A DNA stretch of 64,000 bases from the NCBI RefSeq assembly GCF_036588685.1, contig NC_086382.1, positions 496,001 through 560,000 on the forward strand. Reading direction: 5' to 3'. Shown here in pieces: positions 1-64,000 of this stretch. Under the pieces are notes generated by a model. That model saw only the letters and a program-made list of their open reading frames with translations, ran no database searches and was not told the origin of the DNA. The DNA is from Mytilus trossulus (lineage: Eukaryota). How positions within the stretch are numbered: the first letter of the stretch is position 1; each line of letters starts with the position of its first letter. The translations under genes were made by a program, and so were the position numbers.

Positions 1-544
1 TATTTTGTTAATCTTGTGTATAGTATCAATCCCGTTGAAGTATTACTATGCATTTAGATAAATAAAAGATACTTAATCAGTTTATAGACAAATGTATATC
101 TACATATATGCACCTGGAAGTAAGCTTATTCGGTCTAAGTCTTGATTTTCAAAAACTACCAATCCCACTGCTAAGGGACTATAAGTCATAAACTGGAATC
201 CGCTTGTTTTTCGCTACACTATGGACAAAGTGTAGTAGTTAGCCAAGAAGTTAGTCAAGAACCATCTTAGTCCCCCAGTTCTTTGTAATTAAATTTAGGC
301 TGCTGTTCATTGTTAAGATTCAGTGAACGTTGCTAACCTGCAAGCCATTTGAAGGTTGCTAAAGTTTTCGGGTAAAAAGCATTGTCCATTGTACGGTGCA
401 GTTTGTTCCGTTATTAACGTTGACCATCTTGTTAAAAGGTTTTCTAATGTTTTGGTAGTTTGATGACAATCATCTGGCAATTGCAACATTTCCAGATTTA
501 GTGTGTGCGTGGTTAATCGTCTACTGGTTATTGCCTTATTTTGT

Positions 545-1263
545 GTTTGTTCAGTTTTCCAGATGCAGATAGATTAGACCGATGTTTTTCCTGTTTGAAA
601 GGTTTTACACTAGTCATTTTTGAAGTCTTTTTTAGCTTGATGTTCAGTGTGAGCCAAGGTTCCGTGTTGAAGGCCTTACCTTGACCTATAATGGTTAACT
701 TTTATAAATTATTACTTGGATTAAGAGTTGTCTCAATGACACTCATAGTGACCACATTTTCCTATGAATATGTTTGTGTGCTTAGTTAATCGTCTGCTGC
801 ACATCTTGTTGCATATTCATAAATGGTAATGTTGCAATAGTAAATAGACCAATACAGGATATATCACGTAATTTGAGATCGATAGATTGTCATGTTTTTT
901 TTAAATGCTGTATTGTTGTCTCAATGGTGTTTACCCTAATAAATCCTTCACCCCGTATTGACGCATGGTATTCAATAGATATAGGAAGATGTGGTGTGAG
1001 TGCCAATGAGACAACTCTCCATCCAAATAACAATTTAAAAATTAAACCATTATAGGTTAAAGTACGGCCTTCAACACGGAGCCTTGGCTCACACCGAACA
1101 ACAAGCTATAAAGGGCCCCAAAATTACTAGTGTAAAACCATTCAAACGGGAAAACCAACGGTCTAATCTATATAAACAAAACGAGAAACGAGAAACACGT
1201 ATATATTACATAAACAAACGACAACTACTGTACATCAGATTCCTGACTTAGGACAGGTGCAAA
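545..1263. repeat. Two oppositely oriented copies (~545-770 +, ~975-1263 -) of an abundant dispersed repeat family
   Basis: gtgtgagccaaggttccgtgttgaaggcc...agagttgtctcaatgacactca is mirrored by tgagtgccaatgagacaactct...ggccttcaacacggagccttggctcacac. The same or a related motif recurs near 1700, 22990, 23600, 30540, 31390, 35050 and 56640. Family not assignable by eye. Confidence 0.75.
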
Positions 1264-1878
1264 CACATTATTGAGTTCTCAATAAATCTAAGTTGATTAA
1301 CTATTCAAATTTGAAATACATGGATTCATTTATTTTCGTGAGTACCAATTTTCGTGGTTTGAGGAAAACTTGCCTATTCGTGGATATTTGATTTTGTGGT
1401 TATGGCAAAGTTTGTGTACATTCCGTTAGAAAATTTGTTGAACATTTATATCCGTGGTTCCCTTGTATCCAGAAATCATCGAAATTGTTATCCAACGGAA
1501 ATGAAACTAATCCACAGTAAGCAGGTCTGACCTTTAGATATCTGTCTTGAGTAAAGCATCATGGCAGTGGTTGTCTTTTTAATAGTGTAATGGTTGTTAT
1601 CCTTAAAAGAGTATGGTGTGGATAGTTGACCTTTTCAAGTCGTAAATTTGTCTTGAATTAGGACAATTGAATACTTGACATATGGTTTCAACATTAACCT
1701 AATGTTGAAGACCGTACCTTGACCTATAATAGTTTACTTTTATAAATTGATACTTGGACCTTCTGCTGTTGTTTTTGCTATGGTCGGGTTGTTGTCTCTT
1801 AGACACTTTCCCTATTTCCATTCTCAATTTTATTGGATGGAGAGTTGTCTCAGCGGTTTTTTTTTAACCACGTCTATT

Positions 1879-2109
1879 GAGGCCCCTCATGGGGGGGGGG
1901 GGGTCCTAGTAATCACATAATCACCATTTTTTTGCCAATATAATCACATCATCATTAAATATTTGCTTATCTTAAGTAATCAAATAATCATAAACTAAAA
2001 ATACAGTCCTAGGTAATCAAATAATCATGAAATATTTGGCTTTATAATCAAATAATCATTAAAAAAACGGCCAAGTAATCACATTATCAAAAACCCCATG
2101 AGGGCCCTC
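1879..2109. mobile_element. 231-bp MITE with 16-bp TIRs and 6-bp TSD
   Basis: Left end gaggcccctcatgggg, right end ccccatgagggccctc. Direct repeat tctatt at 1873-1878 and 2110-2115. Internal taatca(c/a)ataatca subrepeats. Confidence 0.8.
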
Positions 2110-2157
2110 TCTATTCATTCACATGCTAACATAAAATTGGCACGTTTGTCTTAGCTA

Positions 2158-5058
2158 TTTTCCATTTGACTAGGACCATGTAGAACCCCTGATAAACAAT
2201 TCGCTGTAGAATAACATCGTCTGCCCTAGCCCTTTTCCATTTGACTAGAACCATGTAGAACCCCGATAAACATTTCGCTGTAGAATAACATCGTCTGCCC
2301 TAGCCCCTTTCCATTTGACTAGAACCATGTAGAACCCCCGATAAACAATTCGCTGTAGAATAACATCGTCTGCCCTAGCCCTTTTCCATTTGACTAGAAC
2401 CATGTAGAACCCCTGATAAACAATTCGCCGTAGAATAACATCGTCTGCCCTAACCCTTTTCTGTTTGACTAGGACCATGTAGAACCCCCGATAAACAATT
2501 CGCTGTAGAATAACATCGTCTGCCCTAGCCCTTTTCCATTTGACTATAACCATGTAGAACCCCCGATAAACAATTCGCTGTAGAATAACATCGTCTGCCC
2601 AAACCCTTTTCCATTTGACAAGAAACATGTAGAACCCCTGATAAACAATTCGCTGTAGAATAACATCGTCTGCCCTAGCCCTTTTCCATTTTACTAAAAC
2701 CATGTAGAACCCCTGATAAACAATTCGCTGTAGAATAACATCGTCTGCCCTAGCCCTTTTCCATTTGACTAGGACCATGTAGAACCCCCTATAAACAATT
2801 CGCTGTAGAATAACATCGTCTGCCCTAGCCCTTTTCCGTTTGACTAGGACCATGTAGAACCCCCGATAAACAATTCGCTGTAGAATAACATCGTCTGCCC
2901 TAGCCCTTTTCCATTTGACTAGGACCATGTAGAACCCCCGATAAACAATTCGCTGTAGAATAACATCGTCTGCCCTAGCCCTTTTCCATTTGACTAGAAC
3001 CATGTAGAACCCCCGATAAACAATTCGCTGTAGAATAACATCGTCTGCCCTAGCCCTTTTCCGTTTGACTAGGACCATGTAGAACCCCCGATAAACAATT
3101 CGCTGTAGAATAACATCGTCTGCCCTAGCCCTTTTTCATTTGACTAGAACCATGTAGAACCCCTGAAAAACAATTCGCTGTAGAATAACATCTTCTGCCC
3201 TAGCCCTTTTCCGTTTGACTAGGACCATGTAGAACCCCCGATAAACAATTCGCTGTAGAATAACATCGTCTGCCCTAGCCCTTTTCCATTTGACTAGGAC
3301 CATGTAGAACCCCCGATAAACAATTCGCTGTAGAATAACATCGTCTGCCCTAGCCCTTTTCCATTTGACTAGAACCATGTAGAACCCCCGATAAACAATT
3401 CGCTGTAGAATAACATCGTCTGCCCAAACCCTTTTCCATTTGACTAGGACCATGTAGAACCCCCGATAAACAATTCGCTGTAGAATAACATCGTCTGCCC
3501 TAGCCCTTTTCCATTTGACTAGGACCATGTAGAACCCCCGATAAACCATTCGCTGTAGAATAACATCGTCTGCCCTAGCCCTTTTCCGTTTGACTAGGAC
3601 CATGTAGAACCCCCGATAAACAATTCGCTGTAGAATAACATCGTCTGCCCTAACCCTTTTTCATTTGACTAGAACCATGTAGAACCCCTGAAAAACAATT
3701 CGCTGTAGAATAACATCTTCTGCCCTAGCCCTTTTCCGTTTGACTAGGACCATGTAGAACCCCCGATAAACAATTCGCTGTAGAATAACATCGTCTGCCC
3801 TAGCCCTTTTCCATTTGACTAGGACCATGTAGAACCCCCGATAAACAATTCGCTGTAGAATAACATCGTCTGCCCTAGCCCTTTTCCATTTGACTAGAAC
3901 CATGTAGAACCCCCGATAAACAATTCGCTGTAGAATAACATCGTCTGCCTAAACCCTTTTCCATTTGACTAGGACCATGTAGAACCCCCGATAAACAATT
4001 CGCTGTAGAATAACATCGTCTGCCCTAGCCCTTTTCCATTTGACTAGGACCATGTAGAACCCCCGATAAACAATTCGCTGTAGAATAACATCGTCTGCCC
4101 TAGCCCTTTTCCGTTTGACTAGGACCATGTAGAACCCCCGATAAACAATTCGCTGTAGAATAACATCGTCTGCCCTAGCCCTTTTTCATTTGACTAGAAC
4201 CATGTAGAACCCCTGAAAAACAATTCGCTGTAGAATAACATCTTCTGCCCTAGCCCTTTTCCGTTTGACTAGGACCATGTAGAACCCCCGATAAACAATT
4301 CGCTGTAGAATAACATCGTCTGCCCTAGCCCTTTTCCATTTGACTAGGACCATGTAGAACCCCCGATAAACAATTCGCTGTAGAATAACATCGTCTGCCC
4401 TAGCCCTTTTCCATTTGACTAGAACCATGTAGAACCCCCGATAAACAATTCGCCGTAGAATAACATCGTCTGCCCTAGCCCTTTTCCATTTGACTAGAAC
4501 CATGTAGAACCCCCGATAAACAATTCGCCGTAGAATAACATCGTCTGCCCTAGCCCTTTTCCATTTGACTAGAACCATGTAGAACCCCCGATAAACAATT
4601 CGCTGTAGAATAACATCGTCTGCCCAAACCCTTTTCCATTTGACTAGGACCATGTAGAACCCCCGATAAACAATTCGCTGTAGAATAACATCGTCTGCCC
4701 TAGCCCTTTTCCATTTGACTAGGACCATGTAGAACCCCCGATAAACAATTCGCTGTAGAATAACATCGTCTGCCCTAGCCCTTTTCCGTTTGACTAGGAC
4801 CATGTAGAACCCCCGATAAACAATTCGCTGTAGAATAACATCGTCTGCCCTAGCCCTTTTTCATTTGACTAGAACCATGTAGAACCCCTGAAAAACAATT
4901 CGCTGTAGAATAACATCTTCTGCCCTAGCCCTTTTCCGTTTGACTAGGACCATGTAGAACCCCCGATAAACAACTCGCTGTAGAATAACATCGTCTGCCC
5001 TAGCCCTTTTCCATTTGACTAGAACCATGTAGAACCCCCGATAAACAATTCGCTGTAG
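2158..5058. repeat. 75-bp satellite array, ~38-39 copies, with higher-order structure
   Basis: Monomer ccatttgactag(g/a)accatgtagaacccccgataaacaattcgctgtagaataacatcgtctgccctagccctttt is repeated with few substitutions. Confidence 0.97.
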
Positions 5059-7274
5059 GTTGATGAATAGCATTCTCTAAAGAACAGTGCTCAAAACTAG
5101 GAAATACCTATACATCGTCTGCCCAATAGGAAGCAAAGTGATATACAATTCCCCGCCAAAACCTCTCAAGGCTGACGTGTTAAGTAAGTAGGTACTTGCT
5201 ATCAGAGTAATAATACTAATTATATACATAATATCTACATTATCTTTAACAAGTGTGCCTCGGTTCCGTTTTTAACAATATTTTCGCTTTATCATATCTA
5301 CAGTTTGTCAGCCACTTGTTGAAATTCTTCCGTTTAATATTATTTAACTCGAGTAGGAATGAGTCGTCATTTTATTGAAGGTTAAGTCCGATTAAGCTTG
5401 TTAAAGCTTGTTTATTCAGATACTGAAAAAACATAAATTCAAACTTCTTATACGTGTATTTTTATGCAATTTTATTTAGGTGCAATTTCATAAAAGAGTT
5501 TAAGATATGACTGTGTAAGTTTTACATGATTCGAAACAGGAACCGAGATACACCAATACATAAAACAATCTCTTATTTAGTTACCCAAGGACCTGAAGCC
5601 ATGAGGGAGGATTTTTGTTCATTTTCAAGAGACAAATTGGAAATTTACCACAAACTCTGGCGGAATATATCAGATAGTCTCTGTTAATTAACTGAAAACT
5701 TTTCTAGACTCGGGTGCAATAGTACGTGACACAGTTCGATGACCTTAAGATGACCTTAAGATGTCTTTGCTTGTTTGTGTCGTTGAGTTGCTGTCATATT
5801 GACCTTCACTTCCTAATCCGTTTATTCATATTTATAATACTACTGATGATTGCTTTTTTCCCCGTCAACAACTCCGAAATACTTGACCTCTTTGTTTCTT
5901 TCATTTATGGAGAACCCCTATTTGCCTCTTAATCGTGAAAGGTTTTTTATGCAATTATTTCTTATCTTCAATGGCATGTTAAAAGATCAATCTATCTTAT
6001 ACCAATCAGTTTTGAAACTTAATCACTTTAAAGAGGGGATGGATGAATGGGACTGAATGAATCTGAGGGATGAAGAATGGTTTCACGTAATATATATTTA
6101 TCCTTCTGTATTAAATATTGTTTTTCTTCATTGTTGGTTTGTTGTCTTACTCAAGTAACATGTATGTATGTTTATATTTGCGTGTTGTGTCGTTTCTTAT
6201 TAATCATTTTAATTTTAGCGTTTCTTTCAATAAACGTAACTGTCTGTAGTCTGAAATCTTTCCTTTATCATGTTTATCTTTTATCCGTATGCACTTTCTC
6301 AACAATCAAACATTCCCAACCTTGAGTTCGGATAATCCAAGTTACGATTATCTCTAGCTGAAGTACCATCACAAACGTCCGGCCATAGCAATAAACACAA
6401 AGTCAATTGGCACCACAATATAACAGAATGACAGTTTTATGGACGGTTATAATCAGTAGTTACAATTCTGACAGAATTATTGTTATATTACCACACTAAC
6501 ACATGGTTATAGTCATCATTTCTCAAATGTTTACTCAAAACTATAATCAAGGAAAAAATGTAACATATTTTCCATCAGAGAGAAAAAAACGTTACTACAG
6601 TGAAATCAATATTACTTGTGAATAAGTTTGAGATTGTCTTGTGAATTCTTCCAACTCGTATTGAGGTAACAAGTAATTGTATGTCAAAACGAATTAACAT
6701 ACAAACTCTTTTTCTGACAACTCTAATCAACATTATAACTAAGATATGCTATATTTATAAAAGTTAACGCTTCTTGTTATTAAAAAAATGGTATGCCTTT
6801 AGTGCAGTTAACGTCATTCAAGATTTTAATAATATTTTGAATTAAATTATGAAGACCAAGTCTCGATGTCCTTTTTCGAAGAAGTATTCTCAAAATATAA
6901 AACCTCATTTGTCAGTGCGTGGAACGGGTATAGCAGCCTTTCAGAACATATGGTTCAGCCCTTGTTTCTCAGTCTTGAGTGAGTTGGATCGTTCATCGTT
7001 TTGTTGCCACTGTAGCTTTTATAAATTGGACAGTACTAGTTCTTACGTTTTTAAGTGATTTGCTGGTATTTTCGCAAACATCTAAGACGTAAAACTTATT
7101 GTCAAATACGACATTTTTATTACTCGACCTGTACATTCATGTCAACGAGCTTTAGGTGTTGCACTCGTTGAGCAGGATCTGTTTACCCCCTCCCCCTATT
7201 TTTTTTTTGCTTGATTGGATTCGATTAGAGTCGGTGTTTATTTTGCCATACATCATATTGTGAACTTATGTTTG

Positions 7275-7368
7275 CCTTTGTGTGGTTTTCACCATGTGTT
7301 AACCTTTGTGTGGTTTTCACCATGTGTTAACCTTTGTGTGGTTTTCACCATGTGTTAACCTTTGTGTG
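7275..7368. repeat. 28-bp tandem repeat x3.3
   Basis: cctttgtgtggttttcaccatgtgttaa at 7275, 7303 and 7331, with a partial copy at 7359. Confidence 0.9.
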
Positions 7369-7827
7369 TGTCCATTTCTTTTTATGAATTTGGAAATCCT
7401 ACTTAGCTATTTAATCAAAAGACGGTATCGATTTGCAACTTTGTCACCATGTACGAATTTTAAATGCAAAAAATGTTTAAGTTGCACATGTTGCAACAGT
7501 ACTGATGAAATAGATCCATTTATTTTTTAATTTGAAATAAAGGGAGACAAAATAACATATCATATGTTTGCAGTTTTAATGAGTATAAATGTAATCCTTA
7601 TTCATTTAGTTTTGTATGTCAAACGGTTAAATGCTTGCAGCTATTTGAGTGACGTTTTATGGCATGTATAATTGCATTTAGAATTAATATTCTTCCGCAT
7701 GTCCTTGTAAATATATTGTCCTCAAACATGCAAACTTTAATTGCATTAAAAAGTATTTAAAAGACAATTTTTCGTGTCACACAAGTATTAAGACAGGAAC
7801 TTTCTTGAACCTTTATTTTGAAACTTC

Positions 7828-8252
7828 TTTTTGAAATACATGTAGAACCGATCAAGAGACTCTGTTTTTGTGATAAGAAAAAAGGGGGAGGTATATCTAT
7901 GTCTCACTTTTTTCCCCTGCAGTTTTGTTAAGTTACACGTGAATTGTCTTAATAAATTAGTATTATAATTAATACTATTAATCTATGTTCTTGTTTTTCT
8001 TTCAATGCTACATGTTTGTAGTGTTTAATGACTATCGTTTTCTAATTTTAATATGACTGTCTGTTTGTTTGTTTTTGTTGTGTATTTTAGTAACAATCCT
8101 ATTGTTTGGATTTCAAACTAATAAAATTCTTATTCTTTTGAAATAGAACCGGTCAAGAGACTGTTTTTGTGATAAGAAAAAGGGGAGGTAAATCTATATC
8201 TCACTTTTTTCCCTCCAGTTTTGTTAAGGTACACATGAATTGTCTTAATAAA
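7828..8252. repeat. Local diverged direct duplication of ~120 bp (7828-7956 and 8135-8252)
   Basis: agaaccg(a/g)tcaagagac...tgtttttgtgataagaaaaa...gaattgtcttaataaa occurs twice, about 300 bp apart. Confidence 0.8.
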
Positions 8253-9214
8253 AAGTTGTGAAACTTTTTCTGTCTCCTCAAAACTTTTGAGAAAAGTAGT
8301 TGAATATTGTCGAAGGAATATAAACCCTAGCTTGACTATGGAATAAGTTCCCTTATGCAAACGATAGTTTCATTTGGTTCTCGTGTGAATTACTCCATCA
8401 TTCCATAGAAGAATGTAAATTAAAAAAAAAAATGAAGTCCAGGTCTCGTATGACTTTCCACATTAAAACACCCAATAAAAAATCTATAAACAAGGGAGTT
8501 TTAAGTTATTCCTTTTTCAATGTTTCACTAACTGATAAGAGGTTTAGAAAGAAGGCAGAATTGTTTCTTTTAAGAAACTATTTTTTGCAAGATTTTTGTT
8601 AAAAGTTCCTCTAGCTGCCGAAGCTTACAAAATCATAGAAAATACAAGTACGTTTAATGTCAGTGCTTAAAATTCTAATAAAGTTGTGCAGAAATCACCG
8701 TTGTTGAGTAATTGATAGTACCATGCATTTTACAGATATTTTTTTTTCTCGATTTTAGAAAAATGCAGGTGTGTCCCGAGAAGTATATGATAAAATCTGA
8801 CGCGTACTTCAGGATACTATATCAAAATTTCATCTTAATGTCTGCACTTACAAAAAGACTAACAATACGTGCTCATCAATGCTCTATCAATCAAACTTTA
8901 TGCAATGGATACCTGTCGATCTGTGAAGTTCAATACAAATAAATTATTACTCTATTGTTTACGCTAATAAAATATAACAGTCTGCCATTAAGTCATAAAC
9001 CTCTAATATAATGATCAACTTGGGAATATTCTCGTTCGATACAAAATTGCATTGTAATACTAAATGGTGTTATATCTTCATTTATAAAATATGTAAACCG
9101 CTTAGTAGATAGATGTTCCTGCAGAAATGTCAATGACTGAAAAATGATATATTAAAAGGCGAATCTTCATTTTATGTACCTATGTATATAATTGGTTAAA
9201 AAAGGATTCTCAGG

Positions 9215-9435
9215 GTTCTATGTGGGTACTGGACATGTAGTGATGCTCCTAGTTCTATGTGGGTACTGGACATGTAGTGATGCTCCTAGTTCTATGTGGG
9301 TACTGGACATGTAGTGATGCTCCTAGTTCTATGTGGGTACTGGACATGTAGTGATGCTCCTAGTTCTATGTGGGTACTGGACATGTAGTGATGCTCCTAG
9401 TTCTATGTGGGTACTGGACATGTAGTGATGCTCCT
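9215..9435. repeat. 37-bp minisatellite x6 (perfect)
   Basis: gttctatgtgggtactggacatgtagtgatgctccta at 9215, 9252, 9289, 9326, 9363 and 9400 (last copy lacks the final base). Confidence 0.95.
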
Positions 9436-12400
9436 TAATTCATCAAATCTACAACTAGGGAAGTAAACAAATGGTTTTCTTAAATCTAAAACTTTTTTTA
9501 AGATGAGGAAAAGGAACTCAATTTTTTTCCATTTTTTTTCTTCTGGAAATAAACTTCTTTTTATGATTTATATTTGTGACAAGTATACACGTGTATGTAC
9601 TAAATGACTTAAAAGAAAGAATGATTATCATTTAACATGTTTAATATAATAAAAATTATAAAGATTGAAAATAAAAATCTTCCCCCCTCTTTTCCAAAAA
9701 AATATAGGTTTATATGGTTAGCTGGAAACAATAGGCCCGGAGGGTAAAAAAGTAGAGCGTCTATGGATTTAATTTAAAAAATATTTGAACTAAGGACAGG
9801 CAAACTTTTTCTAACCAATAATTTGTATATACATGTACATATATACTCGAAAGAAACAATATAAACCTGAAGCGATATTAATGGATTGAGACTGAACTTC
9901 TTCGCCAAAGCACATATAATGGTCGGAGGGTTTAATTTAGGTGTATACATCCTTAAGCCTAATGATTATTGTTTAATAAAATTATTATTAACAGTTTATA
10001 ATGTTTGAAACCAAGTAATGACTTTCAAGATAGGTCTATTAAAATTTTCGATATAGAATGCCTAGCTTGGTATTGTTAATGTGTAAAAAAAATACACAAG
10101 AATTTTTCACGTGTACCATATCTTCCTCCAAGTAAAAAACTTATTTTTCTTTCGACACGTAGCTCTTGTAACATGGCATTGCACCCACAAAACCCAAATC
10201 AAACTTGACACATTATACTGAAAATACAGAAACGGACAGATGGAAAAATGAAATGAACGACTGAGACGGTGAAATGCATTTCACCTGTCAATTATCGGAG
10301 CAAACTTTACCGTGTTATAAATATTCTAGATGATTTAACCAGATTTTTCTATCAATTAACGTGACACGTCTGAGCCTTATGGAAAGTGATGAACTTTCAC
10401 AGCAATCATAATTACCAAACATTTGTAAACTTACAAAAATGGATGACCCGTCTTTTTTTATAATGCTATATTTTTACTAAATTGTTTTTCTATTACTTTA
10501 AAATTGGCGGGAATTTTATTTTTCTTCCTAATGTTTTATCTATTATCTGTGTTTTCTCTGGAATTTCGATAAAGTTTGAAAATAAGTTACATAACTTTTA
10601 CCGAACAAAAAACTACTACAACAATAGCAGTTTTACAGTGTGCCCCTGACATTTAGGTGGGCCGTACATATCCACATTTTATTCTATGCGAATGACGAAG
10701 GAGTTGATTTTTTGTAAGTTAAGCATACACATGATAAAACATTTTCTTAATTTGTTCCAGTGTTATTGTAAAAGTTATCAGCTTTGGTATACAATAAGTA
10801 ATGTTAGGCGACGCGAAGGTCAAATAGAACGACCGAGAAATGTTGAATGGGATAAACTGGCTAAAAAAGTACATGCAAAAAAATATAAATATTGCTGTTT
10901 CAATGACCGAATTTTCATTTCATAATTGTTGGAAGCTTGAAAAAGTCATAATCTAACTAAAGTGGTTCAAAAAATCATACGACTTTCAATTCTTAATTAA
11001 AAATCAATTATTGACAAAATATTTACATTAAACAATTGAAAACTGCTAATAATGTGTTTAGAATATTATTGGAATTTTCTTTGTTTAAAACAACATTTTC
11101 TAATACCAGCTGCTATGTTGCATTACAAACCCAGTGCTTTCACATAAATTAGAAACTGGATATTTTTCGTTAAACCGACAGAGATATCTATTTGCGTTTG
11201 GCTATGTTTACTTCTTTAACATGATAAATCTTTCACATTCTTCCTAAGTTGCACACAAGCTCCTTTTAAATATGTGAAAGATTTGAATGGTTTCGACCTA
11301 CATAAAACGAAAGAGATTTACAAATTATGTGTATTTCATCTCGGGTTGAGAATAAACAATAAACAGTATGGCAGGATACTTAAACATCATTTAAACTATT
11401 TGGAAAGCTAGTGTTTAAGTGCGTTTAGAAAGTCACAAAAGTTTAAGTAACATGGTGAAAATAAGGCGAACACGTAGCAAGAAGTATTAAGGTATTAAGT
11501 ATGATAAATCTCGTCACAATCCTTCGCGACAGTTTTATGAATTAAGAAAAGAATTATCTTTTCAAAATGGTAACAAAACATTTTCCCTGCTATCATTATA
11601 GTGACATAGATTTATGAATTGGGAAAGAAACTTTGTAAAATTGGATTTAGTAAGGTAACACAACTATTTAACTCCACCTTCATGACACCAGTGAATATAT
11701 TTAAATGTTCATAATAACTGACTATTATATTCTATTAAGCCATATATAATAATATGTCAACAAAATCGGATATGTTGGTTTCACATGCTCGGTCGATCTA
11801 GAGGTGGTGATAAGGGGGTATATGCATGAAAAACTAGAAGGCAAAAGTCTTTTAAATCTGACATTTTTATCTCTGACCATAAATAACAAGATATGAAAAT
11901 AATGAACAATAATAAGGGATCTTGAACAATGCAAACATATGAAAAATAACCTAATATAATGAGATGTTCTGCTTGAACGACTCTTTGTACAATAGATCAT
12001 TATTTATAGTTACTTGGGAATATCAACCTTTGATATACTTTACTGTAGTTCACAGCACAGCCAAAATAAAATTATTTCTACCCAGATTTTCTAAATTATA
12101 TTCCGATTCACTGTTTTTACTTAGCCCCAATCTTTCAGAATAATGAAGTCAAGCTTAAATTCCCAAATGAAAACAATTCTACATTTCTGCACTCAGTTAA
12201 CTAGGTAATTTTTGTTTTATATAAACAACTGCTTTACAATGTGCCTTTATTCAAATGCTGCCTCTATTGAACTGAAAAATTACAGATTGTTCACGCGAAC
12301 ATTCCTCCAAAATTTGTTTTTATAAAACTAAATTCTTAAATTCACAACTTAATTCTTTCTAAACGTCAAATTTTTATCAACTTCACATTCCAAATAATCT

Positions 12401-13080
12401 TGATAAAGTAGAAAAATTCGAACAAAACTGGGAAGAATTATTCAAAATTGAAACGTGTTAACAATTTTCCAATTTTAACGACTTAAATCTGGCATGCATG
12501 TTTATAATCAGATAATAAAAACCTTTGACCCTTAAATACTGAGGCAGTTCTACAATACACATTAAAATACATACCACTGCGATGTAGAAAGAGATTTTCA
12601 AATCTATTGGGGGAGCGTAAAGTGATTTTTTTACCTAGTTAATGGAGTTCCATGTAGCATGTTGCCAATATCTTAGATGCAAAATATAACTGTCAGAAAC
12701 TATGAAAGTAGATACCCCCATAAATCTTTAACGAAAATCTGCGGGTAGTCTCTTCCTGTTTTTGTTTTCTGAAAGATCCATATGGCTTAAACCCCGCTGT
12801 TTTATATCATGGTTTTAATTCCACAGACTTCAGCAGATTTATCAATGAATGATGGTAGTTTGAACACAATCAACATTATGAGAGAAAAGCTTTGATTTAA
12901 CAGAATTCTCGTTAATAGAGTTTAATAATACACACAAACATATTACCCTTGGAGAGTTATCCATCAACTTATAAAGCTGATACGAGTATTTCACAAATGT
13001 TTTTAACGTATAATGCAACAAATCACGAAAACAACAAATAGCCCAGCCGTATAACGTAATATATATAAACCAAACCATGC

Positions 13081-14832
13081 CTAGACTATTGTCTCACTGT
13101 CTGCCTTTATATAACGTTTGCTTTTTTCTACCCGAATTGCCCTGTTTTGTTTAATTGGAATCTGTTGGTAATGATGTTGAGGAACATGATATTCGTACTG
13201 TTTTCGTTCAGGTTTTTTACTAATACATAATTTCCCAACGAAGTTCCTCCAGGAATTAATTGTTTTCGAAGACCATACCCACATACCACTGGTAATTCCC
13301 ACAACAAGCGACATAAATATTTTTAACATAAAAATTTCAATCTTTGGTAAATTTGTGGAATATTTCGAATACCACGAATCCCTGCTTGTGTATTCATAAA
13401 ATAAGCACGCTATGACACAAGCTGCTGGAACAGTATATAAGACGGAAAAGATTCCAATTCGGATCATTAGCACTTCTAGTTTATCTGTTTTAACTCCATC
13501 GTTTCGCACTTGTTTTCGGATTCTAAATAAAGCTACAAAACCAGCGACTAGGAAAGTTATTCCAATGAAGAGGTAGACTAGTAAAGGGGCAATAACAAAG
13601 CCCAGTAAAGTTCGGGTATTCTGATTCCCCACATAACAAACCCCAGTCAATTCATCAGCGTCTACATCACGCATCACTAATATAACAATTGTTTTAATGG
13701 CCGGAATGGCCCATGCCACTAAATGAAAGTAACTACTGTGAATTTGGATGGCCTCGTGACCCCACTTTAATCCTGCTGCCAGGAACCAAGTCAATGTTAG
13801 AATCACCCACCACAGCGAGGCGGCAGTACCGAAAAAGTATAATAATAAAAATACTATAGCACAGTCTGTATTTTCTAAGCCTTCTTGAATTAAAATTCCT
13901 AATCCATTTTGTGGACTTGTCACTGTTGGGTCTTTATCACATGCTATGGATTCTCTTCCTGCAATTAATCTTACTATAAATGCAATGCTGAAAATGTTAA
14001 AGCACATGGATAGAAAAATTATGGGTCTTTCTGGATAACGAAATCGATGTGTTTCAATGATGAATGTTAGCACTGTGAATAGAGTTGATACGAAACATAA
14101 TCCGGCCCAAATAGCCATCCAAATGTCTGCGAAATATTTGTCCTCGCTGCTGAATGCATCATGGTATCCACATTGCAGCGCACATCTGTCCGTTCGGTTT
14201 ATGTACGTGTACATTTCGGCGTGTCTATAATGCATACATTTTAAGCTACTGATTATATTCCAGTCCATAGGAATGGACGGTAGTTGAGTTGGGTACATTG
14301 GATTAGCACCAGGCTGGCCAGGCTTCGAATTTGACCCAGGCTTCGGTCTTCCAGGACGACGAGGTAATGGGTCATCTTCCTCCCCCGGACCGTCCATACA
14401 CATATGATTTTGATCGTTTTTAGGTGGAAATTTTGAGCAATTCAATGCCGCTGGCCACGGAAATCCAAATTCATTTAAAACTGGCCTACAACGTTTTTGA
14501 ACATTGGTACACATTGGTCTACACGGTCCAATTGGGTCCATGACTTTCTCTGTACACATTGGAACGTAAACAGAACACAAGAAAAACTTCAGTTGTTTAG
14601 AACACCCGTATTGTATCAGAGGGGTAAATGTCTGCAGTTGTAACTCGGCATCTTGTTGTAAATCGTGTCCTACAAGATTTGGCATACCCGTAACGTTATA
14701 TCCTAACCCTTTGCACATTTCTATTCGGATAGGGTCACATTTTCGGACTATTTCCGTACCAAACATATACAATCCTTTCGGCAGAAATAAACACATAAAG
14801 CTTGCCAACACTACACGTGTTGTCAATTCCAT
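13081..14832 (-). CDS. fzd4: Frizzled-4 (Wnt receptor), single coding exon, 583 aa
   Basis: ATG at 14832 ([17 protein letters not shown], signal-peptide-like). FZD4-type [49 protein letters not shown] with 10 Cys. Seven TM segments with [13 protein letters not shown], KTxxxW motif (KTINSW) and C-terminal PDZ ligand ETIV. Confidence 0.96.
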
Positions 14833-15170
14833 AGTAATTATAACTGGTAAATTACATAAGTTGCAATTAATAGTCTTTAATATTTTACTGATCACTTAAA
14901 TGCGAATTAAATCCACATAATATACACGACTTCTCCTCCCACCGCTGTTGGCATCAAGTAAATATTCCTGCATCTCTCAAGAGAATCGAGTTAGACATAG
15001 ATAATGTACCTTATCAACAAATCTTTCCTTCTCACGAATGCCATGTGAAATAATGTCTATCTTTCCTTCGTTGTTCTATTTAATCTGTGGATAAAATATC
15101 GTTTTAGCTTAGAAAAGAGTGCATGCCAGCGATCATGCCCTACTGGTGTTTGGTTTCACACAAACTCGAC

Positions 15171-15289
15171 CCAATCAGATGGTTTGTTATGATTGGCGAC
15201 TCCTCCCCGCTTCAGTACTTTACGATCTATTTCAACCATCAATCAAATCTGCCAATCATTAACAACTATCCGGGGATTAATATTATTGG
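15171..15289 (-). promoter_or_regulatory. Putative fzd4 proximal promoter: four CCAAT boxes and a GC-box-like element
   Basis: CCAAT at 15171 and 15252, ATTGG at 15192 and 15285, ctcctccccgc at ~15200. All lie 340-460 bp upstream of the ATG. Confidence 0.5.
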
Positions 15290-17679
15290 CATGAGATTTA
15301 TGAATAGTTGAATCTTCTTTTGTGAACAATAATGGATTCTTTTCAGTCGAGTTATTTACTTATGTTAAACCAATTCTAGCCTTTTGTTACGGTTTCCACT
15401 TTCTATTCACTGTAAACGACTTTTATAATAACTAAAGTCAACGTTGTGCGTGTTTATACATAAATAACTAGCTGTCAGTTGAAACTATATGTAACGAAAA
15501 ACAAACACCTTACCCTAAATTTCCTGCCGAGGTATTAATTATTTACATGACAGTTCAAAAATTGCTATACGTTAGTGTCCTTTTCATAAATCTACCTGGA
15601 ATATTGTGTCGTTGTTTTTGCCTTGTTTTCACATCCGAGTCATGAATTTATATAAAACATTTCACTTAACAGGAATAAATATAACTGCGGTGTGACACCC
15701 TCGTTGTCATACATTCATCATTTGTCTCGCTGCAGGTGTGTAACGGTTAACAACATAATCCTTGTGTCATATTAATTAAATCAAAACTAAAACATGAAAA
15801 ATGTTCTGATACGAACAAACTCTATATATGTTGTAATATCATTTAAAACTTATTTTTCTGACGCAATAAACTGAATAAACATAATGAAGAAGAAAACACA
15901 CTTTTTGTTGTAACAGTTTGTCATCTGAATGTCCACTTATATGGTACATCTCACGTATTTGGTCAATTCATATTAAGATGCACAAGAATGGAAAAGAAAC
16001 CTCATCCTTTTCAGTTCCGTGCTTTAGAAGGTGTTTTCACTGACGGTCGCGTTTTGAACAATAGGATGAGAAGTATTCAGTAACGACATCTGGTTTAATA
16101 GAAGTTTAACAAAGATGTAATTAATTCCACAAACTTTCATCTGAATAAATCAGATAGATTTCTAGCAAACATCTGTTGCTTGTGACGACAATCAACTGAT
16201 ACTCTGTATATCTAATGTTACTCATCACGCTAAATCAGCGACAGGTCCGACAGAGTTATCGTTCTTTATAAATATCACAAATGTTACTTGGCATAAGGGA
16301 CATTATCCAATCTTATATTGTGCAACAAATTCAAATAAGAGCAAGTATTAATTTTGATATTGAACAAAATTGTTTATACCGTATATCTTTAAAATGTAAA
16401 ATAAATAATTCATTCTGTTTAAAAAAAATAACTATGAATATATATGTTTGAAAATTTCCTGCTACACCAGATATGGGTTACTAGAAAAATGTTCTTCGCT
16501 TACATGCAGAATCTGCATATTTGAACGTATTTTCCGTGTCGCCTTGAATGATAGACCGTTGGTTTTCTAACGTTAAATGATGTTGCAATAATTCACCGTT
16601 GATACAAGAAGTTCAACAAAATGCCGGACCACTCGAAAATAAAGTGAAAAACTGTTAAACTTCGACTGTCGTGGACAAAGTGGGAAAAGTTGGATAGACC
16701 CTTTGAAAACAATACTTCTGTTAAGCTCGCATGGAGATACTCCTTCTCAAAGGTAGACAGGACTTTGGTGTTACATTAATATGATAATCTTGGAGATTTG
16801 CCAGTTTGCACAATGCTATAGTCTTCTGCCAGATATGCATGGTCAGTACTTAGACTGGTTCTCTGTCCTTCTTCTGTTTGGTTAGGTCAGTACTATACCA
16901 GACACGACTTCTTTATAGATCTCCAATGCTTTTAAAATATTTTCGTTGCAAATTCGCTTCCATCTTTCACTTTCAAATATGATTAATATATTTTTCTATC
17001 GCGATTATTTTTATAGCAACAGCGCTAAGGAAATGATGAAGGAAATGACCTCTTTGAACAAGCAACAATGAGCATGGCCCTTTTAAAACTAGGTTAGCGT
17101 CAGACTATTTCCCTAAAAATGAAACAGTTGTAAACTGATGTAGCCATTGTGAAAAAATTACAAGGGAATCGCATGAATCTTAACCAATGTAGGAATATAT
17201 GTATCGACATGGTAAGCGTTCATAAAAAAATGCATGCACAAACATTCATGCCGAGTTAAAGGACACATCTAGTTACTTATTCAGATCGGAAGAATGTTCT
17301 GATTTATAACGATCCAAAGACCGCGAAAATATGTCTCCCAGGAGATCAGATATACAAAAATATCAAATGAAGACAGTTTTGAAGGTACTGCTTTATTATT
17401 TTGTAGGATGTGCATATATCATTAATGGAGGTGTTAATGGCCGTAAATAGATCGTGGTTTGTCCTGTTATCTCCTCCTGCAGTTTTGGAGATACACTGTC
17501 AACTGTTTTGTAGGATGTTCAAACACATAATTGAGGTATGCACTGGATTTTTTTTTATTCAAATATCCCGAAAATGACAGGTAGTTGGTTGTTGGACCTA
17601 GACATTTTTATTTTGTCAGGCCTCCCGTCTATTATGGTTTTCATAATAATCGGCAAAATAAAATTGACATTCCCATTCC

Positions 17680-17966
17680 TTTTCACGAACGCAACCTACC
17701 GAATTACACTATTTACCGGGTTTGTTATAACATGAGCAACACGACGGGTGCCACATGTGGAGCAGCATCTGCTTACCCTTCCGGAGCACCTGAGATCACC
17801 TCAAGGTTTTGTAAAGGTTCGAGTTGCTTAGTGTTTAGTTTTCTATGTTGTGCTTTCTGTACTATTATTTGTCTGTTTGTCTTTTCCTTTTTTAGCCATG
17901 GCGTTGTCAGTTTATTTTCGATCTATAATTTTGACTGTCCCTCTTGTATCTTTCGCCCCTCTTTTT
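17680..17966 (+). repeat. Dispersed non-autonomous repeat (further copies ~42807-42958 +, ~48655-48890 -, ~60380-60630 +)
   Basis: Shared core gccacatgtggagcag...tctgcttacccttccggagcacctgagatcacc followed by a T-rich tail. Confidence 0.7.
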
Positions 17967-19015
17967 TGGCAAAAACTGCTGTAAAAAGTCGTCTGACAAT
18001 TTAACGTAAATATACATCAGGTATAGATAGATAACAGCATTCTGAACATCTTTTGTCTGTCACATTTTCTCCTTTCCAAGCGGTTTTAAATATAATAGAC
18101 AAATCGTTTCCCCTATCTCCAATAATAAGACATTCCGGCCGTTTCAGAAGGCGGAACATATTATTTAAAACTAAAGATATCCCACTGAGTATTTTAGCCT
18201 AGTTTGATTAAATTTGGTCCAGTAGTTCCAGAGGATTTTTTTTTGTAAAGGTTAACGACGACAGACGACGGATGACAAGTAATGACTCAAATGAAAAAAA
18301 GCTCGCTTAGCCTTTCGGTCAGTTGAGCTTACAAAGCAAAAATAATTCTTAATCCCCAAACTTTGAAAGCTGGGTGACAAGTTAGAAAAACAAATAAATT
18401 CTAAGTATCATGAAATTGATAAACTCAAGTTATTATCCAACCGTTTCATCTTTTTTGTGTATATATTTTGGATATGGTCTCTTTTTTCATAAAACTTTCA
18501 ATCTGTATAGATTCGAAATTTGTTGGAACCAAATAAAATGTTTCAAAAGGGAAATGAAACAGTTACCTTGTTATTTTTTGTTTCGATTGAAACTTATTTG
18601 ATTTCTTTTATTGCTTGTTCCAGTATATGTCATAGAAAAAACTAAAAGTTTATTTTGATTTAAATGTACATGTATTTTCGAAACTGGCATGTCAGCAACT
18701 GTTAGTATAGTCATTAGTTAATTTATGTGTCATTGTCCTTTTGTTAATTTTTTTTTGTTACCTATTCTGACATCGGACTTTGACTTCTTTTAAACTGAGT
18801 TTTGCTGTGCGTATTGCTGTGCGTTTGGTTTTTTTTTTATATAGAAGAAGATGCTTTATTACCATAAAATGGGCTCACGAGGAGCATAATATAATATCAT
18901 TATAATATTATTCTTTTACAAATATAATAAATAATACAGTACTATACATAGTAACAAACACAAATAAGAAACAACAGTTTTCATATATTCGTATATATAT
19001 ATTATATATATATCT

Positions 19016-19153
19016 AGCGGGACGGCTACAGTGCAGGCGATTTGGTGTCACGATATCACAGTAGCATGGGTTCGAATCCCGGCGAGGGAAGAACAAAAAA
19101 TTTGCGAAAGCAAATTTACAGATCTAACATTGTTGGGTTGATGTTTAGACGAG

Positions 19154-19155
<2 letters not shown>
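19016..19155 (+). mobile_element. tRNA-derived SINE-like fragment embedded in (TA)n
   Basis: Pol III B-box ggttcgaatcc at ~19069, with TA microsatellites on both sides. Confidence 0.55.
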
Positions 19156-19186
<31 letters not shown>

Positions 19187-19190
<4 letters not shown>

Positions 19191-20730
19191 CTGTACTGTA
19201 AACCTACAGATAAACATCAGTACCTTTCTCCCCAAAGCTGTCACCCCAAGCACTGTACAAAAAGTATCCCGTACAGTCAAGCTCTCAGAATAAAGCGGAT
19301 TCGGATTTGCTCCTCTGATGAGGCTGTCACTCAGCGGTTACAGGAACTTCGCGAATTTCTAATCAAACGAGGTTATAAGAAATGGGACATATATAAGGGG
19401 TTTGCGCGTGCTAACAATAACAGCCGCAAAGACCTGTTACAGTACAGAAAGAAGAGGCGCAGCAAAATTGTTCCATTTGTGTTAACATACAATCCCGCTT
19501 TTTCAAACCTTTCACGTTTGATCCGTGCCAATTGGCAAAGTATTGCCAATCACCCAAAATTATCCAAAATTTTTCCCGATCCTCCTGTCTTAGCTTTTCG
19601 GAGACCAGCAAGTCTAAAAGACTTATTTGTAAAAGCTGCCGTATCCTCGAATAAAAGCTGCTCAGCTACAGGATGGTGCAAGTCGTGTGGTAACAAACGA
19701 TGTCTGACTTGCCAACAAATAGTGAATACTCAAACATTTACTTGCCACTCCACTGGGTCTGTGTACACAATATTTTGTAATGTAACTTGCAAAACCCAGA
19801 ATGTTGTATACATTCTTCAGTGTCGATGTGGCATGCAGTATGTTGGCGAGACAGAACAGCCATTCAACAAACGCATGAATGGTCATCGTAGCGACTACAC
19901 ATGCAAGCCCGACCCACCCGTAAATCGTCATTTAAGATCACATGGGCACGCCCAAGCTGATCTTAAAAAACTTACCATCACTATCATAGATCACAACGAG
20001 GATTGGTCAAAGGCCGACAGACTTGCCCGGGAAAGTTTTTGGATAAGAAAGCTGAGGACAGTTTCCCCAGAGGGCATTAATGAAAAAACATAGAAGAGTC
20101 ACTCATTTTTCCTACCATCACTAATTTCCTGTCATCACTTGTGGCCAGTTACTACGGCTTCCGTACTGGACCCTTACACTTTTCAGGAATTTTTGAATTA
20201 TATTAGTTTTGATTACAGTTGGCAAGGATGTGTAAGTACGCAGCCACGTTCTATTACTTAACCTTAGTAAACATTTATTACTCAAATTTCTTATCATCAA
20301 ATTACTATATTTTTTAGATGTTTAAATACGCAGTCTCTGATGCAACTGCCCTACCGTTGTCATATTTTTAATATCATACCAGTTTAGATCGGTCAGGACT
20401 GTTTATTGGGACTATATTTCCACGCAGTTGTTTAACATCTCAACTGTCAACACCTTTGGGAATTTAGAGTTGTGCCTGTTCACATCGTAAATAACTTTTT
20501 TTATTTTTGGCATATTTTTGTAGTCTTTGCGCTGTGTTTGAAAATTTTAAAATTGTTCCAGCGTTCGCTTAAATTGTATAATTCAAGATTTTGATAGAGT
20601 CTTAATTTGAATTGACATGATTCATTTTTCATCGTGCAATTACCGAAGAAGGATATCTGTTATCCGAAATATCTAACATATTGTTCGTTTTATTGTGTTT
20701 TTGGTGATGTTGTATTCTTTTAGACTTGTT
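19187..20730 (+). mobile_element. 5'-truncated Penelope-like retroelement (RT thumb, Cys-rich linker, GIY-YIG endonuclease, 3' region), probably Neptune-type
   Basis: LYCKPTDKHQYL (frameshift) SCHPKHCTKSIPYSQALRIKRI...FLIKRGY runs in frame into ORF 19479-20093. That ORF has CKSCGNKRCLTC, NVVYILQCRCGMQYVGET, RMNGH, RESFWI and GIN. The element starts directly after (TA)n. Confidence 0.9.
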
Positions 20731-22300
20731 ATATATTATGTAGTGTACTGCATCATGTTAATATGATCCATCGCCCCGTAAGATTGATCGTTGACTATTT
20801 ATTCAGTCATTTTATATATATAGGAGTATACATAAAACTTTCGTCTCAGGCACACCTCTAGAAAGTAACACAAATAATACTGTGAGTAGGCTAAATATAT
20901 ATAGCTGAACTGCAGGAGGTACCAAGGGACTGCTATATGGCATGGTGTGTGCATTTTAAAATCTGTATCGGGACACTAGTGATATGGTAAGATATTAGAT
21001 TGAGGTATAGGAGGAGGGTTGAGATCTCACAAAACATGTTTAAGCCCGCCGCTGTTCTGTCAGGAGCCTCTAACCTTTGTTAGTTTTGTATGATTTTTAA
21101 TTTTAGTTCATTTATATTTTTCGAGTTTAATATGACGTCCATTAAAACTGAACTAGTACACATTTTTGTTAAGGGGCCTGCTGAATATAAAAAAAATGTG
21201 CGGGTATGATTGTCAATGAGACAACTCTACACAAGAGTGCATGCCTCCGGGTGCGGGATTTTCTCGCTGTGTTGAAAACCTGTTGGTGGTCTTTGGTCGT
21301 TGTCTGCTCTTTGGTCGTGTTGATGACACAAATCCCATTTCCATTCTCAATTTTATGTATGTTGAAAGAGCATACGATAATCAGTTCTCGGAAAATTGTG
21401 TAACTACTACCCCAAAAACATTGATGAAAAGTTCAGGAAACGTGTAACATCAAGATTGGTGCAACATCCACTTGTTATGAGCAAATAAGGTCGCATATGG
21501 TATCACCTGCCTCATTTTAGAAAAATAAATATTATAAAGCAACTGAAAACAAAAAAAATCGTTCAGTCAAATAATCATGTTCGCGCATGATTTCTCAATT
21601 TTTGCAAGACTCATTTTAGAACCTTCATATTTGAGCATTGTGTTTTGTCGTTTCTTATTATCCTTTCGATACATGTTTGTTTAATCTTTTCTCCGAATGC
21701 CCAGTCTTAATAAATTTCTATGGTTCTCTGAAAGGGGAAAAAGGTGGGGGTGTCTTCTCTGTCCCACATGTGTACATTGAAGTGTGTTGTTTTCATACTT
21801 TAATATGTGAAAATGTTAAATTTTGGTAACTTAAAAAATATTTGGAAAAAATAAACTTATTTCACATGTCAATTCGCATTAGGGCGCACTTTCACAGATC
21901 TGACAAACCTGCCGGGGTTAGATTGTTGGTGTTTCCGTCGTCTGCTAATTGAAGATATGACTTAACACCAAAACGGAGTAATAACAACAAATCACCACAA
22001 TGTACCGACATGTAAAATATGAATCATTATACAAAAGACGAGCAAGTCATCGCAATGTACATCAAATTGACAAACATCTAATAAAACTGATGAAAAAGTA
22101 AATTTAATAAAACTGCACCAACGTACATCAATGAAAAATGGAATTAGACTAAAAACCTTCAAACACTGTAAATCAACAATATACCATAATGTGCACTGCT
22201 CATTAGAAAGACTAAATATATAAAAAAAAACAACTCACCAAAAAAGTTGTAATTTCAAATATATAATAAAACATTCTAAACACCATGGATTAGAATGTAA

Positions 22301-22650
22301 GAGAGTCGTGGTTTAGTGGTAAGTGCATCGGACTACTAACACAAAGGTTCCTCGTTCGATTCCCGCCTGGGTTGGAAATTTCAGGAACTCAATCTTCGGC
22401 TCTCCCCTAACACCATTTGCGAGTATGTTCTCCAGGAAACAATGATAGTCCGTCGGAAGGGGACGATAAATGGCCGTTCCGTGTTAAGAAAGAGCCATGT
22501 CTCTTGCATGTTAAAGACACCCTTGTAGATTTCGAAAAAGAGCAGGCTAATGCCGCTACAAGGCAGCACTCGCACCCGCAAAGTGGAAAGGGATTAATAT
22601 AAGTTGCAAAACTTGCTTCCCAATCCACTATAAATAAATATGTTTAAACT
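22301..22650 (+). mobile_element. Full-length tRNA-derived SINE (350 bp) with 7-bp TSD
   Basis: A-box tggtttagtgg and B-box gttcgattcc in the head. Central gacgataaatgg...gttaaagacaccc...ttcgaaaaagagcagg resembles conserved SINE core domains (Deu/Nin-like, tentative). TSD aatgtaa at 22294-22300 and 22651-22657. Confidence 0.88.
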
Positions 22651-23861
22651 AATGTAATACAATTCGTTGAATTAACATTAACCATGCACATCAATCGACA
22701 GAATAAATCCCGAAGAGAGACATTTGGTGTGATTTTTAGCCTCCTACAAATCCTACAAAATAAAAACTATCGGAAGTATATTATACAACATATTTATACT
22801 GTACAGAACGCATTTATATAACTCATTAAAATAACTGTCGTTAATCAAAGTGCAACCGTACATTCCTGATCCACTATTGACACAATAGATTCGAAACAAG
22901 AAGTTTTAACAGCTTCCTTTTTTCCAAATTTTTACCAATTTTAAAAAATATGATAGTACTTTTAAATGTAAAATGGACTTTGCTCGTTGTTGAAGGCCAT
23001 ACGGTGACCTATAGGTGTCACTTTCTGTGTCATTTAGTCTCCTGTTGAGTTGTTTCATTGCAATAATCTTCTTATTATTATATAATACAGTGTTATTTAT
23101 TTTTAGAATATTTGAGACAAATATGAGTCATAAGTAAAATAAACCATGAATTAATTATATTATGTTTTTGATTGTTTTACCAGTTTCACATTCTTGTGAA
23201 AATTATTTGAAATCTAATTTGAATTTTGCATTACCAAATTCAATATCATGCTAGTATACATTGGAAATTAAAGCATGTCGCACAACGAGTTAGGAATCAG
23301 ATATAATTGATCACATCCAATGAACATATAAGCGTAAATCACATAATAAAGTGGTGATGTATCAATCAATCAATCAATCATTCAAACAGAAAGCAAACAC
23401 GACGCCAATCAAGCAATCAGAAAGCAAGTAAACAAGACAAAAAAGCAAGCAAGCCTGTTATTCAGTGGTTGTCGTTTGTTGATGTGTAACATATTTGTTA
23501 TTTGTTCATTTAATGTACACAAATTAGGCTGTTAGATTTCTCGTTTGAATCGTTTTAAATTTGTCATTTCGGGCCTATTATAGCTAACTATGCAAAATGG
23601 GTTTGTTCATTGTTGAAGGCCGTACGTTGACCTATAATAGTTTTTAATTTCTGTGATATTTGATCTCTTGTGGAGAGTTGTCTCAGTGGCAATCATACCA
23701 CATCTTTTTTTTATAAGCAAGCAAGTAAGCAAACAATCAAGAAAGCAAAATATGTAGAAAAATTAAAAACAAACTAAAAATTATATAACATGAAAATGAA
23801 AACTAAGTTTTCTTTTTAAAATTTAAGGAAATAGTCGGGTTCTATTTTAACTGACACCAAT

Positions 23862-24613
23862 CTAAACACCTTTTGTTTTCATATCCCGAATAATTCCCTT
23901 TTCTGTCCTGAAAAACACGTTCAACAGAAGATTAAAGATATTTCCTACATTATCTGGACTTGGCTGTGCTAGCTGAGTAGATGCTGTTGTTATAGGCGTG
24001 GTAAGATTGGACTTCATTCTAGGCGTGGTAAGATTGGACTTCATTCTATGCGTGGTAAGATTGGACTTCATTCTAGGCGTGGTAAGATTGGACTTCATTC
24101 TAGGCGTGGTAAGATTGAACTTCGGAAAACGATGAATTATTCCTTGATCTAGGTCAACAGGATATTCCTCTTGATCAACAGGTCCTTTCACACAGTTACT
24201 CTCCTGATCATCACTGAGAGGAAATTTCGTGCATTCCAAAACTTCAGGCCACGGGAATCCGAATGTATTCAAAATAGGCCGGCAACCTTTCTGAACATCA
24301 AGACAAAGCGATCTGCATGGGCCGATGTTGTCATGGATTGATTCGTCACACTTCGGATAATATGCGGAACACAGAAATAGAATCAATTTACTTGAGCACC
24401 CGTACTGAATTAAAGGAGCATATGTTAGCAGGTTTAATTTAGCATCCTGAATGTTATCCTGTCCAGCAAAATTTGGCATGGTTGTCACGTTATAGTTCAC
24501 TGTTCTCGTACACATTCCTCTGGGAATATCTTGACATCTACGCACATGTTAGACATATCCATACAACATAGATATATTAAACTAAAAAATATTATATATC
24601 TCGTTAATTCCAG
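23862..24613 (-). pseudogene. fzd4-derived CRD-only (secreted frizzled-like) gene; disrupted allele or pseudogene
   Basis: ORF 23862-24545 holds a complete Frizzled CRD (10 Cys; [30 protein letters not shown]) and no 7TM region. Upstream, in another frame, CTG-E-L-T-R-Y-I-I-F-F-S-L-I-Y-L-C-C (from 24613) parallels fzd4 MELTTRVVL. One missing base near 24546 separates the two frames. Confidence 0.8.
23993..24120. repeat. 27-bp coding minisatellite x~4.7 encoding NLTTPRMKS
   Basis: taggcgtggtaagattggacttcattc at 23993, 24020, 24047, 24074 and 24101 (partial). Confidence 0.92.
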
Positions 24614-25002
24614 GGCTTATGTAGTTATACAATTAATTAGTTTATGCATACAGTTCCAGAAATAATTGTCAGTACAGGCTTTAAGTTAAATTAATGTTTG
24701 CACACTTTCCCCAACCGTTCACAGTCTTTTCATAATTATGTTGAGAAATACGATGGGATGTAATACTATCAACAAAATGTTGTGCTAAAAATAAGTTAGT
24801 AGTGTGTTATCAAGGTTACTGGAACTTTGAAACATAAAAAAGTAATAGCAGAAACTGAGTTTCTGTGATAATTTCTTCTTTGATTATTTACGCTAAGGTT
24901 TGATGTGTTTGACAATATCTACTTTGAATAATTTCAGTGAGGATTGGGGAAAAGAATGACTATGTTTTAGAAATGAACATGATACGACCCAAGATAGGAT
25001 AG

Positions 25003-25146
25003 CATTGGCGGAGCCAGGGGTGGGTTCCGGGGGTTGGAACCCCCTTTTTTGGCCAATCAATGCATTTGAATGGGGACATATAATTGGACCCCCCCTTTTG
25101 TCCTGGGTTGGGACCCCTCTTTTTAAATGGCTGGATTCCCCTCTGG
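25003..25146. mobile_element. Short GC-rich MITE-like repeat (ggcgga(g/t)ccag-type termini); relatives near 33510-33695 and 53305-53442
   Basis: ggcggagccagggg ... gctggattcccctctg form imperfect inverted ends, with internal G/C runs. Confidence 0.5.
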
Positions 25147-25976
25147 ATAGAAATTTATAATATGCATCGCAAAACACATAAGCCGGCCGGGCATCAAAAG
25201 GAAATTGATATTAAGCCTGCAAAAAATCATATTTCTCCCCTTCCCCCAAATAGACAATGAAATTGTCGTCATTTGTATTGTGTATGCAGAAAAAAAGTAA
25301 ACACAGATACATTTTGGAAGTCTTTTCCAAGGTACCAAATAAAAAGAACATAATGGTAGCTTTTAGCTACTAGTATTTAGATGCCGTAAAATGATAGCAG
25401 CTACATTTTTAAAAGCTCAACATTTGTATATTCTTTCCTTTTTACATCTGTCAATTTTATTTTCTTCACGTATTCGAATATTGCATCATCTTTAGCGATA
25501 AATGGCAATGATGTAGGTTTAAGGTATATTATTAGGTGTTTTGCATACAGTATAATTGTTTTGTCTTTTCTGTTTTTCGTTTTTTGCCAGGGGTTTGTCA
25601 GCCTCATTATCATTGGTCAGTTCTGGTTGTTTCTTTGACATCTGCTGGTTCTCTTGTATCTAATGCTGACAATGTATCTTATCTACGCTAAAATTAAGAC
25701 ATAACTCTTAATTTTAACCTCTTCCAGGGTAGCAAAACCTACGTTTTAGCAAAATGAACAATTTGAAATACTTCATCTCATATTTGTTTTCTCTCTCTCA
25801 ATAAACTAACAAACAATTTGAACTACGTTCATTGAATTAAATCTTTGGGGCATTGCTATCTCAGTCCACGGAACTATATCTTGGATTGATCGATGATCTG
25901 TAATGGGCATTTACAGTTTTTTGTATCGATATATTATCCTATTTTACTTTTAACATCTTATACGATTTGACAGTTC

Positions 25977-26694
25977 TGTGACAGTGGAAAAAGCAGCTTC
26001 GTTTAATATTTAGGACTTTAATATTTAATTCTCAATTTTGATATTTTAGTCATTAATTATCTGTGTTTTATTATCCATTATATTTTATAATATCATTTCT
26101 ATTTACATTTTGTATCCAGGACTTAAAATCAACATTCTTTAATATGCATTTAATTCTCAGTTTGGACATTAAGTGACATGTTTCAATCGGTTAGCTAATT
26201 AGTGACATTTTACCTTATTCATAATGTATATTCTTAATTGTCATTCAGTCAGGCTCTTGTTGCACGACCTCATAATCAGATTATCATTTAATATCTATTC
26301 TTCAAGTTCTAAAAATAGTTTAATCTTTGTCAGTGAACAATATCACTCAAATTAATTGTTATTTTGTTATGTCTATACTTGTCAATTCAATTGTGTATAA
26401 ATACTTGCTTATAATTTTTATAAGCAAGATTCGGACTCAGGACTTTACCCTGAACACAGTCCATCCGTAATAAAAGTATTAGTATTCCATGCTGAATTAT
26501 TGGTTTATTCATCGCTAGTTCCAGAGTCTCAGTAGTTAGTTTTCACCAGAGTTTCAGTGTCAGAGTTCTCATTGCTATTCACAGCAATCATTCGTTGTAT
26601 GATCAGGTGCATCACACAATTTCCGTAACAAGAGGCCATTCAGTCAGGCTCTTGTTGCACGACCTCACAAGTCACCCTTATTTCCCCGGTGACA
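25977..26694 (+). repeat. 5' LTR (718 bp)
   Basis: Identical by eye to 27710-28398 except for a 29-bp insertion. TATAAATA at 26396, AATAAA at 26469. Confidence 0.95.
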
Positions 26695-26801
26695 GATTGG
26701 TGGACGACGACGGCGTGCTGACTTCTATGCTCAGCACACGATCCAGAGACCTCAGGCAGCCAAGCGAGTTCCCAGACAAGTAGCGTAAACAATATTCAGT
26801 G

Positions 26802-27560
26802 ATGGAGTACAGCTTCCGACCACAATGGAGACCATGGAACATTCAGTCAGGTTACAGTCCAGCATGTGGGAGGTGTGGCAAATTTCACAAACATTATATT
26901 TGTAACTCTATCAATCAGAGATGTTATTCGTGCGGAAAATTCGGACATTATTCTAGAAAGTGTTTTTCTAAAGTTACAAAGGACAGCAAAAGTAAATCAG
27001 TTAGTGTGAAATCCAGAAAACAGAAAGAGCGCGATACAGCTAGGATAAACAGCTATATTCAGTGTAAAAATATTATCCGTGCTTTACCATTCTCTGGTAT
27101 GCGTAATTCACCGTTTATTCAATATTTGGATATTTCAAATGTGCTCAAAGCAGAATTAAAAAGTGTGAAACAGAAAATTACCAAGGAAAAGAATACAAAT
27201 CTACAACAGCAAAAGTGCATCGAGGCACTCAAAATTCAATTAAAGAATAAGCAAATCATCGTATCAGAAAGAGACCAGTTCAAGCAAGAACTTGAAAACC
27301 TGCGTCAACAGAAAGAAGAAAGTGCTTCGCGCATAAACGTACAAGAATATGTGGATCAAATTCAAGAATTAAAGGACCAAGTAATCGAAAAAGACGGGAC
27401 TGTTAAAATGGTGCAAGATCTTTACTATATGCGTTCGACCGAGTTTACAGATGAAATCCAATCATTGAAAAATGAAAAACAAGCTTTGGAAAAAGAAAAG
27501 GCAGACCTATGTTCAAAGGTAAATTTTCAAGCGGATTCTATTTCTCAATTAACTTTTTAA
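26802..27560 (+). CDS. LTR-element ORF: two zinc knuckles, basic region, long coiled coil (frame continues past the TAA to 27668)
   Basis: ATG at 26802. CGRCGKFHKHYIC and CYSCGKFGHYSRKC (CX2CX4HX4C). Heptad-like E/K/Q/L-rich C-terminal half. In-frame continuation LQDLNHELHLVSRQNQQRPNNNNRHYNNRRGGRFR*. Confidence 0.8.
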   Translation: MEYSFRPQWRPWNIQSGYSPACGRCGKFHKHYICNSINQRCYSCGKFGHYSRKCFSKVTKDSKSKSVSVKSRKQKERDTARINSYIQCKNIIRALPFSGMRNSPFIQYLDISNVLKAELKSVKQKITKEKNTNLQQQKCIEALKIQLKNKQIIVSERDQFKQELENLRQQKEESASRINVQEYVDQIQELKDQVIEKDGTVKMVQDLYYMRSTEFTDEIQSLKNEKQALEKEKADLCSKVNFQADSISQLTF

Positions 27561-27709
27561 CTTCAGGACCTTAACCATGAACTCCATCTTGTATCCCGCC
27601 AAAACCAACAGCGTCCCAATAACAACAACAGACACTATAACAACCGCAGAGGAGGCCGATTCAGATAGTGCTAAGTCCGAGGACGGACTTAATTGGGAGG
27701 AGAGGCATA

Positions 27710-28398
27710 TGTGACAGTGGAAAAAGCAGCTTCGTTTAATATTTAGGACTTTAATATTTAATTCTCAATTTTGATATTTTAGTCATTAATTATCTGTGTT
27801 TTATTATCCATTATATTTTATAATATCATTTCTATTTACATTTTGTATCCAGGACTTAAAATCAACATTCTTTAATATGCATTTAATTCTCAGTTTGGAC
27901 ATTAAGTGACATGTTTCAATCGGTTAGCTAATTAGTGACATTTTACCTTATTCATAATGTATATTCTTAATTGTCATAATCAGATTATCATTTAATATCT
28001 ATTCTTCAAGTTCTAAAAATAGTTTAATCTTTGTCAGTGAACAATATCACTCAAATTAATTGTTATTTTGTTATGTCTATACTTGTCAATTCAATTGTGT
28101 ATAAATACTTGCTTATAATTTTTATAAGCAAGATTCGGACTCAGGACTTTACCCTGAACACAGTCCATCCGTAATAAAAGTATTAGTATTCCATGCTGAA
28201 TTATTGGTTTATTCATCGCTAGTTCCAGAGTCTCAGTAGTTAGTTTTCACCAGAGTTTCAGTGTCAGAGTTCTCATTGCTATTCACAGCAATCATTCGTT
28301 GTATGATCAGGTGCATCACACAATTTCCGTAACAAGAGGCCATTCAGTCAGGCTCTTGTTGCACGACCTCACAAGTCACCCTTATTTCCCCGGTGACA
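27710..28398 (+). repeat. 3' LTR (689 bp)
   Basis: Begins tgtgacagtgg after the PPT, ends cccggtgaca, followed by TSD gttc. Confidence 0.95.
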
Positions 28399-29769
28399 GT
28401 TCCCAGAAGTAGTAAAATTATTGATGATCTGGATGGCGGATTTTCATTTTTGTATTTTGTATTTTAGGCCTATTTTTTTCTTATATCTTTAATTATTTTG
28501 CCCATTATTTCCTATTTTTTTAATACTATAGTAACAAAATTTGCGCTTTTCTATAGTCTTTCTTTGTTTGGCTCTTTATTCTATAGTCTTAATCCGATTT
28601 TTCTTTTCGGTACCCCCCCCCCCTCTCCCCCACCCACAGACCCTCTTTGAACGAAAGGGAAATATAGAGCTTTTAAACTGTAATAATTCCATGACATAAC
28701 TGGTTGTTATAGTTTAAGCAAAGTTATGACTTTTTCCCTGCATTCACCCGTTTTTATTGTGTGTTTTTTGTTGTTGTTTGCTCCAAGTCAAGTTGCAATG
28801 CATTTACAAAAGAGATTGATTGTTTTATTTCGAATACTATTTCTCAATGAATATCAAAGTTAAGAGGGGTTAAAATGGAAACACAGACTTATCCTTTTTT
28901 TATACAAAATTATGAGCATACATTTTGTAAAGATATACTAGAATTTGGTTTCAGTCAGAGAAGATTTGATGAGTGTATGTGCATTGGTTGGTGGGAACCT
29001 ATGAAAGCAGAAACTGAAAGTAATGAATCGAGAACACAATCATTACATGGATATAACTACTTCAGGTTAAAAATGTATATAACGCATTAATAATTTTCCA
29101 TAACGATATCTACTTCTAACTCTTCTAGATATGCTGTTACCAACTGTATGTATTTATAGAAATAAATATTTAATTGCATTTCGTAAAAATATTCATTGGA
29201 AGATACCAAGACCCTGTTGATAAACATTCCGTATCAACTTCACAAATAATACACGATGGTCTTGAAGTTCTGAGTTGTTTATCAATTCAATAAAGTTTTA
29301 TAGCATTCTTTTATTGTCATTTTGAATATTACTTCTAATGTCTAGTGTATTATTTGTGAAATCCGTTTGACGTGGCTCGGTACTTGTATATCCCATTATT
29401 TTTTTATTGTGCTATCATGGTTAGTTTTTGTATTTTTGTCTTTTTGAGATTTTTTGTTACATAATTTTTTGTTTTTATAGTGATTAAAATTATAACAGAA
29501 TGTTGACTGTTGTACCTCTAATTTGACATTTTTTGACGTATTATGTCTTCTACATAAGAAATGCATGCACTAAGTCAGGAGTTGTTAATAATTTGTTTGA
29601 TGTGTTAGATCTTTTAATTTTACAACTAGTATGTACTTTCCGTTTTGAATTTTCTGATTTTACTTTTTGCATGAAATTGGTTGAATAATATTGCAGACAC
29701 AAAAGCTTTATGGAACAATTTAAAGATATGACAGGACAAGACAAATACATGTATGCCTAGTATTTCGAA

Positions 29770-30060
29770 AGGCTATCTAGACACTTCTTAGGATTGCCTC
29801 AGTACCAATCTGATCAATGACATAATTTTTAATTTTATCATACCCTTCAAGTCGTTAAAATGGATGCGTTCGCAAACTCTTCAATTATTTCACCATCTTG
29901 CTGCCGCACATACTGCAACTCACGTCTTTCCTACTGAAACGCTGCCTCAGTGCTTTTCTTAAAATCATTGCAATCATCGTTCATGTTGACTTTTCTTGCA
30001 TATTCTAAATCCACATCTGCTAGACAGTCCAATACTATAGTCGGCAAACTTTCTTCCTTT
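29770..30060 (-). pseudogene. Degenerate Ty3/Gypsy-type gag (capsid) fragment
   Basis: Frame-switching translation gives VLDCLADVDLEY, KALRQRFS and RRELQYVRQQDGEIIEEFA. The last resembles the retrotransposon-gag QxxxExxxEF motif. Confidence 0.5.
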
Positions 30061-30519
30061 TTTTCCACTGTCTGTTATAGCTGCCTGTCGTTCTTTCAAT
30101 TTGATAGATGAAGGCTTTTCAAGTAAGGAATCTTCTTCCTGAAATACTTGAGTTTTAGGAAACTGAGGACTTCTGCTCCAGTCCCTTACCTTGAAATTTT
30201 CCTGCCATCTTGGATACTCCCTTTCAATATGAATCCGAGTAATATCTGTGGCTTCCTTCCTGTTGCTTTTTGTGGTGTGAACTAGACCTATCATGCAATA
30301 TGCTCATTTTGCTTTTGTGACGGGCCTGCCGACGAAACGACGGCTGTCATCGCGAATCAAAAACGTGTCGGTTGTTGTATCATTGAATCGATATTACTGC
30401 TGTATACAGTTGGTCCATACTGCACAAAGGAAGCTGCTTGTGACTCGCTTACTGTGTTTTTGTTAGATATATTTCTGATTGTATCCCTCTGATGGGTTAA
30501 TATAAAAAAGAAAATATAA

Positions 30520-31480
30520 TATGATTGCCAATGAGACAATCCTCCACAAGAGACCAAAATGACACAGAAATTAACTACTACAATAGGTCACTGTACAGCC
30601 TTCAACAATAATCAAAGCCCAAAGTGCATAGTCAGATATATAAGGCCGCGAAATGACAATGTAAAAAAATTCAAACGAAAAAACTAGCGGCATAATTTAT
30701 GTACCAAAAATAAACGAAAAACAAATATGTACCATAGAAACAAACGACAACCACTGATTTACAGGCTCATGATTTGGGACAGGCACATACATAGAGAATG
30801 TGGCGGGGTTAAACATGTTGGCGGGATCCCAACCCTCCCTCGAGCCTGAAACAGTGATGTAACTAAACAACATAAGAACGAATTATAAAAAATCAGTTGA
30901 AAAAGGCTTCACCTATTAGGTGGATACAAATACAAATACTAAAAATAAAAGTGGATTTAGACGGGTACTTGTACGTCCAAACAACAAAAAGACAGTAAGA
31001 CTAAGTACAGATCTGAGAATACTCACAGTTACTGACATCTACAAACAACTAATACAAAATTGCTGCTAAGACTAAATTATCAGCCTTTTTCAACTGATTT
31101 TGTAAAGTTCGTTCTTATGTTGTACTTGTTACACCGTTGTCCCATGTTAGGGAGAGTGTTGGGATACCGGTAATATGTTTACCTCGCCTTATACTGTATG
31201 TATGTGCCTATCTAAAGCCAGGAGCATGTAATACAGTTGTTGTCGTTTTTTGATGTGTTACATGTTTGTTTTTCATTCATGTTTTGTACATAAATTAGGC
31301 CGTTAGTTTTCTCGTTTGAATTGTTTTATACATTTACAATTCCGGGCTTTTTAAAGCTGACTTTGCGGCTTTGTTCATTATTGAAGACCGTACGGTGACC
31401 TATAGTTTATAATTTGTGTGTCATTTAGTCTATTGTGAAGAGTTGTCTCATTGGCAATCATACTTCATCAACTTTTTTTT
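30520..31480. repeat. Head-to-head inverted pair of ~400-bp dispersed repeats with ~170-bp spacer
   Basis: atgattgccaatgagacaa...aaatcagttgaaaaaggct (30520-30908) is mirrored by agcctttttcaactgattt...ttgtctcattggcaatcat (31082-31461). Confidence 0.75.
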
Positions 31481-31505
31481 ATAATATATGCTAGCATACG
31501 TTCAA

Positions 31506-31832
31506 GCACAGGCACTTTTTTCTATCCATTCGAAGACCCACTATCAACGTATATTTACAAAAAGGTACAAAACTATTTTTTCACCTATCCGCTTAAAACA
31601 CTTATTTCTCTGTCAATTCAGTCTCAATTGTTTGCACGACAGTGCCACTACAACATATCATCTGAAAGATAAACTTTTCATCAATCGAATGGTGTATGGA
31701 ACAAAGGATTTGAGACTGAATTGACAGAGAAATAAGGGTTTTAAGCGGAGAGGTGAAAAAATTAGTTGGGTACCTTTTCGTAAATATACGTTGATAGTGG
31801 GTCTTCCAATGGATAGAAACGAGTGCCTGTGC
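31506..31832. mobile_element. Foldback MITE with ~125-bp TIRs
   Basis: gcacaggcact...cccactatcaacgtatatttac...ttatttctctgtcaattcagtctcaa and its reverse complement ending agtgcctgtgc. Flanks gttcaa / attcaa suggest a 6-bp TSD with one mismatch. Confidence 0.85.
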
Positions 31833-34800
31833 ATTCAAGTGTTTTGTTTGTGTATTGAAAAGTGATATCTAACACATATCAAAAGGAATGGGAGAAAAGG
31901 AGGGATAGGGTTAGCTTGGGTTGTTTGATATTCACAGACCGTTGATGTATTCCTGAACTAAGGAGGGATATACATCTTAAGTGTACCTGTATTTTGTACA
32001 GAACGTCAAGGTCATTTTGAAACCCATGAGTATTTTTGACAGATGTAATCAGGTACACACTCGCTCGGGCAAAAGTAATCACGAATATGATGCCTACTCA
32101 TGTTAAAACTACAAAAAAGTATAGCATGGACCAATTATTTCTTAATTATACTGGCTGTGCTCTCATTTTATATGTAAATGTTAATGCATCGTAACATTTA
32201 TTCAGTACTTTAAGTTTAAAATGCAATTTCATTTTTATTTTTCAGTTTTTTACCATTTGTCAGAACCGTATGAGTGTAAATACTAGCACCTGAAACTTGT
32301 TCTGTCTAGAACCAGCATCCGGTATAACTAACTGGATGACAGTAGTAAGTCGTAAATGGAAAGGAGACCATCATATCCTATACAAAGAACAATTACAGAC
32401 ATGTATATACAAAGCAGTGGTGAACCTATCTGACTAGAATGGTATTGGTTCATTGGGCACCTTTGCTGTTGAATATGAGAAACCTGAACGCCCAGACTGT
32501 TGACACTGTTGCCATTTGGTCAGGAATTGGTACGTGACAAGATTAATCTAGCTTTTTGAATCCTAAAACCGCGTCCTTTTTATCTGCTGAACATTAACTA
32601 ATGTTTAAGAATTTGTTTCATTTGGTTCATACAGATACATATGTATATTTATTGGATTTCTTTCACCTGAACGGAGAACAAATGATATATATCATCTAAA
32701 GACAACTTTATCATCTAAGCAAGAGCTAATAAATACACATACGTAACGACATAGAAAAATGGAGACAAACATCATTTATAGAGAGCATATAAAATGACTA
32801 AGGCTAATCAAGCATAAAAATATTCAAAAGGAAAACTAACAGTCAAAGTATCAGATTAATGTCTGGATCAGATCAGGAGAATGATCAGTGTTTTGAGAAT
32901 AACAAAGTTCTTGGTTTTGTTCCCAATAGGAACAAACGTTGTCCTTTGCTTATTGACTAGTTCTGTTATTTCAATGATTTTGTTTAAGTGTAGTTTTTTT
33001 TGGGGTCAAGTTTTTTCTGTAATCATCATGTTTACTGTATCTCTTTGACTTAATGGTTTTGATATCGCCTTGGGTTCTCATCTTCTCTTTTATGCAGTTA
33101 TTTTACGTTTGACCAGTTAAAAGATGAACAATAAGACATGAGAGATGACCTCAATTTTTATTTTGTAAACCCTCTTTTTTGTATTAAAACACTCCATCAG
33201 CTACTGGTTTTATAATCCTGGTACCTTTGATAACTATTTGGAAAATATATCTCACAACAAAAGGAGCGATAACAGCGTCTTAAGGCCTAATTAATTTGCT
33301 GGACACATATCTTCAGTTAGCAATAATGTTCAATACTTTGAAAAATAGCCACCAAGAATGAATTACAAATTCAATTCGTTTTATAAGGTTTCGGTGTACA
33401 AGATTTTGGCCTGAAACATCGCCATAAGGACATAAATTGTAAAACGTGTATCAAATGCAGTAAAATTGATACCTTTTTATGTGGTTTCAAAGATTTATCT
33501 CCTTATCGCAGCGGCGGATTCACAGAGGGGTGCCCAGAGGACGTCATACATTTGATCGGAAAATATCTTATTTCGGCAGTTATTTGTCAAAACATATGTA
33601 CGCTTCCATCCGTTCTACATTTTATATTTTATATAGATAAGATATATGAACACTTTATGGAAAAACCTTCCTTTTTCAAATATTCTGGATCTGTCCTTGA
33701 GTGTCCAAAGAAAATAAAAATAAAAAAAAACCAAACGATCTTTACTCTAGTGGAACATAACATATGCCAAAGAAATACACTTCCTGTGCATCATTGATGA
33801 ATCTTTGAAATGAATTCGACATTTTCGGAAACACACTTATCGTAACTTATCTTTTGAACGGGAAATACATATGATATGAACATTCCTGTCATTGTCAACA
33901 TGTGTTTGTCAAATCAATCTCCGAAAGGTAAAACTTGATAAATATAATATAACAGATAACAATGTAAAGTGATAACGTTCAATTGATATCTTTATTTGTA
34001 AATTTTGGCTGCAGAGATAGATCTGTCAATTCGGACCATAAACAAAACAAAAAAGATGGTAACGAGTGTGGAATAGGTGAAGCAAAAGGTAAGTCACATT
34101 AATTTAGTGATCTCCCTTTTATCAACTTTCCCCTTGGCAAGTCTTTAAATGTTTTGCAGCACCGATATGACCTTTACACACGCCACACCTGTTGATTTAT
34201 TGATTTATTGATTTTTGTTTGCTCACATATTGTTGTCAATATAAATGAGGAATGTGTCAAAGAGACAACAACCCGACCAAAGAAAAAAACAACAACAGAA
34301 GGTCACCAACAGGTTTCAATGTAGTAAGAAATTCCCGCACCCGGAGGCGTCCTACAGCTGGCCCCTAAACATATATACTAGTTCAGTGATAATGAACGCC
34401 ATACTACTTCCAAATAGTACACAAGAAACCAAAATTAAAATAATGCAAGACTAACAAAGGCCAGAGGCTCCTTACTTTGGACAGGCGCAAAAATGCGGCG
34501 GGGTTAAACATGTTTGTGAGAACTCAACCCTCCCCATATACCTCTAGCCAATGTTGAAAAGTAAACGCATAACAATACGCACATTAAAATTCAGTTCAAG
34601 AGAAGTCTGAGTCTGATGTCAGTATACACTATAACTAAATATGACTATCATAAAATCAAGTTTAGGCCACCATTTTCGTTTTAAGGATATACCTATAACA
34701 AATCATCACCAGACAACTGTTTGATGTGTTTGAACGTTTAAATTTGCTATTTTGAAAAGGACTTTCTCCCCTTTGGAATTTTTCCTTGGTATTGATAGTA

Positions 34801-35838
34801 TATTTGTTATTACTTAAAACATGTTATATATCTGATTATGCAATAGCTACTACGATTATGGACAATTGAAACAGTTTACTTATCTTTTGTAAATAAAGGC
34901 AACAGTAGTATACTGCTGTTATGTATGCAAGTACTTAGTATATCGTTTAGTTGTACGACGGGAACAGCTGCACGACAATGTTGCTCAAAGAACACACCGA
35001 GACGTTCACAAATGTAATTTAATAGATATATCAAGATGTGGTATCGTTTCCAATGAGACAACTCTCCATCCAAATAACAATTCATAAAAGTAAACCATTA
35101 TAGGTAAAGTTATGGCCTTCAACACGGTGCCCTGCTCACACCGAACAACAAGCTATAAAGACACCCAACATTACTAGTGTAAAACCATTCAATAGGGAAA
35201 ATCAAATGGAAATGGGATATCCAGCATTACAGTAACTAGTTTATTTGTCCAATACTCAGTAAAAACGTCACAGCAAAAAGAAAAAGAACGAAAAACAAAA
35301 ATCAGAAAGTGGAACACAGAAAAGTAATGATTGAACAAAACGAAAAAGACAAAAAATTGGTGAATTAAGATGCAACACAACGGCAAACTGATTCAGCTCT
35401 ATTCATGAAAGATGTGGTAGTGTGCTTATGTAAAGAAATTTTCGAAATAATTATTATTAATCAATAGTTTTATTATATATACTTTTGAGTTCATCAGTTC
35501 GTCTATTATCTTGTGCAATCGTATTTTGTTATATCTTCCTAGTACTGTAGTGCTCTTTTTTTTGGTTTATTATTGGTCATATTTTATTGTGTTCAAACTT
35601 GTATTAAACTTTGTGAATATACAATACAGTATCCACATTCAAAATGAATATATATATCTTCCTATATCTTTATATTGTTTATATTATGGATACCAGTTCC
35701 ATATAAATCAGGTCGGGAACGAATATTTCTAAACCTTTGATATTTGCACATTTCCCCTTTAGATTGAATCTGAAAGAAAATGTATTTTGAATTAGTTAGA
35801 AAGATTGTGCATGAATGAAAGGATATTATTTTATAATA

Positions 35839-36733
35839 AGGGACATTAGCTACGAGATGCATAACAGATTTGAATTATGATTTTTTTTTGTTCATTCATT
35901 AATGAATGTGAAAAAGTAAAATCATAATTCGCCTTTAGCAGCTAGTATTGTTCAATTTTGTCAAAATAAGCTAAAACATTGATGGTGAATAATTCACTTG
36001 CAAGTGAATAATTCGACCTCATTGAATCCGTATACATGTGAACTTCAGTTTAACCCATTAAATAGAGATGTATCACACATGATTTGTGCGTGTTTGTTTA
36101 AGAAAATAAAAGAATAAAATATTGAAATTGAAACAAAGGTGAACATTTTGATTGACTGATTTGATTCACAAAAAAATCATTCTTAAACAGGCCAAATAAA
36201 ATAAAAATTCTTAACTTATAAGACGACATCAAACAGACATAGAAAAATACATTTGCACGAGGTTGTTATCTATTTATTTTTCTGTTTCTGTTTATATCGT
36301 GTTATTTGACCGTTGGAAGCTTTAGGGGTAATATCGATAGTTAAATAAACTCATCATAGATACCAGGACTAAAATTTGTATATACGCTAGACGCGCGTTT
36401 CGTCTACAAAAGATGGCGTCTAGACTAAAAATACACACGAAATTATGATACATATGTATAATCTAGTATGTTTATTCAAGACTTATTATAATTTGGATAT
36501 CTGTTTAAATATATTATAAATCAGATAGGGGAATTTGAGTCAAATCGGTGAATATCATTTTGACAGCTAGTGTCCCTTTATTATTTTGACAGCTAGTGCC
36601 CCATTATTATTTTGACAGCTAGTGCTCCATTATTATTTTGACAGCTAGTACCCCATTATTAGTTTGACAGCTAGTGCCCAATTATTATTTTGACAGCTAG
36701 CGCCCCATTATTGTTTTGACAGATAGTGCCCCT
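35839..36733. mobile_element. Kolobok-like non-autonomous DNA element whose right end is amplified as a 26-bp tandem repeat x7
   Basis: Left agggacattagct, right agatagtgcccct followed by ttaa. ttattttgacagctagtgccccatta is repeated over 36555-36733. Confidence 0.7.
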
Positions 36734-39700
36734 TTAAAGACGTATTTTCATGAAATCAGAGAAATAATATATCATAAATATATTTAGAGATACATGTATT
36801 TGTACAGTTATATTATAAAATGTGCAAAGTAATGTCTTGTAAACATTATACTTATTGTGTATCATTAGACTTATGAAGGTTACATTTATATTTGGTACAG
36901 GACCATACTAGTTTGATGTCTTAATGATCTTGTGATGTTACAAATAAGGTCTATTTAATTTCGCTCAGTGAATGAACTGTTTGTGTCTTGTGAATATGGT
37001 TAGTTATCTGTAGACCAATAATTATATGTAAACATATAAAAAAACATTGTGCATTCGCAAATCAATGAATGAAAGATAAGTGTAATATTATTAGACAGAA
37101 TGTATCAATTAATCCTGACTTATAGTATATTATTGAGTTTAATTTGAATTTATACATTTCAAAAACATGCACTTTATACTATTGGTTGTATTCTGATAGC
37201 ACACAGCCAGTTTATAGTATTTTATATAATGTATTTTCTATTTAAAAGATTAGAGTTATATCCCTTTGTATAAAGTAACTTGCATGTATGCATATATGTT
37301 TGTTATTTGTGCATTTTCAGTGTTAATTATTGATTTCGAATGAAAGAAATTTTTAATCTAGACGAATTACTTTTGTTCCAATCAATGAGCCCTACAACAT
37401 TTGGCTCCTGTGTGTTCGTTAGACGTTTCAACGACATCTTTCGATATAGAGCCTCACTAAAGAGATTGATCTACGACGTCACCATGGTCACATCAACCGG
37501 AAGACAAAAAAATAAAACAAGTGTGTGAAAGTTGTTTACTGTACAGGCTTTTTACTGTTCTATACGTTGTTCATGTAAAGAAATGGTGAGAATATACAAT
37601 TAGGTTACACTTTATATAAATATATTACAAATATTTTGTATAAGAAAGCTATTATTTACTCAAGCGACACACTGTCCTTTGCAAAGCAGTGAGCGTAACG
37701 CTCTTTTGACTGTTGTTTATACAAATTAGATAAAATCACTGATTTGTCATTACCTCCTGATAAATTAATGGGTTGCAGAACCTAGTATATGTTAATTATT
37801 ATTACAGGCATAGAAATATGCGTCATCTGTAATGGAAGTAAATAAAAATTAAAAAAAAAAATGTGGTTTGCTTGTGTTTTTAATTTATGCACATGTAATT
37901 ATAAAATAAACTACATTTGTGTGCATCATTTTATACTTTTATATTATATATAGTTATACATGTAGATGGATATATATAGAGGTTGAATGAAAAACAAAGA
38001 TATAATAATAAGTTGATACTTGTATTAAATGATATTTATTTATTAATCCTGTGAAATGGAAACAGATCAACCGTAAACAAAGAATAAGAACAGGTAAGCT
38101 TTTACGTTTTGATATTTAACCTGTTTTTGTATAGTTTTATACACTACCATTAAGTAACTTTAGATGAATTTACTTTAACATTTAACTCAGAAAATGAATG
38201 ATTTCATAGAAACCAGTTTCGAATGACCACATACATGATTGCTTGTGTGTATAAGAGGGGGAAGAGGGGAGATTGATCAACAATTACATGTACATGCTTT
38301 TCCACAAACTATGCCAGATATGTATTTATGAGAGGCTTGCCTTACCAAAATTTACCTATGTTTTTATTTATACCATTAACATAAGTTGTATTAAAAAGGG
38401 TATAAGAAGAGTAAGGAAAACTAACTCCGTATTAGGAGATTACTTTAAGGCAATCCAAGGTGAACAGACAAACAGTATCAGTACAATGTATAATTAATCT
38501 ACATAAAAAAGTTAAAAAAAGTGTGATTTTAAAAAAATGAATTCTTCTGGCAGTAAATTTTCCAGAGTAACAATTTGAAAGAGGATATATGAATACATGT
38601 TGACAATTTAGGGTTGGGGTGGGGGATGGGAGGTTTAATTATATGTTAAGGGAGACCAATCATTATTGAGCTTGTCAAATATAGATTATTAATAAAAAAA
38701 AATAATACTTCCAATATTTCACATTTTTTTTTCAAAATCATTCACATAAAAACCATCTCAAATTGAAGTTAACATCATTTAAGACAAACCCTCTAAAGTT
38801 GATTTTACTTTTCAGCAAAACACCAATCATCTGCAAGTAGTTAAAGATTTTAGTCTAATAACCACTTGGCATTAATAGAACTTGGGAAGATCACCAAATA
38901 CTTACGCGAACTTGAAAACAATTTAATATGCACTATCCTACGGCAGGTTTCAAAATATAAAGATGACATATGCATAAATGTAGGGCCTAACAGTTGTCAT
39001 TTGGATCAGACTTTACATACATGTATCAGCATAAGAATGGCTTCAAGTTTGGAAAAATTATGTTCTGCTCGTTTTGGCATCAGCACTAGGAAAACAAATC
39101 ATAAAAATTCTTCGGCATAATCGTTCGCTTCATAATGACATAGAACTTTAGCAATATCTTGATTAAGTTAGAACTGATATCAACATAAGTAATATCGACC
39201 TATGAAGTCGAACACGATGAGTTTTTCACTTAGGTAGAACATTAAAAGACAGACGTGTGCGAGTGCGATGGTTGAGCTCAATATATCTAGAAATGTTTCT
39301 ACATAAGCACTCGACGGAATACATCTGGAGGAGGAGGGACACACGTTTATACCAGAACACCTAAAATGGGATATTATGACATGTATGAAACCATATATAT
39401 CAGAAAACATAGCCTCTGTATAAGGTGATGACTGTTCGAACACATGTTACTATTTGAAAGTAATCCATGTCCTAGTTGATCTGACAGTAAAAATTTTCCC
39501 AGGATAATGTTTGTGTTATCCTAGGACCATTGCTGCAACACACATTTTAAAAATACACCAGGAATTGTATTTCGCACTAATTACATATTTCGTTCATCTG
39601 AGGATTCTATTCCATCAAGATTTACAGCACGTCACCAGCTGAAAATGGGCGCTATGAGTGAACACATATATCATGCATCAAGAACACACAATGACGAAGC

Positions 39701-40189
39701 AATTGAACCTGATGAATTGATACAACCAAACTTATTTTCATCCCGCTTTGGTGAATAAACATACATCAACCATTTTAATGTGTTCAGATAATGGCTGCTG
39801 CATGAACAACTACTGGTTTAGATACAACTTGAGCATAAGTACATCAGTAAATTAAATATGATAACAATACTGTTAGAATTGAACAAATCAGGTCAAATGT
39901 GGCAGCTTTGGACTATCGGTTTAAAAAAAATAAATAGCAAATATATCGAACTCCGAGGAAAATAATAACCTTATTGTCCGTAAGAAAATGGCAAAATATA
40001 ATGCTCAAACACATCGAACGAATGGACAACAACTATCATATTTCTGACTTGGTACAGGTATTTTCTTTGAATTCCGTCAAGAAGTTTCTATAATGCAATG
40101 TTAAATTACTAATGAACAGCCTGGTTCAACTCACAATGAACGTTGACTCACATCGTGGATAAAGGATACCATATCAGCTATGTACACTA

Positions 40190-41857
40190 CCATTAACTGT
40201 TGAAGGAATTATCAATGCATATCTAACATTTTGCTGCACTCAAATAGCTGTGATGGAGATCGTTTTTGCAATTGCATAGACATAAAAACGAAGAAAGGGG
40301 GATAAAGATTTCTAGAGCATTGCAGATAAGCGAGATACCAACAACATTTTACAAAAAGTATGACAGAGATTTTAAACCTTGTTCAGTGTAGAATTTATAA
40401 AAAGTATCACTGAAATTTAGAATTTAGCTCAAGGCCCATACAATTCCCAAGATAGACAATTCACTTTTAAACAGCAGACAGACTGTAACGTTAAAATGTA
40501 TTTAGGAAATATACAAGACTATCAAATTAATTAACATAAGCCTTGACACAATCTTGACCGTGACCAAATCAAGCCTCTGGAAAAAAAATTCTGGAGAGAA
40601 GAATACCACTACAGTGTTAGAACAAGAATATTTCAGAAACTTTGTTGGACAAGACAACATTATCCCTGGGTAACTATTTGATCAGAAGTAACCTCTGTAC
40701 AAATGGTATAGATCACAAAGTATTAATTAACCAATTTAAAGCTATGAAAAATTCATAGAAGTATATGCCATGCGATAACAAATATTAAACCAGAACATGT
40801 CAATTTAGAAGAGAAACCGCAAAAAGCGAAAAAAAATGACAATGGATTTCAAAAACTTTAGTTCAATTAAAAATTTGTTCTTTCCTTATCAGTCATCAAA
40901 CCTGACTGTTATAAATCAACCACGAACAAATCATGAAATGTAAAAGTCTTTGAATACAATACTGAAGAAATTAATAATCTAGCTGTAGAACCATCAAATA
41001 AGGACAAAAATGTTCCAATACTCAACAATCTACTTTTCTTCAATTTTAAAGATATGCCAAATCATATATCACTGCCAAAATAGTTGAATTTTGCAAGAGC
41101 AAACTTTAAACAGGTGCAACAACTGTTAAAATATGTATCCTGCAACATCATCAAGAAGCTCCTCACAGATTTATTAAGCGTGCAAAGAGTAATTGTTTGC
41201 GACGAAAAATATTCATTCATCCCTAGAATATTTATGGCTAGAACAAGATAAAACCGCTTATTGTTATTCATGCGTAATTACTTAGTTCACGGAAAAAGTA
41301 TGTACTATGAAAATTAGAAGGCAAATTCAAGCAATTTGATTGGACGAGAAGTTGTAAGTATGTGCTAAGGTAGATGTTTCCATAATTTCTTAATGTCTGT
41401 TATGGAATTTCCCGAGACCTCGGTATCACTGCACGCAGCTGATAAAAAGGCTTACTTTCCGCTCGAATGCAAATGGTGTAACTGCAAAGGATCGTGCACA
41501 ATCAAGACGTGCAAATGCAGAAAAAGTTATGGTACCGTGTGGAAGTAAATGCCATCCTTAGCGTAAATTTAAGAATACAATTCGCAATGAAAACTAACTG
41601 TGGCATCAATATTGGATTTTTATATAGCCTTTGATTATACAATTTATACATTTTCATGTTAACATCATTGTTTTGTTTTAGATAAAGTTTATTAATTTTT
41701 GAAAAAAACCTATATGGTCCAAATACTCATGTGGTCCGGCCCGTTAATAACCAAACCAGTATATATATACCCATACGCGTACGGTCGGACCATATGAGTA
41801 TACGTATATGGTCATGATAATACGCGTATGGTCCAAATACTCATATGGTCCGGAACA
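40190..41857 (+). mobile_element. Relic of a Ginger/KRBA2-like integrase DNA transposon with a repetitive right terminus
   Basis: GPYTI (GPY/F-like motif) at ~40433. SVSLHAA...CNCKGSCTIKTCKCRK (frameshift) VPCGSKCHP at 41419-41558. Palindromic subrepeats atatggtcc/ggaccatatg end in ...tccggaaca. Confidence 0.5.
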
Positions 41858-42990
41858 AATATATGCTTAGTATACTTATGCATTCTTTTCACCAGGAAAC
41901 AATCATTACTATAATTGAGTTATCTTTCTTTGCACATTGTGTATATTATACTTAGATAAATTGATTAAGTTATTTCAGAAACTGATTGTACTTTATAATT
42001 TCATCAGTCATTTGCATTAGTATTTTGCATTGGAGATATAGACTTATTATTGGTTTAATTATTATTTTCAGTTGTCTTTTATTAATCCAAAATTTAATTC
42101 AACTTATGAGATTGTAAAAGAAAGCTGACTGAATTTATTTTTATTTTTATCTTCTAATACTTTTATTTATTAATACTTAAAATTTCTTTTTCAGTTAGTT
42201 TAGTTACATTATACCAGATTTAATGCTCTAATTTGATTTTTCAGATCTATTGATTATTATCTAATTTGTATATACAACTGTTTCGCAAATCGCGCCTCTT
42301 TTGGGGAGATTTATACTATTCATAGTTATTCTGTTATGTTGACATACGGGTTCCCAGATATTATCTCTATGTTTATCTCGTAGACACATACCTTTGTGAT
42401 GTTACCCGTCTAAATAGACATAAGTAGCGGTGAAATTGAATTTTGAGGACGACCCAAAGTGAAAGTACAGAATTTTAGTATAACTTTGAACGCTAAGAAC
42501 GTCAGGGCATATAAATGAGTAATTTATGCTGAACAGCACAATATTTGACATTTGACAAATAGAAGCGTTTATAAGCTTTCCTTGCTAGGATTATTTTTAC
42601 GAAACTTAAAAGTAAAAGTGATACAGTTTTATCTTCCTCTTTAATTTTATACTTGTTTAGCTTTCTATATGTTTTGAATCTGAGCGTCACTCATAAGTCT
42701 AGGCATAGATTACCTTAGCCGTATTTGGCATAACTTTTTGGAATTCAACCCTAACCCTTCAATGCTTCTCAACTTTATACTTGTTTGGTTTTCTAACTAT
42801 TTTGATACAGGGAACGCTTACCCTTCCGGACCACCTGATTTCACTCCCAGTTTTTTAGTGGAGTTCGTGTTGTTTCTTTATTTTTATTTATAACTGTTGA
42901 TGTAAATGTTCTTTGGTTTTGTGAGTCTTTCAATACTCCTTGGTTTTGATTGTTATTATCTTGATCTGAGTGTCACTGGTGAGTCTTAAT

Positions 42991-43400
42991 GCTGGCGTCA
43001 CACATTGGCGTATAGACCGAAGTGCACTAGACGTACATGGACAAATTGACCAAGTCCGTAAACGTTAGGTGCACACATAAGTTTGAAGTACGTCGACATA
43101 CATAGGTATACGCGTGGTGAATTTTTTTCAATTTCACCTAGGTCTAGCGTTTGTCAAGCATATACCTGTTCGCTACACGCAGGTAAAACATTCGTTAAAA
43201 GCGCGTTGAAAAACGCTATAGATAAGTTTGAGACACGTTTAGATCACGTTGTATACGCCTCAAGACCGTCCGAATTTTACCAGGACTTTTACTTGGACGT
43301 ATGCGGGCCGTGTTTGTAACATACGCCTGTCGTAGTTTCAGCGCTCCCGAAAATAAAACAAAACAAAACAGCACCCGTGACGTATGCAAACGTATTATGA
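42991..43400. mobile_element. CpG-rich MITE fragment; a longer copy in opposite orientation at ~56993-57667
   Basis: Terminal ggcgtcacacat..gcgtatag in both copies. 43007-43068 matches the reverse complement of 57603-57665. Confidence 0.65.
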
Positions 43401-45837
43401 CATTCAACGAATCTTGCTCTGACATTTATATAATCGCATATGTCCTTGAATATACAAGACCAGGTATATCCAGAATTAGTACAAACAATGAAATTGAGAT
43501 ACAAATGGGGTATATGTCAAAGAGACAACAATTCGACCAAAGAGAAGATTACAGCCGAAGGCTACCGAAAGGTAAGTTGACATCAGCTGTGTCAACTCGG
43601 AAGCAGAAAAAAATGTATTAATTATGTTGACTACTTCAGACTATTGATGTTTGATATTTGTGTCAATATTATATTTGATAATGCTTTAGTGGATTATACT
43701 GAGTCTTTTGTAGACGAAACGCGCGTCTGGCGTATATACTAAATTTAGTCCTGGTATCTATGATGAGTTTTTTTCATTAGATAACTAATGGTTGCAGTAT
43801 CAGTGCATCGCAGCATCATATATTAATATATTTCAATCGTTTTTCTTATATGTATTATGTTAAAAAGTTCGAAATGACATGGACGTCATTTTAGATGCCA
43901 GGGTACCGTAGAGATAAAATCAAAAGATACTTTGTTCATAATATTTATTCTAGAATAGTTGTTTTATTCTATATCTATGAACCGTTCATCAATTCTTCTA
44001 TTATCTTATGTAATCTTAGTTTCTTGCTATGATACCACTTCTAAGTACTGTAGTTTAACTCTATTTTCTGATTCATTAGTCAGTCAGTAATATGTCAAGG
44101 TACCTTGTCTGCAAATTCATTGCGTTCAAAGTTTACCACACGTTTTGTATAACTTAAGCTTGAGAGAGAAAGTTTTTATGTCATAGAATACAACAGCCAT
44201 ACTTATAATATTTAAAGTGTTATATATTCTAAACACCAAATCCATATTATTCAGGTAAGTTACTGAATAATGATGACACCAGGGTTTTCGATATCACAAA
44301 CAAGTCAAAACATTTACTAAATTTTATCATCGGTATAAGGACATCATTCGTAAATATAGCTTAACATGCAGACTTCTCATACGTTCAGGTATTTCACATC
44401 TAATTTTTTTATGGAAATATTCTTTATTAAGCACAAAGGTGTCAGAAACTATCAAAACCTTTGAATAGACTTATTAAGAAGGGATTTAGTTACGATTCTG
44501 TTGTCAGGTCATTAAAGATTGCATATTTTGGCGTTAATATTGATTCACTTATAGGGTCGTTGCATCGAAACTAAACACATTTATTAAAAAAAACAAGTTG
44601 TTGGCATGACACGGGTTATGTTCTTCTCATATATGTTATGATGGTATGATACTGAACCCGTAACGGGAAGGATTGTGCCTTATGTTCATAGAATGAAATC
44701 TTTCAGTCAGTTTAATTGAAGTCTGGAGCTGGTAGTCTGTTGTTATTTATGTATTATTGTCATTTTGTTTATTTTCTTTGGTTACATCTTCTGATATCGG
44801 ACTCGGATTTCCCTTGAACTGAATTTAAATGTGCGTAGTGTTATGCGTTTTCTTTTCTACATTGGCTAGAGGTATAGGGGAGGGTTGAGATCTCACAAAC
44901 ATGTTAACCCCGCCGCATTTTTGCGCCTGACCCAAGTCAGGAGCCTCTGGCCTTTGTAAGTCTTGTATTATTTTAATTTTAGTTTCTTTGGAAATTAGTA
45001 TCGCGTTCATTATCACTGAACTAGTATATATTTGTTTAGGGGCCAACTGAAGGACGCCTGTTTTTTTTTTCTATAGTCGGGTTGTTGTCTTTTTGACCTA
45101 TTCTTCATTTCCATTCTCAATTTTAAAAATCAAAGTAATAAATTGATTATTCATGAATCAATGAATGGTTTGATTGAATGGGTTGTGTACTTTAATTGAA
45201 CAGAATGTATCATTTAATGCCGACTTTATATATTTTTGTAGTGTCATTGAATTATAAATTTAAAATACATAAACTGTAATTGGTTGTATTCGAATTTAAC
45301 TGACCCATTTTTATCGTATTTCACTGCTCTTTATCCGTTTTCAAGATAAGAGTAATATCCCTTTGTACGTTGTATTGTCTATGTAAAATATTTTGTTAAT
45401 TGTGTATTTTCAGGTCATCTATTTATCTTGAATGTCATACTAGTAATCGCCTTTAATCTAGACGATTCACTTTTATTAAATAAACCAACCAAATAACGAA
45501 TATGTTACATATAAATGAATGTTGTAATTTTATTATGAACTAAATTGTTAAGGAGTAAAAAAGTCCTGCTCAGTATGAAAATAACTTAATCATCATGTTC
45601 ATATAAAAGTCATAAATTAAAACAAAACTACAAAAATCTGTCATCATGATTCGTCGACAAAATTCTTAAAAAAATCGAACAAATATTAATATATATACAT
45701 GTATATAAAATGAACAGTTACATTTTTCACTTGGAACAGGGGCAGAACTAAATCAGTAGATTAGATTTTGCACATGATATATCATTCTAATGTGGTTTTA
45801 AAGTTATTATGTTTGTTACAGAGTCTAGGATTTAGCC

Positions 45838-45895
45838 ATGACTGATCCAATTGAAATAAGGCAGAATGGAGTTCAGCCTGTTGACGAAAAAACAG
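45838..45895 (+). CDS. Candidate first coding exon of the Schlafen-like gene (MTDPIEIRQNGVQPVDEKT-)
   Basis: Acceptor tttgttacag ending at 45821, gccATG context, donor AG|gtttgt. Its phase-1 end is compatible with the exon at 59028. Confidence 0.45.
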
Positions 45896-46837
45896 GTTTG
45901 TATAGATAATTGCGATTCTACCAATTTCTTGACCTTGTCTTTAGTCATTCCGAACAATTTAATTAAACATGAGAACCTCGGAGGATAGAACCGCTAATTT
46001 TTGAAATACTAAGGCTTTTCTAACTCCGAAATATATGCTGATACATCCCGTCAGTGTGTTTGTATTGTCTTTTGTTTTATCTGGTGTGTTTTGTATATGC
46101 GACTTTTTGTGTTTTTTTCGATCTTATAACGTGACTCTGTACTTAAAAAGATCCCGTCATAATGTTATTGTTCTATTATATGTCATTATGTGATAGTTCT
46201 ATTGAAAATTAGAAAATACTTTGAACGACAAAATGATTTAAATAGCACAATGGTATTAACCATTTGTGGATTCTTAAAAGTTCCAAAGAACTTCTAAACA
46301 ATTTTAAATCGCGGTCTATTTCTGATATTAATTCTTACATATTTTTGTTTTTTATCCCTGTATGCCAACTTTTTCAATGTGAAATTAAAAAAATGATTTG
46401 AATAAACATTAAACGACAAAATTTCTTCCTATGTGACATATACATTCTCTGACGTCAGACATGCGAAGCAATGAATGCGTTTTTAATTTGATAGACGCTT
46501 TTGTGCTTTTTGTAAAATTGTTTGTTTTAAGATTGTAACACAGTGAAAACTGCTATACCCATATTAAGACTATGTTATCTATTATTTCTGTTTTGATCAC
46601 GCATCGTTGTAAATATAACGGAATTTGATGAGACTGTCGAACAAGTGAGAGGTTACGCGCTATAAAACCATGTTCTATCCACCATTTTCCACATTTGATA
46701 ATACATATACCAAGTCAGAAATATGACAGTTGTTGTCCATTCGTTTCATGTGCTTTATCATTTGATGTTGCCATGTGATTATGGACTTTCCGATTGAATT
46801 TTGCTCGCAGTTCAGTATTTTTGTGATTTTACTTTTT

Positions 46838-47400
46838 ACCTTAGCTGTATTTGGCAAAACTTTTAGGAATTTAGGTCCTCAATGCTCTTCAACTTCGTAC
46901 TTTGTTTGGCATTTTAACTTTTTTGGATTCGAGCGTCACTGATGAGTCTTTTGTAGACGAAATACGCGAAAGTAGTACATATTAAAAACATAAACAGTTC
47001 CTTCTCATTGCTCTTTTTTTACCAGTAGATGATTTGTTTTGGAAGTTCAAGTATCAAATGAAATCCTGTGGACTTGTGATCACCATAAAACCCTTGTTGT
47101 AAATTTCTTGTAGTCAGTACTTCGATATTGACATGCATACCAATTATATTTTTATAAATTTCCTGTTACAAAACTTAGATTTTTTCACAGAACTAAAGAG
47201 TTTCTTATCTAAAGAATATATTTCTGTAGTCTATTTGGCAGAACTTTTTTTAAGATATTGGGTCTTCAATGCTTTTAAACTTGTACTAGTTTCGCATTAT
47301 AACTATTTTGATCTGAGCGTCACTGGTGAATCTTATGTAGACGAAACGCGCGTTTGGCGTTTAAATTATAATGATTATCCTGTTACCTTTGATAACTATT
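46838..47400 (+). mobile_element. Retrozyme-like repeat with two minimal type I hammerhead ribozyme motifs 384 nt apart
   Basis: gcgtca-CTGATGA-gtct-tttgt-agac-GAAA at 46933-46962 and gcgtca-CTGGTGA-atct-tatgt-agac-GAAAcgcgcgtt-tggcgt at 47317-47360. Each is preceded by a homologous tatttggca...tcaatgct segment. Confidence 0.75.
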
Positions 47401-49734
47401 GACATGAAATAACTGCCACTTTATTTCAACTTAAGACAAAGTAGCTATTAATGTTTGAAATTGTAGATTTTTTAAAATACAGAAAGCAATGGGCTATAAA
47501 TTAGTGGTATTATACCTAAAGAGCATGTAATGCTAACCTAGATCAACATGTTTCTCAAGTAATGTAAGACTTTCACGAAAGACAGTTGTACCTGATTATG
47601 AAATAACAACTTTTAAGTACACTGGTGTAAATGTTTATTCACAGTGCAGAGCAAAGATAAGAAATAACTAGAAAAAAATGCTACTTAGAATGATATGACT
47701 TAATTTGAAAGTATTTTTTAAAAACTCTATTATTGATAGAAAAATATGTGGGATGAGTAACAAGTATGTTGGTAGACAAAATATCGTTAATAATTGTTAT
47801 ATTCAAATAATCGAAAAAGTATAACAAAAATATCGAAGTCCAAGGTTATTTTAAAAAAACAAAGGGCAGTCCTTTTTAAATATAACATTAGTAAAAATGT
47901 AACTTTTTTACAAATTAGTCGAGTCACAATGTGGTATAATAAAATGAAATACCAAATTGTAAAAAAGGAAATATGTCGATAAAAAAAAAAACAACATTCG
48001 GGAACCCATTGAAAAATAGAGGGTTTTCCATATATATATATAAAAAAAATGGAACTTTGTTCCACTTCTCATATATAACCGATAGTTTTCCCAACCTACT
48101 CACATATTATCAAACTATAAAGGTGACATTTTCAAGCGGCACGTCCTATCACTTTGTATGAAGTCCCCCTCCCTCTCGATGTAAACATGCATCAACAACA
48201 TACAACACAACTGTTTAAAAATACCAAACAATCATATCAATATATCTAACAAAGACGCATACAGAAAATGTGTAAAACATAGTTTATTTGAATTAAACAA
48301 TGACATCAACACAAAGTATTTGTTGTTGGTCTCATATACTATATACTTTAGAGATAAGGTTAATATTAAGCAAATACAAATACAAATAAGAAAAAAAAAA
48401 CCACTGTAAAAACGCTTTGGGTATGAATCATGATATGGCAAGCCGTTTTACTATTCATTCAAATTATATCTAAGATATCGAATAAACCTCATACTATATC
48501 TTATATTTAGTTTATAAGACATCTCATTTCTGTAAACGATATATTTAATACACTATTTAAGATATCTTATTTGCTATACGAGATCTTTGTTAAACCATAT
48601 GAGATATCTTATAAACTGTTTGAGATAGCTTGTAATCTGTATGATATATTTTATAAAAAGAGAGGGACGAAAGATACCAAAGGGACAGTCAAACTAATAA
48701 ATCTAAAACAAACTGACAACGCCAAGCCTAAAATAACAAAAAAACAAACAGAAAAACAATAGTACACAGGACACAACATAGAAAACTAAAGAATAAACAA
48801 CACGAACCCCACCAAAAACTAGGGGTGATCTCAGGTGATTCGGAAGGGTAAGCAGATCCTGCTCAACATGTGGAACCCGTCGTGTTGCTTATCAAAAGTA
48901 AAAAACACAAAAATACTGAACTCCGGGGAAATTTCATAAAGGAAAATCAAAAATCAAAAGTCAAAATCGAATGTCCAAACACATCAAACGAATGGATAAC
49001 AAATGTCATATTCCTGACTTGGTACAGGCATTTTCTAATGTAGAAAATGGTGGATTAAACCAGGTTTTATAGCTAGCTTAACCTCTCACTTGTATGACAG
49101 TTGCGTACAAAATGTCAAAAATAGGGTACAGCAGTCAATATTATGTTATCGTCTTAATATCACTACAAAAACAACAAATGTAACGAAGAAACCAAAAAGG
49201 CATACATCAAATTTAACATACTCATTTTGTTTTTCTTATAAAGTAAAGTCTACCCGTAAAGGACAGAAGGTTTTCAGTACTGGTGTGAAATTGCGCGTTT
49301 GAAATTCGCACAGGTAGACATAAAAAATAATTTTGTCGTTCAACGTATGACGGCATACATAAATGCAGATTCACGTAAAGTAGATATAACAAAAACAGAC
49401 TAAACATAAAGTAATGATAATAAATAAAATAATAGCGTGGTTCAAAGTATGACGGAATACATAAGTACAGTTTCACGTCAAATGTATATCATAAAAACAG
49501 ACTGAACAGAAAAAGTAGTATAATTGAATAAAATAGTTTTGTCATTCATAGTATGTCAAGGTCAATAAGTAAAAGTAATATTAATTAATGAAATAATTTT
49601 GTCGTTCAAAGTATGATGATTTACATAACCACAGAGTCACTTTAAAAGAATATCTCAAAAAACTGACTTAACAGTACAAGTAATATTAATAAAGACAAAT
49701 AAAAGAATACTATAACACGTTATTAAGATGATAA

Positions 49735-50870
49735 CCAACGTCAGTACGCAAAATCTATAAATTCAAGACCATCTTGTATTATTTGTGAAGTTGGTACGGA
49801 ATATTTATCAATAAGTTCTGGGTATCTTCCGATGAACTTTTTTAGAAAAAGGACGAGACGTTCTATGACATACCCCTGATTCATCAACTTTCTGCTCAGA
49901 CACTGGTGACGTTTTACAAAGTCTGAGTAGGCGCTGCAAGCTCTTTAATACCCAATAAGTTGGGAAATGTATATTCCATATACAGGTGAAGTTGGTATAT
50001 TACTTCTAAGGTGGTGATAATTTCAAAATTAAAATCGTCTTGTTTGTCATAGATTCTGGTACTGACATGACTGTGTATGTCAAATTCGAATTATAAGTCT
50101 AAAAATGAGGCGGAGGAAGCCGTGTCTGTGGTCTCTTTGATTTCTAGTTCTGGTGGGTATATTAATGGAACCCAATCAGAAAAGTTCGGATTGTTGATGG
50201 AAAGAACATCATCAATATATCTGAAAGTAAAATTAAATAACCTGGCTTCTTTGATCTTCTTGTTTTTGACAAGTGTCTGAAGGAACTCCGATTCATATGA
50301 AAATAAGAAGAGGCGGACAGTTCGTTCCCATAGGAATGTCGACAATTTGTTGAAAAAGTCTACCTCCAAATTCAACTAATATGTTGTCAATCAGAAACCC
50401 CAGCATACTGATTACTTGCTCCTCTGTGTAGTATGTTTTACCCTTTTGTTCCTTATTAACAAAATATGCCTTATGGTATCCCAAAGTGATAAATTTATAG
50501 CGTATTATACCATTTTTATGATGAAAAGCATTGTGGATTATTTCTGTTAGACGGTTTTTCAATTTTACATGGGGAATGGTAGTATTCAAGTTTGAAGAAT
50601 CAAAAGTTTTAATAGAACTAATTTCAGAAAAAGACCGAGATTTAAAATTATCCAGAAGTTCTTTAGAGTTTTTAAGAATCCACAAACTGTTAATACCACT
50701 ACGCGAGTAAACAGTTTCACAGCATATCTGAAGACCCTCTTTAATTGCGGACAGAATTTTAGTCAATCTAATGGACAATTCTTTAGTAGAACAAACAGTT
50801 GAGCCGGCAATGTATCGCTGTTTGTACGGAATTTTGTGAAGTTAAGGTATCCAATACAAACAAGGTAAGA
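49735..50870 (-). mobile_element. Degenerate Penelope-like reverse transcriptase fragment
   Basis: IKTFDSSNLNTTIPH, FLIDNILVEFGGRLFQQIVDIPMGTNC, LFLFSYESEF, FRYIDDVLSINN and ASFLDL, interrupted by frameshifts. Confidence 0.85.
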
Positions 50871-51369
50871 TATCCGATTTGTTGTGATTACAAATCCGGT
50901 AAATGGTCCGAGAACACAATTATTTCGTAGTGCATTTCTTTTAGAACATAAATGTAAATAAAAAAAGTCCCACCTGCGCTTTCTCAAAGAAACTTTTACA
51001 GTGTGTTGTACTACTTTTGGGACAAATTATATCAAAAGTATAGAAAACTTCATCGGCTCTAACTCAAAATATGGACAATTGTATGTTTCGGGCGTCTTGA
51101 AATCTTTTGACAGCTTCCGAAGTGCTAATTTTAAACTTTTTTCAGCCGGACCAAATCACTACTTTCCTTATAAAATTCTGGACCCACATTTTTTACAGTG
51201 TAAGTTCACCCCCCTACATGCAATTTGAGGCATTAAACATGGAGAAATAAATTTGGAAGGGGTAAACAAATTAATGGCAAGTAACCCACTGTCAACACTT
51301 GGGTTTATATTTGTGAACAACGAGAATCAAGGGAGACAATGGTGGTCTCGGACCAAATAGTCTTATTCG

Positions 51370-51770
51370 GTAGGTTACATTCATGAAAGGGAATGTGATT
51401 GTAGTTACGACGTAAGGAACATATCCGATATCATTTGTGAAACGGTTATTCCAGTACGGTCAACCAACTCGTGATGACGTCCGTAAAATTTACGGAGGGA
51501 TGATTTTAACTTCACCATTTGGAACTCTTGGTTTTATAGCTTCCTTGTGAGCAGCAACCCTCTTTCAAGAAAATCATGATAGAAAATGCAAGCACAGGAA
51601 AATCGTATCAATTGGGAGATATATACCACGCATGCAGGTGCTGCTGGAATGTTGCTACTTAGAAATGGAAAGTTCACAATTGGAAAGCTGAAATCATCTC
51701 TTTTGTCGTAAAGTTTTGTTTTCAACCGACCGTTATTGTCAATTTCTAGATGTAAGTCAAGATATGAAGA
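51370..51770 (-). mobile_element. Second Penelope-like RT C-terminal fragment (a third, older one at ~53780-54040)
   Basis: KTKLYDKRDDFSFPIVNFPFLSSNIPAAPACVVYISQLIR. 53780-54040 resembles 50355-50620. Confidence 0.75.
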
Positions 51771-52318
51771 CGATATAAAGTATCTTATAAACTCTATGAT
51801 TTATCATATGAAGTATCTACAATATCATATACAAAAAGTTTTTAAGCGATATATAATACAAAATATAAAAAAAATCTTCATAAGATATCTTTTATAAAAA
51901 TATTTATAAGTATGATATAAATAAAAGTATTTTTTAGATATCTTCGATAAAAAATTATTGGTACGAGTTTATAAATCTAATTTTTATAGATATCTTAAAA
52001 CAATATTCAGAAGATGTTCTATTTAAAAAATATTTATATGTATCTTAGATATAAAATATTTATAAGTATCTTATATATAAAATATTTATAAGTATATCTT
52101 ATATATAAAATATTTAAAAGGATATCTAATAAAAAATGTTTTAATAAGATATCTTATAGAAATAAATATTAGCAGGATATCTAATATTTATTACAAGACT
52201 ATTTAAAATATGTTTTAGATATCGTATATAAAAACTATTTATAAGATATCTTGATAAATATCTTCTATAAAACAATATTAATTATATATCTTATTTGAAA
52301 AATATTAAGCATTTTTAA

Positions 52319-52842
52319 AGTCATAAGAAACCTGAAATTAAAAAAAATAATGCATATGTTATTTTATAACTAAATGGACAGTTTTCATCATAAAACTTAT
52401 GTACATATACTTTTTTCTGCAGAACATTCTTAAATTTTTTCATATTAAGAAGAGATTTACTTTATTTTTTAATTGCTTCCTACCAGGAAGCAATTTTCAG
52501 ACATATTTTCATCTCGTAAAATTCCGTTAATCGCAATACGCATGGATGTCCGTAAAATAAACTATTATCTGATTGTACATGTTCAACACGTGCTCAATAT
52601 CCATGCTTTTTTGTTGATTGTTGAAAAACAGGTGACAATCGTTAAACTTCGGCCTCAAAACCAGAACTTTAATTACCTGTTATATTTTCACAACACTGAC
52701 CGATTGAAAAAAAATGATGATTAGACGAAAATTACGCGAAAAAAATTATAAAATCGTGAAGTCTGAGTTAGTGATTTATTTATACATTGGTTCAATAATT
52801 GGAATAACATTATTTTTCAGCGGTCACTCTTTTTATATGACT
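52319..52842. mobile_element. Kolobok-like MITE with TTAA TSD
   Basis: ttaa-agtcataagaaa ... ttttatatgact-ttaa. Confidence 0.65.
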
Positions 52843-55800
52843 TTAAACACAAGAGTATCCCCCCCCCAAAAAAAAAAATAACACACACGGAAACCGTCTG
52901 TGTTCGAATCGCACATATGTAAAAACCCAGAGGCGGGATACATAAATACGTCAAAGTCACGTCAAAGAGACGGGATACATAAATACGTCAAAGTCAATTT
53001 AAAAGTCATACGACCAAAAGAAACACTGAAGACAAATAACAGGAAAACTAAAGAAAGTTAAAAAGATGCACAATTTCAGCACCTATAATTTATATATAGT
53101 TAAAACTGGAGACCATATTGTATTATTTGGGAAGTAGACACTGAATATTTATGTCTATTTAGTCTTGGAACTTTTCGATAGACCTGTTTTGAAGAAGGAC
53201 GAGACATTTCTTTGTAAAAACACAGACTCGAAGATTTTTTTCTAAGACACCGGTAATCAGGTGCATATGGTATGTTACTAGCACGGTGCACATTCGAATC
53301 CAGACATTTTCATAAGTGAGGGCTCACTGACTGTCTAAGAAGGGGCATGCTCCAGTCATGCTTCAGTGATTACCTATATACGCAAAACAATTTTTTCCCC
53401 AAAAGGGAGGGGGCCGCCCCCTGCCCCCTAAATCCGCCTCCGAGGTGAGGAAAAAAAAAATCGAAATTGAAACCATCTCCTTTGTCAAAAATTTTTGCAC
53501 CGAGACGATCGCTGGTAAAGGTCTAGAAATAATCCAGAGGAAGCTGTATTTGTAATTTCCTTGATTTTATGTTCATCAGCAGAATAAGTACGGGAAAAGT
53601 GTGAATTTTTAAAAGAAAAACATAATAATTATACCTGAGTGTATATAATTCAATATTTAGCTTCTTTTATCCCTTTGTATTTTTTCTTGTGCAAGAAAAA
53701 ACTCTTAGTAATACATGTATGTACAGGTCGACCCGAAGAGATGGCCATTTGATTCCAATAGGAAAGCAAAAATGCTGATGAAAAATCTACCTCCAAATTC
53801 AGCAATTATATGTTGTCAATGATAAACTCTCATATACTGATCTCTTGTTCTTCGGTGTAGCATGTTTTATTATAAGACTTACTAAACAAAATATGAAAAA
53901 TTATATCCAGACACAAGAAATTTGTAGCGTATAGTAATAATTTTATGAAGGAAAGCATTGTAGATTATTTCTTTGAGACGGGTTTTTAATTTTTCATATG
54001 GTATGGTAGTGTACAGGGTGGAAAATGCAGAGGTTTTCATAGAATCAAAATCCTTAAAACAATATGAAAAAACGCAAATCGTTAAATCCTCATTTAGCTA
54101 CATTCCAGCAAAACAGTTCTACTGCAAACCAGGGGTATAACTTGCTTCGTATTATAGTTTTGCAGATAAATTTACTGAGTTTCTGAAAAAGACTACGGAC
54201 GATTAGATATTTCTAAAACTACTTTATGCAAAACTAATTCCCAAAGTGGAAGGTGTTTTTTTAAAGATTTTTTCCCCAAAGAACAATGAACACCATTTTG
54301 AATAAAAATAAGTTACTTTATATTTTGTTTTTATTGCAAATGTACATTTTCATTGCCTACGTAACATGTGTAAGGATATAAGCAATTGAAACTCAAATTC
54401 AAATATCCTACACTTTAATTAAAAAAATATTTTTTCCTTATTAGTTTAACATTAATCAAATGAAAAATGTTTATGGAAAAAAGATGTACAAATTGGTTTA
54501 CCGTCTGAAATGAAAATCTCCATCTTTTTGGCAATAAAATAAAAATAACTTCATTAATCATTTCTTCTTGATGTTATACGTAATTTTTTGGGATAAAAAA
54601 ACAATGAACATTACTAACATGTGTTTGAAAAAAAACCCAGTATCTATAGTATATGTTTGAATACAAATAGAAATCCTTTAAGTTTAAATTTATTTAGACA
54701 AGATTATTTCATCAACTGGCATAACATTACTTAATTTTGTAACGTCAGTAATGTTTATGTGGAATGATAATGAAAACGACGTTCTACATTTTAACCTTGT
54801 ATTTACGGTTTCTTTTACATTATTTTTATAGGATATATGTGATGTTAAAGTCTTCCTGTGTGACGTTTACATTTTTTGTCGTTAAACACGCAAAGCAAAG
54901 AATATTGTTTTAAAATTTGATAGATGCTTTTTGTGCGTTTTTGTTACATATTTGTTTGTTTTGAGATTTTGGCACAGTGATGACTGCTGTACCTTATTTT
55001 GAGTATTTTACCTTCAAGTTGTATGTCTGTTTTTGTTCACGCATCGTTGATCATATAATGGAATTTGATGCAACTGTCATACAAGTAAGAGGTTCAGCGC
55101 TATATAACCAGGTTAAATCCACCATTTTCTACATTTGAAAATGCCCATACCAAGTCATAAATATGACAGTTGTTTTCCATTTGTTTGATGCATTTCATCA
55201 TTTGATTTTTCCAATTGATTAGGGATTTTCCGTTTTGAATTTTCCTCGGCGTTCAGTATGTTAGTGCTTTTACTTTTGACGTCAACAACGCATGCCAGAT
55301 AACGGATGCCTAGTGATAATAACAGCTTACACTTGTCCTTGTCCTTTTGAAGTTAATCATCTTATCTATTTAATTTACTTGGTGTAAACAAGTTATAAGC
55401 TGTAAATAAAAGCATTACCTTGTCAAATTCCAAAATATAAATATCGACGGAATGTCAGACCATGATTGTTCATAGCTGTACATTATAATTAACATTGAAA
55501 ATAATCACAATGACCTAGCGCCGTCAAGGACCAAATTGAATGATCTTATTACAGTGTCAAATGTATAACCCTTACGAATTAAGTTTACGGAATCATGTTT
55601 ATGAACGATATCAGATATAACACTTGAATATGAAATACAATGTACTTCTTTTTCTGCAGGTACGACAGAACTTTAAACCCCAATCTGTACAAATGTATAT
55701 ATGAAACAAGAACTATCTTTAAAAAAGAAATCCGACGTATTTAAATTTGAGTATCTGTTTAAAACTATCATTTCGATAACCTTCACAAGCACAATGACTT

Positions 55801-58800
55801 ACTGATGCAGGACCTCTTTGATAAAATCTCCATCTGAATGTAACTGCAAGAAAGTCTTTACTAAGTCTGTTTATATTAAGGCAATATTATATAAGAATAT
55901 TGTGATGGCACCTAAAAAAAATGTTTGTCTAAAGAAATGCAGTGCAAATAACAAGAAACAAATATACATTTACTACTGTTTACATTAAACTTAATTCGTG
56001 GTTAACAAAGCTAGAAACTATTGGTAGTATAAGTCGTATCTTTCTGTTTACATTCACATAAACCCCGCGAAAATCTCACATGCTTAGGTGCGTTCTAAAA
56101 GTCATGTACGTTCGTACAACAAATTAACATTAAAAATTATATAATTGTCCCGAGTAAACAGCTGTCATGGATGCAAAGAGCTATTGGAGAAACAATTATT
56201 TTAATAAAAATATAAATCTTTGTAACATCTAGATCAAATATTTATAGTTTTTCACTTGCTTTCAATCACGATATAATTTTCGAGACGTTTTTGCAAACAC
56301 AACTAAATCACCCACCATGACAGCATTTTGTCAAATCACAGGAAAGATTTTCGAGCATGCGTATTCTGTTGCCATTGTTAAGCGTCCTTTAGTTCAAAGG
56401 GCACAAACCGAAACTATACCGACTACGTCGGAAAAATGAAGTATTGGTTACAAATGATGTGTTATTACGAAATCCCTGACTTAAATTATTCAAACATATC
56501 TAATACGTCACGATAGAGCTAAACATTTTTCGTTCATTTTTTATATAAACAAGGCCGTTAGTTTTCTTGTTTGGGTTGTTTAACATTGTCTTATTGGGGC
56601 CTTTTATAGCTGACTATGCGGTATGGGCTTTGCTCATTGTTGAAGGCCGTACGGTGACCTATAGTTGTTAATGTCTGTGTCATTTTGGTCTCTTGTGGAC
56701 AGTTGCCTCATTGGCAATCATACCGCACCTTCTTTTTATACTAAACACAAAGATTGATTTGTGAAATATGTACACCGACGTTTTTGCCATAAGTGCATCA
56801 ACGTTCAAAAAAAAAGAAGAAAATTCACAATAAGGAATGAAAACTCGTCTTTTAAAGTTTTGATATTTTGAAAAGAGTTGCCAATTTGAAACTGAATTTT
56901 CGAAATTGTATATTCTTTTGTGTTCACTCTTTTAATCATATGATTGAGTTTAAAGAATATGAAAAAACGCGTTGCAACAAAGAAATGTTATACCGGCGTC
57001 ACACATCAGCGTATAGCTCCGACGTACGCCGGACGAATTAAAAAATCATGTACGCTGCAAATACGCTAGTAATTTTGGATGCATTCAAACCGGTCAATCA
57101 TATCTGTAACGTGTGCACAACGAGCTTAAAGCGTACGTTGGGCGCACAAGCAGAGTACCTAAGCGTTTATCGGGCGTTCACAAAATGTATGTTGGCGTAT
57201 ATCTGGCGTTTGTTTAACGTAGAAGGAATGCACGCTACGATGGAAAAAAGCTTCTCGGACGTATTTGAGACGCGTCCTAGTCGTGTCTTGAACTTTCTAT
57301 TTTGGGGTGTGCACCCGCAAACGTTTTAGTTAAAGTCGAACGATCTTGAACCGTATACTACGTACCCTAAACGTGTCTCAAACTTATCTGTAGCTCGTTA
57401 AACGCCCATGTAGCATATGTATTACATGCGTGTAGCGTACAGCTATACGCTAGACACACGCTTGAGCTCAATGAAAATTTTTATGCAGCATTAAAATTCC
57501 CTCGAGTTGTAGCGTTCACCAAGCGTATACCTTTGTATTTTGACGTACTTTAAACTTATGAAACGCGCGTTTAACGTTTTTTAGCGTTCCTCTGGCGTGC
57601 AACTAACATATACCGACTTCGTCAATTTTTCTCTGTACATTTGGTGCACGCCAGTCTAAACGCCATCGTATTGATTTTTTTAGTTGATTTAAGAATTAAG
57701 TCTTACACAACCAAAAACTATTCAATCAAACAGCTCCCCAATAGCTTAAATAGCCTATCAAAAGTTATATCAAAATTGGGTTAAGCAATATTTTTTGTTC
57801 CAAGTATCATCTTGCCTTATTAGATTATAAAAAGGTGCACCCCATTAAGAAGATGTATAAATCGTGTTAGTAGAACATTTAAATGTGATAAGCTTTCGTA
57901 ATATATTTGTATCAAAATACTCCAGCTTTGTGGATTAATTCTTCCTAAAATTATCAAATAATTCAACATATTTTAATATTTTTAATAAACACTCTCACTT
58001 AAGATCTCCTTTTGTTACCACATATATATGCATCACATATAAATTGTCATTAAAACATATTTCAGTGCATGGTTTAAATAGATTACATGGTACTTATTTA
58101 ATACGAGGAACAACCATTCTGAAAAAAATATTTGCCTAGAAGTATAGAAAATATTTGTATAGTTTGATTTGGTTTAAACCTTATTGTCATATAAATCAAG
58201 TTATTTGATTTGTGACGAAAACAAAGAAAACATAGTATACGATAAATGACAAGGACAAAGCATGTGTGATGAAAAATGGTTTGCGTAGTCGTGCACATAA
58301 ATTAAGAATGAAAATCGGGAATGTACCAAAGAGACAACAACCCGACCATAGATCAAACAACAGCAGAAGGTCACCGATAGGTCTCCAATGCAACGAGAAA
58401 TTCCCGCAACCGGAGGCGTCCTACCGCTGGCCCCTAAACAAATATATACTATTTCAGTGATAATGAACGCCATACTAAACTACATTTTTCTTTAACGAAA
58501 ATAAGGTACTGGTAAACATGTGCATTGATGTATTCAAATTCAGTCTAAGGGAAAATTTAAATTATTTGTGCTGTATTAACTTATGCAGTTGTTAAAATGG
58601 TCACCATAATGGTTATTTCATATGCATGTATTTATCTTAGAACAAAATTTACAATGGGAATTTAAATTATTTGAAAATGTAGAAAGTTAAAAATTTAAGA
58701 TTAATAAAATAGGTCGATTTTGATATAGTTGAAATAAAAGTCTAGTACAGGCCGAGAAAGGAATACGACTATTTTAGCCCTGTCATTTGAGTATTGAAAA

Positions 58801-59027
58801 GGGAAGATCTTGTTAAATTGAAGTCTAGTAATTTCCCAAAATAATAACATACATTGATAAACACCTCCCCGTTTTTTTGTCCTTTATTTGTTTTGTAAAA
58901 CATCATTTCATAATAAATCGGGATTGTCATTTTCTCTGCATACTTCATATTGAGACAGTCATATCCTCAATAGTATACTCACATCACTTAAAATTTTAAC
59001 ACATTTACTTAATATATTTACTTACAG

Positions 59028-59690
59028 TGAAAAAAGAAAAGAGTTACAACATTTTTGATGTGCATGATGTAGATATAAGAAATGGAAAGACAGATATTAT
59101 CTTGCAGCTGATTTGCGCATGCCTAAATTCAAAACAAAGAAGCCTTCACGAATTTGAACTTCAATTCAATATTGTTAAATATTCTGAACGGATAACATCG
59201 AAAGAGTTTGATGACTTTTATAAAAAGATTGAGACCAAACTACTGGAAACCTTCCGTAAAAACTTTTGTGATTTTATAGAAAGGAAAGGTGATTGTGACT
59301 CAAACCGGTTGATAATCATTGTGAAGAAGTCCCCAGAGCTATATAGCCTTAAAAACTATTTATATATACCAACTGCATCAAGTGTATATGAATCACAATA
59401 TGAAAAGACAGTTTGTATCCTTAAACAGACAGGAGATTCAGAGAAATTACCAAAACCAGTTGAAAAAGGTAGTTATAAAATATGTGAAATCGTCACTAAT
59501 TTGCGGCAAGAAAATGTTGATGTACAGTTCAAGACCTTAAATACAGAAAAGAATATTGCAAAAAATATGGCAGATCATTTCAAATACATTTCAGCGTTTG
59601 CTAATAAAGATGGTGGTTGTCTTTATTTTGGTATAGAGGACAAAGATGGCAGGGTAGTAGGTGTTAATTCAGAACAGAGAGATACAATAG
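59028..59690 (+). CDS. Internal exon of a Schlafen-like (AlbA_2 domain) gene
   Basis: Acceptor ttacttacag, donor AG|gtgggt, phase 1-1, 221 codons open. Motifs ICACLNS, ENVDVQFK and YISAFANKDGGCLYFGIED...VVG are typical of the Schlafen core. Confidence 0.85.
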
Positions 59691-61299
59691 GTGGGTATAT
59701 GTTTATGAATCATATATCAATAGACAGAAGTTGACTGAATTTTTACCTGAACATTTAGCAATGAAGTTTTTTATTGCAAAAGATACGCCAAGATAATGAA
59801 CAAATACAAACTGGCATTAAGGTTCATTGTTCAACAATCAAGATAATGATCGAATGCATGCATAAATATCTCAATTTGCAGGAACCCATTTAGATGGTTG
59901 GTTTAAACACCATGGAGGTCCTGTTCTACATGTGGTATCAGTCGTGTTGACCATGAAAATATAAATTCCTTCAATATAAAAAGGCACTTGTCGAAGACAA
60001 ACTGATAATGCTCTGGAATAAAACAGAAAGCGACAGGTTCACAAACAACTACACATGAAACTAAACAATAAGCAACATGGACCCATCAAACCAAAGTGGT
60101 ATCAAAGGAGATAAACGGATCCTTATGTGACCACAATCATTTTGCTCATATAATTACAAATGCGCTGAAAAGTATCATTCGAAAAAAAGGACGGCTTGTG
60201 GTAACGACAATATATGTGGTTAACTGTAGAATAAAAATCTAGCTACCCCCTTTCAAAGTAATCTTGATAGAAATCGCTTCTCTTGAAGACTGTATTTTTG
60301 TCAGTATTTTTGTCAGAAGAGAGTACGGGTATGTGGGTTATAAAAACAGAATTATATTCACTTATAACCCCGTCCCTCGTTACCCGAATGTGACCTACTG
60401 AATTAGACTTATTACTGGGTGTTTACTAACATGAGCACCACTACCGGTGCCACATGTAGAGCAAGATCTGCTTACCCTGCCGGAGCACCAGAGATCAACC
60501 CATTGTTTTGTAGGGTTCCAGTTATCCAGTCTTTAATTTTCTATTTTGTGTTTTGTTTATAGTTAATTGTCTGTTTGTCTGTTTGTCTTTTTCGTTTTTG
60601 GCCATGGTGTTGTCAGTTTATTTTTGACTTGCCTCTCTCTGAGTGTAAGCTGTGACACAGACATTTCTTAACTGATATTAACGTTTATTAAACATTCGGA
60701 CGGTTTACTATAAATGATTAAATCAAAATATTATATACCGTTTATTGTCAAATGTGAACATATTACTCAATAAATTCTGTAATAATTATTTGATGCACAT
60801 TTCCCGTTTTGCCCGTTTTATCAATTGATTTATATGAAGACAATTATAATGAAACTTTTTGTATTTATTATATAAATTATATTCTCTAAACTAAGTTTCA
60901 TTACACGTAATACTGTACAAGCATAGGATTATCGTAATTAGTAATCGTTTACGGATTAACCAATTACATTTTGTAATCAGTAATCAAGTATTTTCACATT
61001 AAAACTAATCGTAAAAGTGGGGCGAAAGATACCAGAAGGACAGTAATGTAATCAATTAATAAGCAAATAAAAAAACAGGCTCCATCCTGATATCGTTTAT
61101 AATACTTTAAATTTTTAACTTGCCGACTACCAATTTATTTGATGGATTTGCTTTTGATTTACAAGCAGGCATAAAAAAATTAATCAAACAAACGTTTACT
61201 GCAATTGATCATGTTTCAATATGATTGATATTAACTATTTTATAATATTAGTATATACACAGACAGTTTTTTTTAATGAATTAACCTTTCCTAATATTT

Positions 61300-63000
61300 C
61301 ATTTTTAGATTTATTCTCTGTACTACAATATATCTGCTATGCAAATAATTTGTGCTCCTACTTTTATCAGCAAAGACATATAATTCCAATTTCAAACACA
61401 TGTCCTTGCTCGCTGAAAAAAACACATATTAAATTTTCTTCATTCTCTGCCATTAAAATAACATCATCAGCATATAACAAAATAGCTATTTTTTCTTCAT
61501 CTATGTTAATACCAATATTCAACGAATAAATATCAATCAAATTATATATCAAACATTATAGATGATAAACACAACCTTGTTTCAATCATGAATCAATATT
61601 AAACCATTCAGTCATGTTACCATTTTACACGTACGCTACATTCTGCATTAGAGTATAAAGTTTAAAAAAAATACATAAACTTTGAACTTATACCTACATT
61701 TTTGAGTTTGTTAAACAAAAAAACTCTATTAATTGAGTCCTACGCTTTCTTTAAGTCTATAAAAGCTACATATGATGATAATTCATACTTTTTCCCGGTT
61801 TCTATTATTGATGTTATAGTGCTTATATGATCAATTATACTTTTGCCTTTCATAAAACCGATTTGCTCGTCGTGTATTATCTCCCTTTCATCTAACCATT
61901 TAACTAATGTTTCATTTATAATACTACAATACAGCTTGTATGTGAATGGAGCTAGAGTTATGCCCCTATAAGATAAAGGGTATCTTGGATCTGACGTAGA
62001 ATTTTGGTATTGATGTTATAATTCCCTTATTCCACATATTTGGTACATTACCAGAACTAAAACATAAGTTAAATAATTTATGTAAAATAGAAATAATAGA
62101 AATATTTTTACAAAACTCAGCTTGAATTAGGTCAATTCCTGCACTTTTACATTTTTTTTTGCATTCATTACAACTTTATGAACCTCATCCATAGTTATTA
62201 CCTTATCTAAATCAGTACAAATAATATTTTCTTTAAGAATACATTTTACAACCTAATTATAGACTGCATTTACATTTGGGTTCAATAGACTGTGAAAACT
62301 GCTTTTCCGTTTACTTAAACTAGTTTCTAAATTGTTAGATATAGTTCCATCATCTAAAGTAACTTCATTCGGAATACGCATCTGTCTCTCGTTACCGATA
62401 CCAATTTGACTAATTCTACGCCAAAAACTGATTTGCATCCTTGTCACTAAAACTAACCAGCTGTTTCTGGCAGTGGAACCAATACTGACGTTTATATTTT
62501 TATGTAAGCTTGTCAAAGTCTTAACGTAATTGTTGTTGTAAGCTACCCTGTTTACAAGTTACATAGTCTCTTTCTGCCGTGCAAACAATGTTCCATTCAT
62601 TTGTTAGATTGTCATTGCACCATGGTTTCTTTATTCGTCTTTTTCGATTGTTTGTACTGCTCAGAACTTTGACCTTAGTTTCTAGTTTATCATTCATTTC
62701 AGAGTGAAGAATTTCAACAAATTTATTATATAATTTATCAACTTCAAATTGTCTCCCTTTATAACATTGTATATTATTTATTCACATATCAATTTTATCC
62801 AATACATCATTATTTGTCATCCAATCACTTGGGATGTTATTTTACATCATATGAAACATATGTTTTATTTCGTTTGTTCAAGCTATTGTGAGCACTATGT
62901 GACAAATCAATAGAACAAATTTCGTTTATGTTATCAAAATTGGTTTCAAATTCCCAACATAATACAGAATGATCAGGTATTTGATTTGCTCTAAATGAAC
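61300..63000 (-). mobile_element. Degenerate LINE ORF2 (end of APE domain plus RT)
   Basis: PDHSVL at ~62970, YRGITL, HDEQIGF, FIDLRK, KQGCLSS and ILLYADDVILMAENEENL, with many stops and frameshifts. Confidence 0.8.
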
Positions 63001-64000
63001 TTGGTTGAGCACTTTTATTACATAAAAAACTTGCTCTGATAAATTAAAACTTCAAACTTTGCAGCTATTATGTTCAACTTGTATCTTATCACAATTCACC
63101 TCTCCTCCTTTTTTTTTTACCCACAACACACTTCCCCAATTTGGTTCTACAGGGACCGAAAATCTATAGAAATGAAAAAACGCCACCTGTGCTGTTAATC
63201 CAACTATAAAATTGCAAAACTTTTTATGCGCAAAAACTTCCGAAATAAAAGTCAATCCCTGCCAAAATATGTTCCAATTCATGTATTTTCTGAAATTAAT
63301 TGATACATCTTTTGTAAAAAAAACTATAACAACCGCATTAATTTGGTGTGCATGTAATGAATGTAGACCAGTGATCAGCGATTAGACAATAGCTTACCTG
63401 TAAAATGAATCTAGAAAATTTATTACCGTAGCACTATACATACATGTGCTAGCCGCTTTACGTCCTGATCTTGAGTGAGAAATTAAAATCTTTGACATAG
63501 TAATCGCACTCAAGTTCTTAATTATTAGTGAATTTCTACATTTAAATTTGTAAAAACAAATCTGTGCTCCAGTCAATATGTGTACGAGAAAAGCATTCAT
63601 GATCAGACACAAATGACCTGTAAAAAATAAAATCAATAGTTATTATGTTACTCTTATCAAAACATTTGTTGTCTGTTCAACGGTCTCCCCTAAAAAGGAA
63701 TAGTATATATTTTCCCAGACATATATATACGAGCATCACGTGACTTCACAAAAACCACCTCGCACCCACCAATTTAGAATAAAAACGTTCCTCATCCAAA
63801 TAAAGAAAATTATTCTTCCATTTTAAAACAAAATGCACACACAATAAACAGTGAAACATGAAGTCCGATTTTCCGTAGAAAAATAGAGAAAATTCTTATC
63901 AGAAAGATGTTAGTTTTTGTTAATAATGCATCCAGGACGTCAGTTTGGGTGTGCGGGATGTAAAAAGACACTGTCACGTTCGGTCAGCCTGGGGACGTTC

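What the first reader, a model, noticed from the sequence alone, without database searches (positions are those of the whole stretch)
23862..24613. fzd4 partial duplicate turned into a secreted CRD-only putative Wnt decoy, next to its parent
Seen: a second Frizzled CRD lies 9 kb upstream of fzd4 in the same orientation. It is intronless and strongly diverged, yet keeps all 10 Cys, and it has no 7TM or netrin domain. Its hidden leader (CTG GAA TTA ACG AGA..., L-E-L-T-R-YIIFFSLIYLCC) parallels fzd4 M-E-L-T-T-R. Restoring one base gives ...MSN-I-VRRC versus fzd4 TE-I-VRKC. Known: free Frizzled CRDs bind and titrate Wnt. Inference: a lineage-specific, sFRP-like receptor/decoy pair that arose by tandem duplication, independently of true sFRPs.
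Basis: partly seen in the sequence, partly recalled or inferred. Interest (0 to 1): 0.8.

Follow-up and report, generated by a model that had tools for sequence, protein, structure and literature searches.

The report
Frizzled-4 CRD-only duplicate, broken allele
Beside the mussel's Frizzled-4 Wnt-receptor gene lies an old partial copy that keeps only the Wnt-binding domain; several Mytilus species have it and it may make a soluble Wnt modulator, but the copy in this genome is frameshifted and has no normal start codon.

Summary
The minus-strand ORF 23862-24545 encodes one Frizzled cysteine-rich domain (CRD; Pfam Fz only). It is 54% identical to the CRD of the intronless fzd4 that starts 9.0 kb downstream on the same strand. 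All 10 Cys are kept, and the window holds no 7TM remnant.

Trees put it inside bivalve FZD4 and far from sFRPs. Orthologues are already annotated next to FZD4 in M. galloprovincialis and M. coruscus, and also in M. edulis.

The copy is old and was constrained. Between the paralogues pS is 0.74 (saturated) and pN 0.28. Changes among orthologues avoid FZD4-conserved columns (8 of 61 against 20 of 59, p=0.009). Five of six lipid-groove residues are identical.

Two corrections. The frame break is a 10-letter gap, not one base: contigs of 4 of 4 other runs carry 10 more letters there. And no known orthologue model includes an ATG-led signal peptide.

Secretion, transcription and Wnt binding are unproven. 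The window's allele is most likely a null allele of a Mytilus-specific, FZD4S-like CRD-only gene. Interest is moderate.

The parts
24546..24613 (-). Remnant of the fzd4 signal-peptide leader. CTG (24613-24611) stands where fzd4 has ATG, followed by a hydrophobic core. In-frame ATGs are at 24562-24560 and 24556-24554. The frame is 1 off from the CRD frame.
   Evidence: Sequence. Alignment A1: 40/69 identical here, against 35/83 upstream. Shuffle test 36/2000.
24545..24546 (-). Site of the frame break. The window lacks 10 letters that the contigs of four other runs carry.
   Evidence: table 8, records 7, 16, 23 and 32: each is 10 letters longer than the window span it covers. The shared interval is 24467-24568. 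The protein alignment has no other length difference there.
24192..24536 (-). FZD4-type cysteine-rich domain, from Cys1 to Cys10.
   Evidence: Pfam Fz. PDB FZD4 CRD E 8.5e-41. AF2 model of the M. edulis orthologue has pLDDT above 90 in the CRD and matches 5uwg with target-normalised TM 0.95 and rmsd 1.3.
23993..24123 (-). In-frame 27-bp tandem repeat, 4.9 copies, encoding NLTTPRMKS units. It is expanded in this haplotype.
   Evidence: TRF, 97% matches. Orthologues P0001, P0002 and P0123 have one unit and P0122 about two.
23865..23945 (-). Conserved C-terminal tail, predicted as one long helix. It is unrelated to fzd4.
   Evidence: Alignment A2. AF2 helix 168-192, pLDDT about 71-77. No paralogue in the genome, next best E 1.5e-4 on the repeat part.
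23862..23864 (-). Stop codon TAG. Four of five orthologues with a C-terminus end at the same place.
   Evidence: P0123 reads through for 4 more residues. P0122 departs from the repeat onward.
13081..14832 (-). Parent gene fzd4: intronless, 583 aa, signal peptide plus CRD plus 7TM.
   Evidence: It is 583/583 identical to an unnamed NCBI protein and 581/583 to M. galloprovincialis FZD4.

Best explanation
This is the local copy of a Mytilus-specific gene. The gene was born by an old partial tandem duplication of the intronless fzd4. Only the start codon, signal-peptide leader, CRD and the first linker residues (fzd4 residues 1 to about 154) were copied.

The copy then gained an unrelated tail: a disordered N-glycosylation-type repeat and a conserved C-terminal helix.

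For most of its history it was translated and folded as a disulfide-bonded CRD with an intact Wnt-lipid groove (shown by the substitution patterns). It therefore most likely acted as a soluble, or peripherally attached, Wnt-binding modulator. This would be a gene-encoded counterpart of the vertebrate FZD4S/Fz4-v1 splice form, and it is an inference.

The allele in this window is disabled. CTG stands where the parent has ATG, and 10 letters are missing between the only in-frame ATGs and the CRD. Ordinary scanning therefore makes a short peptide and no CRD.

Other individuals, including a run 99% identical to the window, carry the 10 letters. This points to a segregating null allele, or less likely an assembly error.
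For: Identity and origin:
-.
- Gene neighbourhood kept.

Age and constraint since duplication:
- Nei-Gojobori on 126 codons gives pS 0.739 (saturated) and pN 0.281. A copy that was neutral from birth would have pN near pS.

Constraint within Mytilus:
- Among 4 orthologues, 8 of 61 FZD4-conserved columns vary, against 20 of 59 others (Fisher p=0.009).
- Cys is kept in 10 of 10 columns in all.
- The tree needs at least 67 amino-acid changes in 191 columns. Neutral expectation is then 2.8-3.7 nonsense changes (P of none 0.025-0.06) and 3.1 Cys losses (P of none 0.045).

Lipid groove:
- The human FZD4 palmitoleate contacts are T81, F82, L85, L132, F135 and F137 (PMC5458758, passages read).
- By the alignment they map to T, Y, L, L, F, F. 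The stretch around the last three (PILNTFGFPWP) is invariant in all orthologue rows of alignment A2.

Leader:
-.

The 10-letter gap:
-, 4 of 4 runs. X1 has 4 other letters in 450.
Against: - No annotated or assembled orthologue protein includes the leader. They start at MLHIV, MDMSNMLHIV, MSNMVDIV or MLDIV. An ATG-led signal peptide is therefore not shown in any species.
- No run on record as RNA holds the stretch. The runs I laid are only guessed to be RNA, and their cover is biased by how they were found.
- The clusters hold no RefSeq accession for this protein, while the FZD4 cluster holds XP_ entries for M. galloprovincialis and M. californianus.
- The CRD evolves very fast. Pairwise identities among orthologues are 96-107 of 120, against 119-120 of 120 for FZD4 of the same genus.
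- Protein databases hold only open frames, so the nonsense test is biased.
- I had no orthologue DNA, so there is no true dN/dS.
Confidence: 0.55

Rival explanations
1. It is a relic. The partial duplicate was functional long ago, but it lost its start codon before the Mytilus species split. It is now a slowly decaying, untranslated open frame in all of them, and the window's 10-letter gap is just one more lesion.
For: - There is CTG at the parental ATG position.
- No orthologue model has a leader.
- Amino-acid change is about 40 times faster than in the FZD4 CRD (summed crown branches about 0.37 against 0.009).
- ORF divergence in organisms B and C (7-11%) is no lower than in the 5' flank (10/159) (table 8).
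- The M. galloprovincialis model P0122 loses the common C-terminus.
- There are few database members: 4 plus 1.
Against: - Variation within Mytilus avoids FZD4-conserved columns (p=0.009), and all Cys are kept.
- There are no stops despite at least 67 replacements.
- The window's own 227 codons are open.
- The tail helix is as conserved as the CRD.
Confidence: 0.3
2. The 10-letter gap is an assembly error, and this animal's gene is intact apart from the CTG.
For: All 4 other runs have the letters, including one 99% identical to the window.
Against: A clean 10-letter loss in non-repetitive sequence is not the usual long-read error (my knowledge). Mytilus haplotypes differ a great deal here: three CRD-only protein types 89% alike in the 120 CRD columns occur in or near the M. 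edulis complex. I could not lay the assembly's own reads.
Confidence: 0.1
3. The ORF is one exon of a larger spliced gene. An upstream exon could supply ATG and signal peptide, or downstream exons could add other domains.
For: A possible acceptor (a T-run followed by AG) lies inside the leader at about 24585. X1 has isolated cover at 25374-25522.
Against: - Contigs of X1, X13, X3 and X8 run collinear with the genome through the leader up to 24761.
- No joint within 23862-24761 is among those listed (125 further joints were not shown).
- The stop codon position is shared by 4 of 5 orthologues.
- Orthologue models are stand-alone.
- No other Frizzled-related coding is in the window, and the neighbouring ORFs are transposon-like.
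Confidence: 0.05

Closest known systems
FZD4S / Fz4-v1, the secreted splice variant of vertebrate Frizzled-4 (PMC1291380 and PMC4077065, abstracts read)
   Same: It is a FZD4-type CRD without the 7TM and cytoplasmic parts, followed by a short unrelated tail. According to those abstracts, such a CRD alone can both enhance and inhibit Wnt signalling.
   Different: FZD4S comes from alternative splicing of the fzd4 gene itself and keeps its signal peptide. Here fzd4 is intronless and the CRD-only form is a separate, old, fast-evolving duplicate. Its start codon and secretion are not shown, and it is frameshifted in this window.
[quoted passage not shown]
   Same: They have a CRD without 7TM and are thought to bind Wnts outside the cell.
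   Different: sFRPs carry a C-terminal netrin (NTR) module, and their CRDs form a separate clade (100/99). PDB sFRP3 and sizzled score E 1e-16 to 1e-17, against 1e-41 for FZD4. This genome has its own sFRP-type CRD elsewhere (L011).
Littorina saxatilis XP_070190108.1 (P0303, 'frizzled-10-like', 311 aa)
   Same: It is a molluscan protein made only of FZD4-derived CRDs. It lies on a contig of the same length as that species' FZD4, so probably the same contig.
   Different: It has a clear ATG-led signal peptide and two CRDs that are sister to Littorina's own FZD4 (100/97). It is therefore an independent and much younger event, with a stem of 0.11 against 0.68.
Unnamed FZD4-CRD plus single-TM proteins (P0347, P0348, P0353)
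   Same: They are truncated FZD4 derivatives that keep the CRD and lose the 7TM.
   Different: They have a signal peptide and one hydrophobic membrane span. They group with tick and onychophoran FZD4. Their source organisms are not named.

Membership tests
Frizzled CRD (Pfam PF01392 Fz) | About 110-120 residues with 10 conserved Cys, and a profile match above the curated cut-off. | tested here: met
   95 bits against a cut-off of 32.1. 10 of 10 Cys columns are kept in 4 of 4 orthologues. The fold model matches FZD4 CRD structures with target-normalised TM 0.90-0.96.
FZD4 subfamily of CRDs | Groups with FZD4 orthologues rather than with other Frizzleds or sFRPs. | tested here: met
   It sits inside the starred clade of Mytilus, Tegillarca and Pinctada FZD4 (98/97, 99/98). 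PDB FZD4 scores 1e-41, against FZD10 at 8e-28 and FZD1/2/7 at 1e-26.
Frizzled receptor (class F GPCR) | Seven-transmembrane region (PF01534) after the CRD. | tested here: not met
   There is no PF01534 match. tblastn of fzd4 finds no 7TM remnant in the window.
sFRP | An sFRP-type CRD plus a C-terminal NTR module. | tested here: not met
   Only Fz is found in Pfam. The tail is a repeat plus one helix. The CRD is separated from sFRPs at 100/99.
FZD4S / Fz4-v1 | Product of alternative splicing of the fzd4 gene. | tested here: not met
   It is a separate ORF 9 kb from an intronless fzd4.
Secreted protein (any) | An initiation codon followed by a signal peptide in frame with the mature domain. | tested here: not met
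   In the window there is CTG instead of ATG, and the leader is out of frame with the CRD. For other species this is inconclusive: their models start after the leader and I had no DNA. No SignalP was available.
Wnt-binding CRD | The palmitoleate groove residues of FZD4 (T81, F82, L85, L132, F135, F137; PMC5458758). | tested here: met
   Five are identical and one is F to Y, by my mapping of the alignment onto the residue list. The stretch around the last three (PILNTFGFPWP) is invariant in all orthologue rows of alignment A2. Binding itself is not testable here.
Pseudogene (this allele) | A lesion that prevents translation of the domain. | tested here: met
   A 10-letter gap relative to 4 of 4 other runs and to the orthologue proteins, and no ATG before the leader. 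The window's private replacements fall 1 in conserved and 4 in variable columns, so they show no long neutral decay.

The most novel reading that the evidence does not exclude
Mytilus keeps a gene-encoded soluble FZD4 CRD in place of the vertebrate FZD4S splice form, because its fzd4 has no intron to retain. The protein would be started at the CUG, which sits in a good context (GCC CUG G), so that the old fzd4 signal peptide is still used. Working and null alleles would segregate in populations, and the protein would evolve fast like other polymorphic mussel secreted proteins. Together with the independent Littorina two-CRD gene, this would mean that molluscs repeatedly make Wnt modulators from FZD4 by partial duplication.
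Probability: 0.15. Interest if true: 0.6.

Novelty: new variant of a known kind. Interest (0 to 1): 0.4.

Why it matters
Soluble CRDs tune Wnt gradients. The known ones are the ancient sFRP family and a FZD4 splice form. If this gene is active, a separate, old, receptor-derived CRD-only gene beside its parent would be a third route to the same tool. Its broken and intact alleles would give a natural knock-out for testing Wnt modulation in mussel development or shell growth.

If it is only a relic, it is still a clear example of how long a partial duplicate can keep a fold-constrained open frame. It is also a warning that the public 'FZD4' annotations of 182-195 aa in Mytilus are not receptors.

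Tried and rejected
- **Orthologue DNA.** A metagenome scan with the orthologue alignment found 150 pattern matches, but none encoded a relative. I therefore could not compute a true dN/dS or read the start codon in other species. I used protein-level tests instead and the paralogue comparison.
- **RNA evidence.** The run search listed 13 runs, none on record as RNA. The laid contigs are short (156-603 letters), and their cover of the ORF is biased by the way the runs were chosen. X1 also covers 4 of 12 unique bins outside the searched stretch, which fits patchy DNA as well as RNA. I do not count this as proof of transcription.
- **Differences inside the ORF.** One search did not print them (151 rows not shown). 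Only totals per record are known. The 10-letter insertion is inferred from record and window spans, not from table 4.
- **DNA homology beyond the coding part.** blastn finds only 277 bases at 67%. The upstream flank is no better than shuffles.
- **Origin of the tail.** No paralogue in the genome. No tail match among the best 150 of 2587 representatives. That list is ranked by CRD score, so a tail-only relative could be missed.
- **sFRP identity and 'exon of a larger gene'.** Considered and rejected.
- **Tree 1.** It had 54 rows. A very long own-genome row (L004 domain 1, branch 4.49) attached to the CRD-only clade, which I take as long-branch attraction.
- **Tree 2.** I dropped 13 rows: own L004 domains 1 and 2, L005, L008, L009, L012, Diadema P0043, two crustacean sFRPs, Polyplax P0024, and three rows whose CRD columns are identical to rows kept (P0122 to P0001; P0244 and P0245 to the window's FZD4). 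I added 6 rows.
- **Labels.** The label 'mytilid' for P0125-P0127 is my guess.
- **Literature.** Searches found no paper on this Mytilus gene in the held library. I opened no supplements. Presence/absence gene lists of Mytilus pangenome papers might bear on whether this gene is dispensable, and I did not see them.

Full report
**What is there**

On the minus strand an open frame runs from 24545 to the TAG at 23864-23862 (227 codons). Its only Pfam match is the Fz domain (E 5.3e-27, residues 4-110).

On the same strand the next gene downstream is an intronless fzd4. Its ATG is at 14832 and it encodes 583 aa with Fz plus the Frizzled 7TM region. The distance from the CRD ORF's stop to the fzd4 ATG is 9,029 bases.

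The two CRDs share 68 of 127 residues (E 1e-46). tblastn of the whole fzd4 protein against the window finds only residues 29-154 at this place and nothing of the 7TM part. The window has no N. The ORFs between and around the two genes are transposon-like: a GIY-YIG domain at 19479-20093 and a zinc knuckle at 26799-27560.

**The leader and the frame break**

Upstream of the CRD, in a frame shifted by one, the sequence reads LELTRYIIFFSLIYLCCMDMSN, starting from CTG at 24613-24611.

- In alignment A1 this stretch pairs with the fzd4 start and signal peptide ([12 protein letters not shown]...). Identity is 40/69, against 35/83 for the 90 columns upstream and 228/362 in the CRD.
- Only 36 of 2000 shuffles reach the leader's alignment score. 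For the 68 bases upstream, 1289 of 2000 shuffles do.
- Peak hydropathy is 2.69, against 2.80 for fzd4.

Contigs from four runs of four coded organisms cross the site, and each is exactly 10 letters longer than the window span it covers:

| Run, record | Window span | Record span |
|---|---|---|
| X1, record 7 | 24119-24568 | 144-603 |
| X13, record 16 | 24305-24618 | 1-324 |
| X3, record 23 | 24428-24608 | 1-191 |
| X8, record 32 | 24467-24612 | 1-156 |

(All, table 8.) The orthologue proteins read MDMSNMLHIVRRC (M. galloprovincialis P0122) and MSNMVDIVHRC (P0123). This places three extra codons plus one base just before the VRRC of the window. With those letters present, the leader frame and the CRD frame are one.

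X1 differs from the window by 4 letters in 450. The intact form therefore occurs in the same or a very close species.

**Whose genome, and who else has the gene**

The window's FZD4 is 583/583 identical to an unnamed NCBI protein. It is 581/583 identical to M. galloprovincialis FZD4, 570/583 to M. californianus and 568/583 to M. coruscus. The genome is therefore a Mytilus of the edulis group.

A search with the 227-aa ORF gave 235 hits among 2403 candidates.

- The best are 'CD344/FZD4' of M. edulis (P0001, 195 aa, 74% over the full length) and 'FZD4' of M. coruscus (P0002, 195 aa, 65%).
- Everything else is at most 52% identical and covers the CRD only.
- FZD4 fragments score near E 1e-35 and sFRPs at 1e-18 or weaker.

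The M. edulis cluster also holds two M. galloprovincialis models (P0122, 182 aa; P0121, partial) and one Logan protein (P0123).

In the own genome there is one copy. A profile of the orthologues, run against 1.84 billion representatives, matched over its full length (1-195) only P0002. No other listed protein matched the tail (best 150 of 2587 listed).

**Family placement**

- In a 54-row CRD tree the five Mytilus CRD-only rows form a clade (99/90). It sits inside a starred clade (98/97) with the FZD4 of Mytilus, three unnamed close FZD4s, Tegillarca and Pinctada. The seven sFRPs and one own-genome CRD (L011) are split off at 100/100.
- A cleaner 47-row tree gives the same result: CRD-only clade 100/100 with stem 0.68, enclosing FZD4 clade 99/98, sFRPs 100/99.
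- Solved structures rank the same way: FZD4 8.5e-41, FZD10 8e-28, FZD1/2/7 about 1e-26 to 1e-25, FZD5/8 about 1e-24 to 1e-21, sizzled and sFRP3 1e-17 to 1e-16.
- An AlphaFold model of the M. edulis orthologue has pLDDT above 90 through the CRD. It superposes on the FZD4 CRD with palmitoleate (5uwg) at target-normalised TM 0.95 and rmsd 1.3 Å.

**Is it, or was it, a working gene?**

*Between the two paralogues in the window.* Synonymous sites are saturated (pS 0.739) while pN is 0.281 (126 codons). The FZD4 CRD hardly changes in this genus (119-120 of 120), so nearly all replacements lie on the copy's branch. A copy that was neutral from birth would have pN close to pS. The copy was therefore constrained for most of a long history.

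*Within Mytilus.* The CRD changes fast: 96-107 of 120 identical between orthologues. The changes are not random, however.

- 8 of 61 columns that are at least 90% conserved among 29 FZD4s vary, against 20 of 59 other columns (Fisher p=0.009).
- All 10 Cys are kept in all four sequences.
- The four-taxon tree needs at least 67 replacements in 191 shared columns. Neutral expectation is then 2.8-3.7 nonsense changes (P of none 0.025-0.06) and 3.1 Cys losses (P of none 0.045).

The nonsense figure is biased, because databases hold open frames only. The other two tests are not.

*The lipid groove.* The six palmitoleate-contact residues of human FZD4 (T81, F82, L85, L132, F135, F137; PMC5458758, passages read) map to T, Y, L, L, F, F by the alignment. 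The stretch around the last three (PILNTFGFPWP) is invariant in all orthologue rows of alignment A2.

*The tail.* It has no relative in the genome. It consists of the 27-bp repeat (4.9 copies here, one or two in the orthologues), a low-confidence linker, and a conserved helix (residues 168-192 of P0001, pLDDT about 71-77).

**What speaks against a working secreted protein**

- The window has no ATG before the leader, and the frame is broken.
- None of the four full-length orthologue models includes the leader.
- The clusters hold no RefSeq accession for the protein, while the FZD4 cluster does.
- No run on record as RNA holds the stretch. The runs I laid are RNA only by guess.
- Their contigs lie collinear on 23735-24761 with no listed joint in that span. 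This fits an unspliced single-exon transcript, but it fits DNA equally well.
- ORF divergence in organisms B and C (19/171, 14/181, 25/338, 9/146) is not lower than in the 5' flank (10/159).

**Reading**

The best fit is a Mytilus-specific FZD4-derived CRD-only gene. It was long maintained as a folded protein with an intact lipid groove. The copy in this window is a null allele or, less likely, mis-assembled.

The gene's present activity in other haplotypes, its start codon, its secretion and its Wnt binding all remain to be shown.

The closest known thing by function is FZD4S/Fz4-v1 (abstracts of PMC1291380 and PMC4077065). Those abstracts report that the CRD alone modulates Wnt signalling in both directions. 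'Decoy' is therefore too narrow a word even if the protein is made.

**Parallels found in passing**

- Littorina saxatilis has a RefSeq protein with a signal peptide and two CRDs that are sister to its own FZD4 (100/97).
- Unnamed proteins combine a FZD4-type CRD with one membrane span.

FZD4 CRD-only derivatives therefore arise repeatedly.

**Open point**

With synonymous sites saturated, the duplication should predate the genus. Yet no orthologue outside Mytilus appears in the protein collections. It may be lost, unannotated, or too diverged.

Noticed in passing
window 2158-5058: A 75-bp satellite, 38.7 copies at 95% matches. It gives long spurious minus-strand ORFs (MVLVKRKRARADDVILQRIVYRGFY units).
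   Followed up: partly
window 19479-20093 (+): A 204-aa ORF with a GIY-YIG nuclease domain (E 1.7e-7) between the CRD-only ORF and fzd4. It is probably a Penelope-like element fragment (my guess).
   Followed up: partly
window 59027-59734 (+): A 235-aa ORF with a Schlafen AlbA_2 domain (E 2.7e-10).
   Followed up: no
window 22245-22691, 22841-23138, 23437-23734, 24927-25224: Very high summed contig depth in all four runs (up to 260,000). These are copies of abundant short interspersed repeats flanking the CRD ORF on both sides.
   Followed up: no
G000:C8:5461616-5587993: A cluster of 7 CRD-encoding ORFs (119-267 aa) within 126 kb. L005 and L012 group together (100/96) outside FZD4 and the sFRPs. 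L012 starts with a clear signal peptide.
   Followed up: partly
L004 / L010 (G000:C3:62286282-62287349, -): One 489-aa open frame with a signal peptide, two diverged CRDs and a Ser/Thr/Gly-rich tail. It is a two-CRD secreted protein like the unnamed P0003.
   Followed up: partly
G000:C11:8861703-8867151: Three further weak CRD matches within 5.5 kb, one with three stops inside.
   Followed up: no
proteins P0277-P0302: Very large poly-CRD proteins, for example a Penaeus chinensis uncharacterized protein of 1834 aa with 13 Fz-type stretches. They outrank single FZD4s against the CRD-only profile.
   Followed up: no
P0121/P0123 versus P0122/P0001: M. galloprovincialis carries two CRD-only protein types. 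P0123, which matches the partial model P0121, and P0122/P0001 are 107 of 120 identical in the CRD, so the locus is unusually polymorphic or introgressed.
   Followed up: partly
window 24551-24724, run X1 record 8: This contig has 2 more letters and 1 other letter than the window, somewhere in the leader or 5' flank. Their place was not printed, so it is unknown whether they touch the CTG or the leader frame.
   Followed up: no

Follow-up and report, generated by a model that had tools for sequence, protein, structure and literature searches.

The LTR element at positions 25977-28398 of the window, the 64,000-nt stretch of Mytilus trossulus contig NC_086382.1 analysed here (positions 496,001 to 560,000), belongs to a large lineage of capsid-less coding satellite LTR retrotransposons that appears to be undescribed. 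This lineage keeps the zinc knuckles of a nucleocapsid, has no detectable capsid, and adds a long predicted coiled coil, in a protein that is under purifying selection. Copies of the element, more distant families in the same genome, related proteins from other bivalves, and chimeras with Gypsy elements all bear on how such an element could be mobilised.

Structure of the Element

With both LTRs running TG...CA, the whole element measures 2,422 bp, and all the cis-acting parts that were listed in the initial annotation (PBS, PPT, 4-bp TSD, and a 1,015-bp interior) were found again where they had been placed (Table 1). The LTR pair had been judged by eye to be identical apart from one indel. 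This is accurate, since 0 substitutions occur over 688-689 aligned columns and the sole difference is a 29-bp insertion, the U5 source of which lies 395 bp further downstream in the 5′ LTR. The window copy is a very young, fresh insertion. Because it is 2,422 bp long and carries an ORF with a dN/dS of about 0.2, the element is not a TRIM.

Table 1. Features of the LTR element, in positions of the window.
Feature	Position	Strand	Remarks
Left TSD, GTTC	25973..25976	+	
5′ LTR, 718 bp, TGTGACAG...CCGGTGACA	25977..26694	+	
29-bp insertion, 5′ LTR only	26241..26269	+	templated copy of a U5 stretch near 26637-26670
TATA-like TATAAATA	26396, 5′ LTR	+	putative promoter
AATAAA	26469, 5′ LTR	+	putative poly(A) signal
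Interior, 1,015 bp	26695-27709	+	
Degenerate PBS after 3-nt spacer	26698..26716	+	14/19 against the 3′ end of a 61-copy tRNA-like gene
Leader stem-loop	26715..26737	+	conserved in seven aligned families; candidate packaging or dimerisation signal
Leader motif GCAGCCAAGCGAGT	26756..26769	+	
Single ORF, 288 codons, ATG 26802 to TAG 27668	26802..27668	+	broken by an in-frame TAA in the window copy
Two zinc knuckles	26865..26963	+	CX2CX3HX4C, residues 22-34; CX2CX4HX4C, residues 41-54; homologous to Gypsy Gag nucleocapsid
Basic patch and conserved RDxxR...PF helical segment, residues ~70-108	27009..27125	+	no Pfam family
Long helix, modelled parallel self-associating coiled coil, residues 108-251	27123..27554	+	
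N/R/G-rich tail	27597..27665	+	3′ of the premature stop in the window copy; translated in open copies
PPT GGGAGGAGAGG (27695-27705), then 4-nt spacer	27695..27709	+	
3′ LTR, 689 bp	27710..28398	+	
Right TSD, GTTC	28399..28402	+	

Copies, Mobility, and Selection

Searches of the 1.3 Gb host assembly yielded 37 matches to the interior, 26 of them full length, at 18 loci that include three tandem arrays with shared LTRs. A matching 4-bp TSD flanks seven of 11 single full copies, six of eight solo LTRs, and one of the two arrays examined, and the TSD sequences of single copies and solo LTRs all differ, save one repeat. The first check proposed in the initial annotation, a genome-wide search for copies with different TSDs, thus had a positive outcome, and the window family transposes as an LTR-PBS-ORF-PPT-LTR unit with 4-bp TSDs.

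The claim that one reading frame fills the interior is correct for most of the family and incorrect for the copy from which it was made. From a common ATG, the ORF is open for 282-288 codons in 19 of the 26 full-length copies; it is broken in the other seven, among them the window copy, in which a TAA at codon 253 (27558-27560) leaves a protein of 252 aa and removes the N/R/G tail. Selection among copies, also proposed for study, was measured by pairwise NG86 comparison of 12 copies, all with an open ORF and each array represented once; it gave a dN/dS of 0.205 over 66 non-independent pairs, with a mean dS of 0.21 and dN of 0.043. The value is similar along the protein, at 0.19 for residues 1-110 and 0.22 for residues 111-288. 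The ORF is under purifying selection.

Read data are compatible with transcription of the window family, though not strongly indicative of it. Contigs of one run that is recorded as RNA include the LTR-PBS joint and a 755-nt portion of the ORF; a second run, taken to be RNA by guess only, shows depth over the interior and R-U5 and lower depth over U3. Two raw RNA runs of unstated tissue, about 6% of which was read, contributed 48 and 30 reads, many of them partly aligned.

The Encoded Protein

The order of domains in the protein is the one originally described, with N-terminal knuckles followed by a basic patch, a coiled coil, and an N/R/G tail, the last lying past the stop in the window copy. 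Two structure models (mean pLDDT 77 and 88) contain the knuckles, helices at residues ~72-94 and 102-108, and a single helix from residue 111 on. In the model with a pLDDT of 88, residues 111-251 form one helix, with no space for a capsid bundle. As modelled, the coiled coil comprises ~140 residues, about half of the protein.

Among 40 members, Pfam assigned zf-CCHC to 23; its other assignments were scattered coiled-coil families, with no capsid family of the Retrotrans_gag/UBN2 type among the 25 of 44 Pfam families listed for these 40 members; Retrotrans_gag was weakly detected by Pfam in two Gags of the same genome (L113 and L130). Profile comparison with two Gags aligned the knuckle pair alone, with probabilities of 93 and 96%, and BLAST of five Gags against 77 members of the lineage gave matches confined to the C-terminal knuckle regions of the Gags. 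Foldseek against the PDB returned 0 matches at E ≤ 0.001, and a fold search of BFVD also returned 0, with weak hits at the level of the knuckles only. Generic coiled coils were all that a VIA-wide fold search produced (best Z 8.4, rmsd 7.4, 143 aligned), residues before 67 being barely covered, and a single match of 0.77, without an assigned family, came from the ESM Atlas. The capsid fold for which a search had been advised was therefore seen neither by Pfam, profile, or fold searches nor in the models, and the protein has no detectable capsid. Its initial description as non-Gag-like stands in part: no capsid was detected and by these sequence comparisons most of the protein is unrelated to Gag, but its two knuckles share homology with those in the nucleocapsid of Gypsy Gags from this genome, so that the N-terminus is a Gypsy nucleocapsid module.

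Modelled as two copies, residues 15-252 scored 0.44, against 0.00 for the best of three controls, and formed a parallel coiled coil across residues 108-251, with a contact agreement between runs of at least 89% and a pLDDT of at least 70. Among microbes, 21 of 30 solved homo-pairs reached the mark set for this score, against 0 of 23 single chains; the corresponding counts for eukaryotes are 17 of 29 homo-pairs (seven of 16 from animals) and 0 of 30 single chains. Coiled coils may reach the mark by likeness. According to this model, the ORF protein probably self-associates as a coiled coil. The proposal of an oligomeric, putatively RNA-binding protein is thus strengthened by the two-copy model and the knuckles, and the dN/dS of about 0.2 shows that the protein is selected.

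Sister Families and Relatives in Other Bivalves

The protein search of the genome gave 121 matches, with 150 of 247 candidates scored, and 34 diverged short-ORF loci as well as six long-ORF loci were retrieved. In all 22 tabulated short-ORF loci, which were selected for a visible repeat pair, LTRs of 349-856 bp surround interiors of 974-1,202 bp. At least 10 sister families, grouped by eye on ORF and LTR, have 19-36% protein identity to the window family, and the pol-less size and layout is common to at least 11 families, the window family included. Nine sister-family pairs gave dN/dS values of 0.27-0.51. A tblastn search with two Pol proteins found pol at only three of 64 loci, each of them a chimera.

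A knuckle followed by RDxxR...PF is present in 77 of the best 150 representative matches from a protein library clustered at 50%. The 77 members range from 101 to 376 aa (median 282); the knuckle lies within the first 100 residues in 73 of them, and RG or GR occurs within the last 30 residues in 34 of the 55 members of at least 240 aa. Coiled-coil and tail sequences diverge fast between families. Relatives with a named source make up four of the 30 clusters examined, from Pinctada imbricata (two clusters of five near-identical proteins), Tegillarca granosa, and Mytilus coruscus. The protein relatives span three bivalve orders and are known from proteins alone outside the M. trossulus assembly. 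In our best reading the window element comes from an old lineage of many families, and a set of bivalve hypothetical genes labelled ‘CCHC-type domain-containing’ gains an identity.

These families also bear on a more ordinary explanation, according to which the element arose by internal deletion from a full-length element that has the same LTRs and has escaped detection, its ORF being a piece of that element's gag or an accessory ORF. The knuckles are indeed Gag-like, one locus (L043) has a window-family LTR and ORF upstream of gag-pol sequence, and the searches scored part of their candidates (40 of 166 in the LTR search, and the portion of the protein candidates given above). However, each of the 28 junctions with the exact LTR-end/PBS pattern led back to the small interior, to one of its tandem arrays, or to an aberrant product, and no long element bounded by two window-family LTRs was present at the loci read from them. 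Unlike LTRs, the lack of a TSD, and a joint leading into mid-gag led to the rejection of L043 as an autonomous parent. The size and layout recur from family to family, the match to Gag is limited to the knuckles, and a search among longer proteins, itself a weak test, revealed no gag-pol fusion, only one Mytilus gene-model fusion and four coiled-coil-family matches. Within the candidates scored, the internal-deletion reading is largely refuted for the M. trossulus genome, and we give it very little credence. The narrower counter-case named in the initial annotation, a one-off internal deletion, is contradicted: the 18 loci with different TSDs, the dN/dS of about 0.2, and the at least 10 pol-less sister families mean that the window element is not a one-off deletion.

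Primer and Leader

The primer candidate is a tRNA-like 3′ end found in 61 gene copies, the gene being presumably tRNA-Ala(AGC), on which ARAGORN made no call, with the anticodon half outside the sequence used. The PBS matches this 3′ end at 14 of 19 positions in the window element, at 18 of 19 in a sister element (L093), and at 19 of 19 in a pol-only Gypsy copy (L148). Genes for tRNA-Ala(CGC/TGC) were tried as the source of the primer and rejected for their poorer fit to the PBS. At another locus (L032), two window-family LTRs stand head to head around an 18/19 copy of the tRNA 3′ end, an insert which we infer to be what plus-strand strong-stop DNA would leave; its reading as the PBS of another family was rejected, a copy of the primer tRNA end being the better fit. 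Judged by PBS complementarity, the window family is primed by the same tRNA as Gypsy elements of the genome.

Conservation of the predicted stem-loop that follows the PBS receives modest support from the alignment of seven families, in which two of nine predicted pairs show a change on both sides, each in one sequence. The 12-nt core of the leader motif recurs with at most one mismatch in a sister family and in the leaders of two gag-pol Gypsy elements (L161 and L163). Against part of the tRNA (anticodon half left out), the best pairing run of the motif was no better than that of shuffles (314/500).

Gypsy Partners and Chimeras

Family G-A, a pol-only Gypsy, is represented by six full copies with LTR pairs 99.0-99.9% identical. 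In seven of seven copies, 703-712 nt separate its protease site from the LTR end, and the preceding ATG-ORFs are all of 23 aa or less; one copy (L143) contains a single 1,629-codon PR-RT-RH-IN frame and no second frame of more than 110 codons. G-A is a young, gag-less, pol-retaining, recently mobile Gypsy family. Six upstream stretches of its relatives were read (5′ regions only, one copy each). Three have a Gag. The other three, with 53, 42, and 36% identity to G-A, are gag-less, so that gag is missing at the 5′ end even in the two closest of the relatives examined. Owing to these three further gag-less starts, gag loss among these Gypsy families is old or recurrent. The gag-less, pol-only families are absent from the initial annotation, as are the stop codon of the window copy and the Gag-nucleocapsid origin of the knuckles.

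The check for an autonomous element with common ends, which the annotation had called for, yielded no single helper with the LTR body of the window family. The tRNA primer is shared, as are the LTR end and spacer GGTGACAGAT of G-A, but no LTR body is, comparison of the window LTR with four Gypsy LTRs having shown no similarity beyond chance. The non-coding deletion derivatives of G-A (L149-L153, L157, and L158), with interiors of 1.4 kb, are young and mobile. They move without any protein, and a self-made adaptor is therefore not required for trans-mobilisation here.

Mobility of such non-coding elements favours a role of the satellite protein outside RNA loading. It could be a family-specific protector against silencing or decay, or a competitor that sequesters helper Gag or RNA, while the RNA itself would be packaged passively like that of a TRIM. 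Selection on the ORF would then be accounted for without a docking role, and the fast divergence of coiled coil and tail between families would also fit. Against this stand the derivation of the knuckles from Gag nucleocapsid and the retention of two knuckles and RDxxR...PF in 77 of the best 150 matches, for which a fixed structural job is a better fit than an arms race, and we consider such a role improbable.

Four chimeras join satellite and Gypsy sequence, two with pol-only partners (L047+L122 and L099+L156) and two with gag-pol partners (L043+L121 and L049+L123). In L043+L121, a window-family LTR and most of the ORF are joined to mid-gag and pol; L049+L123 contains an inverted joint with the pol of a gag-stop-pol family (L130); and in L047+L122 a window-family LTR is followed directly by the PBS and interior of G-A. 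The order in L099+L156 is G-A LTR, sister-element interior with ORF, sister LTR, G-A interior (deleted), and G-A LTR. Flanked by the TSD TACA and with outer LTRs that mismatch at 2 of 884 sites, this chimera integrated as a single unit. Its two joints each carry a tRNA-matching PBS, whereas the PBS of the sister family itself is degenerate, an argument weakened by the presence of tRNA-matching PBSs in some G-A copies anyway. L099+L156 is most simply explained by crossed plus-strand transfer within one complex, with DNA recombination followed by transposition as a possible alternative, and the satellite-Gypsy chimeras could have arisen by DNA-level microhomology recombination. Since two are pol-only and two gag-pol, the four chimeras tie the satellite to both kinds of Gypsy. 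About a quarter of the 95 pol matches in the genome may be pol-only (judged on open-frame clusters, with one copy checked per cluster besides G-A), so two of four pol-only chimeras represent no enrichment. The initial view that Gypsy-type enzymes mobilise a pol-less element in trans is supported by the chimeras, the 4-bp TSDs, and the common tRNA primer.

The same material could point to a bipartite, capsid-free system, in which the knuckle/coiled-coil protein would replace Gag as a ribonucleoprotein scaffold, in the manner of LINE-1 ORF1p, and a pol-only Gypsy would give protease, RT, RNase H, and integrase. Each partner is without what the other has, with G-A young and gag-less and three further gag-less starts beside it; G-A and the window family have the LTR end and spacer GGTGACAGAT in common; and a TSD-flanked heterodimer such as L099+L156 is what crossed plus-strand transfers in one complex would give. 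Nevertheless, the other two chimeras have capsid-bearing gag-pol partners, leaving the pol-only ones unenriched, and the leader motif is common to gag-pol and not to pol-only leaders. To our knowledge, no LTR retrotransposon is free of a capsid. Furthermore, BARE-2, as presented in the available part of PMC4350172, is a gag-less element that simply borrows a normal Gag. We regard the bipartite system as a bold and rather unlikely reading.

Proposed Mechanism

The best reading, to which we assign a probability of a little under one half, is a protein-coding non-autonomous satellite LTR retrotransposon with a cis-acting RNA-loading protein, which shares complexes with Gypsy RNAs and obtains its capsid from gag-pol elements. 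The protein would mainly help the RNA that encodes it, as suggested by selection on the ORF of the mobile copy itself. Knuckles, basic patch, and RG tail may bind the element RNA and, like nucleocapsids, could also anneal the tRNA. This binding would be rendered multivalent by the coiled coil, and the RDxxR...PF segment may serve as a docking surface. RNA coated in this way would enter replication complexes common to Gypsy RNAs. Gag-pol elements would furnish the capsid, while either these or the gag-less, pol-only Gypsy families could furnish the enzymes, which would result in a three-party pool of satellite, pol-only, and gag-pol elements. As far as we know, a capsid particle is used by all LTR retrotransposons studied mechanistically.

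Comparison with Known Systems

We know of no coding non-autonomous LTR element that has not retained a capsid. Compared here on the basis of parts of the cited papers, TR-GAG from plants (PMC4350172) and RLG_Quinta from wheat (PMC11302176) are short LTR elements that lack pol, have a PBS, a PPT, and a single ORF, and depend for movement in trans on a partner with the same LTR termini and PBS. Their ORF encodes a capsid-bearing Gag (Retrotrans_gag or UBN2), whereas the mussel ORF has N-terminal knuckles, a coiled-coil half, and no detected capsid. The available portion of PMC12067270 describes zebrafish BHIKHARI/Bik-1 as a young pol-less LTR element whose single ORF likewise contains a coiled coil and a C-terminal glycine-rich patch, but it encodes a lokiretroviral Gag of 617 aa that includes a capsid domain, in contrast to the ~288-aa, knuckle-bearing, capsid-less mussel protein. 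A single ORF without pol is thus common to the mussel element and to the Gag-only elements TR-GAG, Quinta, and Bik-1; the mussel element works like a Gag-only non-autonomous element, yet it is without the capsid that such elements have.

Among animal elements, xretpos combines a leucine zipper with a CCHC motif. The Xenopus pol-less elements treated in the accessible text of PMC4585706 are also LTR elements of an animal that occur in many copies and have one ORF but no homology to pol, and one of them, 1a11, encodes a 71-kDa Gag-like protein, the likeness to the mussel elements being by description only. The same text assumes that the Xenopus elements have lost mobility, while in the mussel families the LTRs are near-identical and TSDs are present. 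TRIMs, including biv-TRIM (PMC6934838) and Helenus (PMC10886601) in the excerpts used, resemble the window family as non-autonomous elements with solo LTRs and shared-LTR tandem arrays in bivalves, and animal Helenus makes 4-bp TSDs; TRIMs are, however, defined as non-coding and shorter than ~1 kb, and the mussel element has 2.4 kb and a selected ORF.

The gag-less partners have a model as well, with the difference that several gag-less Gypsy families (36-53% identity) here stand beside capsid-less satellites, with no close gag-bearing parent seen. That model, BARE-2, is a Copia element with a Gag borrowed from its close relative BARE-1. As described in PMC4350172, barley BARE-2 is gag-less and pol-bearing, as are G-A and its gag-less relatives, and there it is speculated that TR-GAG Gags could mobilise BARE-2-like gag-less elements; some fish Gypsy families were scored without gag in the section available of PMC11117352. 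The accessible portions of a mollusc LTR survey (PMC6238403) make no mention of ‘non-autonomous’, ‘PBS’, or ‘zinc’, and those of an article on bivalve TEs (PMC10294476) none of ‘gag’. No description of the present elements was found in the open papers searched, and subscription journals, Repbase, Dfam, or supplements could contain entries on these families or on gag-less Gypsy elements of molluscs. The ‘undescribed element class’ of the initial annotation is a plausible designation, but there are precedents both for LTR elements with one ORF and no pol and for elements without gag.

No homology to LINE-1 ORF1p was found, and no RRM is among the 25 of 44 Pfam families listed; the mussel protein was modelled as two copies only. 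ORF1p is a trimeric protein of a non-LTR element, with an RRM and a CTD. As a comparison of working principle only, it provides in the part of PMC5940361 consulted the example of a capsid-free coiled-coil oligomer that packages retroelement RNA. At minimum, the mussel lineage would represent a novel strategy by which a satellite ensures that it is packaged. Were the doubtful bipartite reading true, it would be a naturally split bivalve LTR system, in which satellite scaffold and gag-less Gypsy enzymes are reverse-transcribed together and of which L099+L156 is the record. Taken with the old Gypsy families that lack gag and with the fossil heterodimer, the lineage makes it testable whether an LTR retrotransposon can replicate capsid-free, its gag and pol functions split between elements.

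Copies and Protein Relatives of the Satellite Element

Aside from solitary insertions, copies of the window family occur within another element and in arrays. One (L097) lies nested in an element of a sister family, inside its 3′ LTR, and the start of contig C45 cuts into a tandem array (L018-L023, L029) whose units, seven or more and almost identical, share LTRs. At the protein level, a distant branch of the family (P0081, P0141, P0148, P0153, P0168) carries additional knuckles at the C-terminus, and four Mytilus gene models (P0022, P0235, P0236, P0238) join the element ORF to tetraspanin, MFS, or LRR sequences; these fusions are probably annotation artefacts or cases of exonisation.

Within the window, a Frizzled-CRD-like frame, listed below with the other features, has the satellite element about 1.4 kb upstream. 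Elsewhere in the genome, genes for tRNA-Ala(CGC), tRNA-Ala(TGC), and tRNA-Glu(CTC) form a long tandem array (L135-L142) with a unit of ~1.3 kb.

Features of the window and of gag-pol Gypsy or chimeric loci
Feature	Location	Strand	Remark
75-bp satellite	window 2158-5058		38.7 copies, 95% matches
Frizzled-like gene, intronless	window 13081-14895	-	named by eye
Penelope-type-like GIY-YIG and RT fragments	window 19149-20093; 50293-50841	+; -	likeness by eye
Frizzled-CRD-like frame	window 23862-24548	-	interrupted by 27-bp repeat; named by eye
Gypsy families with gag-pol stop codon	L130:1908-7268; L128; L043; L164		
Gypsy Gag region without zinc knuckle	L163:227-1129		
Inverted or head-to-head LTR-start pieces	L123:2769-2826; L128; L129; L049; L043/L121		

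Gag-pol Gypsy Families

In the gag-pol Gypsy families at four loci, gag and pol share a reading frame, with just one stop codon, possibly read through, between them. The Gag region of a further gag-pol Gypsy (L163) has no zinc knuckle, and this element may serve as a capsid-only partner for a knuckle-bearing satellite. In the gag-stop-pol family of L130 and in a sister family, the initial ~50 bp of the LTR sequence (TGTTATA...TATAACA) often form a terminal piece that is inverted or placed head to head, as if integration had gone astray through an internal mimic of the element's end.

Gag-less Gypsy Families and Their Non-coding Derivatives

Several Gypsy families, young or diverged, encode pol only and lack gag (L143-L148, L155, L159, L160, L162), a result that stands apart from the satellite element. 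A basic N-terminal extension, 'GWCC..C', shared by the young family G-A and L159, precedes their protease. The leaders of L160 and L162 each contain GGTGAGT, which resembles a splice donor. G-A has also given rise to derivatives without coding capacity (L149-L153, L157, L158), some in tandem arrangement, in which LTRs of about 1.0-1.05 kb, 99-100% identical within pairs, flank an interior of about 1.4 kb. These derivatives are LARD/TRIM-like parasites of a gag-less element.
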